Assembly: GCA_003707115.1 (NCBI GenBank)
Contig: PPNB01000036.1
Coordinates: 1-59,984 of the forward strand
Source of the DNA: Tortispora ganteri
Lineage: Eukaryota
DNA length: 59,984 nt
Reading direction: 5' to 3'
Shown here: in pieces, positions 1-59,984 of the stretch
How positions within the stretch are numbered: position 1 is the stretch's first letter
How the letters are laid out: each line of letters starts with the position of its first letter
Position numbers and translations under genes: made by a program
Notes under the pieces: model-generated
What the model was told of the DNA's origin: nothing
Database searches by the model: none
What the model saw: only the letters and a program-made list of their open reading frames with translations

Positions 1-726
1 GTGGGCAGGCTTGAGATGTTGAGTTTTTTTCTTATGTATGGGTTGTTGACATTTTTGTCCTTGTGTGTTGACAGCGGGGTAATTCCTACAAATAGCTCTT
101 CCTACGCATACTTTGTTGCCCTACAAGCAGGATTCTCATCTGGTGTATGCTGGTGTCTGATGCTGACGGGGTTTGTGGGTTTCCAGCTTTACGAAGATGG
201 TACCCGAAAATCAATGTATACGTTGTGGTTATCTTCTATTCTCTATGGCGCTATAACTTTCATTATCGCCCTTGTCACCTTCAAAAGTTGGGGTGGTGAT
301 TCGATAAACTCGCGAAATACCACAGCGCTATTTGTTGTTTTATACCTGATTAACATTATTTTGTGTGTAATCTATGTCATTTCACAGATCATCCTTGTCC
401 TTTTCACCATCGATTCGAAATGGCCGCTAGGCGTCATTATACTTGGTTCCTTCTTTTTTGTTGTTGGTCAAGTGCTACTTTATGCATTTTCCAGTACACT
501 TTGTGAGAGAATGAAGCATTACCTTGATGGATTGTTTTTTGCCACTTTGTGTAACCTGCTCGCGGTTATGATGATTTACAAGTTGTGGGATTCGATCACT
601 ACCGAAGACCTGGAGTTTTCAGTGGCAAACAAAGAAAATATGTGGGATGTCCGTCAGCAGCTCGAGTCTAATCGCCCATTCATGGACAGTATTCCTTATG
701 CAGACAGCGTTGAATACCAACACTAG
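1..726 (+). CDS. CHS7: Chitin synthase III export chaperone, 5'-truncated by the window edge
   Basis: Multi-TM protein with Chs7 motifs GFVGFQLYEDGT, HYLDGLFFATLCNLLAVMMIYKLWDSITTEDLEFSV. Confidence 0.93.
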   Translation: MGRLEMLSFFLMYGLLTFLSLCVDSGVIPTNSSSYAYFVALQAGFSSGVCWCLMLTGFVGFQLYEDGTRKSMYTLWLSSILYGAITFIIALVTFKSWGGDSINSRNTTALFVVLYLINIILCVIYVISQIILVLFTIDSKWPLGVIILGSFFFVVGQVLLYAFSSTLCERMKHYLDGLFFATLCNLLAVMMIYKLWDSITTEDLEFSVANKENMWDVRQQLESNRPFMDSIPYADSVEYQH

Positions 727-1011
727 TATCTTATATCTTGCTTTCGGTGATACGAGCCAGGTACTTGCTTCTCTTTACTCGCTCTGCTACTCAAATTTAC
801 TCACAAATTGTTTTTCTTTTTCTAATTGCATAGATGTCTTTGACAACATTATTTACCTGACTTATACGAAATTGAAATATACTCTTATACTACCTCTGCT
901 ATTACCCCACACTTTTACTTGGGACAATTCCGATTTCGATATCTTGAACCTCGGAACCGTAACATATGCTACAGCTTACCGTTTTTCTTCAGTAATTCTC
1001 ACTTTAGAATA

Positions 1012-2007
1012 ATGGAGTTTTCAAATTCGCTTGACAGATCGTTCCCAGATTACATGAAATTTGTGTCACTAGGGAATGACGAGTTCCAGAGTGTGAGAAA
1101 GCCCTTGAAACCGATAGTGGCTGCAGGTGCTTACGGCGGACATCTTATAGGCCAATCTATGATGGTAGCCTCTGAAACGATAGAAGGTCCTCTTTTATGT
1201 GTCACTCATTATTGCACTTTTATTAGACCAGGCCCAGTTGATATACCTATAAGATACAGAGTAGAACGGATCAACTCTGGTCGAAACTTTGCTATTCGAG
1301 TGGTCTATGCCTACGGCGTAGTGAAACCCGGTGAACTTTCCAAAATAGTATTCTACGCTTTATGCATTTTCAAAGTACCTGATACAAATACTCCGGGTAG
1401 TATGTATCATTCAAAGCCATACCCATCGTATGCGAAGCACTTCGATCCTGGGTCGCTTCCTCTGGCACCTGATACCGACATTCCAGCAGTTATTAAAGAA
1501 GTTACCGCTGCAGGAATCGAATTTCCGCTAGAAGGCATTCAAGTCAGACAGCCGAACTTTTTCGACCTTACTACCCCCTTGGGCCAATACAACTCGAAAC
1601 AGACTCCTGATTCATTGACGTTTGTGAAGTTCTTTAGATCCATTACAAAGTTTACAGGATCACACTTGGAGAAGTTAAGACTCACACTTGCGGCGCTGAA
1701 CTATATCTCTGATCGCAATTCAGTTTTTGATGTAGCAAGGAGCGAACGGAAAACCGATAACCTTGTACGGGGTGCTTCCCTGTCAAACGCGTTCATATGT
1801 CACACTGTGGACTTGCCGCCCTTAGACGATGGCAAATGGTGGACGATGATTATCAGGTCCGATGCAGCCGATGACGGCAGAGGACTATTCTGCGTATACA
1901 TGTACGATTCCAATCGGCGTCATGTAGCTACTGTTGTCCAGGATTTGATGTGCAAAACATCATCCGCCCCAGGCAGAAGGATTCGCTTAAATTCTTCTAA
2001 CATATAA
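1012..2007 (+). CDS. Acyl-CoA thioesterase II (TesB/Tes1 double hot-dog family), divergent
   Basis: AYGGHLIGQS, FIRPG..PIRYRVERINSGRNFAIRVV, NYISD, ASLSN, GRGL motifs; first ATG at 1012. Confidence 0.8.
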   Translation: MEFSNSLDRSFPDYMKFVSLGNDEFQSVRKPLKPIVAAGAYGGHLIGQSMMVASETIEGPLLCVTHYCTFIRPGPVDIPIRYRVERINSGRNFAIRVVYAYGVVKPGELSKIVFYALCIFKVPDTNTPGSMYHSKPYPSYAKHFDPGSLPLAPDTDIPAVIKEVTAAGIEFPLEGIQVRQPNFFDLTTPLGQYNSKQTPDSLTFVKFFRSITKFTGSHLEKLRLTLAALNYISDRNSVFDVARSERKTDNLVRGASLSNAFICHTVDLPPLDDGKWWTMIIRSDAADDGRGLFCVYMYDSNRRHVATVVQDLMCKTSSAPGRRIRLNSSNI

Positions 2008-2091
2008 ACTTTTTAGTTGACCAGGTGTGCATCTAGCAGCACCAAATGATAGTTGTTTGCTTATTAAATCATTTATCAGTAGAATTTGACG

Positions 2092-2649
2092 TCATTTTTT
2101 GCTTGCCTCGCGCTCAACTACTTGCGGCTCAAATTTCACGAGATATATTGTCCGTTGCGGAAACTGATCAGTGCCGCTAGAGTGAGCTGTTACTCGCGCA
2201 GGGAACTGAGCGCCATCTAGTGCCGCCTCTACAATTCCTGCAGTAAATGCCGCGCACGAGAGCTGCGATATGTCTTTCGGTACAGATATAAATGTGAGTT
2301 CAATGGGGTTATTGTCTATGATCATGTACTCGTCCTCCTCCGATCGCGATTTCTCCAATGAGTGTGCACTGCGCCCGTACAATGCTTTCCACAAATTTTG
2401 ATGCACATCCCGCATTATCTCTAAAATTTCAATCGATCGAACGCCATTCTTACCCTCGCGTAACATTACTAGTTCAGACATGCGGTAACCTACCGAATAA
2501 CCTATCGAGTTCAGTCGTTCCTCGAGCTCGTTCACACCCTTAACGTGCTTTTGTGAGTATGCCACAATCTCTGCAAATAGTAAAGCAAATAGTGAAAGCG
2601 ACACATCACCGCTTCGGCGATGCAGTGAGCGGTTATATATCGATGTCAT
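2092..2649 (-). CDS. TRS31: TRAPP complex subunit Trs31
   Basis: SIYNRSL..VSLSLFALLFAEIVAY, LEKS..EYMIIDN, FISVPK..QLSCAAFTAGIVEAALD, FPARVTAH. Confidence 0.93.
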   Translation of the reverse strand: MTSIYNRSLHRRSGDVSLSLFALLFAEIVAYSQKHVKGVNELEERLNSIGYSVGYRMSELVMLREGKNGVRSIEILEIMRDVHQNLWKALYGRSAHSLEKSRSEEDEYMIIDNNPIELTFISVPKDISQLSCAAFTAGIVEAALDGAQFPARVTAHSSGTDQFPQRTIYLVKFEPQVVEREASKK

Positions 2650-2860
2650 TTGTTTATATCTTCAATTTTGCTAGTACTGCCATTATCTGCGCGAGGTGGA
2701 GTTAACCCTTTAAGCTATTGCAAGCCCTAACCTCAGACACCGCCCTGTATCGAACACACCTTTATTGTTCAGGGACATAGTTAATCAATCCAAGGGCGAA
2801 CAGGTGGCTTGTACAGTAGTTGCTTTCTGCTTAAGAAATCGATAACTAAGTGCCACCACC

Positions 2861-3679
2861 ATGTTTGAGGTAGGAGTTTATGAGGACCGCAACGCGCGTT
2901 GCAGAAAGTCCATGGAAGATACCCATACTATTAAATCGCATTTCATGTCTTCAGAAGATGCTGGGTTCTTTGCCTTATTCGATGGTCATGCCGGGAAACA
3001 AACGGCTGAGTGGTGCAAATCTAATTTTGAATCGATTTTAGTGAATGAATTATCAAAGCATCCACATAGACCTGTTGTTGAATCTCTCAGTGAGTCTTTC
3101 TTGCAGGCCGATCGCCAGATGAGCGAGCAACCTTCACTGAAGTCGTCAGGTTCTACTGCCGCTGTCGCTCTCGTCAGAACTGAACATCGACAATTAGGTC
3201 ATTACCCTCTAAATAGAGATAGCCAAAGCGCTAAAGCCAGATTCTTATATACCGCAAACGTTGGAGATGCTAGAATAGTCCTTTCGAGACGTGGAAAAGC
3301 GTTACGGCTGTCACATGACCACAAACCAACTGATCCAGATGAGATATCTCGCATTGATAACGCCGGTGGTCTTATTATAAACGGGCGTGTGCAAGGAGTT
3401 CTCGCCATTACCCGAGCTCTTGGTGATTTGTCAGTGAAAGATTACGTTGTTAGCGCCCCGTTCACTACTGAAACTGAACTGCATTCTGAAGACAAAAGGC
3501 TGATAATAGCATGTGATGGCTTATGGGATGTTTGTACAGATCAGCAAGCAGTTGATATAGCCTCTAAATACTCTGATCCAACTGACGCTGCGAAAGCTTT
3601 GGTTGAACATGCACTTAGCTCTTTCTCCACTGATAACATAACGGTTATTATTATAAACTTCCTTTATGACAAGCTTTAA
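2861..3679 (+). CDS. PTC1: PP2C protein phosphatase Ptc1
   Basis: VGVYED..MEDTH, FDGHAG, LYTANVGDARIVL, LAITRALGD, IIACDGLWDV, STDNIT. Confidence 0.9.
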   Translation: MFEVGVYEDRNARCRKSMEDTHTIKSHFMSSEDAGFFALFDGHAGKQTAEWCKSNFESILVNELSKHPHRPVVESLSESFLQADRQMSEQPSLKSSGSTAAVALVRTEHRQLGHYPLNRDSQSAKARFLYTANVGDARIVLSRRGKALRLSHDHKPTDPDEISRIDNAGGLIINGRVQGVLAITRALGDLSVKDYVVSAPFTTETELHSEDKRLIIACDGLWDVCTDQQAVDIASKYSDPTDAAKALVEHALSSFSTDNITVIIINFLYDKL

Positions 3680-3758
3680 TATCACGAACCTCACATTACG
3701 TTTCATATCGTACGCACGATGAAATATTCTGAGCGTATCTAACAAATTACAATGTCTA

Positions 3759-5525
3759 TCACGTATATGCAAAGTCGCTTCCAAATAAACCATCACCTTT
3801 ATCGTCTTTATCCATCATGTTCCAATCATCGAACGCCCCAAAAGTTTCTTGTCCCTCGTCCAAATTCAACATGCCATCAGCAAACTGAAAATCATCTTCA
3901 AAAGTTGAGTTGAATACAAGGCCAGTGCTGTCAAAATCATTTAAACCGTCTCCATCAGTTGTGCTAACTTCAAGCTTGCCCTGCTCCTCTGGTTTGCTGG
4001 TAAGTTCACTTGATGTCTTATTCATCTCAATTTCTTGTTCCCTTCTAATCTGTTCCCGTAATATAGTAGCGCCGCGGTTTATCATAACTTCCAATACATC
4101 CAACGCTGCGTGGTATACTTGCGAATACCTTTTCAGCACGGGATCTGGATTCACTCGAGGCAACGAGGGAAAATACATATCGCCAGCAAGTTTAGCACCT
4201 GTGCTATTCAAAGCCTTTTCCTTCACTTCAAGGCGTTTAGATAAGAGGTCAGCAACTTGCACCATAGTTCCTTTGACACATTGAGAAACGGCATCACCAT
4301 ATTTAATGGCTTCCTCGTAGCTAATTGCATCTGGAAATGTTATTTCAGGGATTGGAAACTTTCCTTCAGTGACAAACCCGGCTAGAGAACCGTCATTGGT
4401 AGCATCAGTGCCACTCAGAGGAGCATTAACCCCTTGGGTAGTACCTTGAAGGTTTTGAGGAGCAGGGCTATAGCTGTTAAGAGTGACATTCGCCATATTT
4501 GGAGAAGAATTAACAGCGGTAGGTGTTGCTTTGGGAATGGTGGGACGTCTACCTCGTGTAGAAGGTTGCTTAACTGGCTGCTTCGAGGTCGGCTGTACTT
4601 TTTGAGCTTGTTGCTGTTGTTGTAATTGATGTTTTTGTATTTGTTGCTGCTGCTCCTGGTACTGCTGCTGTTGCAACTGCTGTAGTTGCTGTTTTTTTAG
4701 TTGTTGTTGCTGAAGTTGCTGTTGTTGTTGAAGTTGTTGCTGTTGCTGAAGTTGCTGCTGCAATACTTCACTGTCAAACGCTGTTATATTTTGTGTACCA
4801 TCGACATTTACGGAAGAAGGAACATAATACGGGCCATTAAGGGAAGACGCATTGTTGGCCGGACCAGACGACATTCTGTAAGGTACAGTTCCTAGAGCCT
4901 CTAGCTGCGGCGATTGCTGCAGTTGCTGAACTTGAGGCTGTCTTTGCGGTTGAGTTTGCTGCTGCAAATATTGTTGCTGATGTTGTTGCTGCTGTTGTAA
5001 CTTATACAACTGTGCTTGCGTCAACGTAGTATTCCCCTGCGCACCAGCCGAAGATCCTTGCCTACGAAAACCTTGCGCCTGCATTTGTCGCATGATATCA
5101 TGCGAATATGGCGCAGGTATCCTTGACGCTGTGTTCTGGTGCAGTTGTTGTGGCTGCTGCAGTAAATTCTGCTGTAGTTGTTGCGGGATCTGCTGCGAGA
5201 GTGACTGTTGCTGTTGCGATAGCGGTTGCTGTAGCTGAAATTGCTGTTGCAGTTGTTGAAGCTGAGACTGTTGATTTGGAATCACTTGCTGAATTTTAGC
5301 AGAATTTCGCAAATCCACTTGATTTAAGTCGAGCTGGTTAGATAGAATATCAGGCCATTGCCTTTGGCTCATTTGGTGCTGGTTATTTAGTCTCATCTGT
5401 TCTGTTATGCCTTGACGTTGGTTAGGCTGGAGGTTGTTTTGATAATTTTGGGGTATAATTCTTTGCGCATTAAACTGGCCATCCGTCGGAATCCCTTGCT
5501 GAAACTGATCTGGCGATGAGTCCAT
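3759..5525 (-). CDS. Glutamine-rich protein with C-terminal helical region and acidic tail; possible Mediator tail subunit (Med2/Med29-like)
   Basis: Long ORF, first ATG at 5525 (MDSSPDQFQQ); polyQ tracts; YHAALDVLEVMINRGATILRE helix followed by D/F-rich tail resembles fungal Med2 (family call is inference). Confidence 0.6.
   Translation of the reverse strand: MDSSPDQFQQGIPTDGQFNAQRIIPQNYQNNLQPNQRQGITEQMRLNNQHQMSQRQWPDILSNQLDLNQVDLRNSAKIQQVIPNQQSQLQQLQQQFQLQQPLSQQQQSLSQQIPQQLQQNLLQQPQQLHQNTASRIPAPYSHDIMRQMQAQGFRRQGSSAGAQGNTTLTQAQLYKLQQQQQHQQQYLQQQTQPQRQPQVQQLQQSPQLEALGTVPYRMSSGPANNASSLNGPYYVPSSVNVDGTQNITAFDSEVLQQQLQQQQQLQQQQQLQQQQLKKQQLQQLQQQQYQEQQQQIQKHQLQQQQQAQKVQPTSKQPVKQPSTRGRRPTIPKATPTAVNSSPNMANVTLNSYSPAPQNLQGTTQGVNAPLSGTDATNDGSLAGFVTEGKFPIPEITFPDAISYEEAIKYGDAVSQCVKGTMVQVADLLSKRLEVKEKALNSTGAKLAGDMYFPSLPRVNPDPVLKRYSQVYHAALDVLEVMINRGATILREQIRREQEIEMNKTSSELTSKPEEQGKLEVSTTDGDGLNDFDSTGLVFNSTFEDDFQFADGMLNLDEGQETFGAFDDWNMMDKDDKGDGLFGSDFAYT
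4600..4765 (-). repeat. CAG/CAA polyglutamine low-complexity tract
   Basis: Plus strand shows runs of tgt/tgc/gtt triplets encoding QQQLQQQQQL...; further tracts near 4960-5000 and 5140-5275. Confidence 0.85.
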
Positions 5526-5729
5526 GATTGCTTCCAAACACCGCAGATATGAGTACCAGCGTATGTTATAAGTGAAGGGTGATGAAATGTGTGATTGGGA
5601 CTCATTTGTAACGGGTGACAAGAGCTGTAAGCCTATAGAACGGTCAACTGGTAGGGTGCGTGCACGTTAGTCCAATTTATATTCAGGGTGCCAAACAACT
5701 CAAGTATTTTTAACGGCAAATTCAATAGC

Positions 5730-5738
5730 ATGAGTCAT
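5730..5738. promoter_or_regulatory. Gcn4/AP-1 consensus ATGAGTCAT
   Basis: Perfect 9-bp consensus in the divergent promoter between the Q-rich gene and CCC1. Confidence 0.45.
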
Positions 5739-6549
5739 GTTATACCTCCATTTTTTTTTTTTAGTGGGCCAATATTTCAGCCTTTTAATTATCTGTGATC
5801 GGCTTAACATTCTTCGAGATTGTGTATAATATTTCCATAGCAACAGCTAAATTGCACGTAACACCGCCTCTATGAATTGATGACATTGGAACATAGTACG
5901 ACGATTATGTGCGAAATGGTTACTTTAAAACTGTCATATTTTTTTACTCGGAGCTAGCGATAGCTACAAGCCGGAACTTGATAAGGTATTCCTTGTGCGT
6001 AATCTTACGTCATGTAAACCACTCGGAAATCACGCAAATCGAGTCGGAGAAGGGCTCGACCGCCATGTGTATAGTAAGCTATCGATGCGTCATGACCAAT
6101 CGATTTGATGCCGCACTAGACGTTTTAGACACTAAGGACCCCTTATAAGTGATAGATATTGACCAATAATGATGTTTCCATTTCGAACAAACCTGTATGA
6201 AAACTTTAAAGTGATCAACGTTCTGTTAAGGTCTGTGATACTATTTGTAAGTATCCTCATTGGTTAATTATTGTGCAACTTTCCATCGCCCCTCTCGTAA
6301 CAGTATCTGCTTTTTTTTTGTCATTCTTCTATTTTTTCCACTATCATCTATTTAAGGAAAATCTTTAGCACTTAATCGCACATTTATTCACATTCCGAGT
6401 ACTTTTATTTTGTGTTGAGGCACTCTTTGTTACTTCTTAGCGCTTGACTCCACTTGTTACTCATTCAAATCGAACATTTTGTCAGATCGACGCAAAACAT
6501 TTTGCCTGCCTCCGTTTGAAAGTGTGATATTTCATTATCTGCGTTCGGT

Positions 6550-7428
6550 ATGGTTTTAGTAATGATAAAGAGGGCGTTGATGCCTTCAAATGACAATAGC
6601 ATGCTGCCGCTATTTGCGGGGTCGAAAACTTCTCAAAGTTACAATTCACTTGATCAGAATAATGGTCACTGTACCGACTCTGCGGATCGATCAGACTCAG
6701 CAACGAACTCACGGCGAACAAGCATATCTAGTTCTAATGGTTGGCAGTCATTTGTATCTCCTCGTGTTGTGTCAGATATGGTCATTGGATTATCGGACGG
6801 GTTAACCGTACCGTTTGCATTAACAGCTGGTCTTTCATCATTAGGTGATTCACATTTAGTTATAACTGGTGGGTTTGCGGAACTTGTATCCGGCGCTATA
6901 TCTATGGGACTTGGTGGCTATTTGGCTGCTAAAGGCGAAACGGACTACTATATGTCGGCCATCGAAAGACAAAAACGGGATCTTGAATCTGACTCAATGG
7001 AACTTCCATTAGCTGTTGCGGACATTTTTGCGCCATATAATCTTTCTGAAGCTACTGTGGATGCGATAACTCAAGATCTACGTGACAGGCCTGATCAAGT
7101 TTCTAAATTTATTGTCAAATTCGGCCATGGTATAGAAGAGCCAAGCGACGGTCGTCAGTTTAGCTCAGCTCTCACTATTGGCCTCTCATATTTTATTGGC
7201 GGCTTTGTGCCTATGTTGCCATATTTTTTCACTTCGACTGTACACGACGGTCTCATACTATCAAGCATAGTAATGGCATTTACGCTGTTTTTATTTGGAT
7301 ACGTTAAAACAATTATCACTATGGACACCAAGAACGCTGCTGTGTGTCTTTGGGGCGGAATTGGTATGATGTTTGTTGGCGGTTTCGCGGCAGGTGCGGC
7401 CTATATCTTAGTCCTCTATATTTCATAA
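6550..7428 (+). CDS. CCC1: Vacuolar Fe/Mn transporter (VIT1/Ccc1)
   Basis: PRVVSDMVIGLSDGLTVPFALTAGLSSLG, ELVSGAISMGLGGYLAAK, SYFIGGFVPMLPYFF. Confidence 0.95.
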   Translation: MVLVMIKRALMPSNDNSMLPLFAGSKTSQSYNSLDQNNGHCTDSADRSDSATNSRRTSISSSNGWQSFVSPRVVSDMVIGLSDGLTVPFALTAGLSSLGDSHLVITGGFAELVSGAISMGLGGYLAAKGETDYYMSAIERQKRDLESDSMELPLAVADIFAPYNLSEATVDAITQDLRDRPDQVSKFIVKFGHGIEEPSDGRQFSSALTIGLSYFIGGFVPMLPYFFTSTVHDGLILSSIVMAFTLFLFGYVKTIITMDTKNAAVCLWGGIGMMFVGGFAAGAAYILVLYIS

Positions 7429-9673
7429 ACTAAGCAGGACATCCAATGGATTGTATTTCTTGCTTGTCTGTTAACAACACCATCTATGCTTGACCTAATA
7501 ACTAATGTCCGAAACGTTACGATTACGACCATAAAATAGCGACTTCCTACAACGAAGCAAACTCATATCACATTTCTTATGAAAACATAATAATTATTAT
7601 TTGTAGTAATGCAAGCAGATCTATTCCGCATCATATACCTACCTCCTCATTATTATGTTTGCCAATAGCATAGCCTTGGCGCAGCATCACAACATGGCGC
7701 TATTGTTCGACCGTAGAGCCATGCAGGCAATTCGCGAAACGACAGAGATTACCACATACAGTGGAGGAGAATCGCTTCAATCGGCTGTTGCCAATGCGAA
7801 AAGTTGAAGCAAAGAACCGATATGCATGTAAACGATTCATGAGAAAGTATATACAGGTGTTCAAGTGCAAAATGAACAACATTGGCTGACATTCAGCTCG
7901 CGATCTATTTAAAATTCATAGATTAAACACCTGTTCATAAGTTGAGACGAATTTAGAATATCGACATCGAATAAGACCATTTTGAGGCAGCCGCATGTGC
8001 CCGATCGCTTGTATTAGTGTAACATGCATCTTTTGATTCCACATTTATTGCATTCTCAAAACTTTCGAAGATTGTTCACTGTGAGTTTGCCACCTCTCGT
8101 TTATTTTGTTCCTATTTCGCAGGTATTATCAGTTACTAGTCTACTCTTGAATCCGCGATCTGAACAATCCCTTATGCAAAGACCGATGTACCTTGTTTTT
8201 CAAGAAAAGCAAGATGTACCGTACAAACGTAAACTTTTACTCATCTTCCCGGCAGTTGTTAGTAAAGTTCAATAACAAGAAGAAGAATTCCGGATTGCTT
8301 TTAAGATTATTCTAACCTCGTGGTATTTTCTTGCAGTATGAAGCCTTGCAAAACCACAGTAAATTGTTGGACTTGCTCCCACAGTGTGGAAACGCTAGCA
8401 CAATGACTAATATTAGCTCGAGTAACCTTGCACTGCCTCTTTCACCGGTAAAAGTTTCATTCAGCTTTACCGAAAAAGAAAAGGTTGTCAGGCCACTAAC
8501 TAACGAAGCTTTAACAAGAAACTAACTTTTGCACTCAATTTTAGGCTATTGATGATTAGCTATCGATCGAAACGATACTACTCCGTGCCAATCGGCTACC
8601 TATGTGCCTGATGATCCCATTGAGATGAATTGCTTAAAGTGAATAATCACTGACAAAGGTCATGCACCTACTAGTAGAAATAAGAGAAGTAAAAAAAATG
8701 AAATCAAACTTTAAAAAAGCGACGACCTTGAGTGTATTTCATTTATCGCTCAAAATTATTCCCCATGCACCATATCAATCACGCTTTTCTATGCTTAAAC
8801 CATTATAAAAAAGTCTTTAAATTATTCGCGTATAGTTGTACAAGGTGAATATTTAGATTTTATTTCATTTAGTCCAGTTCGCTTTCCCCTGAAGGAGCAA
8901 AGGTGGTGTAATAGAGATTCTTAATTTTACTTCAGCCAATATCATTATTATCTCGCTAAACTTTATAATATTTAAAGTTCATCGTTAAACCGTTTAGATG
9001 TTCTAGCTTTCTCTTCTTAGTTCTTAGCCTTCGCCTTCGCGCTTTGTTTTCTGCTCCGGCTATTGGCTCTGATTGCTAATACAACGAACACAATTAGCCT
9101 AGTCAATTAGTGCACACCCTGTTCATATATTAGCCACTCCCAAAGTACAGCAGAGATTGGGCATCTGTGTACCTCATTATTGTTTCGTCATAATCCCTTC
9201 GTCAAGTGCCTTGTCTAATTACTACCGGTCTTGAATACGCCATTATCTTCGGCTGTATTTTTCTGTCTTAATACCTTACTTATATCCTTTTTTGCACCTA
9301 TCTATGGTTCTTTGGTCTGTCTGCCTATATCACCGCTAGTCTTTCAATACCTCTGAGAACTGTTTCCTTTCAAAAATTGCTAGCGGTCAAACATAACGGC
9401 AGCATCACTTGCATCATCTAGTCTCAATCATTAGGTGACCAAACCAAAACAAAATTGCAGCCCATCTCTATAACTAGCTAAGCAACCTCCCCGGAATATC
9501 ATCACTTTATCGCAGCTAATTCGTAAAGATCGCATTTTTTTCTGTCTTTGCTTTACCACAAATTGCATTTAGATACCGCATTCAAGAATCACATACAACA
9601 GTAGCGGTCTGTTACTAATCTCGTGTATAAAATTTGCTCAAGTAATTGGTTGAATCGTTGAACACTGGCTTTC

Positions 9674-10624
9674 ATGGCTGATAGATATCGACCCATTCAC
9701 TGGCCGCATTCTTCTGGCGATGGTTTTGACGACCCGGCGTATAGGATTTATGAACTCCATCGGTTTCCTCAAATAACAGAAGGTTTAGACGACAAGGATG
9801 CCAGAGAAATGCTTAGATTGTGGTGTCGAATATTCACGAGTATGTCGGACTCCGACTTCGATCCAACCAAACATGTTCTCCCCATAACCAGAGTAAAGCG
9901 AGTAATGAGATCTCAACAGTCTCTGCATATGATTAATTCTGACGTGCCCTATATGATTTGCAAAGCTTGTGAAATAATAGTGCTTGAGATGACCAAACGT
10001 GCCTGGTTTCACACTGTCATAAACAACAGAAAAACCATATTGAAAAGCGATTTAATCATCGGTTCTCAAGGTTCAGCTTCTTTTGATTTCTTAATTGATT
10101 TAATTTTCCGTCTCACAACAACTAGTGATGCGATTTCACAGACAGGATATCCTAAAATTGCTCCAAGACCGGTCGCAGAGCTACCAAACATCTACAGCTC
10201 AATTGGCACACACGTATTCGCTCCATTATCGGTACCACCTGTGGCCTCAACTTCATCCAGTACTGCTTTTCACTTCCATAATATAAGTCCCTTCATTGAC
10301 CCTCAATCTGGTGGTGTATCATCGCAACACAATAGAACATTGTCTGCATCGCCAGGCCTACGACCTTCATTTGCAAGCTCTACACCACAGAACAGAGCTT
10401 CGCAACTAGGCTATCCTACAGCTGCAGTATCTACTTCAAGGGTACCTTTCGTCGATAGTGAATCGCGCTCTCATTATTCTTCAATGACACCTCCTAATAT
10501 TCTGCACCAATATTCGTATGCTTTGCAGAAGCCATTACCCGAAGGAAACAATGGGATTCCCTCAAATCCTGATACCACTCCAGATAGCTTACCGGACAAC
10601 CGATTATCTACAAGCCACCGATAG
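9674..10624 (+). CDS. Divergent NF-YC/Hap5-like histone-fold transcription factor
   Basis: LPITRVKRVM..KACEIIVLEMTKRAW..NRKTILKSD..FDFLIDL aligns with the Hap5 core; S/P-rich C-terminus. Confidence 0.75.
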   Translation: MADRYRPIHWPHSSGDGFDDPAYRIYELHRFPQITEGLDDKDAREMLRLWCRIFTSMSDSDFDPTKHVLPITRVKRVMRSQQSLHMINSDVPYMICKACEIIVLEMTKRAWFHTVINNRKTILKSDLIIGSQGSASFDFLIDLIFRLTTTSDAISQTGYPKIAPRPVAELPNIYSSIGTHVFAPLSVPPVASTSSSTAFHFHNISPFIDPQSGGVSSQHNRTLSASPGLRPSFASSTPQNRASQLGYPTAAVSTSRVPFVDSESRSHYSSMTPPNILHQYSYALQKPLPEGNNGIPSNPDTTPDSLPDNRLSTSHR

Positions 10625-11042
10625 TCATCAGCACTCGCTCGTGCGCCGCGCTCTTTCGAATATCAGTCCAGATAATCTGAATCAAGAGGTAGGTCTAGTT
10701 CATAATGAATTTACTACGACCTTTCCGCCATGGATTGTGTAGAAGCTATTACACTATTACTGTCGGGAGATGTGAACAATGGTCCTATTTTTGCTACTGT
10801 AACCTATTTGCTATTCTATTTCTTCCGCTAACAGTCTCTACATACTTATACAGTATGTATGTTGTACTATTTTTCTTTCCTACTGAGGCATATCACTAAT
10901 GGCTACTTTTTAGCAAAATTATCCTTAATAAAATTACTCCATTGCTATTTCTTTATTTGCATTCTATAGACGTAACCTTATACGGTTCATCCTCTGCGTC
11001 TATAGGCTGAAGTAAACTTAGATCTCGATACAACGCTCGACA

Positions 11043-11834
11043 ATGTCGCAAGAAGTAATATCGAGCCAATTCGCTTTCATTAACGGTTATTTTAGTACAG
11101 ATTGGACCAGTAGGCTAGGTCTCGACCCGCATGTGACTTGGGGCAAGCTAGACCAAGACATAAGCGGACAGAATGATGTCAAAGTGATATTCATAGCGCG
11201 CCACGGCGAAGGGTTTCACAATGTTGCTGAGAGTCTTTATGGAAGCGAAGACTGGGACAGTTACTGGTCAAAGTTGTATAGCGACGGTAATATGACATGG
11301 GGCCCTGATGCCATGCTTACAGATAAAGGAATTGGCCAAGCAAAGTATGCTGGTGAAGTATGGGAAAACGAATTGAGGAAGGGAGCACCGATCCCACAAT
11401 CATTCTATTCCTCGCCTTTGTCTCGATCAGCGGATACGCTGCGCTACACGTGGCCAAATATTAGAGCACAATTCATAGAGAATCTCAGGGAGACTTACGG
11501 TGTGCACACATGCGATATGCGCAGAACGGCCTCTTACTTGAAAAATCGCTACCCTTTGTGGACCTTCGAAGCAAAATTCACCGAAGACGATATGCTATGG
11601 GATCCCAACGTGCGCGAATCGGATGAACATCAACAGCATCGAATGAGGACATTCCTTTGTGAGGTTTTCGAAAAAGATGAAAGCAAGTATATCTCAATTA
11701 CAGCACATTCAGGTACAATAAGAGCATTGCTCACGGTTATCGGTCACCCTAAACGGACGGTGTTGCCAGGGGGAATGATATCGGTCGTAGTGCGCGCGTT
11801 TCTCCCGTGTTCAACAAATCAAAACAATACTTGA
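11043..11834 (+). CDS. PMU1: Phosphoglycerate-mutase-like histidine phosphatase
   Basis: IARHGEGFHNVAE, YSSPLSR, LRETYGVHTCDMRR, ISITAHSGTI. Confidence 0.85.
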   Translation: MSQEVISSQFAFINGYFSTDWTSRLGLDPHVTWGKLDQDISGQNDVKVIFIARHGEGFHNVAESLYGSEDWDSYWSKLYSDGNMTWGPDAMLTDKGIGQAKYAGEVWENELRKGAPIPQSFYSSPLSRSADTLRYTWPNIRAQFIENLRETYGVHTCDMRRTASYLKNRYPLWTFEAKFTEDDMLWDPNVRESDEHQQHRMRTFLCEVFEKDESKYISITAHSGTIRALLTVIGHPKRTVLPGGMISVVVRAFLPCSTNQNNT

Positions 11835-11858
11835 ACAGGCTAACTATTAAACGAATTA

Positions 11859-13691
11859 ATGGGTATAAAAGGGCTTTTAAAGGTGCTCAGTCCTATACAG
11901 AAACATGTACATATTAGCCAATTTAAAGGCGAGACTGTAGCAGTAGACGCATATGTGTGGCTTCATCGAGGCGCCTACAGTTGCGCATGGGAACTGAATC
12001 TCGGGATCCCCACAAAGGCATACGTCAATTTTGTAATAAACAGGTGTCGCATGTTTAGAAAACATGGTGTCGAACCTTACATAGTATTTGATGGAGGTCG
12101 ACTTCCTTTGAAAAACGAAACAAACGCTTACAGAAGAGATCTCCGCGAAACCGCTGTCGCTCAAGGCAAGAAACACCTGCAAGAGGGCAATCCGGAAGAG
12201 GCTCGCAAAATGTTCAGCCGAGCTATATCTATTACGCCTGAAATGTGTTATAAACTAATGCAAGCATTGAAAGAAGAACGGATAAAGTTCATAGTGGCAC
12301 CTTATGAGGCCGACGCTCAAATGGCATATTTGGAAAAAAACGGTTACGTCTCACTGATCGTATCTGAGGACTCTGATCTGTTCGTATTCGGTGCATCTAA
12401 GCTTCTCACAAAGATGGACAACGAAGGAAATGGCATTCTTATTGATCGTGCTGATTTCAGCTCTCTGTCAAAGCTGCCTAGGCTTGGCACTTTTACTCCT
12501 GCTCAGATTCGATTGTGGGCTATATTGTCGGGTTGTGACTACACTAAAGGTGTGTTTAACGTCGGACTGGTGCGTGCTTACGATATTGCGCTCAGATCGC
12601 CGTCCGTTAACAACATTATTGGTCTTAATTTACCGAATGACCTGCTCAAAGAAATCTTTCGCGCTGACATCACATTTCAGTACCAAAGAGTGGTTGATCC
12701 ATCTTCCGGCGAATTGTGTCACCTTAACCCACTCGAAATAGAGCTGGATGACGAAATGAATCACTATATTGGACCGGAAATTCATTCTGACGTTATTTCC
12801 AGTATAGCTAGCGGTCTGCTTGATCCCACCACTCTAGAACCGCGCCTAGCTGATTTATCAGATATTGGCCAGAATCTTGAAGAAGTTTGGCAACCGAAAA
12901 GCTATCAGCCTGAATTGACTCAAACTTCTTTTTTTGACAGTATTAAGCGCAAAAAGGATGAGGCCGGATGTTCAACCCTGAAAGCGTATGATCCGTCTCG
13001 CACTTTCTTTTTAGATGCTCCCTTACATAATGCGACCAAGTCCAATACAGATGCCAGGATTCCAGTGGAGGATTTACTGACTAAGGATACCGATCACTAT
13101 GAGTTTGATGAATTAGATGAATTAGACGAATTTACGCATCTGGACAGCATGACAGAAGTTGAGGGACTTGCCAGCCGATACTTTCAAAAAGACCTAAATG
13201 ACGACTTGAAGAATTGTGAAACTGCTCTCGGTGATTTTGTTGACGAAACTAGTTCTATTCCATCAGAAATTGACACTCCAATTCCTGACCAGAAGAAGAA
13301 TGATGCTAAGATAACAGCTAATGAAGACTATGATGATGAGGACTACATACCAGAATCACCTCTGAAACAAACGCAGAGCGCTCAAGCTTCAAATGCGCGA
13401 ACAAGTAAGAAAAATTTTATTCAATCCTATTCTTGGAATTCTGCACCTTCTACTCCCTCTTTGACATTCAGTTGCAAGTCGTTGCCTATGACTTCATCGT
13501 TTTCCATTACCAGTGCCAGCAGCGATAAGCCACAGACGAGCCCATTACGATTGATTAAACGCAAGCCATTAGAGCAACTTTCTAGAAATTGGATTTCTCC
13601 GACACCTGTCGGTAATAAGCTTGCCAAGATTAACTTTTCAGACTACTACTATTCTCCAATAGACAAGCAAACTGTTGACAAGGAGAATTGA
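11859..13691 (+). CDS. EXO1: Exonuclease 1 (XPG/Rad2 family)
   Basis: MGIKGLL, VDAYVWLHRGAYSCA, VAPYEADAQMAYL, SEDSDL, ILSGCDY; C-terminal SRYF motif. Confidence 0.95.
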   Translation: MGIKGLLKVLSPIQKHVHISQFKGETVAVDAYVWLHRGAYSCAWELNLGIPTKAYVNFVINRCRMFRKHGVEPYIVFDGGRLPLKNETNAYRRDLRETAVAQGKKHLQEGNPEEARKMFSRAISITPEMCYKLMQALKEERIKFIVAPYEADAQMAYLEKNGYVSLIVSEDSDLFVFGASKLLTKMDNEGNGILIDRADFSSLSKLPRLGTFTPAQIRLWAILSGCDYTKGVFNVGLVRAYDIALRSPSVNNIIGLNLPNDLLKEIFRADITFQYQRVVDPSSGELCHLNPLEIELDDEMNHYIGPEIHSDVISSIASGLLDPTTLEPRLADLSDIGQNLEEVWQPKSYQPELTQTSFFDSIKRKKDEAGCSTLKAYDPSRTFFLDAPLHNATKSNTDARIPVEDLLTKDTDHYEFDELDELDEFTHLDSMTEVEGLASRYFQKDLNDDLKNCETALGDFVDETSSIPSEIDTPIPDQKKNDAKITANEDYDDEDYIPESPLKQTQSAQASNARTSKKNFIQSYSWNSAPSTPSLTFSCKSLPMTSSFSITSASSDKPQTSPLRLIKRKPLEQLSRNWISPTPVGNKLAKINFSDYYYSPIDKQTVDKEN

Positions 13692-13820
13692 TGGCATTTA
13701 TGAACAAATCGAAAATACGTGACTCAATAAATGAATTATGAATATTTGTATTAAAGACAAAAAATAAACATAAAAGAAAACAAAATGCGCTTTATGTGGC
13801 CAAACTTAGATGCAGAGGTG

Positions 13821-15053
13821 TCATTGGCGGACAAAATCGGCATAAACCAATTCGTAGCCGCCGAAATCGTGAACAATACGATCAACACGAGTGTAGCCAG
13901 CGGCTGTAAGCTTAAGACAGTTGATCATCTTGCTGGCAGAACGTTTGGACTGAAATAATGTCACGGAAAACCGGCCAGGAAGGAATATGTCAACGACGTC
14001 GTTGAGCGAAAGAGCAGTCTTCCGTCCGGTTAAGTCTGTGGCAGATACGGGCACATTTGTCTCGAATGAGGCATATGAGCACATCTCCTCTGGGGTGACG
14101 TGTATAGTAAGATATTTATCAGAGTCTGGAATAAAGCCATTGCAAGAGTAGCCGCAAGGCAAAAAAGTGAAAGAATCGATTATGGCTTCAGGGTAGATAT
14201 TAGCGATACCTGACTCGCGGCAAACCACATTACCCAGGACATGACCTGAATCGTGAGCGACAAGTGAATTAGTGCATGGACCAAACGAATTAATAGAGTC
14301 ATCGTCGTCGTCACTGGAAACAATGGCGTCGTCAATGATGGCGGTTTCTTCCGCAGTCGCATTATGGGCGGCGCCTACGCGGCCTGCGAAAAAGGTTGAA
14401 CATTTAGTTCTAGACAGATCTGTCATCAGTATTTCAAGAGTTTCGTCAAACAGCTCGTCGATTACTTCGGATGCCTCAGTATGCGAGCATGAAGCATTCT
14501 TCATGTAAAGATGCCAATGGTGGGGCGAATTGACTTTGCCTACAGAATAGGCTGCGCCATCTGGAAAGTACTGGTCAAGATGACTTACCTCTTCTTCCCA
14601 AGACCTGTGCGGGTGCAATTGGCGGTCTGGAAACAGGAATTCCTTGCGAGAATAAAAAAGTTGGTAAGGATCAGAGGAAAATCCAATCGAGGTAGCTAGT
14701 TCGATAATGCGTTGAATGCCAACCAGCAACGTGGTAGTTCCACATGTTTTCAATATAAGCTTGTGTGGAAACACAAACATAGAGGATTCAGAGAGAAGGA
14801 AGGCTCTGAGCATGTTATTGCTGACAACAGACAAGACTTTACATTGGACTAAATCAAGCATGGACTCCCATTGATCCCGACTTATTGAAAGCAATCCATT
14901 TCCATTGGGCATATCAACAGGGAATGGTGCAAACCAAACTTCAAGCAGTTTTTCGGGACCTTCAAAGGCATCTGACGAGTCGAGCTTTACGCTCTCTCGA
15001 TGGTTTACGGAGTACCGCGCCTCAGATACGATTTGGTTAAGTTGTGTGACCAT
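13821..15053 (-). CDS. SPE2: S-adenosylmethionine decarboxylase proenzyme
   Basis: AFEGPEKLLEVWF, FLLSESSMFV (pyruvoyl site), ILKTCGTTTLL, PCGYSCNG, TIHVTPE..SYASFETN. Confidence 0.96.
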   Translation of the reverse strand: MVTQLNQIVSEARYSVNHRESVKLDSSDAFEGPEKLLEVWFAPFPVDMPNGNGLLSISRDQWESMLDLVQCKVLSVVSNNMLRAFLLSESSMFVFPHKLILKTCGTTTLLVGIQRIIELATSIGFSSDPYQLFYSRKEFLFPDRQLHPHRSWEEEVSHLDQYFPDGAAYSVGKVNSPHHWHLYMKNASCSHTEASEVIDELFDETLEILMTDLSRTKCSTFFAGRVGAAHNATAEETAIIDDAIVSSDDDDDSINSFGPCTNSLVAHDSGHVLGNVVCRESGIANIYPEAIIDSFTFLPCGYSCNGFIPDSDKYLTIHVTPEEMCSYASFETNVPVSATDLTGRKTALSLNDVVDIFLPGRFSVTLFQSKRSASKMINCLKLTAAGYTRVDRIVHDFGGYELVYADFVRQ

Positions 15054-15110
15054 TGGCGGTTATTAAAAACAATAAATTTGAACTGCAGTAATAATGCGTC
15101 AAACCGAATG

Positions 15111-15161
15111 TTATCTGGGTTTGAGCGGACGAGTAAAAAATAGATGAAGTGCCTTCGACAT
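15111..15161 (-). promoter_or_regulatory. Candidate uORF MSKALHLFFTRPLKPR* in the SPE2 5' leader
   Basis: Only minus-strand ATG between the SPE2 start and about 15590; stop lies 57 nt before the main ATG. Confidence 0.55.
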
Positions 15162-15448
15162 AAGCCAGATGCTCACTCCTTAATATTCCCCGGCTTTTCG
15201 ACAAAAAAAGTTCCAAGGAAAGGAGAGGCCGGATGGAGTAGACAAGAAAATTCAGTTAGCAGAAAAAGATCTAGAATATTACAAGCCTAAAATGCTATGA
15301 CTTAATAAAAATCCCAGATCCCCTGATTTGCTGTTGAGGGTGCTGATATGTCTAGCAATAGAAAAAAAAAGAAACCTCAAAAATGTTTAAGAAGTGGATG
15401 ATTCGCTTGTAAACAGAGCTACAGATTCACGTAGAAAATCAATCAAGA

Positions 15449-15455
15449 TGAGTCA
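15449..15455. promoter_or_regulatory. Gcn4-type site TGAGTCA in the SPE2/GLC8 divergent promoter
   Basis: Consensus 7-mer. Confidence 0.35.
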
Positions 15456-15696
15456 CTAAATAGATATAATGACACCGCAATCTTCTAACTAGTGTATCAA
15501 GATGAAGAAAGAGAGTAATTGCTCAAATTAGTTGTTTAATGCCCCGAGGAAATAAACGAAAAATTAGCTTCCTGAAGTGAGTACAGGGTAGCATTGTTCA
15601 CTTAGAAAAAAAAATGTCGGATACTATGGCAACGGTAGTACTTTCTGAGTGACCACTTTATTTTCGAACCGATATCTGATAGGATACTGATTTAAT

Positions 15697-16296
15697 ATGA
15701 CTGGAGAAGTGCCGAAGCGTGGTATTCTGAAAAATGCGCATCATTTAACGGAAGAGGAAAAGCAACAGATTGCAAAAGAGGCAGAAATAAATAGAAAACT
15801 TGTGCTTGAAAACACTTTGAAGAACAGGAAGCTTCACGAGTTGTTGACAGCTCGGCAGAACGATGAAGAACAGACCAAACTTCCTAATAATGGGGATTCA
15901 TCATTGCATTTGCAGTGGAATGAAGAAAATATAAATGCGAACGAGGCGGCGAAAAGTCCGAAAATGAAAATCACTGAACCTGATACGCCATATGCTGGAT
16001 CTCATGAACCAGAGTATTACGATTACAATGACGAACCAGAAGAAATACCTGATTTAGAATTAGGCGAACCTGAAGTCGCCCCTGAAGATGATCCTAGCAT
16101 AGAAGCATCTAGAATAATCGTCGATCCCAGTATAAATGCGCAAGAAAGTTCTGACGCAGCAGAAAGCGATACGGAAAGCTCTACTAAACACAAACAGTTT
16201 GAAGAGAAGAGAAAAAAACATTATGACCATGCTGGTGATGCATTAAGAATTGCGCGACAATTAGCCGAAGAGGAAGCGGAAGAAGACGATGAATAA
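15697..16296 (+). CDS. GLC8: PP1 inhibitor-2 / Glc8
   Basis: RGILKN, LQWNEENI, MKITEPDTPY, FEEKRKKHY. Confidence 0.9.
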   Translation: MTGEVPKRGILKNAHHLTEEEKQQIAKEAEINRKLVLENTLKNRKLHELLTARQNDEEQTKLPNNGDSSLHLQWNEENINANEAAKSPKMKITEPDTPYAGSHEPEYYDYNDEPEEIPDLELGEPEVAPEDDPSIEASRIIVDPSINAQESSDAAESDTESSTKHKQFEEKRKKHYDHAGDALRIARQLAEEEAEEDDE

Positions 16297-16485
16297 CTAA
16301 TAGGAATATTTTGCACCTATACTATCTGCTCCGTGTCAACAGGTTAATCGGCCCATCCATTGACGGACTCAACCTGTAAGTTAGCTTTGTGTTTTAATAC
16401 AATTGCTACATGATTAATAATAAATAAAGGTGAAATAAATAAAAATAAGACCGGATTTACACTGATTCCTTGTATAAATTATCCA

Positions 16486-17199
16486 CTAAGACCAGAACCA
16501 TCCTCCTTTCCGGTTCTCAGAGGCAGGGATAACCTTTTCAAACTCAGATTCGGATGAAGTGCCGTCAGAATACCACTTCTTAATGCGTTCATGCGTAACG
16601 ATTGAACCATCATCTTGCGTGTGGGTTTCTCTAGTAACTCTTTGTCCGCGTATGTTAACAGACTTGTCATCAACCCTAGGTTTCTCTCCGCCGATAACTG
16701 TAATGTCACTGCTGTCTTTATTATAGTAGCGATCCCATCTGTCGAACATGGTGTCAAATATTGTGTCAAACTTGCCTCGGGCTTCGTTATAAACCTGGTT
16801 CATTGTCTTTAAGTAAGCATCACCGTCCTTATTAGGATCGATGTCATCCCACTTATCAAGCCATTCACCCACTGAGGGGAATGAAGAGGCAACAGTGCTG
16901 ATAAAAGGAACTCCAAACGCATTAAGTACGTCGGTGTTCGCATATTCATTGTCGTTTCCTTGACGGAATTCCTTAGAGCGATAACTCAAATATTTGTCAT
17001 AAGACTTGAACATTTCATTTAATTTATCCTGGCTATATCCTGGAAGTATACATCTCCATACTCCACGCCTATCCCAGTATCCAGTTCCGCCCATGTCCAT
17101 ACACTTCACGTTCTGCGAAGCTGAAGGAACAGGGTATGCCCAGTCTTTTACTAGCGATTGATTCGAAGGTTTCTCACTGATTTTGTTGCATTCAGGCAT
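16486..17199 (-). CDS. MPM1: Mpm1-like mitochondrial membrane protein
   Basis: WAYPVPS..C..GGTGYWDRRGVWRCILP and C-terminal K(W/Y)YxDG resemble Mpm1. Confidence 0.6.
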   Translation of the reverse strand: MPECNKISEKPSNQSLVKDWAYPVPSASQNVKCMDMGGTGYWDRRGVWRCILPGYSQDKLNEMFKSYDKYLSYRSKEFRQGNDNEYANTDVLNAFGVPFISTVASSFPSVGEWLDKWDDIDPNKDGDAYLKTMNQVYNEARGKFDTIFDTMFDRWDRYYNKDSSDITVIGGEKPRVDDKSVNIRGQRVTRETHTQDDGSIVTHERIKKWYSDGTSSESEFEKVIPASENRKGGWFWS

Positions 17200-17657
17200 C
17201 GTAGCAATGTATTAGTTGTCAAAAGAAAAAGAGAATGATCTGGATACTGGGCGTTCTCATCATATATATATGTTACGCTTACGCATCCTCCCATTATTCA
17301 GCCAATCAGGAAACAACTTCGGAATCTTACAGCTAATATAAAAGTTTTCGCGCACTGATACTTTCATTTTTTTCCTTATACCAGAACGTGAGCTAAAGTT
17401 ATTATCAGGACTGAGCATGACTGTGTTTTGGTTCCAATGGTTGATCGATTCGAATGAGCGACGCGTTCTGCTGAATTCATTTGAGTAATAAATCGTTGCC
17501 AAAACGTCAAGCAGTTATCTGTTCGCTTTTCTATCCTGTACTAATAGATTCCCGCTCACGAAGAAGAAATGATTTGCTTGATCTTATAAGAACCCGTGCA
17601 TATTTTTTTGTGCATGCTCGAGTGTCAGAGAGATCATACATATTATTGGCTCCTTAT

Positions 17658-19895
17658 TCATATCAGGTATCCACTAATAATGCTTTGTATAACCCATTCC
17701 TTGCATATAATTGTAGCTTCTTCGTATCTCACATTAAGTTCTTTTCTGGTATTAACACCAGTAATATACACAAAATCATACTTTGCGGCATCCAATTTCA
17801 CTGCTTTGGGTTTCAATCCATTCAGTAATGACACACCCCAACCATGTGCCGCTGTATCATTCATCTCTTCAATGCTCATTGCATCCCATATATGTCCAAG
17901 TAGATAACCCAAGTCAATACCGTCCATATTGTTTTTCTCGCCCTTAAAAACTATTAGCACGCGCTTGTTCTCCATTAGTCGTTTTCGATTCAAGTATTGC
18001 AGCCTCATGTTCCAGCCTAGCTTCATGCCTAGTGAAAACTGACCGCAGTCTATTGAAACGATAGCTCCTTCGCATGTTAAAGAGCTGCCTGCCGCTAATA
18101 GGTACCTTTCCCAAGGAGGCAATGCGTTGTTTGTTATTGCATCTTCTATAAACCGAACGCTCAAACATGGGAACCCCAGTGCTAGCGCTTCCAAATACTT
18201 CCATCTGCGAGAATGACTGGTAGATATAACACAACCAAATATTGCTTTGTTAATGACAGAATCTTTTCTGAAGCAAGCATCATCACTTATTACATTTGCA
18301 AACCCATCTGATAGAATTGTACCTCCGTAGGACCTAATCATTTTCTCGTATTTGGAATTCTGTTCTGTTCCAGACACACTGAACAAAACACCTTCGAGTA
18401 GGTGTGATTCGATTTCCTTACTTCCCTCGGAAACTGCTGTCATTTCAAAATCAGTCTGGATTTTTACATTCTCTGCATCCTGCTCATCCATGGATTGTGG
18501 ACTTGGGCTTTCGACTAAATCTCCTCGAGCAGGACGGGCATGACGTAATGATTTCATTTCATGGAATATGCTATCATCAGCTGGAACAAATTCCACAGGG
18601 CGAGACCCATGCAGCTTCGAAAACAATTTCCGTGTTATAAAAAGAGAGGATATAGGACACTCGATAGTTTTCTGGAACTCTGCTTCACCTCGTTTGCGCA
18701 TTGGAGCTATTTCGACCATGTTGGAACCATCCACAGCAATTTGGTCTTTTGAACCGTTCTCTGAGAAGAAAGAGCGCACAACTTGATAGCGACCTTTTGG
18801 TTTATAGTTGTCATCTAGCAACTTAACCTCATCCCCTTGATGGATTTCAAGCTTCATAATGTGACTGAGGGGAAGGGTGAATAACGAGCCGTCATCAAAT
18901 TTCACTTCAAAGTCTGCTTCATTTTTTGATATTATTGTGGCCGTAAAACAACCTTCATTAGGCCAAAATGCAAACACTCGAAACCTCTTAACATTGCTTG
19001 CTTCGTTGGCGGTGTCTGTTGATTCAATATCCTCATCCAGCGAAGATGCAATAGACTCCTCATCGCTCAGACAAGGAACCAGTTGCAATGTTTTCGATGT
19101 TTTTTTCAATATAGGCGAGCCACTAAAATGATTCTCGACAGCATTAAATTTATTTGTGTTCCGCCTCAGAAAAGGCGAGGAGGTATCGGGAACAACTATA
19201 GGGTTTGGCTTGGACATTGGCGTTTCTCCAACTTGGATTGCTTTAGATGGGTCAGACTGTGATAAGGCTTTGACATTACCTTCACCTGGATCAGACGAAG
19301 GAATTACTTGTAGAGCAGACTTGCGAATATGAGAGTCATCAGAGGAGACTGTAGCATCAGGTGCAGTGGAAGGCGGAGCGATATTGTCCAAGAGAGGTTG
19401 TTTATCTAGAAAGTTTGAAGTTGGAAATATAGCTAAAGAATCAGTTTGATAGGCAGCATTAAAAGCTTCAGAGTCATTTAAGTCACTATGATCATTGATG
19501 CTAATCACTTGAGTTGGTTCGAACTGCGTTGGTTTGAAATCAATGACTAGAGACTGCGAGAGTTGAGATTCTGATTCAATTATTGGTGGGATTTCCCTTA
19601 AGTTATCAAAGCAATCCACAGAACTGTCTAATTTGCGTTTCCTGGTAGTTGAAGGAGAAGGAGTAGCTGTGGAATCATTAAAAAGCTGAGAAAGATCGTT
19701 CGATGATACTACTTTTTTTTGTTTGAATGTTATAGGCGTAGTTGAATTTGATATGGAGTTGGAGTTAGATATATCGACTAAGGAGTTATCATTATTATTT
19801 TCATGTTCATTATAGTTATCATTAAAGGGATCTGTCTCATCGTCAGAATGCTCAGAAGCCTGTGAAACACTGTTATCGAATATAACTTGCTTCAT
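17658..19895 (-). CDS. RAD9: DNA-damage checkpoint adaptor Rad9/Crb2 (tandem Tudor plus tandem BRCT)
   Basis: Disordered SQ/TQ-containing N-terminus, Tudor (RVFAFW..VKFDDG), BRCT (SRRWKYLEALALGFPCL, EWVIQSIISG). Confidence 0.85.
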   Translation of the reverse strand: MKQVIFDNSVSQASEHSDDETDPFNDNYNEHENNNDNSLVDISNSNSISNSTTPITFKQKKVVSSNDLSQLFNDSTATPSPSTTRKRKLDSSVDCFDNLREIPPIIESESQLSQSLVIDFKPTQFEPTQVISINDHSDLNDSEAFNAAYQTDSLAIFPTSNFLDKQPLLDNIAPPSTAPDATVSSDDSHIRKSALQVIPSSDPGEGNVKALSQSDPSKAIQVGETPMSKPNPIVVPDTSSPFLRRNTNKFNAVENHFSGSPILKKTSKTLQLVPCLSDEESIASSLDEDIESTDTANEASNVKRFRVFAFWPNEGCFTATIISKNEADFEVKFDDGSLFTLPLSHIMKLEIHQGDEVKLLDDNYKPKGRYQVVRSFFSENGSKDQIAVDGSNMVEIAPMRKRGEAEFQKTIECPISSLFITRKLFSKLHGSRPVEFVPADDSIFHEMKSLRHARPARGDLVESPSPQSMDEQDAENVKIQTDFEMTAVSEGSKEIESHLLEGVLFSVSGTEQNSKYEKMIRSYGGTILSDGFANVISDDACFRKDSVINKAIFGCVISTSHSRRWKYLEALALGFPCLSVRFIEDAITNNALPPWERYLLAAGSSLTCEGAIVSIDCGQFSLGMKLGWNMRLQYLNRKRLMENKRVLIVFKGEKNNMDGIDLGYLLGHIWDAMSIEEMNDTAAHGWGVSLLNGLKPKAVKLDAAKYDFVYITGVNTRKELNVRYEEATIICKEWVIQSIISGYLI

Positions 19896-20034
19896 GAACG
19901 CGTAGTGGGAGAAGTTAAGTGAGGTGTAAGCAGGTTTGACGGCATGGTCGTACTTGAAAAGAAATCGACAGAAGAAATTTACAGCACAGTGTAGCCACTA
20001 TTTATTAACAAGGAAGTCGCAATTCTGGTGCAGT

Positions 20035-20454
20035 TTATTTCTTCTGTGAGGGGTAAATCTGTGCATTTATCGCAGATACGTTACGTTCTTGAAATTGTGT
20101 CTGTCGATCGACAATAAGCTCATCAATAGTTGTTTCAGTCGTTGTATCAATATTCACCGTATACCCTTGATCCTGTAGTAGTGCAACAATAATTAATAGT
20201 TTCGGTATTGCTTTCCCTAATGCAATCATTGTCAAGCACTTTGGTGGGTGCGGTTTGCAAAAGAGTCTTACAGCCTTCGCGACCTGACCTTTAACTGAAG
20301 TGTGTGGCGATATTTTGACAAGAAAAGGCGACCTTGACTGATTGTCATTTAAAACAGGATGCTTGCAAATAGTTGCATCTGTTCAGTTAGTAATCCGATT
20401 GGCTATATACCTTTTACATCACGTACCTTTTATATGGTGCAACTTCTCAGTCAT
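20035..20454 (-). CDS. POP7: RNase P/MRP subunit Pop7; exons 20454-20427 and 20378-20035
   Basis: Spliced product MTEKLHHIKDATICKHP...ALGKAIPKLL..LQDQG..TTTETTIDEL..RNVSAINAQIY matches Pop7 motifs; exon phases agree. Confidence 0.85.
20379..20426 (-). other. 48-nt spliceosomal intron in POP7
   Basis: GTACGT donor, TACTAAC branch point, CAG acceptor; contains an in-frame TGA. Confidence 0.85.
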
Positions 20455-20671
20455 GTCGATATTAGAGTTCACGATGAACGCCGATATACACGAGAATATT
20501 GAACAACCAAAAGCTGTCAATTCACGTGCAGTCAACTTTATGCGGTGGATGTTTTGCGATATATTATAATATTCATTCAAAATAGAGAGAAACAACTGTG
20601 GAGTTATTTTTCCATAGTTTAGTTATCACACCAACTGTACGCGCTCAGATTGACGCAACACCGGAACGCTT

Positions 20672-20702
20672 TTGCATCATCATTCCACTTGCATCATCAT
20701 TC
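20672..20702. repeat. 14-bp direct repeat TTGCATCATCATTC x2
   Basis: Copies at 20672-20685 and 20689-20702. Confidence 0.8.
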
Positions 20703-21165
20703 ACGATCAATCAAAGCTTTCCGCCCCAAAATATTGCGTCTACACTTATGCCTATCTCAGCAGTATAATCATTCATATATTTAACGCGTTGCATATTATT
20801 TACATTCCTTGAGATCTTTAAGATTAAGATTAAGATCTGATAAGAATATTTACCCCAACCCCAAAAATGATGAATCAGACCATTTCTTAGCGCGCTATAT
20901 ACAGGGCTAATGATTAACTTTTCACGCCATTTCTATAAAAACCAAACCAATTCCTCGTTTCGATTGTCAATCCCTTAGCCTTTCTTATTCTGAATACCAT
21001 CACTTTACAAAAATGATCCGATCAACTACCAATATGTCAAAAGTGATAACATATTCTTACATCATATCTGGTCTCACTCTTCCTTTCTTGTTGCCCCTAC
21101 GCAAGTCCTTAATCATATCGAAATCAGCTACGACTAACCAGCTGCTCCTGCACAGATTCAAATCT

Positions 21166-21414
21166 TTATAATCTATCACCACCTTTGCGACTCATATAGC
21201 TGTTCCCGGCTCCTTCGTACTTGCTCTTCCGCTTCAGGTTCGGATTGGCCTCACCGAGACCCTTACTAATATCGGTCAACATTCCGTCCTCGAACTTTTT
21301 CTGTCTAAACGACGAAATGATCAGCTTCGATCCAGTGAACAGAACTAGCGAGCACGTCACAAGAAGCAGGTTCTTCGTCCAAAACTTGTTCAGTTCAAAT
21401 CTAGTATTGCGCAT
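21166..21414 (-). CDS. Small (82 aa) single-TM hypothetical protein
   Basis: ATG at 21414; hydrophobic segment LLLVTCSLVLFTGSKLII; basic C-terminus KSKYEGAGNSYMSRKGGDRL. Confidence 0.55.
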   Translation of the reverse strand: MRNTRFELNKFWTKNLLLVTCSLVLFTGSKLIISSFRQKKFEDGMLTDISKGLGEANPNLKRKSKYEGAGNSYMSRKGGDRL

Positions 21415-21589
21415 TAATCTAAGTTTAAGTAATAAAATAATCGAATCACCGAACTTTAAGCCGTACACAATTCTTCCATATGCAGACCGACCGCAATGGC
21501 AGTAGCAGTAGCCGTCTAGCTAGAAATCGCTATATATAGTATATCTCATGATCTATCAAAACATCTCAATGCTTACAGTATGGATTATA

Positions 21590-22167
21590 TCATCGTATTG
21601 TCCGTTCCATGAACGACGTAGCAGGCTCCCAGGCCAGCCAATCACTCTTGTGCGTAGGGAGCAGTCCTAGCGCGTCGATCTTCCATATACCAATACCTAT
21701 CTGCACTAATTGCAGTAGCATATATGCAAGTTTTGTCACTAGTATTTTGTCCTGTGTAGCGTCCGTAGAATAACGTGCAAATGTCGCATTGATGCTCGTA
21801 AGTGCTTTTATTGGCGTAAAGAATAACATAAACGTTGTTAAAATACTAAACATTTGCAGTGAATTTCCAGCAAAGTACGCAATAATTGCATTCATAGGTA
21901 TCATTTTTGCATTAGACGTGACAATAGACCATGCTTTGGTCACTTTTAATTCATTTTGTGCCTTTATATCTTTCTGTCCTGGTTCATCCTTATATACGTT
22001 AGTTTCAACAATCAAACAGCTTCTCCTTCGCGTTGCCCCAGTAATAAAACACTTACAATTTTAGTAATATTGTTATCGAAACCAGGCGGATTTTCAATAT
22101 TCGTATCTTTTAACTGCGAGCTAGTAGTCGTGGTTTGTTCGTAATACCATCGCGGTAGTTCAGTCAT
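21590..22167 (-). CDS. EMC4: ER membrane complex subunit Emc4; exons 22167-22057 and 21988-21590
   Basis: Exon 1 NPPGF motif; exon 2 KAWSIV..KMIPMNAIIAYFAGNSLQ, LGLLPTHKSDWLAWE; phase-0 junction is in frame. Confidence 0.9.
21989..22056 (-). other. 68-nt intron in EMC4
   Basis: GTAAGT donor, ACTAAC branch point, AAG acceptor. Confidence 0.8.
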
Positions 22168-22192
22168 GGTTGTGTCGAAGTGAGAGAGCCTG

Positions 22193-23212
22193 CTAGTACG
22201 GTGAAGATCTGACATTGTGTGCCGTCTGGCGACTACTCTTGGCCCCATGTGCATGTAATGCTCTCCAAATCTTTATATTCCCGTCTTCTCCGCCAGTATA
22301 TATCAGTTCTTTATCCTTGAGTACGCTCCTAACAACCTCTTGGCCGTGCGCATCTTGCAGAACTATACGTTGTACAGTGTCCACACCGTCGATGGTGTAC
22401 GGCAATAACGAGAACTCGCTCGTTGTATTACTACCAATACCAATGAATTCTGGAAGTACTGCGCAAACATATTCACAGCCCCATATATCGCGAATATCGC
22501 CGTAAACGTTTTTGTCTGCGACTCCAGGTATTGTCTGCGTTGCGGCCGCTATGGTCGGATCAGTCTCTTCATCGTTGAGTAGTCGATACTCACTGAAAGT
22601 CTCCATTCTGGTCAATGCAAATATCTTCTTACTGTTTCTAAAGCCTGATTGGTGAATCGATCCGCTGACATTGATACTTTGACCAATAACTTCGTCCGGA
22701 TCGGCAATCCTAGGATCGTACACATTTACCAGTCCATCGTCGCCTCCCGAAAGCAGCAAAAACGGATCGGACAAAATGTCCACACTAACAACATCATCTG
22801 AATGTGCATCCATATACCTATTGACAGGGATAGCCAAATTGCGTAGGTCGTACAGCAAAATACCCGCATCATCATCTTTCTGCGCAGTCCCTAAAACTAT
22901 ATCGCTGCGGCCTTCGCGCACCGCGCAGCAGAGATTCTCGTATCCCGTGTCAACAACCCTTTGTATTCCTTTGCTTCGAACGTCTAAAATACCAAAGCCT
23001 TGGCTACCGCATACTAGACCTGTGCAGCTGTCAATGCTCTTGATCTGTTCAACATTGAACTTGAATCTATCAATCATCCGCACACCACCTCGTTCATACA
23101 CACTCACAGTGTCTTCGGAATTACCACTAACAATATAATTGCCTATCTTTGCTATTTCGACGACATAATCGCCTTCATGTATACTTTCTATGCAATTAAG
23201 TGTTGCCCTCAT
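22193..23212 (-). CDS. WD40 protein, WDR89/YNL035C-like
   Basis: YMDAHSDDV, LLLSGGDDGLVNVYD, SIHQSGF, AHGQEVVR, YTGGEDGNIKIW. Confidence 0.8.
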   Translation of the reverse strand: MRATLNCIESIHEGDYVVEIAKIGNYIVSGNSEDTVSVYERGGVRMIDRFKFNVEQIKSIDSCTGLVCGSQGFGILDVRSKGIQRVVDTGYENLCCAVREGRSDIVLGTAQKDDDAGILLYDLRNLAIPVNRYMDAHSDDVVSVDILSDPFLLLSGGDDGLVNVYDPRIADPDEVIGQSINVSGSIHQSGFRNSKKIFALTRMETFSEYRLLNDEETDPTIAAATQTIPGVADKNVYGDIRDIWGCEYVCAVLPEFIGIGSNTTSEFSLLPYTIDGVDTVQRIVLQDAHGQEVVRSVLKDKELIYTGGEDGNIKIWRALHAHGAKSSRQTAHNVRSSPY

Positions 23213-23280
23213 CTAGTGTAAAGAAAAAGATGCCAAGTCTAAGCTACACTCAAACCTTATTCCTAATAATTGAGATTGAT

Positions 23281-24942
23281 TCAGTTGGCTTCCAAAATGG
23301 TTTTATCGTAGGGATCCACTTGAATTACTTTGTCTGTGTTCAAAAGACACTTAGGATCAAGTGCTAGCTTTATCCTCCTCATAGTATTAACCGCTTCTGG
23401 TCCAAGTTCGTGATCCAGATGATGGCGCTTGCCTAATCCAACTCCATGCTCGCCCGTGCATGTACCTCCAAGCGCAATCGCTCGATCAACCATTCGCTCG
23501 ACTGCAGCTGTCGCAATGGCAATCTTTTCAGGTTCGTACACAATAATCGCATGAAAGTTTCCATCTCCGACATGACCTAGAACAGCAGAAAAGAGTCCAG
23601 TATTGTCAAGGTCTTTCCTAGTATCCTTTACAAGTTCGGGTAGCTTACTAATAGGCACCGCAACATCGGTAGTCCACACACGCTTATTAGCACCACCAAA
23701 TGCCTGTACTGCCCATAAAGCGTGTTTTCTGGCGGCCCACAGCTCGTCAACATCTTCTGGAGTCACAGCTAGTTGCACACTTGTGCATCCTTCTGCACGA
23801 GCAATGCGTTCAACTTCCTTTAATTGTTCAGATGCGTCATGAGGCGTGAATCCAGAAAATTTAAAAAGAAGTGTTTGCTCTTCAGGCCAAGTGCGGCTTG
23901 TCTCCCCGCTGTGGTTGACGCATTTCATCGCCACGTCGTCCATGAGCTCCATGGCATTAGGTTTGATTCCAGATTGCACAACTTTAGCAACAGCTTTAGC
24001 AGAGTCTTCTATTGTTTTAAAACTAAAAACGCCTACCGAAACATTATCCGGCTTTGGTGTGAGTTTCACAGTGATCTCCGTTACCAGTCCTAATGTGCCT
24101 TCTGCGCCAATAAACAATCCTGTCAGATTGTACCCGGCAGAAGACTTCATAGGCCGTTGACGGGTCTTTATCACTGTACCATCAGCCAGCACAACCTTCA
24201 AAGAGATAATCCATTCTTTGACTGTGCCAAATCGGAACGCATTCGTGCCTGAACAAGACGTGCCCACCATACCGCCGATTTTCGCTCCAGGGCCTGGGTC
24301 AGGAGGGAAAAACAGTTTGTGTTTAGCCAATTCCTCATTCAGATCTTCCCATCCGACGTTTGGCTGAACGACAGCTTGCATATCTTCATCTAAAATGCTG
24401 ATAATCTTACCCATGTTGTAAAAATCTATTGACACTCCTCCTCTTGTTGGAGTGAAATGGCCTTCAAGAGAGGTACCCCCGCCAAATGCAACAACAGGTA
24501 CAGAATAATTATAGCAGATGGACATAATTTTACTGACCTCTTCGGTGGTTGACGGATACACTACTAATTGCGGTCGTTGATCAGGCCTGGCTTGATGCGT
24601 AGAAAAGCTGGAGGTGGAGTGCATCTCGAGAGTATCTGAGTCATTCGCTACGCGGTCTTGTCCAAGCAATGTGGTAATTTCGCCAAACGCCTTCTCAAAG
24701 TCAGCTTCACTACCGAATTCTATAGCTTTCAAGTCCTTTAAAGGTGTGGTCGATTTCGAATCGACCTCCTTCGAAGAAATAGAACTCCACCACATTCCTA
24801 ATGACAAGCCAGAGATACCGCAAAGACTACCAATAAGTGCAGTAGACAATTTTGGACTACTATTGACAGAGTAAAACCGCCTGCGAATAGGAACTTTATT
24901 CAGAGAGGATCTCACTCCACGAATCGAAACTGTTCTAAGCAT
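23281..24942 (-). CDS. DLD1: Mitochondrial D-lactate dehydrogenase (FAD-binding)
   Basis: Presequence plus TM, GGTSLEGHF, PPDPGPGA, KSSAGYNLTGLFIGAEGTLG, GHVGDGNFH, TCTGEHGVG. Confidence 0.92.
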   Translation of the reverse strand: MLRTVSIRGVRSSLNKVPIRRRFYSVNSSPKLSTALIGSLCGISGLSLGMWWSSISSKEVDSKSTTPLKDLKAIEFGSEADFEKAFGEITTLLGQDRVANDSDTLEMHSTSSFSTHQARPDQRPQLVVYPSTTEEVSKIMSICYNYSVPVVAFGGGTSLEGHFTPTRGGVSIDFYNMGKIISILDEDMQAVVQPNVGWEDLNEELAKHKLFFPPDPGPGAKIGGMVGTSCSGTNAFRFGTVKEWIISLKVVLADGTVIKTRQRPMKSSAGYNLTGLFIGAEGTLGLVTEITVKLTPKPDNVSVGVFSFKTIEDSAKAVAKVVQSGIKPNAMELMDDVAMKCVNHSGETSRTWPEEQTLLFKFSGFTPHDASEQLKEVERIARAEGCTSVQLAVTPEDVDELWAARKHALWAVQAFGGANKRVWTTDVAVPISKLPELVKDTRKDLDNTGLFSAVLGHVGDGNFHAIIVYEPEKIAIATAAVERMVDRAIALGGTCTGEHGVGLGKRHHLDHELGPEAVNTMRRIKLALDPKCLLNTDKVIQVDPYDKTILEAN

Positions 24943-25484
24943 CGGTCTCTTCTTTCTCGCATATAAGTAAATCAAACAACGCCAATTAAATAAGTATTAA
25001 ACAAATACGCTGATATTGTCAAATTTACACCCTAACGGAAAATTCAATTTCTGTTAAGAAGAAATTCTTCCGCAAACTATGAAAGAAACAGTGGTGAGAG
25101 GAAAACCGGTACAATTTAGGAAGAGCGGTTGGTGTAACATTAGAGTTTGTACGTAACATTCTGCAATAGACTATACGACTTTATCAATAGAGACACCGTT
25201 ATACAATAGCAATAGTAATAGTAATTATATATGTATTATATTTAGTACTTTTGCTGGCAATGTGTCGCTTTTATTATCTGCGTTCTAGCTGCCGATCCAA
25301 AGATAATTTAAATAGCTATCGGTTTTATAGCTGTAACTTTATTAAAGTTTGGCGATTTTGTCCGATGTCCGGGGTAACAATACGCTAATATTTGTGCTAT
25401 TATTTCCCGAACGAGTTCGCTTTTATCTTCTTCAAAGATTATTTAGTTTATTTCACTTCGACAACCGCAAATTCTATAGCTACA

Positions 25485-26243
25485 ATGCTTTGGACCACAG
25501 CAAGACGCTCTTTATCGCAAAGACTAACCACTTCTATACGCTTGTTATCCGCTAATGGTGCGCTACTTAAACGCCCCGGTGCAAGATTCGCTTCCACTGC
25601 TCCGACTCCAAAGGGCAGTGATATTCCTTGGATGATCACGGGTGCAGTAATCCTTGCCGGAGGACTATACATATCTGGTGGCGGTTCGTCGGCTTCTCAT
25701 GTTGTTCATGAGGCTGCCCATGCCGTTGAAGAAGTTGCCGATAATGCCGCAGAGAAAGCAGAAGTGCTGACCGACAATGCAAAGGCAGCTTCGGAATCGG
25801 CTAAAGAGTCTTTAGAGTCTTCGGAGCTCGTCCAATCGTCCAAGGAACAAATTGAAGGGCTCATCGAAGCTGGCAAGAACGACGCTGAAGAGTACGCTCA
25901 AAAAGGCAAGGAACTCATCTCGGAAATACTGGAAACATCTAAGGAGGAAGCCGAAGAAACTGCTGAGTCAGGTAAGGAAAAATTTGAATCGACTGTACAA
26001 AAGGCTAAAGACTCGGCTAATAATGCTGTCGAGTCTGTCACTGACAAGTTCGAACAACAGAAAGACTCGGGTGAAGCCGTAGTTGAAGAGGCCAAAGAAT
26101 CTGTCCACGCTACAATGCAGTCTGTTGAAGAATCTGCCTCAGAAGTCGCTGCCAAAATTTCTGAAAAATTAGAGCCTGTTAAGGAAGCCGTTGAAGAAAA
26201 TCTCGAGAAAGTAGACGAGCTTATCGGTGAAGAATCTAAATAA
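25485..26243 (+). CDS. Mitochondrial single-TM protein with acidic LEA-like helical repeats
   Basis: R-rich presequence ending RFAST, SDIPW plus TM segment, E/K/A-rich amphipathic tail. Confidence 0.7.
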   Translation: MLWTTARRSLSQRLTTSIRLLSANGALLKRPGARFASTAPTPKGSDIPWMITGAVILAGGLYISGGGSSASHVVHEAAHAVEEVADNAAEKAEVLTDNAKAASESAKESLESSELVQSSKEQIEGLIEAGKNDAEEYAQKGKELISEILETSKEEAEETAESGKEKFESTVQKAKDSANNAVESVTDKFEQQKDSGEAVVEEAKESVHATMQSVEESASEVAAKISEKLEPVKEAVEENLEKVDELIGEESK

Positions 26244-26390
26244 ACACGTCTATAATGTCTCTCTGACCGTCTTTGCCATCTTTGTTCGTTATAAACAATC
26301 AAGAAAGGCACAGTAAAAATCATATTTATATCGATAAAATTCATTAACAGAACTCTAAGTTGACGTATCAGCCAGCAACCTCTAAAAACT

Positions 26391-29300
26391 TCACATGGAG
26401 TCCTTTAACAAATTCTGCATGTCCACTAAAGAAAACTTAGCTGTTCCTCCGTCACCTATTCCTCCTTCGCCCATTTCTCTAACCATGGAATTCTTCTTTT
26501 CCTGAATAGTGAGTACTCTGTCCTCAATGGTATCATTGGCAATGAACCTGGTCACATGAACACTACTTGCTGTCTGGCCCATGCGGTAGACACGATCAAT
26601 CGCTTGCTCTTCAATCGCATACGCCCACCAAGGGTCCATCATGTATACTCGATTAGCGCACGTCAGATTTAACCCTACTCCTCCAGCTTTCAGCGAGACA
26701 AGTAAAATTTTCGGACAAAAAGGTCTGCAAGGCAGAAAAAAGTTCTCCTTCGCGGTAGTACGTTGCTTTTCTGAGCAACTGCCGTCAATGCGGCAAATAT
26801 CAAATCCTTCTCTTACAAGAGCAAACTGTAGCAAGTCTAAATAAGATGTGAACTGTGAGAATACTACTGACTTGGATTCCGGCTCAGCCACTCTCACATC
26901 GTTCAAGCAATTTATCAAAGCATGAATCTTAGCCGATCTATATCGTCCTGGAAGAAACATTCCCACCGCAAGCCTAAGCTGTCCCTCTGCATTTCTTTTC
27001 CCATCGCAACATACTTTTAATAAATGGTTTTTTTGAACGGGTTGCCGACATGTCAAACAATTCGTAGTGCCATCTATAGCTTCATTATTATTGGACTGCT
27101 CAAACATATCGATAACGCAGCTTTGACAAACAACATGAAAACAAGGCTGGAAATATATAGCACTTTCAGGAGTAAGTGTCTCAGCACATACAGGACATTC
27201 TTCTTTAGACAGGTTAAGTACAAACTCGTTAACCCTGTTATACACAGCTGAAATATCTTCATGTTGAATGACTCCATCCATAGCTTGGTGGCTTAAGAAC
27301 ACTTCTAACGGTATAGACTTGTTCTCGACTTCTAATTCATTCCGTAATATAGAAACAGCATCAACAGGAGACGATATATCATCGATTGTGTTCATAATGT
27401 CATTGTCCTTATGAGTTAAAATACCTCCATTGTTGTCCACAAGGTATGGGTGTAAACACGCTTGGCGAAGACGAAGAATCTTAGAAAATAGGCTGCCAAA
27501 AGCCTTAATATTCCTTTCCTCTTTAGATTCGTCTAGTATATCCGCTCTAATAGTGTTGCGAATCAAGTCATAGATTTTACGCTCGTCTTTTGATAAATTC
27601 ACTCGGTGTACAGTTATCACACGAGGAGGCAGCTTAATTAAAGGCTCGCCGTTTTCATCTTTCATTTTCTTTGTTCGCCTTAACATAAGCGTAGTAGATA
27701 AATGCTTTATTATTTGATACACCTGTGCCGAATCACCTCGGGCAAAAGGTGTGGTTATATGTTTCTTCCATACGGCATGTTGGGCCCAGGGAAAATAACA
27801 AAGAAATCGGATTTGTGAATAGAGATCCTCTAGTGAGTTAATAATTGGTGTTCCGGTAACACTCCAACGCCTGGTAGCTTTCAGATCGCAACAAGCCTTA
27901 GCTGTGATTGTATTGTGTGATTTGATAGTATGGCCTTCGTCGAGAATTACACGGAAAAAGCATATATCAAATAGTTCACGAGCAGTAGCAGACTTTGCAG
28001 ATTTCCTGTATTGAGACTGCACAACAGAATATGTAGTAATGAGGATATTAGGAATCTGGTCAGGAGCTTCCAGATTGCAGAGAAGCTCGGCAAGGCTCTT
28101 TTCCCTGCCTGATGCATAATAAACGTGAACTCGAAGAAAGGGACAAGCGCGTTGCGCTTCTACTTCCCATTGTCTGAAAACAGAGGTAGGTGCGACCACT
28201 AGAGTCGTGTGAGGAGCAAACTTGAGTTTAGCACCGAGTTTTTCTTGAAGAAGTTCCATAGACTTTTCTGAATGACCAGGCACATATCGAGAGCTAGAGA
28301 TCAATGCTAACATACTTATAGTTTTCCCAAGGCCCATGTCATCAGCCATTATACCACCAGATGTGAAATTGTTGACATATTCGCCTTCAGTGCGAACTTC
28401 ATTTGTATGTATATCCCGGAAAAGCTCAGTGCCTGCTATAATAATTTTCTGCAAGTTGGGTACAAGATCACGCTGTAGATTGTCTTGAAGCCTTTCTCGT
28501 TCCATAAGCCAGTACAATCCCTGTCTTTGATAACGATGCAGCTCAACTCTAAAGCTGTCAGGCACATTGCCTTCTGGTAAATGGCCTTCCAACTCTTGTG
28601 CTCCTGTGTATATGGTGGTAAGTTTATCCATGTCGAAGTCTTTTAATGTCTCTTTAGACTCAAGTATGCTGGAGTTTTTAACGCTAGAGCTTGCTTCAAT
28701 AGTTGTTTCTAGCTTCCTAGCCTCTTCGCGTTTAGAATACCAGTAATGTCCCTTGCGGGTCAAGACATTTTGATTTAACTCATTAGTTTTTTGTTCATAG
28801 ATATAGAAGCGTTCTTCATGTTCCTGTTGCTCAAGATGCACAGCTTTAATTTTCTTGAGTTCAGGTTTGGCGTAAACTGAGAGGGTCAAGTTTGTGTAAT
28901 CTCCAACTCTGTACTTAATATTTGGTCCATGGTTAGTCAGTTTATATCCATATCCAGGTTCCATATATTCTAAAACATCATAGTAACTGTTTGGGGATAG
29001 AGTGCCAACATCGTAACGTTTATGATTGTGGATTTTTTCTCCTATAAAATAGCACAAACTGTCTTCAGGTAAATGCTTTCCGGATCTGGTGATTTCCATT
29101 TTAACAAGAATATTTTTCACGAAGACCCATACGCAGTTATGCATGATGCTCAGTGTAGATTCGTCATAGCTTTCCTTCGGTAAGAATGATATAACCGTTT
29201 TATCCTCCGTTCCTTCAGGAACACCATCTTGCTTCTCATCTTTAGTCCCAATATCCTGTTTCTTCTGCAGGTTTATTCTGTCCACTAGGTATCGAGCATT

Positions 29301-29846
29301 AGATTGGTACTGTAGGATATCAGCCAAATGCTTGTGGTAAATGTACTCTTTTGCGACCTTGCACACAACTGAGAATGAAGGTTTAGAAGTCAGGTCTCGT
29401 GAAGCAGGTATATTAATAAGCTCTCGTATATCATCGACTGATCGCATAATGTTTATCACGTCGACAATATATCTACTGATTTCGGCAAAAGAATAGTCTG
29501 AAGTATCCAAAGCTCTCGGCTCATTTGGAGGCGTTACTTCGTAATGAACATACTCAGTGAAAAACTGGATAAAGTGGCGCAATGAGTATACGGGTTCGGG
29601 GGTATGGGATTCAGAAAATAATCTCTCGACATGAGAAAATAGCATTTCATCGCAGCCGTACGTCGAGCAAATCGGTTTAAGGTAGAAAGCAAGAATAAGG
29701 CCAGTTGCATTCTCATGATTCCTGTAGTCAAAGTCTAGTACATTGGCTAAACTAGGGTGGAATTCTTCCTTATGAGAGATAGATCTGGTCAAGTCAACTT
29801 CACATGGAATGAATAACTGTTCCGGATGTACTTTAATTCGTTGCAT
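26391..29846 (-). CDS. Rad5-family SNF2 translocase / RING ubiquitin ligase
   Basis: GGIMADDMGLGKT, RVILDEGH, TGTPIINSLEDLYS, RING CPVC..CFH..C..C..CLTCR, SLKAGGVGLNLT, QAIDRVYRMGQ. Confidence 0.85.
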   Translation of the reverse strand: MQRIKVHPEQLFIPCEVDLTRSISHKEEFHPSLANVLDFDYRNHENATGLILAFYLKPICSTYGCDEMLFSHVERLFSESHTPEPVYSLRHFIQFFTEYVHYEVTPPNEPRALDTSDYSFAEISRYIVDVINIMRSVDDIRELINIPASRDLTSKPSFSVVCKVAKEYIYHKHLADILQYQSNARYLVDRINLQKKQDIGTKDEKQDGVPEGTEDKTVISFLPKESYDESTLSIMHNCVWVFVKNILVKMEITRSGKHLPEDSLCYFIGEKIHNHKRYDVGTLSPNSYYDVLEYMEPGYGYKLTNHGPNIKYRVGDYTNLTLSVYAKPELKKIKAVHLEQQEHEERFYIYEQKTNELNQNVLTRKGHYWYSKREEARKLETTIEASSSVKNSSILESKETLKDFDMDKLTTIYTGAQELEGHLPEGNVPDSFRVELHRYQRQGLYWLMERERLQDNLQRDLVPNLQKIIIAGTELFRDIHTNEVRTEGEYVNNFTSGGIMADDMGLGKTISMLALISSSRYVPGHSEKSMELLQEKLGAKLKFAPHTTLVVAPTSVFRQWEVEAQRACPFLRVHVYYASGREKSLAELLCNLEAPDQIPNILITTYSVVQSQYRKSAKSATARELFDICFFRVILDEGHTIKSHNTITAKACCDLKATRRWSVTGTPIINSLEDLYSQIRFLCYFPWAQHAVWKKHITTPFARGDSAQVYQIIKHLSTTLMLRRTKKMKDENGEPLIKLPPRVITVHRVNLSKDERKIYDLIRNTIRADILDESKEERNIKAFGSLFSKILRLRQACLHPYLVDNNGGILTHKDNDIMNTIDDISSPVDAVSILRNELEVENKSIPLEVFLSHQAMDGVIQHEDISAVYNRVNEFVLNLSKEECPVCAETLTPESAIYFQPCFHVVCQSCVIDMFEQSNNNEAIDGTTNCLTCRQPVQKNHLLKVCCDGKRNAEGQLRLAVGMFLPGRYRSAKIHALINCLNDVRVAEPESKSVVFSQFTSYLDLLQFALVREGFDICRIDGSCSEKQRTTAKENFFLPCRPFCPKILLVSLKAGGVGLNLTCANRVYMMDPWWAYAIEEQAIDRVYRMGQTASSVHVTRFIANDTIEDRVLTIQEKKNSMVREMGEGGIGDGGTAKFSLVDMQNLLKDSM

Positions 29847-29855
29847 TCTTCCCGG

Positions 29856-29895
29856 TCGCGTCGCGTAACCTTCAAATGTTCGTCGCTTGTCGCGT
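29856..29895 (-). promoter_or_regulatory. Three ACGCGA (MCB-like) elements directly upstream of the RAD5-like gene
   Basis: tcgcgt at 29856, 29861 and 29890. Confidence 0.5.
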
Positions 29896-30269
29896 TAACG
29901 TAAATCAAGACTGTTGTGTGACAAATAGTTTTTTTTACCAAATGATTATAATTTGTACTTGTATATGCTTCGATATAAGAAAAACACAAAATTTCTATAT
30001 CTCTTGTGAGTGCTTTTAAGATGCATTCGAACAACTGAATCAATATCGAAGTTTAAGTCGCTGTTTTTAGTAGAAACAACTTTACAAAGGTGTGTGGTTA
30101 TGCGATATATCAACGAGAAGAAGAAAAATGTATAAAAACTTAGAGTATTAGCAAATAATTCCTTAAATACCTCATGTTTATGGTATATGTAGCTTCTATA
30201 ATAGCAAATAGTCGTTAATAGGCATCTCACGTAGGTCGCATAGCTAGTAATACATATATGACGTTGTAA

Positions 30270-31364
30270 TTATCTCCACATGGCAGAAACTACCGAGTCC
30301 GCACCAACTAATCTAAGAGCCTCATTAATGTACTCGTCCGAAGCAAACATCAAGGCCAGCTTGAATCGGGTCACTTTAGGTAAGTTAGTCATTAGCTCAG
30401 TAGCCTTCTGACTGGCGTTTTCTAGATTGAGGCTTAATACATGGTTGATGCTTTCCAATACCATATCTAAAGTCTCTGATTCAATTCCACCCATGTGAAA
30501 TAACTTCTGTAACCCTTTCAGTGATGAAGGAAGGTTATTGAAGATGAATATGAGGGCATGCGACCGCTGTTTTCCGGAGATTCGAGACAGGCTATGCAGG
30601 ACATATGGGCTGAGTGCTGTACCGGCAAGGCTCGAAATAGAGGTGTTGTTGTGTAAATTATGCATATTCATCGAACTAGCTGTGCCAGCGGCTGCAGATC
30701 TTTTATAATCAGGAATCCCTGCAGAAGGAGCTGGGGTAGTGCCAGTGCGTTCTGCGGTCAAATCTGTTGTGGCCTCGATCGTTGAAACTAACGGGGATAG
30801 TCCCAGGCTTTTAGGAGAACCATAACCAGCATTTTTTTGTTGACCTGACACCCAATGCTCAGGTTTACAAGTCAATGTTGCAAAATAAGAATCTATTTCA
30901 TCCAGAGGAGGGATCGATGACACTTCATTGACAGGAATAGGCCGCGGTCTTTCATGTGTATCATTAGCAGCGGCCGATTCACGCGCAATAGCTCTTTCCA
31001 ATCCAATCAGGGCCAGTCTAGTCGCTTTATCGTCGGTTATGGAAAGACTTTTTTGAAAATCAGATAAAGCGGCGCTATAATCGCCCAGCTCTTTGTTCGC
31101 TAGTCCTCGTCTGAAGAGCAATTTACCTGCCAGAGGTATATCATCGATCAGCATACTTAGGCCATCAGAGGCATTCTGCTTAGCTAATCTCCAATTACTC
31201 AATTTGATATTACATTGACTAATGTTCGAGTATATAGTTGCCTTCTCGATGTTTGTTCGGGCAGCAATCAATGCCCGCCCATACAATTCATTAGCCGATG
31301 CATACTCAGAGTTTCGATACGCGCTATTTCCTCGATCTTTCAATACACCATAATCAACGCTCAT
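30270..31364 (-). CDS. TPR co-chaperone with RPAP3_C-like domain
   Basis: Carboxylate-clamp TPR (LKDRGNSAY, YSNISQC, KLLFRRG); C-terminal KLF..LPKVTRFKLALMF resembles RPAP3_C. Confidence 0.7.
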   Translation of the reverse strand: MSVDYGVLKDRGNSAYRNSEYASANELYGRALIAARTNIEKATIYSNISQCNIKLSNWRLAKQNASDGLSMLIDDIPLAGKLLFRRGLANKELGDYSAALSDFQKSLSITDDKATRLALIGLERAIARESAAANDTHERPRPIPVNEVSSIPPLDEIDSYFATLTCKPEHWVSGQQKNAGYGSPKSLGLSPLVSTIEATTDLTAERTGTTPAPSAGIPDYKRSAAAGTASSMNMHNLHNNTSISSLAGTALSPYVLHSLSRISGKQRSHALIFIFNNLPSSLKGLQKLFHMGGIESETLDMVLESINHVLSLNLENASQKATELMTNLPKVTRFKLALMFASDEYINEALRLVGADSVVSAMWR

Positions 31365-31654
31365 AGTTATCGTCTACTAGAGAAAGCGATTACAATTAAT
31401 GAAGATATCTTGAAAGTATCACACCGCGCTCCAAGTCAAGGACGCCGAGATCGTGAAAACTCAAAGTAGACGGAAAGTATAACCTAGAATAGGAATAGAA
31501 CACTATCTACTGCTTCCCGCCGCAACTACTACATGTCACACCGTGTAAAGCTTTACAGAGATAATAAACAGAGACAAATCAGACTGATACTCTTTTAATA
31601 TAGTGGCATATACTTCATAATAAGTTCATGCCTGCAACATAAACAAGAAATGAT

Positions 31655-31665
31655 AAAAAAAAAAA
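31655..31665 (-). terminator. Pol III terminator (T11) of the 5S gene
   Basis: 11 A on the plus strand immediately after the 5S 3' end. Confidence 0.9.
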
Positions 31666-31785
31666 GGATTGCAGCACCTACGATTCCACTGTGGTCTCCC
31701 ACCAGAGTACTAAGCAGGCTCTCAGCAGCTTAACTACAGTTGATCGGACGGGGAACGGTGTTTTCTGCTGGATATGGCCGCAACC
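31666..31785 (-). rRNA. RDN5: 5S rRNA gene (dispersed copy)
   Basis: Minus strand GGTTGCGGCCATATC...CCGTCCGATCAACTGTAGTTAAGC...AGTACT...GGTGCTGCAATCC, 120 nt, with intact helix I. Confidence 0.97.
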
Positions 31786-32172
31786 GATTGTAAAATTAGT
31801 GCTGAATAGTTATAGTAAACTCCATATATGTGCCTGAATACATTATCTTTGGCACCTTCTCTTGTATTGTTGCAATTAACAACTTTTTAACAAGATAAAA
31901 TAATTCTAGTTCTGTATCTATTTCGTCTACAATCATACTTCTAGGATTTTTTCTATATGCACTACATGCTGAGGCAAATGAGGACAATATATTCAATAGA
32001 CTGCATCTCATTGAACACATAAGCTGACACAAGAAACGAGCTGTCTTGGTTTTTAGGTCATCTTCAAATCCTTTACACTGCCATCGCAGATACAAGTATT
32101 CTTACTAGAGTACACAGTCAGTATTGTAGTGATTTGCGATCGGCTGTAAATTCTGGAACGGGGTATGATGTT

Positions 32173-32220
32173 TTAGGGTTGTTGTTGCAGGTTGCTATGT
32201 TGGGTATGCCAGATTAGGGC
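32173..32220 (+). promoter_or_regulatory. TTAGGG(TT/C) Tbf1/telobox-like sites upstream of RPS1
   Basis: ttagggtt 32173-32180; ttagggc 32214-32220. Confidence 0.5.
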
Positions 32221-32315
32221 AGTGAGCCGTCACGTTGTTGGCAAGCGGAGAAACCCATAGCTCTGGACGCACAGACCCAACCCAATACGTTCCACATACA
32301 TACCATTCAACAAAC

Positions 32316-33086
32316 ATGGCTGTAGGCAAGAATAAACGCCTCTCTAAGAACAAAAAGTCTATCAAGCGAAAAGCTGTTGACCCCTTTGCTCGCAAGGAAT
32401 GGTTTAATGTAAAGGCACCTTCTATGTTCGAAACTAGAGATGTTGGACAGACCTTGGTTAACCGTTCTACTGGTTTGAAGAACTCTGCAGATTCTTTGAA
32501 GGGACGTGTTTTTGAGGTTTCATTGGCCGATTTACAAAACCAAGAAGACCACGCTTTTCGCAAGGTACGCCTCCGTGTTGATGAAGTTCAAGGAAAGAAC
32601 TGCTTGACCAACTTTCACGGAATGGACTTCACCTCTGACAAAATTCGATCTCTTGTCCGTAAATGGCAAACTTTGATTGAAGCTAACGTTGCTGTTAAGA
32701 CTGCTGATGATTACTATATCCGTGTTTTTGCTATTGCATTCACCAAGAGAGCTCCTACTCAAATCAAGAAAACTACTTATGCTCAATCTTCTCAAATCCG
32801 TGCTGTTCGCAAAGTCATGACTGAGATTATCCAACGTGAGGTTTCTAATGCTACCCTCCCTCAGTTGACTGGCAAGCTCATTGCCGAAGTTATGGGACGT
32901 GAAATTGAAAAGGCTTCTGGCGGAATCTTTCCTCTCCAGAACGTTTATGTCCGCAAAATCAAGCTTCTCAAACAACCGAAATTTGACCTTGGAAACCTGC
33001 TTGCTCTCCATGGAGAATCTTCCACTGATGACTCCGGAAAGCCTGTATCTTCCACATTCAAGGAGGTTGTTCTTGAGTCTGTTTAG
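32316..33086 (+). CDS. RPS1: 40S ribosomal protein eS1
   Basis: [34 protein letters not shown]; strong codon bias. Confidence 0.98.
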
Positions 33087-33167
33087 AGATGAATAAAAAC
33101 CTATGAATGTACTAAGAATTATTATTAAATAGTTATAGATGTAGATATCGCACCGGGAGCCAACTGG

Positions 33168-34013
33168 CTAGAGCGACAATACGAATTTTTCAACTAACTT
33201 GCAGAACGCCGCAGGCTGTTCGGCGATAATCCAATGCCCTCCTTGCAATGTTTCAATCTTGTAATTGGGGAATAATATTGGTATTTCACGATTCAACGCC
33301 GCTGTCGTTATGTATGGAGATTCGGAACCTTTAATGAATAGCGATGGTTTGGTGTAAGTTTTCAGCGGTCTGTCATAGATAGAGTAGTCAAATAGTCCTA
33401 CGCTATTTAATGAATCTCGCAAAATATCAAGGGGAATGTGGAATTTTAGAACACCGTGAACCATTGAAGCATTAGTTAAAAGAAAATGAACCAATGAGGG
33501 AGATGATACAGTATCAGAGAGATAATCGGAGGCTTCTTTCCTCGAGGTAAACTCCATAGAATCAATTTCTTTCATAAGCATACAGTAAGTGTGCATCTCT
33601 GATCCAATAGTCTTTGAAATTGGAGCGTTTTCGACAGGTACGATTCCTCGAGACCGATCAGGATATGCTAACGCATGGGTCATGACGGTTTTAGCGCCCA
33701 TAGAATGACCAATGAGTACTGGTTTTTGTAGATCATGATCCGATATAAATCTATCAAGGTCCTCTGACATGGACTGATAAGTGTGAGGCTTGGCATGTGG
33801 GCTCTGTCCGTGGTTCCGCTGATCTACGCAATACACATTGGTTCCGAGCGCTTTAGCAAGCGCTTTTGCTGGGGTCCTATTGTTGACCTTGTTGCCAAAT
33901 AATCCATGCAATATTATGATAGGTGCATCAGTTTTTTGTGCAGACGACGCATTGGGTTTATGGAGATCGTAAACAAGCTTAACAGTGCTAAACTGACGTA
34001 CTTGTCTAATCAT
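33168..34013 (-). CDS. Mitochondrial alpha/beta hydrolase (ABHD11/Eat1/Imo32 family)
   Basis: IILHGLFG, DQRNHGQSPH, GHSMGAK, GHWI; likely ATG at 34013. Confidence 0.85.
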   Translation of the reverse strand: MIRQVRQFSTVKLVYDLHKPNASSAQKTDAPIIILHGLFGNKVNNRTPAKALAKALGTNVYCVDQRNHGQSPHAKPHTYQSMSEDLDRFISDHDLQKPVLIGHSMGAKTVMTHALAYPDRSRGIVPVENAPISKTIGSEMHTYCMLMKEIDSMEFTSRKEASDYLSDTVSSPSLVHFLLTNASMVHGVLKFHIPLDILRDSLNSVGLFDYSIYDRPLKTYTKPSLFIKGSESPYITTAALNREIPILFPNYKIETLQGGHWIIAEQPAAFCKLVEKFVLSL

Positions 34014-34153
34014 TAAGCCGTTTAATAGAGATTGAACGTAGTGAGCGGATGGGAGAACGACCAATCAGAAGAAACTATTTACCACTACCACACACGTAAA
34101 ACTGCATCGACCAACCTTCTTTCCTGGTTTACTCATAAATACAAAATACAAAG

Positions 34154-34528
34154 ATGATTATTCCTACAATGTTAGCGGAGCCTGTTAAATGGGCGGCTAC
34201 TAATGCTGAAGCAAGGAAGAAGGTTTTACACTTGTATCGCCGTTTTTATAGAGGTGCTCCGACAGTTGTTCAGATCTTTGAGCTAGAGATCCCTGCATCA
34301 TCTATACGCACACGCGTCCGTCAAGAATTTGAACGTTATCGCTATGTAGAGGATCTTCCTGCGATCAATGTCCTTTATGCCAAAGGTCAGATGCAATACC
34401 AGGAAATCATGAACTTGTGGATGCAGAAGCCTCAACTTATGAAGTACCTAGCCGACACTCCTAACGGATTGCCCCTCCCCAAGAAACAGGAAACATTCAT
34501 GGACAAGTTCTTGTCTGGATCTCCTTAA
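34154..34528 (+). CDS. NB4M: Complex I accessory subunit NDUFA6/B14 (LYRM6)
   Basis: VLHLYRRFYR LYR motif, RVRQEFERYRYV, KGQMQYQEIMNLWMQ. Confidence 0.9.
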   Translation: MIIPTMLAEPVKWAATNAEARKKVLHLYRRFYRGAPTVVQIFELEIPASSIRTRVRQEFERYRYVEDLPAINVLYAKGQMQYQEIMNLWMQKPQLMKYLADTPNGLPLPKKQETFMDKFLSGSP

Positions 34529-34639
34529 TGACTCTTTTTACTTGTCAATACATTTTTACACTAATAATCTTCTGTTCTTTTAGCGCTTCCTAGTAGACTT
34601 CTATTTCTTCCTCTCTTTGGGACCATTTCTCTTTTAGCC

Positions 34640-37078
34640 ATGAACAAGGCCTTTCAGAATGCAACTGCGGCTATCAAAGCACGAGACATTTATGGACTTG
34701 TTTCCTCACTGACAGAGATTAATGAATTAGCGAAATTGAATGTCGACAAAGATGTCTATTCGATATCCCTTGTAGATATGAAAACACTCTCTACATTGAT
34801 CAAAACGATCTACGACCTGTTGGCGCCTGTCCCTGTGGAACAGACCCATGAACAGATAAAAACTGTAGCGCCACCGATTGTTACTGTATTATTGGATAAT
34901 GGCGATGTTGCGGATGTTTTGTGTCGCAGTCAAACTTTTGCTCTCATAATATATATCGTTGCCCAGTACGATCATGACACCGGATTGTCACACTTGCCCT
35001 CGATCCTCGATCTGCTCAGCACACCTACACAATTAGCCAGGCTGTCTAAAATGATAAAAGGCCCAGCTTGGTTTAAATCAACTGTGGTATCTCTTTTAGC
35101 AGGTATTCCTATGACTAGGAACGATGGCGTCGCCTCAATTATCGAATTTATCACTTTAACTAACACTGCTACCATACTAGATGCTAATGCCATAGCACGT
35201 GCTGCAAAACTCCTGTCTAGTGTTCCCTCTTCTGAATCGAAGGCAACTTACTATGAAAAGGTCTCTGATCAAATAGTCAATATACTATCGCGCACGAATT
35301 CGGAACCCCTGCAAGCCAGTACCTGTCAAATCCTCTCATTAATGCTGACTTCTACTAGTACGGCCCGCGAACTGGCCCAAACTACTATCGATCACATAAT
35401 AGCTCCATTAACTCCTCCTTTTAAGTATTCTATTACTTCAGAACAACTTTATTCTTCGCTTTACCGACTTTCGATAATCTGCCGATCTTCTGACCTGTCT
35501 TTGAAGTTACTCTCCTCGTCCACTATTGACTTCCTGTGGAGTTACTCTCTATACTTGGACGCTACAAAGCGTGCTAAAGGTCTTGAACAACAGCTTTTAC
35601 GTCTTTATTTCTCTCTTTCTTCTAATTCTACAAAGTTTCTGAATCTTGCTAAAAGTTCTTCTTCTTTAAATAGAGACTGGCACTTTGCTCCTTCAGATGA
35701 CGGTCGCGTTCAAGTGGATATAGGTCCTACTCTGCAAGTTCAGTCGCCGGAAGACCTCATTAAAAATATTGAGGCTGCAGTCTCTTTATTGGCTGAACTA
35801 CTCAACGGACAGCCTGAAGAATTTATCCTCGATGTGTTTTACTCTGCCTTCAGGCTATGGATGGGTGAACGAAATGACGAGTCTACAGATCCACTTGCAT
35901 CATTGGCGATAGCTAAACTTGTGGAATTGGTGGTCTCTGATCACAAGGAACGGCTATCTAAAAGTCCATTACGCTTACTTGACATGCTTACTACTGTCAT
36001 TGACGGTTATTATGAACAATTAAAAACCAAAACACAACAAGGCTTGTCACTAAATTTTGTTCCTGATGCTAGAGAAGATGATTCTGACGACGAAGACGAA
36101 GGTGAAGAGGACGAAAATATAGTCAATAGTGCTATCTCAATTGCTAGTATCATTTTACTTGACTCTGAACTATCACAAGAAAGTCGCGCTCTTGCCAATA
36201 CTCTGAACGAGAAACTGGAATATATTGCTGAATATGGCAACCCAGTCCTCCAGTCTGCTACGCACACACTTCGCATTGCTCTTGATACAAAACGCACTAC
36301 AGATACTTCGGAGCCGAATACATCTGCAGTAATATATAAGCAAGCCATAGATAAGCTCAACGATCCGTTGGTTCCTGTTAAAGCACATGGGCTACACAAT
36401 TTGAAGAGCCTCGTTGACAAAGGAGACCCGATTATTGATCCTACTAAAGTGTCATCAATTGTTTTACGCTTAATGAAAGACGATGACTCATTTGTTTATT
36501 TGAATTGCGTGAAGGTGTTAGAATCATTGACACGGGCCTATGGATCTGAAATTCTAGACCGAATTTTTGTGGCCTACACTTCTAAAAGTGAACTCGATAC
36601 GAAACTTCGATACGGAGAAGCATTAGGAAAATGTATACGACTAATGGGTGACTTATTTTGGCGTGATAAAGTGCAATATTTCTGTCTACAACTCATTAGA
36701 ATTGCTGGGGACGCGAAGTTGGATTTTAGATGGAGAATGTCTTCACTAAATATCCTTGGAGTGGCATGTGAAACTAACTTATCGGGTTTGAGCGGGATTA
36801 TCTGGCCAATAATAGACTGTGCATTGAGTATATTAACATTTGATAACACCAATAAGCAGGAATCTATAATCCTGCGAAGAGCGGCTCTGGTGCTAATTGC
36901 TTCGATATTCAGAAGCATGGAGTCGTTTGGTGATTTTCCACAGGACAAAGTGCGGTCAACTATTAGAACACTACGGTACCTTGGCGAAACAGAATTCGAT
37001 AGTATTGCTAGAGATCAAGCTACTACGATTCTTGATATTATTAAAGATGGCTTGCATTCAAATTTGCAAACAGTTTGA
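34640..37078 (+). CDS. RTP1: RNA Pol II assembly/import factor Rtp1 (TANGO6)
   Basis: HEAT-like protein; DPLVPVKAHGL, KDDDSFVYLNCVK, KLRYGEAL, RMSSLNILG, LRRAALVL. Confidence 0.85.
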   Translation: MNKAFQNATAAIKARDIYGLVSSLTEINELAKLNVDKDVYSISLVDMKTLSTLIKTIYDLLAPVPVEQTHEQIKTVAPPIVTVLLDNGDVADVLCRSQTFALIIYIVAQYDHDTGLSHLPSILDLLSTPTQLARLSKMIKGPAWFKSTVVSLLAGIPMTRNDGVASIIEFITLTNTATILDANAIARAAKLLSSVPSSESKATYYEKVSDQIVNILSRTNSEPLQASTCQILSLMLTSTSTARELAQTTIDHIIAPLTPPFKYSITSEQLYSSLYRLSIICRSSDLSLKLLSSSTIDFLWSYSLYLDATKRAKGLEQQLLRLYFSLSSNSTKFLNLAKSSSSLNRDWHFAPSDDGRVQVDIGPTLQVQSPEDLIKNIEAAVSLLAELLNGQPEEFILDVFYSAFRLWMGERNDESTDPLASLAIAKLVELVVSDHKERLSKSPLRLLDMLTTVIDGYYEQLKTKTQQGLSLNFVPDAREDDSDDEDEGEEDENIVNSAISIASIILLDSELSQESRALANTLNEKLEYIAEYGNPVLQSATHTLRIALDTKRTTDTSEPNTSAVIYKQAIDKLNDPLVPVKAHGLHNLKSLVDKGDPIIDPTKVSSIVLRLMKDDDSFVYLNCVKVLESLTRAYGSEILDRIFVAYTSKSELDTKLRYGEALGKCIRLMGDLFWRDKVQYFCLQLIRIAGDAKLDFRWRMSSLNILGVACETNLSGLSGIIWPIIDCALSILTFDNTNKQESIILRRAALVLIASIFRSMESFGDFPQDKVRSTIRTLRYLGETEFDSIARDQATTILDIIKDGLHSNLQTV

Positions 37079-37137
37079 TTCAATCATTGTTATAGTTAAT
37101 ATATCTACATGAGCATGATAGCATTTGTAATCGGTCA

Positions 37138-37404
37138 TTATTGTTCAACCACTTTCCCATCAGACTTTGAACAAGAATCGCTTACCCAGAGTACATTGTT
37201 GCAGCGAATCATTATCTCGCCTACTGGACCTTTCATGTCTCCTGCTATGTACTCTATAGCATCATCCATCTGTATATTCATGTAAGAATCAATCGACAGT
37301 AAAGTGCCCCGATATTCAGTTTTGTTCCATTTTAATCGTACAACTACTGGTTTGCCTACCAAGTTTTGCATGAATGGCTTTGGATTAATCGGGTCTAGGG
37401 ACAT
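37138..37404 (-). CDS. SMX3: Sm protein F
   Basis: PINPKPF..VVVRLKWNKTEYRGTLLSIDSYMN..GEIMIRCNNVLWV. Confidence 0.93.
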   Translation of the reverse strand: MSLDPINPKPFMQNLVGKPVVVRLKWNKTEYRGTLLSIDSYMNIQMDDAIEYIAGDMKGPVGEIMIRCNNVLWVSDSCSKSDGKVVEQ

Positions 37405-37594
37405 ATCTTTGATGCGATAGTGCGAAGAATCTTACGCTACTGCACAACCGTTCTAATTGGACTAGTTAGTTGGCAAATGCCTTCAACTGATCCTATTTTC
37501 TGCTCGAACCGAATTATCACTCCACAGAAAACCCCTTTAAGTTGAATCCGTTCTTTATTGTTGTGATTAAGTGGCCTTTAAAAAGCGAATAAGG

Positions 37595-37670
37595 ACGCGT
37601 AAGCTAGGTACTGCACTGGTGTAGCCTTTTCGGAACCAACGACATCAGTGAACCAGCTGGTGCCGGGTAA
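37595..37670. promoter_or_regulatory. MCB (ACGCGT, 37595-37600) and Reb1-type (CCGGGTAA, 37663-37670) sites in the SMX3/ORC6 promoter
   Basis: Exact consensus matches. Confidence 0.5.
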
Positions 37671-37805
37671 CTTTTAGTAGTACTTTTGTCTGTGCCGCGA
37701 AAAGGCAACAACATCAAGAACCAACCTCCTAAATACTTATGTACTTGTTTACCGGTGATATCAGCTTTAGCCGTTCTCGTTCTGAAAAACTTCTACTTAA
37801 TCGAA

Positions 37806-38567
37806 ATGAATAAAGCGTGCGACGATGCGCTGAAGGCCATGCTGCCGGAGCTGAATGGCAACGTCCCTTCTTCTCTCACGAAAATCGCAGTTCGATTATA
37901 TGCCAAAAGCAAACTGAAAATGCCAAAATTAGGTCCAAGCGAAGAAATAGCTAGACCGTACATATGTGCAAGGATGGCAATTTTGCATTCGAAGGCGAAG
38001 AACGTCATGAATCTGGAGATCAGCAACGCGGCTTTACCTGTTTCTAATAAACAGTTCATGAAGCTCTACAATATGTTTCAAGATCGAATAGTCCGCTCTA
38101 GCCGTGCAGCCAAATCAATTCTAAACCCAGGTATCAAACTAGATAAAGGCAAGAAACGACAGGCAGAATTGCTTAAAAGGAGGGTCATCGCTGCAATGAA
38201 TTTTAATCCAAAGGATGCGAAGAAGTTCCAGCTCTTATGCGACAGATCACTGCCTTATATTGGCGTTAGTTCTAGCATAATGGGTGCAGCTCTTTTTCTT
38301 ATAAAGCAAGACCAATCTGTGTCCAAAAGCGAGTTTGAATTGAAGCGTGACGTTCTCAGGGGACTCGAAGACGGTGACCCGCGAAATAGCAAAAGCATAA
38401 TATCCGACGTCACAAAAATTGAAAAAATAGTAAAACAAGCCGATATCAAATTTGATCACGTTGAAGCAGATAGCCTCTTATTCGATCGGCAGTTAGATGA
38501 GCATGAACTTCTATTAAGAGCTGGCTCTCTGATATCCTGGCGTAGCCAAAAATTCAAACTGAAATAA
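37806..38567 (+). CDS. ORC6: Origin recognition complex subunit 6
   Basis: LYAKSK..KLGPSEEIARPYICA..LPVSNKQFMKLY matches the fungal Orc6 N-terminal domain; ATG at 37806. Confidence 0.75.
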   Translation: MNKACDDALKAMLPELNGNVPSSLTKIAVRLYAKSKLKMPKLGPSEEIARPYICARMAILHSKAKNVMNLEISNAALPVSNKQFMKLYNMFQDRIVRSSRAAKSILNPGIKLDKGKKRQAELLKRRVIAAMNFNPKDAKKFQLLCDRSLPYIGVSSSIMGAALFLIKQDQSVSKSEFELKRDVLRGLEDGDPRNSKSIISDVTKIEKIVKQADIKFDHVEADSLLFDRQLDEHELLLRAGSLISWRSQKFKLK

Positions 38568-38692
38568 CTCCTCATGTACATCCTACATACACAGTAACGA
38601 CAATAATGACCTTATTATATCTTCTTTTTTTGTTCTTTCTTTCTTTGTAACATACGATACACTATCTCTTCACCATCTTCGTCGTAAATCTG

Positions 38693-39955
38693 TTATGGCA
38701 TGTTGAACAGAGAAAAGTTTCTTACAATACCCGGACCATATTCGTCGTAGTCCTTCTTTGTATGACAATAGCTCTTAAACTCGCCAGTTTGTGCAAGCAA
38801 ACTACCACCGAACCACACAGCATTTCTCTGCCGCTTATGAGAAATAACCTGGACATCCATTCCACCTGATTTAGCTCCACTTTTCTTTTCCGAAGTTTTG
38901 ATACGAGCATCAACCAAGTGTTTGATATCACGCTGAAGACGCCTTCCAAAATCTTTGAACATTGTAGACCCACCTGAAAGTACGATATTGTTGTAGAGGC
39001 CACGACGTACATCAATAGGACTGGATTGAATCACATTATCGACAACTTCAGGTAAAGGAGTTAAAAAGTCAGAAGATATTATCTCGGGGTTGAAAAACAC
39101 TTCTGGAGCCAAGAACCTTTCGTAGCCGACATCCACATTTACATGTTTTCCTCCACCTTGATCCACTCGAAAGGTTTGAAACTTGTCTTTCTCGCGATCA
39201 TAACGAGAAAACTCCTTAACTATGTCCGGGCAAACGTATGCATACTCCTCTTTAATTCTTTCAGCTGTCTTCAAGCTGGTATCAGGCTCGCCTCTATCTC
39301 TTAACAGACTCTGAACGAAATACGTAATATCTCTGCCCGCAATCGGAATACTTTTAATTCCGGAACCAATTACATAACCTTCAGCAACTGGAATTACATG
39401 CGTAACACCATCGCCAGAATCAATTACAGTACCTGTTAATGAGCGATCCTGAACTTTCGAAGAGGTCCAGGATGCAGCTAGAGCGAGCACAGCTTGAACA
39501 GCAATGTAAAGTCCAGAGCAGTTAAAAGACTCAAACATAATTTCGGCAGTATTCTCTCTATTTTCGGGTGTATTAAGTGGTGGTTCGGTCAATAAGAAGT
39601 AGTGGTCCTCTGGGTCGCATCTGAGATACTTGAATAGAGAACATTCCCAGAAACGCTCCATGAGATCCCAATTCTCCACTTGTCCATGTCTCATCGGATA
39701 CTCAAGGCCATATCCCGGCCCATTAGCAGCATACAATGCTTCGTCTCCAATGAAGAAATCCAGGTCTTCGGTATCCCGCTTTTGCGACAACGACGACGTC
39801 GCCGTCCTGACGCCCGGCTTACCACCAGCACCAGAACGGGTGGCCATCGCCGTGGGGAATATGAATGACGGTGAATCATTTCCTGCATATCCCAACTTAG
39901 TCATACCGGTGCCATTGTCCATGACAATGGCCGGTCTATCCCTTGCAATAGCCAT
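38693..39955 (-). CDS. ARP3: Actin-related protein 3
   Basis: [46 protein letters not shown]. Confidence 0.97.
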
Positions 39956-40145
39956 TATGTTCTCGGAAATGGATTTGGTAGATTCTGTAATCCGTGCAAT
40001 GTTCCCAAGTGGTGAATAGACCCTCCAAATGACAATCAGCACTTTCTATTGGTCAGTTTTCAATTACCCTAACATTGCTTGATATTCAGGAGTTTTATAC
40101 TTCAGAACCTGAACCAGCTCAGTCCGCTAAGACCTATTTATCTCG

Positions 40146-43031
40146 ATGTCCTGGCATCAATTTTCTTTCTTTAAAACTACGCCTATACGCGATCCGAATT
40201 TCCCTCATGACCCGGTTTTTGGAGATGTAGATGTCTCGTCTACCACTGCACGAGCCGGTTTTTGGATAGTAGCATCACATACATCGGTATCACTAGTCAA
40301 CATTGCCGACTTAACCCCTAAACTACGCTTTTCAGCAGGTGAAGACGGTTCTGTTACTTTTATGCAGCTTTCACCTTCAGCTAAGGTTCTTTTGACAATA
40401 ACGGAAGGCCGTTCCTTATCTGCGGATCCCTTCGTTCAACTTTGGGACCTCTCCAACATCAAAAACAATAGTCCTCAGCAGATCACTGCATTTTCAGTGG
40501 CCGCCGTACGTCAGAATTTTCCTCTGTCTGCATTTAGCGCTTCAGATGATTTTTCCTTTTTAGCGTTTGGTTTTGCCAACGGAACAATTGTCATCGCTCG
40601 TGGCGACCTGATCCACGATCGTGGCGTAAAGCAACGGATAGCTCTCGATGGTTCTGACCCCATTACTGGTCTGTTCTTCGCACATGCCAATCGTAGATAT
40701 CCAATTTTCTATGTTAGTACAACTAGCAAGTTATTCACTATCGATTCTACTGGACGCACTCGTGAGCCTTTGCGCGTCCTCGACGAAACTGGATGCGCTC
40801 TAGGATGCATGGCTTTTGATTCAGAGAATCAATCCATTCTAGTTGCTCGTGATTCGTCAATATCACTATACGATTCTGATGGAAGGCTTCCTAATATAAG
40901 CTTTGAATCATCCAAACAATCTGCCTTCTTTTTCAATAATTATCTCGCATTGAGTTCTCCAACAGATTCTGATGCTTCGTCTGAAATGTCTTCTGTCCTA
41001 AACACAATATCTTACAATAACTTAACTCAAAGATCTACCAAAGTTGTCATAATAGATACACGCAATCACATAATCGCCTACACTTCCTACTTCCCTTCAG
41101 GAATTCGATCTTTCTTTTACAACAACTCGGAACTTTACATTCTCTCTCTTGATAGCATACTGTATCAACTTTCCGAAATTCCGTTGGAAAGTAAATTGGA
41201 AATTTTACAATCTAAGTCTTTTTACTCATTGGCTCTTCAAGTTGCGCAAAACACTTCAGCTTCAACCACTATAATTAACGAAATTCACAAAGCTTATGGT
41301 GATTATCTTTATTCTAAAGGCAATCTACATGAAGCTATGACTCATTACATACAATCAATTACTTCTGTTTACTCTGGTGAGGTTATACGCAAATACATAG
41401 ATGGCAGAAATATCTCTGATTTGTCTCTTTACCTTGAAAAGCTGCACGATATTGGCAAGGCTTCAACTGAGCACACCACGCTTCTTTTAAATTGCTATGC
41501 TATTCAAAAGGACGAAGCAAACCTTTCAAAATACATAACATCCCACAGCACGAATATACATCTTGATTTCGACAGAACTATTGAACTATTGAGGCACGGT
41601 GGATATTACTATCTAGCATCTTATCTTGCTCAGCGGTATGAGCATAGCGAGATGGTCGTATCTATTCGCATACAAGATATGAATGACTATATAGGAGCAC
41701 TGGAATTTATATCATCTTTATCACCTGAAGAGGCCATTCACAACGTGCAAGACTCTGCTTATCTGTTGCTCACACACATCCCGGAGGAGACACTAAAATT
41801 CTTGATACGTTTATACACCGGCGAGTACATTCCTCAAAAGACTGATTTGTCACCTCCTGCTTCTTTTATATTGTCTAATAACAGCAGCGCTCAGAAATCA
41901 AATAATGGTGATTCGTCTCCTTCGATCGCTAAAGCAGAGATCAATGGAACTGAAAACTCGCCGGTTTCTGGTAATAATGTATCTGCAAGCCAGTATATAT
42001 CATACGACTTGCCGAATTATGAATCTATCTTTCCTGCTTTTGCTGATTTGCCTGTCTTGTTTTGTAGATTTTTGGAAGCTCTTTTACAGAGGTTTCAAAA
42101 GCAAGACGACGACAATACCAAGCTGATTAACCTGTTTTCTTCCCTCTTTGAAGTCTACTTGACATTATCTAATTCAAAGGAAGATGAAACTAAGGAGCTG
42201 TATCAACATAAGGCGCTAGAACTTTGTCAGCACCCTAAGTTTCCTCGTGGAGTACCAGAGATTGTTCTTACAGCACATCTTAATGGTTTTAAGAATATCA
42301 AACTTCTTATCAAGCATGAGGACAATTTTCATATCGATCTTTTTAGAGCATACACCTCAGCTGACGATATCTTAAGTTGTATTGAGCTAGTTCGCAATTT
42401 TGGAGAGAAGTATCCACTGCTCTATGTTCTGGCACTTTCATACTTTTCATCTTCTGAAGTTATACTTCAGCGAACAAGCAATGAAATTCCATTTATCCTT
42501 GAACAAATTGATAAATTTAATTTGCTCTCTCCGTTGGAAGTTCTTCAAACATTGGGCACTAACCCTGCTGCTACAATTGGTCTAATGCGTAAATACTTAC
42601 TCTCTGTTATTTCCAAGGATAAGAATACAATCGAGCATAACATGAAACTAGCTCGAAGCTATAAGGCGGAAGCAGACTCGAAAGTGGAGGAAATCTTGAA
42701 TCTCACATCAAACCCTCAGTTGTTCCAAAGCACTAAGTGCACTGGCTGCGGGGGGCATTTGGATCTGCCTACAGTTCACTTTCTCTGCAAACACTCCTAT
42801 CATCAGCGCTGTTTAGCCGATGTTGTTCTGGATTATTCTGAAGAAGATAAAGGAGATAAACTGCATTGCCCAAAATGCGCCCCTAATATTGCGGCCCTTA
42901 ATAGGATTCGTAAAGCTCATAGTGAAGTGCGAGATAAGCATGATGTTTTTAGAACAGCACTAGCGAATAGTGCTGACAAGTTTGGAATGATTGCGGACTT
43001 TGTGGGCCGTGGAATGTTAGATACAGTGTAA
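40146..43031 (+). CDS. VPS11: HOPS/CORVET subunit Vps11 (Pep5)
   Basis: SWHQFSFF, RGDLIHDRG, YGDYLY, EHTTLLLNCY, RING C..C..LDLPTVHFLCKHSYHQRC. Confidence 0.95.
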   Translation: MSWHQFSFFKTTPIRDPNFPHDPVFGDVDVSSTTARAGFWIVASHTSVSLVNIADLTPKLRFSAGEDGSVTFMQLSPSAKVLLTITEGRSLSADPFVQLWDLSNIKNNSPQQITAFSVAAVRQNFPLSAFSASDDFSFLAFGFANGTIVIARGDLIHDRGVKQRIALDGSDPITGLFFAHANRRYPIFYVSTTSKLFTIDSTGRTREPLRVLDETGCALGCMAFDSENQSILVARDSSISLYDSDGRLPNISFESSKQSAFFFNNYLALSSPTDSDASSEMSSVLNTISYNNLTQRSTKVVIIDTRNHIIAYTSYFPSGIRSFFYNNSELYILSLDSILYQLSEIPLESKLEILQSKSFYSLALQVAQNTSASTTIINEIHKAYGDYLYSKGNLHEAMTHYIQSITSVYSGEVIRKYIDGRNISDLSLYLEKLHDIGKASTEHTTLLLNCYAIQKDEANLSKYITSHSTNIHLDFDRTIELLRHGGYYYLASYLAQRYEHSEMVVSIRIQDMNDYIGALEFISSLSPEEAIHNVQDSAYLLLTHIPEETLKFLIRLYTGEYIPQKTDLSPPASFILSNNSSAQKSNNGDSSPSIAKAEINGTENSPVSGNNVSASQYISYDLPNYESIFPAFADLPVLFCRFLEALLQRFQKQDDDNTKLINLFSSLFEVYLTLSNSKEDETKELYQHKALELCQHPKFPRGVPEIVLTAHLNGFKNIKLLIKHEDNFHIDLFRAYTSADDILSCIELVRNFGEKYPLLYVLALSYFSSSEVILQRTSNEIPFILEQIDKFNLLSPLEVLQTLGTNPAATIGLMRKYLLSVISKDKNTIEHNMKLARSYKAEADSKVEEILNLTSNPQLFQSTKCTGCGGHLDLPTVHFLCKHSYHQRCLADVVLDYSEEDKGDKLHCPKCAPNIAALNRIRKAHSEVRDKHDVFRTALANSADKFGMIADFVGRGMLDTV

Positions 43032-43172
43032 ATTAGCTATTTGTTCGAAAGCAGGAGGTAAAATATCCATGAATAAAGCTGTGAGTGTTGATATGATAGC
43101 AAGGATAGTATCAGAGACGTCCTTCAGGAACTTCATGTCTATAATAAATATGTAGAGTGAGGCAATAAGTCG

Positions 43173-45782
43173 CTAGTCAGAATTTAAATCGATCCCATCA
43201 AGACTTCTTAATCTTGGAGATGCAGTTAAAATCATTTTCACGTATTTGTTATACTGGTTCTTCTGTTCTAGCGACATGTCAGTCTTCGGCACAATCTTGT
43301 ATTGTTCTGACTGGTCAGTTCCATTCACTTTCAGACTTGTATAATATTCAAAAGTAACAGGGTTTAAACGTAAGTCGATTTGCCGTAACTCTTTAAGCGA
43401 AAGTAATACCTGTAGTAAGTGCTGGTGTGATACTATCTCATTGTTTATCAAAGAAACTTTTGCAAGTCTCCGTATAGAAATCAACGGGGTCAGATCTGAA
43501 ATTCGATTATGAGAAAGGTCCACTCTTCTCAAATTCGGAAATAACAACCCAAAATGCGTAGGCAATTTACCTAATTTGCATCCTGAGAGGTCCAAAACCT
43601 TTAGATTCAGATAAACATCACTGCTGTTCTCCCATGAAAGATCCAGCACATTATCCGAAAGATTCAACCGTTTTATATCTAAGCTTTTTGGAAACTGAAC
43701 AGCACTGTTTCCGTCATTTGGCCTTTGATTTGCTAAATTAAGAGTCTGCAAATGTCTCGCGGAATGTAAGCCCTCAATATTAGTAAGCATATTATAATCG
43801 GCATAAAGTGCGCGGAGTTGCGGCCAACCTTCAATATCTAGAGCCTTCAGATGATTTCCTGACAGTATGATTACTCGACAAGAAGTGCTAGAGGATTCAG
43901 TAGATGAGCTAATTTCTTCAAGCCTATTGTAGCTCAAATCAGCAAATGCCAGCCGAGGTAATGAGTTCATTCCTTCAATTGTGGCCACTTGATTATGAGA
44001 GACAATCAAAGATTCCAGGGAGAAAAGTTTGTTTCGAGTAAAATCAATGCTTGCCAAATGATTGCCTGAGGCACTTAACTTAATGAGTCCATCCAAATTA
44101 AGTATGTGATCTAAGGACTTTATATTGTTGTGGTTCACGTTCAACTCCCGGAGATGTACCAGCTGAGCTAAAGCAGAAAGGCTTTCAAGCTTGTTATGAG
44201 AAATATTTAATCGTTGAACATTGGCAAAAGCTGCAAACGATGTTCTATCAGAAAGGATATTATGTTCAGCATTTAAGTATCTGACGGATAATACTTCTCC
44301 CTTGTTTGTCTGTGTTCTCTTTAGCCCAAAATCAGGGTCAAAATATTCCATTTCGTTATTAGAGATATCCAGCTCTGCGACATTAGGGCATATCCTAGGT
44401 AAATCAGCAATGCTACTAAGCTTTTGTCCTGATATATTGAGTACTTCAAGATATCCCGGCTCTGAAAAGGGCGCTGCTGTAGATATCACACGAATCAGCT
44501 TTCGCTTACTCTCTGATCCAGATATATCCAGCAGACTAGCAGATGTGATATCTATATCATTTGTCGTCATTGAGCTAACTCTTGGACGCGTGTCCGCTCT
44601 TGAGGGTATCTTTACTAGGCCTTCTCGCTTGTTTCGTAATATTGGCGAGGCCTCTATTTGCTCAGTTGGAACGTGAGGTATATCCTGAAATAAGGAATCA
44701 GGTGTATGTAACGTCAAATTATCTTCAGAATCAAACTGTAAGGTGTTACTACGCGAAACATGTTTATGATTAGATTCGTTGAATGATTCCGATAAGCTAA
44801 CGGACAAGTCAGGAAAGGGGTCCTGAGGAGTGGAAGCTTCAGAGATGCTTATCCAACGCTTCTTTATAGAGTCATAAACCATATCACTTCGCTTCTCAAA
44901 TTGTTCGGCCTTATCTGTGTACCTTTCAGGGCTGATGTTGTATGGCTGTGTTGCTTTAGCAAAGACATGTTTTGAAGATAAATCATACTGATGATCGGAT
45001 GACTGCTCTGAAACAATATTTTCTAAGCCAAAGTTGTCAAATGCACTGTTGATATTACCGTCAATACAGGACTGGTTTGTAGTTTGATCAAGCGACAAGT
45101 CGTGATTGGTATCTCGAAGTCTCGAAACGACGGCTTCAGCATTGCGAAAGTACTCTTCAGTGGTAGGCACTGTGCCATACTGAGCTTTTTGTTGAATATT
45201 CGAGAGACTTCTCCTGAGTGATAAAGTAGTGCGGGTACCTGCTTTAGATTTTACAGGAAACACTTCGGAGATTTTCCCGCTTGGAGGAGCTGTAGAGCAA
45301 GAGCTTGTGGTGTTATGCTGGGGAATGTGATCAAGGACGCTCTTAGAGTCCTGTGGAGTTTGAGAATCGCTAAAAAACTCACTCGAAACGTTCAAATTGT
45401 CGATCAAATCGCGTCTAACTTCTTCATTGGATAAAAGGCCGGGATCAACAGCCTGAGAAGTTTCAACGTCAGAAGACAGTTTAAGCATTTTAAAGTTGGG
45501 TTGATCTGTGTGATTATTAATGTTGAGGGTAGACATGTTTAAGTCCAAATTATCTAAAGAATCGTTTAAATCTTGATCAAATAGCTTTTCAAGTGTAGTT
45601 CTAGAGAACATGTCTTTTGGTATGTGTTTTCCCCATACTGCGGAAGCCTTTCGATCAGGACTTACTTTGGTAGTAGATTCAGCATTGGGGACCAGGAACT
45701 TTGTCGTAGGAACTCTATTAATACTTTCCAAATCAGAATCTGGCCATTCTTCAGACAGCTCGCTATCTTGCCAGTGCGACAT
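43173..45782 (-). CDS. NUD1: SPB scaffold Nud1/Cdc11 (LRR)
   Basis: N-terminal W..SEEW and LEKLF motifs, disordered middle, multiple LRRs ending IDLRLNP..LRSLDG. Confidence 0.75.
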   Translation of the reverse strand: MSHWQDSELSEEWPDSDLESINRVPTTKFLVPNAESTTKVSPDRKASAVWGKHIPKDMFSRTTLEKLFDQDLNDSLDNLDLNMSTLNINNHTDQPNFKMLKLSSDVETSQAVDPGLLSNEEVRRDLIDNLNVSSEFFSDSQTPQDSKSVLDHIPQHNTTSSCSTAPPSGKISEVFPVKSKAGTRTTLSLRRSLSNIQQKAQYGTVPTTEEYFRNAEAVVSRLRDTNHDLSLDQTTNQSCIDGNINSAFDNFGLENIVSEQSSDHQYDLSSKHVFAKATQPYNISPERYTDKAEQFEKRSDMVYDSIKKRWISISEASTPQDPFPDLSVSLSESFNESNHKHVSRSNTLQFDSEDNLTLHTPDSLFQDIPHVPTEQIEASPILRNKREGLVKIPSRADTRPRVSSMTTNDIDITSASLLDISGSESKRKLIRVISTAAPFSEPGYLEVLNISGQKLSSIADLPRICPNVAELDISNNEMEYFDPDFGLKRTQTNKGEVLSVRYLNAEHNILSDRTSFAAFANVQRLNISHNKLESLSALAQLVHLRELNVNHNNIKSLDHILNLDGLIKLSASGNHLASIDFTRNKLFSLESLIVSHNQVATIEGMNSLPRLAFADLSYNRLEEISSSTESSSTSCRVIILSGNHLKALDIEGWPQLRALYADYNMLTNIEGLHSARHLQTLNLANQRPNDGNSAVQFPKSLDIKRLNLSDNVLDLSWENSSDVYLNLKVLDLSGCKLGKLPTHFGLLFPNLRRVDLSHNRISDLTPLISIRRLAKVSLINNEIVSHQHLLQVLLSLKELRQIDLRLNPVTFEYYTSLKVNGTDQSEQYKIVPKTDMSLEQKNQYNKYVKMILTASPRLRSLDGIDLNSD

Positions 45783-46368
45783 GGTAAAGGCGATACAAGT
45801 GAGCTTTCGTAAAACAATATATCGTTGCAAACGAAAGAAGCACCAGATTGGGAATTGAATGTAAACAATAGCAGAAGTGGGTAAGAAAGCGTAACCATAG
45901 TAACTATGCCCCTCCCTATATTGGATCGTCATTGAGAAAGCTCTGTGGCCTATATTGGAGATTATGCAGCACGATGGTACAAAAAAAAGCTGATCATATT
46001 TATTATTATCAGTGAATATTTAAGCCAATTTCGATCGTATGTCAACTGCATAATGCAGAAGCAGAGCGACATCGAACGCGATATTGCCGGTTGCCATAGA
46101 ATAGTCAGCAGGTATATACTGGGAGCAAGGAATAGATTATTATTGATTATGGAATGGCTGCTACAATTGGGGTCGGAAACGTCCAGGATGCGAAGAACGT
46201 CAGAAAACATGCAACAGTCCCATTGTACTGAGGTAACACGTTGAGCATGCCCACCAGTCACAATTAAACCAGGTATAACTCCTTAGTGGTCTCGATGAGA
46301 GCAGATATCGCTACCGTAGGACGCACTTTTTCAAGCGATCCGTCAACAAGGAGGCAACTTTAAAAAAT

Positions 46369-47254
46369 CTGGGGTAAAGGCAGAAGAGGGTATCAAAAGA
46401 ATAATGAGATATTAAATCGAAACTAGTCCCCGGTCGTGCAAGCGAGTTAACGCTAATTATACATATATCACATGGTTAACGGAGTTTGAGAGACCGATAG
46501 GAAAGTTCGATTTTCATACCGGCAGCTGTACGGAGCCATTCACCCAGCCAACGCCTATGTAGGGGTAGCAATTATGTGATTTCGCGTAGCCTGGCTGAAG
46601 AAGAGGTAAGTAAAGTGTGGGGGGAAGAGAAGCGCGAATCTAAATTAGATAGAACTAGATTCGAAACTAAAAATTTGATCGCAGCCAATCATGAATATTA
46701 TGGTAGTTTCTCCGGAAGTATAAAACTTGTTACCCGGTTGTATTGCGGGGTATCTTATTCAACATTTCTGATGCAAAGTGACGAGGAAGACTAGAGCGCG
46801 CAGAATCGAGCACCATAACGTTACAGAAGCAGGTAAGATACAGCTAAAAATATAACCATTAATCTGAGAATTCGGATTATCCCATTTGTGTTATGTGACC
46901 GCTACATAGATAGATGGTTGTCTATGAGGGTGGCAAGTGCGGTGCTGCATTGCGGTCGTAAGGAAAGTTAATTTTGTGTTAATCAGGTTTTTTTGCGAAC
47001 TATTCGATGTGAGATATCTTGCAAGTACCGCTTCTTTCTGCTTAAGAAAATGCTTATCATGGCAATTCAGGCTATCCTGATGATATTGGAATAACATAGC
47101 CAATTCCTATGCGAAACTGTATCGTCATAAGCAGTCTCGAAAACCGTTTCGAAATCTATCGAGTACCGCTTCCCCAAGAAAGTCAATTCAATAGAGTTTC
47201 CCATTCAAGGAGGGAACTGCCCCCACCCCACCCCTCAATTATTATATATATAAA
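46369..47254 (+). promoter_or_regulatory. ALD promoter: Mig1/CreA-type SYGGGG sites, Reb1 site, CCAAT, STRE and TATA box
   Basis: ctgggg 46369, gtgggg 46617, ttacccgg 46730, gcgggg 46745, ccccac x2 and cccct 47221-47235, TATATAAA 47247-47254. Confidence 0.5.
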
Positions 47255-47376
47255 GACCCCGAAATCTGCCGCCACTTGTACCTTCTTTCGATTCTTTCTC
47301 TGCTATTTTTTCAGCTGTTATTAGTCGAGAAGATCAGTTATTTTATTGCAACTATCAATTAAAGCGAAAAAAATCA

Positions 47377-48858
47377 ATGTCTTTATTCGAAACTCTTAAG
47401 TTCCCTAACGGTGTTGAGGTGAACCAACCTACCGGCCTTTTCATCAACAACGAGTTCGTTCCTTCTAAGGAGGGTGCTAAACTAGATGTTTTCAACCCTT
47501 CTACTGGAAAGAAACTCATCGAAGTTTATGAAGCTCGCGAAGCCGATATCGATGCCGCTGTCGATGCTGCCGAAGCTGCTTTCAACGGCGCCTGGTCCAA
47601 ATTTTCCGCTGGTGAGCGTGGAGCCTGCCTTTTAAAGCTTGCCGATCTCATGGAGAAGAACCTTATGGAACTCGCCTCCATCGAAACCGCTAACAATGGT
47701 AAGGCGATTGCTCTTGCAAAGGGTGATGTTGCGATGTCCGTACAAACTCTCCGTTACTACGCTGGATGGGCGGACAAAATTCACGGAAAAGTTATCGAAA
47801 CTGATAACAATGCCACTTTCAACTACACCAGACAAGAAGCTATCGGTGTCTGTGGCCAGATCATCCCGTGGAACTTCCCTCTCCTCATGTGGGCCTGGAA
47901 AATTGCTCCCGCTGTCTGCACTGGTAACACTGTTGTCATAAAGACCGCCGAGAACACACCTCTCTCTGCTTACTACACCTGCACCTTAATCGCTGAGGCC
48001 GGTTTCCCCGCTGGTGTCATCAATGTTGTCACTGGTTATGGTAAGACTGCTGGCGCTGCCATCGCTTCACATATGCGCATCCACAAAGTCGCCTTCACCG
48101 GTTCCACTCTTGTTGGCCGTGCCATAATGAAGGCCGCTGCTGCCTCTAACCTCAAGAAGGTTACTCTTGAGCTCGGTGGTAAGTCTCCTAACATTATCTT
48201 CGATGATGCCGACATTGACAAGGCTGTTGAATGGGTTAACTTCGGTATCTTCTTTAATGGTGGTGAAGTCTGCTGCGCTGGTTCCCGTGTCTACGTACAG
48301 GAAGGTATCTACGACAAGGTCGTCGAGGCTTTCAAGAAGCGTGCCATTATGAATAAAGTCGGTGATCCCTTCGATGAGAACACTTTCCAAGGTGCTCAAG
48401 TCTCTAAGCAACAGTTTGAACGCATTATGGGTTATGTTGAAGCCGGTAAGAAGGCTGGTGCTACTGTCGAAGTTGGAGGTAACCGTGTCGGCACCGAAGG
48501 TTGGTTTGTTGAGCCCACTATTTTCTCTAATGTCTCTGAGGATATGCAAATTGTCCGTGAAGAAATCTTCGGACCTGTCTGCACTATTGCCAAGTTCAAG
48601 GATGTCGATGATGTGGTTGCCAAGGCTAACAATACCACCTACGGTTTGGCAGCTGGTGTTCACACTTCTAACCTGAAGACTGCGCTCGAAGTTGCTCACC
48701 GTATTAGAGCTGGCTCTCTCTGGGTTAATCAGTACAACGCTCTTAACCACGCTCTTCCTTTCGGAGGTTACAACGAATCTGGCATTGGCCGTGAGCTCGG
48801 AAAAGAGGCTCTCCGCAACTACACTCAAATCAAAACCGTGTCAGTTAACCTCCAGTAG
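47377..48858 (+). CDS. Aldehyde dehydrogenase (ALDH1/2-type, no presequence)
   Basis: [43 protein letters not shown]; strong codon bias. Confidence 0.95.
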
Positions 48859-49094
48859 ACCAGTTTGCACTTCAAAAACAGTGATAGTACTTTGAGTATA
48901 ATAAAATGTATTTTTGTCGTTCCAGATAGTGCAATACATGTACAAGCCGGACTATATTAGGCTGCTTTCACCGAGCGGTCTTTACCGGTATTCACCCCTG
49001 AACCCTAGAATTAATACAACTACACCACTTAAACACATCCTATCACCAGTAGCACTATTACTATATCACCGCATACCTTTTTTATTACAGAAAG

Positions 49095-52000
49095 ATGGGT
49101 ATTCCCAAGTTCTTTCGATGGATATCCGAAAGGTATCCCATGATATCAGCTGACGTATCGAAAAATCAGATTCCTGTATTTGATAATCTTTACTTGGATA
49201 TGAATGCTATTATTCATCAATGTTCTCATGGCTCGACCGCAGATGAAAACATTTCCGAAGACCAAATTTTCATTAATGTCTTTAACTACATAGAGCATTT
49301 ATTTGGGATAATAAAACCACAAAAAGTATTTTTCATGGCAATCGATGGTGTTGCACCTAGAGCAAAACTTGAGCAGCAGAGAAAGAGACGCTTTCGAACT
49401 GCAAAGGAGGCTGAAGAAACTAAGCTGAAAGCCATTGAAAAAGGCGAACACGTCAATGAAAACAAATTTGACTCAAATGCGATTACTCCAGGTACCCCAT
49501 TCATGGAGAAGCTATCTTCGATGCTGAAGTATTTTGTTAACAAGAAAATATCTGAGGATTCTCACTGGCAGCAGTGCCGAGTCATTCTATCAGGACATGA
49601 AGTGCCAGGAGAAGGTGAACATAAAATTATGGAATTCATTAGATTTGAACGTGCCCAGAAGTGTTATGATGCGAATATTCGTCACTGTCTTTATGGTCTC
49701 GATGCTGATCTAATTATGTTGGGCCTGCTAAGCCATGACCCTCATTTCTCCTTACTTCGCGAAGAAGTCACGTTTGGTCCTTCTAGGAGCAATTCTACTG
49801 AGCTAGAAGATCAAAAATTCTACTTGCTACATTTATCATTAGTGCGCGAATATCTTGAACTGGAATTTAAGGCCTTGGATGTCGCTATACCATTTGATTA
49901 CTCTTTTGAACGCATATTGGATGACTTTATCTTTATGTGCTTTTTTGTTGGGAATGATTTCTTACCTCAGTTGCCAAATTTTAACATAAATGACTCCGCC
50001 ATTGCTGTCATGTTTAACATCTATTCAAAAGCTCTTCCTCAATGCTCTGATTATCTGACCAAGGCTGGTGTCATCAACTTGGATTCTCTCAAAATATTCT
50101 TGGAGCACCTCGAACTTGTGGAATATAATCTATTTGACACTTCCGATGGTATTGATTTGGATCTCTATAACTCACAGCTTGATGCAGGTCTTATTAGAGG
50201 GATCCCAAAATCTCGAAGTAGTTTTGCTCTATCTGAAAAACAGCGCTCCATCTTGGATAGTGTTAAAACTTATTATAATGACACTTTGGAGGGCAAATTA
50301 TCTTTATCCAATACGGCGTTACTCCCTTTAAGTGGATTATCCGCTGCAGATCGAGAGTTTGTTAAAAAACTAGCCGAGCCTCTTGGCCTGTGTTTAGTAT
50401 CTGACAATGCGACCGAATCTCATTTGGAGATCAATATGGACCTTCTGACTGATGATTCTGATCAAGAAGATGTGGATGAAGATATCAGATTTCTTAAGGC
50501 CAAGAAGCTTTTCAAGAAATATGAAAATTTACCTGTATTGTCTTCTGAAACTGCCGCCGAAGAAAGGGCGGATACCCTCTACCGCGAGAAATTTGACAAA
50601 TGGAAAGATAATTACTATCGCGAAAAGCTTGGTTTCTCTATACATGATGAAGCAAAAATGAAGGCTATGGCTGAAAACTACGTGCGAGGTTTACAGTGGG
50701 TGTTATTCTACTATTATCGCGGATGCCAATCATGGAGTTGGTTTTATTCCTACCATTATGGTCCAAAGATTAGCGACATCAAACTTGGACTTTCTGCCAA
50801 TATGAACTTTGAGCTTGGCTCTCCTTTCCGACCATTTGAACAACTCATGGCGGTATTGCCTTCTCGGTCCAAGAAACTTGTTCCTGCTGTGTACTGGCCT
50901 CTTATGGAGGATCCTAACTCTCCTATAATTGATTATTATCCCTTGGATTTTGAGTTAGACATGAATGGTAAGAAAGCAGAATGGGAAGCTGTTGTGAAAC
51001 TACCATTCATTGATGAGAACCGTTTGCTTTCAGCTGTAGCAGCATTTGATGACAAACTCACCGAAGCTGAGAAAATCAGAAACTCTATTGGCTATCCAGT
51101 AGTTGCTTGGTATGATCCTACCATAAATTCTGTCTTTCCTTCTCCTTACATAGAGTTTTTTGACGATATTTTACAATCTCATTGTGTCATGGACGAGTAT
51201 GTTCTCCCTGCGGTTAACGGGGATTTTGTGACCGGTTTATTGAATGGAGTTGGGCTTGGAGTCCACATGATGGCAGGATTCCCATCTTTATCAACGTTAC
51301 CATACTCTAGCCATTTACTGAAGGCAGGTGTACGTGTATTTCAACAAGATTCAAGAAACGAATCTATGATTCTTACTATTTCTAATAAATGGAGAGGGAA
51401 GTCGCTCGATAAAATTGCTCTTCAACTTCTTGGTACTTCTGTCTATGTGGATTGGCCGTATTTGAAGGAAGCAAAAGTTACGGCTTTGTCTTCTAATCAC
51501 ACTTTATTGCACCTTGCTAACACCAAGCTCTCAGAGAAACAATTGGCCCCTGCGACTTTTGCAAAATTGAGTCAATATTTGCAGATGTACAAGCAACTGT
51601 ATAAGAAGAATAGGGGTGTTGAAATTGGGGCTCCGGATATCTGTGTTCATGTTGAAATGCTGGAGGGTTTGGAACAAAATGACGACGGCTCTCTCCGAAA
51701 AAAATGGAAATCTGTGGAAGGACTTCAGAGTGTCTTCCCTTTGCAATTAGTAGTAACAGAAGTTATTAACGAAGACCCTAGGAACCAAGAACGTGCTCCT
51801 CTTTCTTTAGAAGATGAATTCAAGATTGGTTCTGAATATATATTTTTGGGCGATTTCGCCTATGGTGCTAAAGCACATGTAAAGGAGCTTGTCGAAGGAA
51901 AACTGTCTATCCTTATCGACAATGTTTCTGGAAAACATCTGGATTTCGGTCACAACGTTGCCTATGAGAATATGAATAAAGTGCGCTATTATCCTTCGTA

Positions 52001-53513
52001 TGAAGTGGCAAAACTATTGCGAATTTCGGGCCTTGCTTTAAGTCGTATCACTTCTCACCTTGGCGTGGATATTGATGGTCGTAAAGTATCCATTGGCCTA
52101 GATATGAAGTTTGAAGCTAAGAAAAGAAAGCTTATAGGGTATACGCGCCGCACTGATACAATGTGGCTATACAGTGGTAAAGCAGTAACTGTGCTTAAAG
52201 AATACATGAACAATTTTCCGAAACTCTTTGCAGCGTTTCAGGCTGACCCCAAACGTGAGTCATTTCAGTCGTCTGAACTATTTCCCGGTAAACCAGAAGA
52301 AGGGTTGATCAAACTCAGACAGTGGTTAAAATCTCAGGAATGTCGACAGTTAGAAAGTGTTCCTCTTACTTCAGAACAAATGGAAGAGCCATTTGTCAAA
52401 AAACTTGAAACTCAAATCTCCAACGCTCTAAAGGTTGAACAAGCGCACACTGAAACTATTGTAAGAGGAGTTCCTCGTACTGCGTTACTCAGGCCCGATG
52501 ATGCAATCTATAGGCTTCGTATTCAGACATTCTCTTTAGGAGATCGAGTTGAGTGTGCTGTCAATTTCGGTAAAGTTCCGCAATTTGCTAAAGGTACGGT
52601 GGTCGGTATTAATCAAAGCTCAGGAGAAACCACATTGGATATTCTTTTTGATGAAGTACTTATAAATGGCACTCACTTAAATGGAAGGTGCACTGATACA
52701 CGAGGAATGACTTTACCGCTCAATCATTTGCTTAATATTTCCTCTAAACAACTTGTTTATCGGGAGTCGTCCCGTTCTAAGCAATCCTCTATAAAGAATG
52801 GATCCTCGGTCAAACGTTCAGATTCATCAAAATCCAAGTCATTCTATTCAAGAGAGCCTACAAATTCTGCTCTACCTGCCTCAGAGAAAACGCCTACGTC
52901 GCGTATTGCCAATCTAAAGGTTGCTCAGGCCTCTATCCCCGGTGGTGCATCGGTGCAGCAGATGCCAAACATTGGTCAACGGAAGACCATTAACAATAAT
53001 GCGAGCGCATTACTCAAAGTTCTTGGTCAGCCTTCAGCCTCTAAAAATGCTAAAATAGAGAACAGTGAGTTACCTGCTGTTCCTACAGCGGCAGCCGCTT
53101 CCGGCTTAGGAAATGATGCAGTTGCTTCTCAAACTATTCAAGGTCTATTAGGAATTACCGCCCCTCCTCCTACTATTTCTCCTGCTTCTTCTTCGGAAAT
53201 GATGGCATCTGTTAAGTCCCAGATGACTGACCGTGCTTCAGCACCTATAGATATTGATAACGACTTAGCCTCGAGAATGCTTCTAGCGGCCATAAAGGGA
53301 ACCGACTCCAAGAGCGGTGTTGGCAATACATCTCAGGGTGATTCTTCATATCTGCAAAGCAATCGCTCTGGCCATGATGAATATGGTAACCGTGGCACTC
53401 GTGGTGGTCGTGGCACTCGTGGTGGTCGTGGTATTCGTGGTGGTCGTGGCACTCGTGGTGGTCGTGGTACTCGTGGCGGATCCAGAGGAAATCACACAGA
53501 CGAAAAAATATGA
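49095..53513 (+). CDS. XRN1: 5'-3' exoribonuclease 1
   Basis: MGIPKFFRWISERYP, DNLYLDMN, DGVAPRAK, PGEGEHKI, YGLDADL; 1472 aa with Xrn1 C-terminal domains. Confidence 0.97.
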   Translation: MGIPKFFRWISERYPMISADVSKNQIPVFDNLYLDMNAIIHQCSHGSTADENISEDQIFINVFNYIEHLFGIIKPQKVFFMAIDGVAPRAKLEQQRKRRFRTAKEAEETKLKAIEKGEHVNENKFDSNAITPGTPFMEKLSSMLKYFVNKKISEDSHWQQCRVILSGHEVPGEGEHKIMEFIRFERAQKCYDANIRHCLYGLDADLIMLGLLSHDPHFSLLREEVTFGPSRSNSTELEDQKFYLLHLSLVREYLELEFKALDVAIPFDYSFERILDDFIFMCFFVGNDFLPQLPNFNINDSAIAVMFNIYSKALPQCSDYLTKAGVINLDSLKIFLEHLELVEYNLFDTSDGIDLDLYNSQLDAGLIRGIPKSRSSFALSEKQRSILDSVKTYYNDTLEGKLSLSNTALLPLSGLSAADREFVKKLAEPLGLCLVSDNATESHLEINMDLLTDDSDQEDVDEDIRFLKAKKLFKKYENLPVLSSETAAEERADTLYREKFDKWKDNYYREKLGFSIHDEAKMKAMAENYVRGLQWVLFYYYRGCQSWSWFYSYHYGPKISDIKLGLSANMNFELGSPFRPFEQLMAVLPSRSKKLVPAVYWPLMEDPNSPIIDYYPLDFELDMNGKKAEWEAVVKLPFIDENRLLSAVAAFDDKLTEAEKIRNSIGYPVVAWYDPTINSVFPSPYIEFFDDILQSHCVMDEYVLPAVNGDFVTGLLNGVGLGVHMMAGFPSLSTLPYSSHLLKAGVRVFQQDSRNESMILTISNKWRGKSLDKIALQLLGTSVYVDWPYLKEAKVTALSSNHTLLHLANTKLSEKQLAPATFAKLSQYLQMYKQLYKKNRGVEIGAPDICVHVEMLEGLEQNDDGSLRKKWKSVEGLQSVFPLQLVVTEVINEDPRNQERAPLSLEDEFKIGSEYIFLGDFAYGAKAHVKELVEGKLSILIDNVSGKHLDFGHNVAYENMNKVRYYPSYEVAKLLRISGLALSRITSHLGVDIDGRKVSIGLDMKFEAKKRKLIGYTRRTDTMWLYSGKAVTVLKEYMNNFPKLFAAFQADPKRESFQSSELFPGKPEEGLIKLRQWLKSQECRQLESVPLTSEQMEEPFVKKLETQISNALKVEQAHTETIVRGVPRTALLRPDDAIYRLRIQTFSLGDRVECAVNFGKVPQFAKGTVVGINQSSGETTLDILFDEVLINGTHLNGRCTDTRGMTLPLNHLLNISSKQLVYRESSRSKQSSIKNGSSVKRSDSSKSKSFYSREPTNSALPASEKTPTSRIANLKVAQASIPGGASVQQMPNIGQRKTINNNASALLKVLGQPSASKNAKIENSELPAVPTAAAASGLGNDAVASQTIQGLLGITAPPPTISPASSSEMMASVKSQMTDRASAPIDIDNDLASRMLLAAIKGTDSKSGVGNTSQGDSSYLQSNRSGHDEYGNRGTRGGRGTRGGRGIRGGRGTRGGRGTRGGSRGNHTDEKI
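53391..53480 (+). repeat. Five 18-bp tandem units CGTGGYAYTCGTGGTGGT encoding RG(T/I)RGG
   Basis: Units start at 53391, 53409, 53427, 53445 and 53463. Confidence 0.92.
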
Positions 53514-53586
53514 GTTTCGCACCTACACTAATTGTACCAATACAATTTACATCACTAAAATTACATAAAAAATCATTATTAACCCA

Positions 53587-54120
53587 TTAGCCTGATAATT
53601 GAACAGTTCCAGTGGTATCAACCTTATCCCACAGCAAAAAGCCAGTGTACGGTTGAATGCTCCAGCCGAGTGATAGATGAGCAGAGCGATTTTCAAATGA
53701 AGGGTATATGTCGTAGAATTCATATTTTCCTCTTGCATTCTTCAGACTGATTACCGCCTCATCTGCAGATTTGACAATTTTGTCCCAGAACACAACACTA
53801 TTCTCGATATCGTCGCGCTTTCCTCCGTAGGAAGCAACTGCATACACAAACACCTGTTTTGTATTCCAATTAAACAACGGAGCAATATTAGCATCAAGAT
53901 CAAACCTCAGTTTTGCATGTTCATGAGACTTTTTCATCGCAGATATGGGGCGCTTCAATGAAATTGATGCAGTTGCAGCTATTTGGGCAGTGACACTTTC
54001 GAATGCATGAGTTGCATATAATTGTGCAATAGATGCTACTGATATCGTCAACGCCAATACAAGCCCCACAGTAGTCCAATGACCTAAATATCCTTGTGCC
54101 CGCTGGTACGTGGAAAACAT
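53587..54120 (-). CDS. SPC3: Signal peptidase complex subunit Spc3
   Basis: FDLDANIAPLFNWNTKQVFVY, VVFWDKIV, WSIQPYTG. Confidence 0.93.
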   Translation of the reverse strand: MFSTYQRAQGYLGHWTTVGLVLALTISVASIAQLYATHAFESVTAQIAATASISLKRPISAMKKSHEHAKLRFDLDANIAPLFNWNTKQVFVYAVASYGGKRDDIENSVVFWDKIVKSADEAVISLKNARGKYEFYDIYPSFENRSAHLSLGWSIQPYTGFLLWDKVDTTGTVQLSG

Positions 54121-54221
54121 AGGATTATAGAGATTTATAGCTTTTTATTAAAAGTAGTAAGAGAAACTTGTGCGATCAAGTAAATACACCACAATAAGAA
54201 TAAAAGGGTGTAGAACATTTG

Positions 54222-54298
54222 AGGGTTTAGGGTTTGTATATTAGAGAAGGCGTACTATATAGGGTTACAAAGTTTGTCCTAGCAACATAAAAGGGTTT
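54222..54298 (+). promoter_or_regulatory. AGGGTT telobox/Tbf1-like cluster upstream of RPS4
   Basis: agggtttagggttt 54222-54235, tagggtta 54260-54267, aagggttt 54291-54298. Confidence 0.55.
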
Positions 54299-54390
54299 GA
54301 GTTATCGTGACTGTGTAGTTTTATCACTCAAGTCGCAAAGAAATATCCCAATCAAAGTCAGACCTACGCACTGCTACTACACATTACAAT

Positions 54391-55170
54391 ATGGCTCGAG
54401 GACCAAGAAAACACCTCAAGCGCCTTGCAGCGCCCTCTCACTGGATGTTGGATAAGCTATCCGGTACTTATGCACCCCGCCCATCTCCTGGACCCCATAA
54501 ACTACGTGAATGTCTTCCATTAGTTGTCTTTTTGCGCAACCGTCTAAAATACGCACTGAACGGCCGCGAAGTCAAGGCTATTGTTATGCAACGTTTAGTC
54601 AAAGTTGACGGAAAAGTACGTACAGATCCTACTTTCCCTGCTGGATTTATGGACGTCATTACTTTGGAGAAGACCGGAGAAAACTTCCGTCTTGTCTACG
54701 ATGTCAAAGGTCGATTCACTATCCACCGTATCACTGACGAGGAAGCTAAATACAAGCTCGGAAAAGTTAAGCGTGTTCAGCTCGGAAAGAAAGGAATCCC
54801 CTATCTTGTTACTCATGATGGTCGCACTATTCGCTACCCCGATCCTTTGATCAAAGTCAACGACACCGTTCGCATCGATGTCGAAACTGGAAAGATTTTG
54901 GACTTTGTTAAATTCGAGACCGGAAACGTTGTCATGATCACCGCTGGTCACAGTATGGGTCGCGTTGGTGTTATTACTCATCACGATCGTCATGATGGAG
55001 GTTTCGACATTATTCATGTTAAGGACAGCCTTGGAAACTCTTTCGCTACTCGTCAATCTAACGTGTTCGTTATTGGTGAAGGCTCTAATCCATGGATCTC
55101 TCTTCCTAAAGGCAAGGGTATCAAGCTCTCTATCACTGAGGAGCGTGACCAACGTCGTGCCCAGGCCTAG
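54391..55170 (+). CDS. RPS4: 40S ribosomal protein eS4, intronless
   Basis: [23 protein letters not shown]..; strong codon bias. Confidence 0.98.
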
Positions 55171-55439
55171 TTATGTTAGGACGTAAGATGCTATGTTGAT
55201 GATAGTATATATTTACCGTATATATGTAGTGACGCGAATATAATTAGGTTAGGAAAAGCGCTTTATTGCATGTTCACTATCTCAAATCATGCTTAAGATA
55301 TGCCGACACGCGGTTCGGAATACGGTCCAGTCCGTTTCTATCTACTATTTAATACGTTTGCTAGTGAGTATTATGTACTTCGCACAGTAACAGATATACT
55401 AGTATACGATTATATATTTATATCTAACAAACAAACCAA

Positions 55440-56027
55440 TCAAGCATTGGCCTTGGAGAAATATTCCTTGGAAGCAGCAGGATCAGCTTTTATAGTCAAG
55501 TCACCTTCGTGCCAATTTGCAGGGCATACTTCACCGTACTTCTCAGTGAATTGGAAAGCGTCAACGAGACGAAGCGACTCGGGAACAGATCGGCCAACAG
55601 GGAGATCGTTGACAGTAACCTGTCTGAGAATTCCCTTGGGATCGATAAGAAAGATTCCACGTAGAGCAACACCTTCTTCAGGTAGAAGCACATCGTAGTC
55701 CTTGCTAAGACTCATGTTGCGATCTGCAAGAAGAGGAATGTTGATGGGGCCAAGGCCACCATCCTTGCGGGCAACGTTGGTCCAAGCCAAAAGAGAATAT
55801 TCTGAATCAGTGGAAGCAAAAAGAACTTCGCAGTCACGCTTCTTGAACTCTTCTATAGCCTCAGAATAAGCAATAATCTCGGTGGGGCAAACAAAGGTGA
55901 AAGCCATTGGAATGAAAGCAAGGAGAACCCATTTTCCCTTATACTGCTCTAAAGAAATTTCTTCGAAAGTGCCGTTCACCACTGCAGTCTTGGTGAAAGT
56001 TGGTGCAGGCTGTTGAATTGCAGGCAT
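55440..56027 (-). CDS. TSA1: 2-Cys peroxiredoxin
   Basis: [34 protein letters not shown] at 56027. Confidence 0.95.
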
Positions 56028-56112
56028 GATTGAATGACGAATTGATAGATCGATTAAGGGGCAAACTGTGTACAATTAATATCGTAAGCAAAGCTGACGG
56101 CTCCTGTTCACC

Positions 56113-56217
56113 TTATATATACTAAATATACCCGCAAAACTTGGTCGGCTGAACTTTAATTTCTGCATGCCTAATATTCCCGTATGTTACGTAAAGTTTG
56201 CAGGTTCCGGAACCTTC
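56113..56217 (-). promoter_or_regulatory. TSA1 promoter: TATA, Yap-type TTACGTAA (56187-56194), perfect heat-shock element TTCcgGAAccTTC (56205-56217)
   Basis: Consensus matches 85-190 nt upstream of the ATG. Confidence 0.65.
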
Positions 56218-56585
56218 TATCTAGGTTCTATCCTTATCGAACCACATTCTCTACCGCAAGCAACTAGTGGCGCCTGTTCGCAGGTATATAAACTGATTTT
56301 TGATAAATTTGCAATGAACTGAAATGCCTTATAGGGTGTCTAATATCGACTATCCTGTCAGTGAAAATTTCAAAGGTCTATGACACCACCCGTAGGATCG
56401 AAGTCAATATGTTTAAAGTTATCATCTTTACGATTAAATAAGCATTGGTCGCCTGCCGTTTTGTTCGCTACGTGCAAGTGTTACGTACATGACTTCAATT
56501 AACAGCAGTAATAAGTGATTAAATATATATTATAGGTAACCGGGACTGGTTTTGAGCGATTCAATGTGATTTTACGTTTAGTTTT

Positions 56586-58232
56586 CTACAAAGAAAACTC
56601 CTCGAGCCATGTGAACGCTTCGGGGCGGTTATCGGAAGGATCGACTGTTGAATCACGAGAAGATGCACGTCTAGGACTAATGTGCTTCTCCTTTAAAGGT
56701 GTGTAAACGGCTTTAGCGGCCTTCTTGCACTCCGGAGTCACAGGGGCATTGTACTTGTCAAAGTTATCCCAGTCGATCCCTTTAAAGAACGAATGTCTCT
56801 TGATTTCGAATGCATCATCCTTGACAACCGTATACGCAGGCGCTTGCCTATAGCTGTTGACAAGTGCATCCACAAAAAAGCCTTGTTCAGATGTGTATGC
56901 CCCGCATCCAAGTCTTTCCTTTCTACGCACCAAAAGGCGGCTCAAGAAATCAACTTCCACGTTAGACGATAACGGGAGAACTTTGAAGTCCCTTCGCTCA
57001 AGCACTTTCTCCGTTCTATACATGAGCATTTGCGCCTGTTGATCCTCTTTTTTTCGATGGAATCGAGGGTCATACACTGGATTGCGATTATACCTGATCA
57101 AATACAAACACATTCCAACAGACCAGTAATCAGATCGGCCGTCATAGTAGTCTCCCGACAATGCCTCAGGGCTTTCGTACCCGATAGTGCCTAATCTGCC
57201 TTTAACTGGTATACTAAATTCAGTGCTCTGACTCGCCCTAATTTCTCCGTCAGGAGAACAATCCACATGGGACACACCAAAATCAGCAATTTTAATATGT
57301 CCTGAACGATCAACAAGGAAGTTCTCTAGTTTGATGTCACGATGCAGGATGCTAAGATTGTGCAATTCTTCAACAGCTAGAATCATACCACATGCATAAA
57401 AACGAAGCATGTCTTCAGTAACTTGGTTGTGCACTATAAGATCTCCAAGTAAGTCGATTATATTTCCCCCGTCACAAAAATCCAGTACAAATAACATAGA
57501 AAAGTCAGTGCGAAAACAGGCATGCATACGTACTGAATAGGCACTGTTATTCTTTTTCAACTGTATTAGTACTTTCTTTTCACATTCGACTGCCTTCAAT
57601 TGAGAGGGTCTATGCAATACTGACTTTCTGACACTTTTTATAGCGCATAGATTACCCGAAGGAAGATATTTAGCCAAAACAACTTTTCCAAATCCGCCTT
57701 CTCCTAGGTCTGCTCCATAGTAAAAATGAGCAAGCGATAGTCGGCATAGAGGGCTACGATTAGGAAGAACGGAGGTCTTCCCAATATTATTCGGAAAAAA
57801 TGACTTGTTTTCAGCTTCTGTAAATTTTGGAGAGACTCCCGAATCAGAAGTGAAAGGCGTATTATCAGTACTGTTGAGCATTTTATCCCATGAAGAGCCT
57901 TCAGAAGGATCGGAACCAGCATGGTAGGCTGGAGGAGAAAAATCACCGAATTCTTCCTCTTTTTTGCAATCTTTTTTGAGAGAAACGTTTGTATTATCGA
58001 CATGATAAGTGAGGAAAGGCAGGGCTCGAGAAAGAAATTGCTCACATTTAGACATAGGAGGGAGAGCATAACAAGATGCACCATTTGAGTCGCAGTTCAC
58101 GCTACCGGTGACATTAATACCATGTAGTTTAGCTGCGTTTAAAGTAGACCTTTCTCTGTAAGAGGACATGAACTGTGGATCTTTATGACTATGTAAAAAC
58201 TGAACCTGAGAGCTTTTCGAAGAAAAAGCCAT
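56586..58232 (-). CDS. Divergent AGC-group Ser/Thr protein kinase
   Basis: GEGGFGKV, AIK, HRDIKLEN, DFG, GTIGYESPE, DYWSVG, AGC tail EIKRHSFFKGIDWD..AP.TP. Confidence 0.85.
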   Translation of the reverse strand: MAFSSKSSQVQFLHSHKDPQFMSSYRERSTLNAAKLHGINVTGSVNCDSNGASCYALPPMSKCEQFLSRALPFLTYHVDNTNVSLKKDCKKEEEFGDFSPPAYHAGSDPSEGSSWDKMLNSTDNTPFTSDSGVSPKFTEAENKSFFPNNIGKTSVLPNRSPLCRLSLAHFYYGADLGEGGFGKVVLAKYLPSGNLCAIKSVRKSVLHRPSQLKAVECEKKVLIQLKKNNSAYSVRMHACFRTDFSMLFVLDFCDGGNIIDLLGDLIVHNQVTEDMLRFYACGMILAVEELHNLSILHRDIKLENFLVDRSGHIKIADFGVSHVDCSPDGEIRASQSTEFSIPVKGRLGTIGYESPEALSGDYYDGRSDYWSVGMCLYLIRYNRNPVYDPRFHRKKEDQQAQMLMYRTEKVLERRDFKVLPLSSNVEVDFLSRLLVRRKERLGCGAYTSEQGFFVDALVNSYRQAPAYTVVKDDAFEIKRHSFFKGIDWDNFDKYNAPVTPECKKAAKAVYTPLKEKHISPRRASSRDSTVDPSDNRPEAFTWLEEFSL

Positions 58233-58604
58233 GTATCAGATAAGAAAAGTGAAACAAAGAGTGAGCTATGCAAATTGAGAAGCAAGGAGACTATAAATGC
58301 AGGCAGCTAGATTTAAAGTCCCTATAACCAAAGAGTTGAAAATACGAAGAGAACAAAAACTTGAAGCTGAGCTTGAAAGAGCAAAAACCTCCCGTGGATC
58401 AACAGGGCTAGTAGGTGCAAGATTCAATATAGGTGTATCACAGCACTTGGAGATAGTGTAAGTAATAAGTAAAAGAAACTGAATCAAATAAAATGAAGAA
58501 GTGCGCAGAGGCAAGAGGGGTTTAATAGCATCCAAAGTTGAGTGATATGCGCTTATACCAAGACCATGAGGTAAAGTAATGGTACGGGTTATTGAATCCG
58601 GCCA

Positions 58605-58965
58605 CAGCTCAAAAATAGCAAGAATTCAGGGCACACTTAGTGCTGGATTTTTCTCTAGAAAGTAAAAGCTAAACAAGGAAACCCTTGTTAGGATATAGAA
58701 GCCAATAACGTCGGATAATGGAGCAGTACGATCGGTCATCAACTACAAAAAGTAGTAGGGAATGAGTTAGCACTACTATAAGGTAGGTCAGGGTCCATAT
58801 TAGGGTCCGAGTGGTAAACTAAAAGGTCTTAGGCGAGTATATACTCGTTCAAGACCTCAAACCAAAGCTTTCTAAAAAATAGCCATCCGTAAGAAGCCCT
58901 GAGGTCTCGATGCAAAAAGTGCAAACGGTCCCCCAAATCGACCTAAAGGGGGCAAAACCTGCAAT
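58605..58965 (-). ncRNA. Putative structured non-coding RNA of unknown class
   Basis: At least five inverted repeats, one long-range helix and an Sm-like site within about 360 nt of ORF-free DNA. Confidence 0.3.
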
Positions 58966-59219
58966 TCCAACGACAGAAAGCAAAAGCATGTACAAAACTA
59001 TTATGCAATTATCACGATGAAATAATGATCATAGAGAAAGTTTGCTTAAAAAATATGTTTCGAATGATAGACAGAAAAGATTACCCAGTGATATGCTAGC
59101 AGAGTAGCACAGCCGCACTAGGTTTGGGTAGAATGTACGAGGCAAAATGCGCACGTAAGGAAAGTGTTTAAAATAGAAGTAAATTTTTCAATTAGACATT
59201 ATATAGATACATTCAATAT

Positions 59220-59807
59220 CTAAGACCTTAGTGCTCTCAATCTCTCACCGAGATTATCTTCCTCAACTTCAGTTGGTTCAACTTTGGAACTGGGTGCGCT
59301 TTGCATGTTCTGTTTCATCTCTAAACCAGCTTCGTCTGCGACGCTCTGCATCAACAGATCTACCTCATCCTGTGGCACCGATATAGCTGCTGCTTGTCCT
59401 GTAGCACCTTCATAGTAAGATGTAGAAACATCTAAATCTTCAAATTGGGTCTCAAACTTATCCATGATCTGAGAAATCACTTCTAAATTCATATTCTCCA
59501 TTGCTCGATCCATGCTTCTAACTACTTGTGCCATATTTTTGCTTAGAGTCTTCATAGTAACTGCAGTCTGAACTCTGCTAGCTACTGAATCAATCCTAGA
59601 TGAAAGCCTTAATAAATTCATACGCTCGGATTGTTTTCTTACTACGTTCTCTGCATATATTCTGGCGATGTCACTGTTACCTTCTTGGATTGCTTTCTTA
59701 ACTTTCTTCTTCTCGACCTCTATTTCCCTAGCGGTCTTCGATGATTGTGATTTCAGCTGCTTAGCTGTAAATTTCAGTTGGAATAACGAATTTTCTAATC
59801 CCGACAT
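59220..59807 (-). CDS. DID2: ESCRT-III accessory protein Did2 (CHMP1)
   Basis: [49 protein letters not shown]1 [10 protein letters not shown]. Confidence 0.96.
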
Positions 59808-59863
59808 TGTGTCTATTTTCTGCCCGTGTGCGTTATCTACATCTTGCGAAGAACATCGGAAAG

Positions 59864-59871
59864 CCGGGTAA
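59864..59871. promoter_or_regulatory. Reb1-type site CCGGGTAA upstream of DID2
   Basis: Exact consensus about 60 nt upstream of the ATG. Confidence 0.45.
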
Positions 59872-59984
59872 TGATATCGAATTATTACGCATCCCACAAA
59901 GATCACTAATTTTATAGTTGCTTACAAGACTTTATTCTCTGTGTTTCAGATGTATGCAGAGATTCATTTTGCATCTCATTTTAA

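Follow-up and report, generated by a model that had tools for sequence, protein, structure and literature searches.

A candidate box C/D snoRNA locus in Tortispora ganteri with likenesses to snR45/SNORD13 and to telomerase RNA

The box C/D snoRNA SNORD13 (U13) occurs in vertebrates and plants, with a single-antisense form in Diptera, and its yeast counterpart is snR45 of S. cerevisiae. According to the available parts of PMC5464676 and bioRxiv 2022.05.12.491732, a bipartite antisense layout defines snR45 and SNORD13; the latter source gives 18S-A as the most important antisense element in human SNORD13. The accessible portion of PMC9226516 describes the family as untraceable in fungi beyond budding yeasts, and that of PMC4138321 reports TBF1 motifs upstream of C/D snoRNA genes in several yeasts.

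We analysed a 59,984-nt stretch of Tortispora ganteri DNA (contig PPNB01000036.1; hereafter the window), in which a 987-nt gap between DID2 and the gene for a 548-aa kinase, both on the minus strand, holds a candidate RNA locus present as a single copy in the genome (Table 1). A Tortispora caseinolytica protein shares 99% identity with the DID2 product; for the other matches listed the identity is at most 67%. The kinase is extended by 170 aa at its N-terminus and evolves rapidly between sister organisms: of the 38 changes listed, 14 affect a first or second position of a codon. A first-pass annotation had read the interval as a compact telomerase RNA (TER) or other Sm-class non-coding RNA, and all seven of the elements it had listed on the minus strand proved to be there. 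One of them, the GCAC/GTGC hairpin, is present but shares 2 nt with the 3' arm of the long helix and has a pair probability of 0 in the long fold, while a 12-bp helix (58879-58868/58662-58651) had gone unlisted. Rfam searches at E up to 10 gave only chance-level matches at the locus, and none with the RNase MRP, RNase P, SRP, U1, U3, U4 and U5 models, each of which was found elsewhere in the genome. No similar RNA was found at 67 metagenomic DID2 loci (best blastn E 0.54), which gave one weak kinase match only. Within the literature on Tortispora and the yeast TER surveys that we searched (PMC6115765 included, sources available in part and subscription papers largely outside the search), the locus is not described.

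Table 1 Features of the candidate RNA locus and its neighbours, in minus-strand order (window positions)
Feature	Positions	Strand	Basis
DID2/VPS46 (Snf7 family) gene, upstream neighbour	59220..59807	-	ORF, Pfam Snf7
Upstream hairpin, CCCCC/GGGGG stem, not in the first-pass annotation	58921..58963	-	Fold of 58915-58965, z -0.94, not significant alone
5' arm of long-range helix, partner 58632-58626	58896..58902	-	Pair probability 0.95-1.0
12-bp inner helix, 5' strand, partner 58662-58651	58868..58879	-	Pair probability 0.82-1.0
34-nt hairpin, -15.1 kcal/mol	58824..58857	-	Pair prediction
72-nt segment, equal length but diverged in sister organism	58752..58823	.	Pairwise alignment
1.5-repeat GGACCCTAATATGGACCCT	58790..58808	-	Single occurrence in genome
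Weak TATA-like box TTATAG, -37 from proposed start	58776..58782	-	Promoter comparison
Pyrimidine/U run CUUUUUGUAG	58743..58752	-	Comparison with own 18S end
Box C core UGAUGA, preceded by U (not purine)	58736..58741	-	Motif
CCUUGUU, also 3' strand of 18-nt hairpin 58689-58672	58672..58678	-	18S AACAAGG pairing
13-nt antisense (2 G-U) to 18S helix 44 strand just 5' of GUAACAAGG	58657..58669	-	
4-bp/5-nt hairpin, P6.1-like, loop UAAGU	58631..58643	-	
3' arm GCCCUGA of long helix, its end being box D CUGA (58629-58626)	58626..58632	-	
Sm-like UAUUUUUGA	58609..58617	-	8/9 identical to own U1 Sm site
Ser/Thr protein kinase gene, 548 aa, downstream neighbour	56586..58232	-	ORF, Pfam; syntenic in sister organism

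Like SNORD13 and snR45, the locus has boxes C and D and is probably transcribed independently by Pol II; ahead of box D it carries an antisense to 18S GUAACAAGG, and its box C is preceded by a U-rich element complementary to the 3' strand of helix 45. Unlike those RNAs, it has no 18S-A 5' element and its host rRNA has no target CCG, its internal guide is paired in a hairpin rather than displayed in a loop, it carries an extra 13-nt antisense to helix 44, and neither C'/D' boxes nor an Rfam match were recognised. Because the CCG, 18S-A and a free guide are absent, box D is paired in the long fold, the excess of rRNA complementarity is marginal and the long helix and 34-nt hairpin are left over, we do not file the locus as a member of the SNORD13/snR45 family. 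With fungal TERs (Yarrowia, Malassezia, S. pombe TER1, N. crassa TER) it shares the order of enclosing helix, boundary hairpin, C-rich 1.5-repeat and Sm-like site, as well as a 4-bp stem with a 5-nt loop; it differs from them in length (~300 nt versus ~950 nt in Yarrowia and ~500 nt in Malassezia), in showing no detectable triple-helix pseudoknot, in a loop that is not NUNGN, and in that the template region is the least conserved. Like the Tbf1-type (TTAGGG) promoters of yeast snoRNA and ribosomal protein genes, in which the site is often tandem, it has a CCCTA ~60 nt upstream of the proposed start, but its TATA-like box is weak and the binding factor is putative.

Judged from its sequence, the locus has about an even chance of being a box C/D snoRNA gene; that it is the snR45/SNORD13 counterpart we put forward more tentatively, as possible. 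A box C (UGAUGA, with U at the R position of RUGAUGA) and a box D (CUGA) were found, and the interval between them includes 58678-58657, which pairs with the organism's own 18S across the helix 44/45 junction. Here CCUUGUU forms seven Watson-Crick pairs with 18S GUAACAAG, having the same core as 18S-C of SNORD13 and GS2 of snR45; this antisense core agrees with human SNORD13 at 7/7 positions in a hand comparison, and the internal duplex with 18S ranks 9 among 5996 overlapping 40-nt windows. Ahead of box C, CUUUUUGUAG makes 9/10 pairs, three of them G-U, with the 3' strand of the organism's own 18S helix 45 and, together with the next 5 nt, is identical to the human SNORD13 5' element at 13 of 15 positions, again by hand (the human SNORD13/18S duplex being taken as printed in the available part of the PMC9226516 supplement). 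This run would serve as the pyrimidine stretch before the start, as 5' antisense to helix 45, or as both. An 18S-B-like element is present before box C and 18S-A is absent; a GS1-like UGACCUACC at 58790-58782 is like snR45 5' ends at 8/9 positions (those given in the accessible part of PMC5464676), fits the organism's own rRNA poorly, and falls inside the segment that has diverged in the sister organism.

Within the window, a rule of the SNORD13 type, requiring 5' antisense, C box, internal antisense and D box, is matched at the locus and nowhere else; shuffled windows give 0.13 matches each, and 349 kb of other loci give none. When a pattern was fitted to the locus itself, it gave three matches in the genome, two of which lie elsewhere and overlap ORFs, versus none for the reversed control. 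Rfam models and the 30 of 78 motif matches inspected brought up no better snR45/U13 locus in the genome; at the locus, the Rfam snR45 and snoU13 models gave no match, and the only C/D match was at chance level (E 0.23). CCUUGUU is locked in its own hairpin, with a probability of being unpaired of 0.06-0.07 in all three folds; for box D that probability is 0.01 in the long fold and 0.7 if the RNA starts at 58760. Taking a canonical 2'-O-methylation guide to be a 10-21-nt rRNA antisense abutting box D or D', we found none abutting box D (best match 8 nt), and an 18S antisense of 12-13 nt that precedes a non-canonical D'-like UAGA/GAGA, with no C' recognised. The excess of rRNA complementarity overall is marginal, with five matches of at least 13 nt versus 1.3 expected (P 0.03) and none of at least 14 nt. 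The U-rich stretch at 58657-58669 also matches 15 nt in an apparent LSU intron, so the helix 44 antisense may be due to chance. As a guide target that 15-nt LSU match was rejected, since it lies in what reads, from its context, as an unannotated group I intron. Rfam recognises five group I introns in the rDNA (L111:903-9809), and the LSU apparently has one or more besides.

Helix 45 of the organism's own 18S carries CUG in place of the acetylated CCG, together with compensating base changes and an altered loop (L111:6638-6700, G000:C1034), and canonical acetylation there is therefore impossible; the CCG of helix 34 is kept. Helix 45 likewise has no CCG in U. maydis and T. thermophila, according to the available part of the PMC9226516 supplement.

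At the locus, a CCCTAA site is followed by a weak TATA-like box and then by a pyrimidine run, with spacing close to that in the organism's own small RNA promoters. All four Pol II sn/snoRNA promoters examined (U1, U3, U4, U5) have CCCTA/TAGGG 57-101 nt upstream in either orientation, against a background of 15 in 226 non-coding 60-nt pieces. In each there is also a TATA-like box between -41 and -53, and 14-20 of the 20 nt just before the start are pyrimidines. With +1 set at 58744, the locus shows CCCTA at -61, TTATAG at -37, 16/20 pyrimidines and box C at once; the TATA-like box is weak and 4-16 nt nearer the start than in those promoters. Such an arrangement, at thresholds of our own choosing, precedes one of the 46 UGAUGA in the window, the one at the locus. 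Tandem CCCT units are also usual in the U3, U5 and RPS4 promoters, which accounts for the '1.5 repeat' at the locus: GGACCCTAATATGGACCCT would be either a tandem pair of CCCTRA (Tbf1/Tay1-type) sites or a TER template for TTAGGGTCCATA, and the 72-nt segment around it either the promoter core of a small RNA or a TER template region. The caution, entered with the first-pass annotation, that TTAGGG might be a Tbf1-type site gains support from the organism's own snRNA promoters.

Several observations arose alongside this comparison. Sites of the TTAGGG/CCCTAA type are common to the U1, U3, U4, U5 and RPS4 promoters (L144, L145, L285, L286; window 54220-54290), and CTACTAC adjoins the site in U1, U4 and the studied locus. 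The U3 snoRNA has an apparent spliceosomal intron after its first 13 nt (L145, G000:C679:~111100), and a dispersed 5S rRNA gene lies in the window at 31666-31785 (minus strand), outside the rDNA contig. At the locus, a branch-point-like GCTAAC (58771), a pyrimidine tract and TAG (58745-58743) directly precede box C on the minus strand, and a 19-codon ORF (58798-58739) overlaps them; an intron-split snR45 was considered and rejected, as no canonical splice donor was found upstream. UACGGAUGG at 58891-58883 (minus strand) resembles the P3 loop of the organism's own RNase P and MRP. A likeness to the P3 domain had prompted an RNase MRP reading, which we rejected as well: MRP and RNase P lie elsewhere and the flanking loop sizes misfit P3.

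The fold of the region is strong. The 306-nt stretch reaches -83.7 kcal/mol (z -3.67), with none of 100 shuffles equally stable, and 58605-58904 has the best fold when the 60 kb is sampled in 196 non-coding windows of 300 nt (98 places on two strands, on a grid that happened to begin at 58605), the next-best locus having z -2.8. High pair probabilities were obtained for the 7-bp arm, the 34-nt hairpin, which carries a palindromic TATATA (58843-58838), the 18-nt hairpin and the 12-bp helix. Of 2384 control duplexes, 3 are as strong as the one formed over long range by 58915-58860 and 58670-58612 (-36.3 kcal/mol). What was observed is real and exceeds casual chance. What had been claimed of the stretch in general, a structured non-coding RNA locus at 58605-58910, is plausible from the predicted fold, the single copy and the absence of a sister indel; a TER is a candidate identity for it.

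We compared the locus with a sister organism (90-95% alike), one 7.2-kb contig of which spans kinase to DID2 in the same order. None of the nine intergenic indel rows of the alignment falls in 58582-59047 (P 0.03-0.14 for the depletion; for the interval of the first-pass annotation it is weak, with P 0.036, or 0.10 if indels are clustered). A single internal break, at 58752-58823, is of equal length and diverged, possibly through an inversion, and contains the entire proposed template. It begins right after the 34-nt hairpin, the alignment resuming exactly at 58824, and extends to the first U ahead of box C; from 58751 through box D the alignment holds with no indel. The 40 substitutions listed, of 184 between the sisters, all lie outside the locus. 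Given that 24 of 160 third codon positions of the kinase gene differ from the sister, the 72-nt segment is probably evolving no more slowly than neutral sequence. Two further sequencing runs, possibly from the same source as the DNA, show no difference within the locus.

An alternative reading is that of a compact TER of ~300-450 nt, with its 5' end at ~59050-58910 and its 3' end immediately beyond the Sm site at 58610, in which TERT would pair the end of the chromosome with the 3' GGACCCU, copy as far as the 34-nt-hairpin boundary and so add TTAGGGTCCATA, Sm proteins protecting the 3' end. Such an RNA, templating a 12-nt TTAGGG-extended repeat, with a template that changes between sisters and without a recognisable pseudoknot, we consider unlikely; in a bolder version, one RNA may combine a TER core with C/D boxes. 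The elements do follow the order known from TERs, within an enclosing helix that is strongly predicted, the 12-bp and 7-bp helices being candidates for it and the former the would-be core-enclosing helix. The 34-nt hairpin would be the template-boundary stem; it is strong and stops 15 nt short of the repeat, and in the MFE structure it is prolonged by 4 bp to within ~4 nt of the repeat. An Sm-like site near the 3' end matches the organism's own U1 at 8/9 positions, although UAUUUUUGA may instead be a U-rich 3' flank; ATTTTTG occurs 20 times in the window. Repeat, upstream hairpin and Sm-like site occur together in none of 60 shuffled windows and nowhere in 349 kb of other, partly redundant loci, at thresholds fixed after the locus had been seen; the CCCT-containing 1.5-repeat alone is common, at 0.97 per shuffled window, and a second one in the window lies at 54235, upstream of RPS4. 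A TERT gene is present in the genome, and the indel-free sister block spans 58582-59047. TTAGGG with a 3' extension also fits the TTAGGG-plus-extension repeats of deep-branching yeasts (PMC12449055, in its available part), a Malassezia TER of ~480-500 nt with an Sm site has been proposed (PMC12506658, likewise), and no TER is reported for Tortispora in the literature searched, the accessible part of a telomere-repeat survey and its supplement (PMC7857110) giving a repeat for Trigonopsis vinaria and none for Tortispora.

Against the telomerase reading, no (TTAGGGTCCATA)n array was found in the assembly, in which no telomere array of any motif was seen. A 30-mer of the predicted repeat has no match there, a 16-mer with one mismatch allowed matches only the locus itself, and a 9-mer is not enriched (32 matches versus 51 for a control); the repeat is likewise absent from metagenome contigs. 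Telomere arrays were found neither among the matches listed in triple-motif scans (7/7; 100/146; 100/116; 100/160), nor at 70 large-contig ends (41 starts, 29 ends), nor in ~30 of the 1044 small contigs. In small contigs, (TAGGGACAGTCG)n looked telomere-like and was rejected as a coding TVPT repeat; variable (TVPT)n resembling a telomere array occurs in a multi-copy family of Ser/Thr-rich surface-protein-like genes (L033:2-658 and related small contigs). Several large-contig ends and many small contigs carry a multi-copy element that is rich in CCAAT boxes and shows periodicities of 20 and 47 bp, a candidate for a centromeric or subtelomeric repeat (L086:860-1058, L121:1250-1500, L095, L146-L158). 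The missing pseudoknot, already conceded in the first-pass annotation, was not recovered: between the repeat and the Sm-like site (58789-58610), a crude search for H-type pseudoknots, which excluded bulged stems, found nothing better than shuffles (43%, 45% and 31% as good). The P6.1-like loop UAAGU is without the U of NUNGN, and its stem, which competes with the 3' arm, is unformed in the long fold. A CR4/5 or three-way junction with a P6.1 NUNGN loop is of the vertebrate, Pezizomycotina and Taphrinomycotina type, and we know of no such loop in budding-yeast junctions. NUNGN is the P6.1 loop consensus in the available part of PMC3592445. The Telomerase_Asco model gave no match, its control being silent everywhere too. 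The template-bearing 72 nt is also the sole internal break in the alignment with the one sister organism, which tells against the template conservation expected of a TER among close relatives: in Yarrowia TERs the template is the most conserved part (PMC6746865), while TER templates vary within some genera (PMC8211666; both sources available in part). Finally, the repeat is well explained as a promoter site.

Two further readings concern the structure. The stretch may hold some other structured RNA or UTR (a ~300-nt non-coding RNA, a snoRNA precursor, a kinase 5' UTR or a DID2 3' extension), which we judge somewhat unlikely. It is consistent with the fold being strongest for the whole 300 nt (z -3.67) rather than for its halves (-0.31 and -1.02), with a z of -2.6 (mononucleotide shuffles) being retained without the 34-nt hairpin, and with RNase MRP, RNase P, SRP, U1, U3, U4 and U5 all lying elsewhere; but no family, partner or covariation favours a particular function, and the boxes and promoter-like spacing would be left to chance unless the RNA were a precursor, a snoRNA with a structured 5' leader cut by RNase III. 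Structured snoRNA leaders cut by RNase III occur in S. cerevisiae. Quite improbable, in our estimate, is that no functional RNA is made and that a promoter or terminator region with Tbf1-type sites and a DNA palindrome serves the kinase gene, fold and boxes having arisen by chance. The lack of an Rfam match, the weak indel depletion in the interval of the first-pass annotation and boundaries picked for their fold would suit this reading, against which stand the first place among 196 windows, with a margin over the next locus, and the coincidence of two independent motif sets at one locus. The snoRNA reading itself accounts for neither the long helix nor the 34-nt hairpin, unless a longer precursor is transcribed; the fold of the 141-nt snoRNA body is not unusual (z -0.31).

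As a box C/D snoRNA gene, the locus would be transcribed after a Tbf1/Tay1-type factor bound the 'template' repeat as a promoter element; Pol II would initiate near 58744-58755, giving an RNA of ~125 nt, on whose boxes C and D the core C/D proteins would assemble. By analogy, the RNA would most likely work like SNORD13 and snR45, pairing with the 18S 3' minor domain in pre-40S particles during 40S assembly, where it could be a folding chaperone of the 18S helix 44/45 region or else a decaying relic of an acetylation guide.

Were the locus a TER, it would give Tortispora a telomerase RNA and a telomere repeat, neither of which the literature searched has for this genus; the RNA, from an early-branching budding yeast, would be a natural example of a minimal fungal TER and shorter than those described in that literature. 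On either reading, a genome scan can mistake the TTAGGG-type promoter sites of small RNA genes for TER templates. If the locus is instead the counterpart of snR45 and SNORD13, it would extend a family that could not be traced in fungi beyond budding yeasts in the available part of PMC9226516. An acetylation guide would then have been kept in a yeast whose ribosome lost the acetylated cytidine, which would offer a direct test of a second, chaperone role for these snoRNAs.
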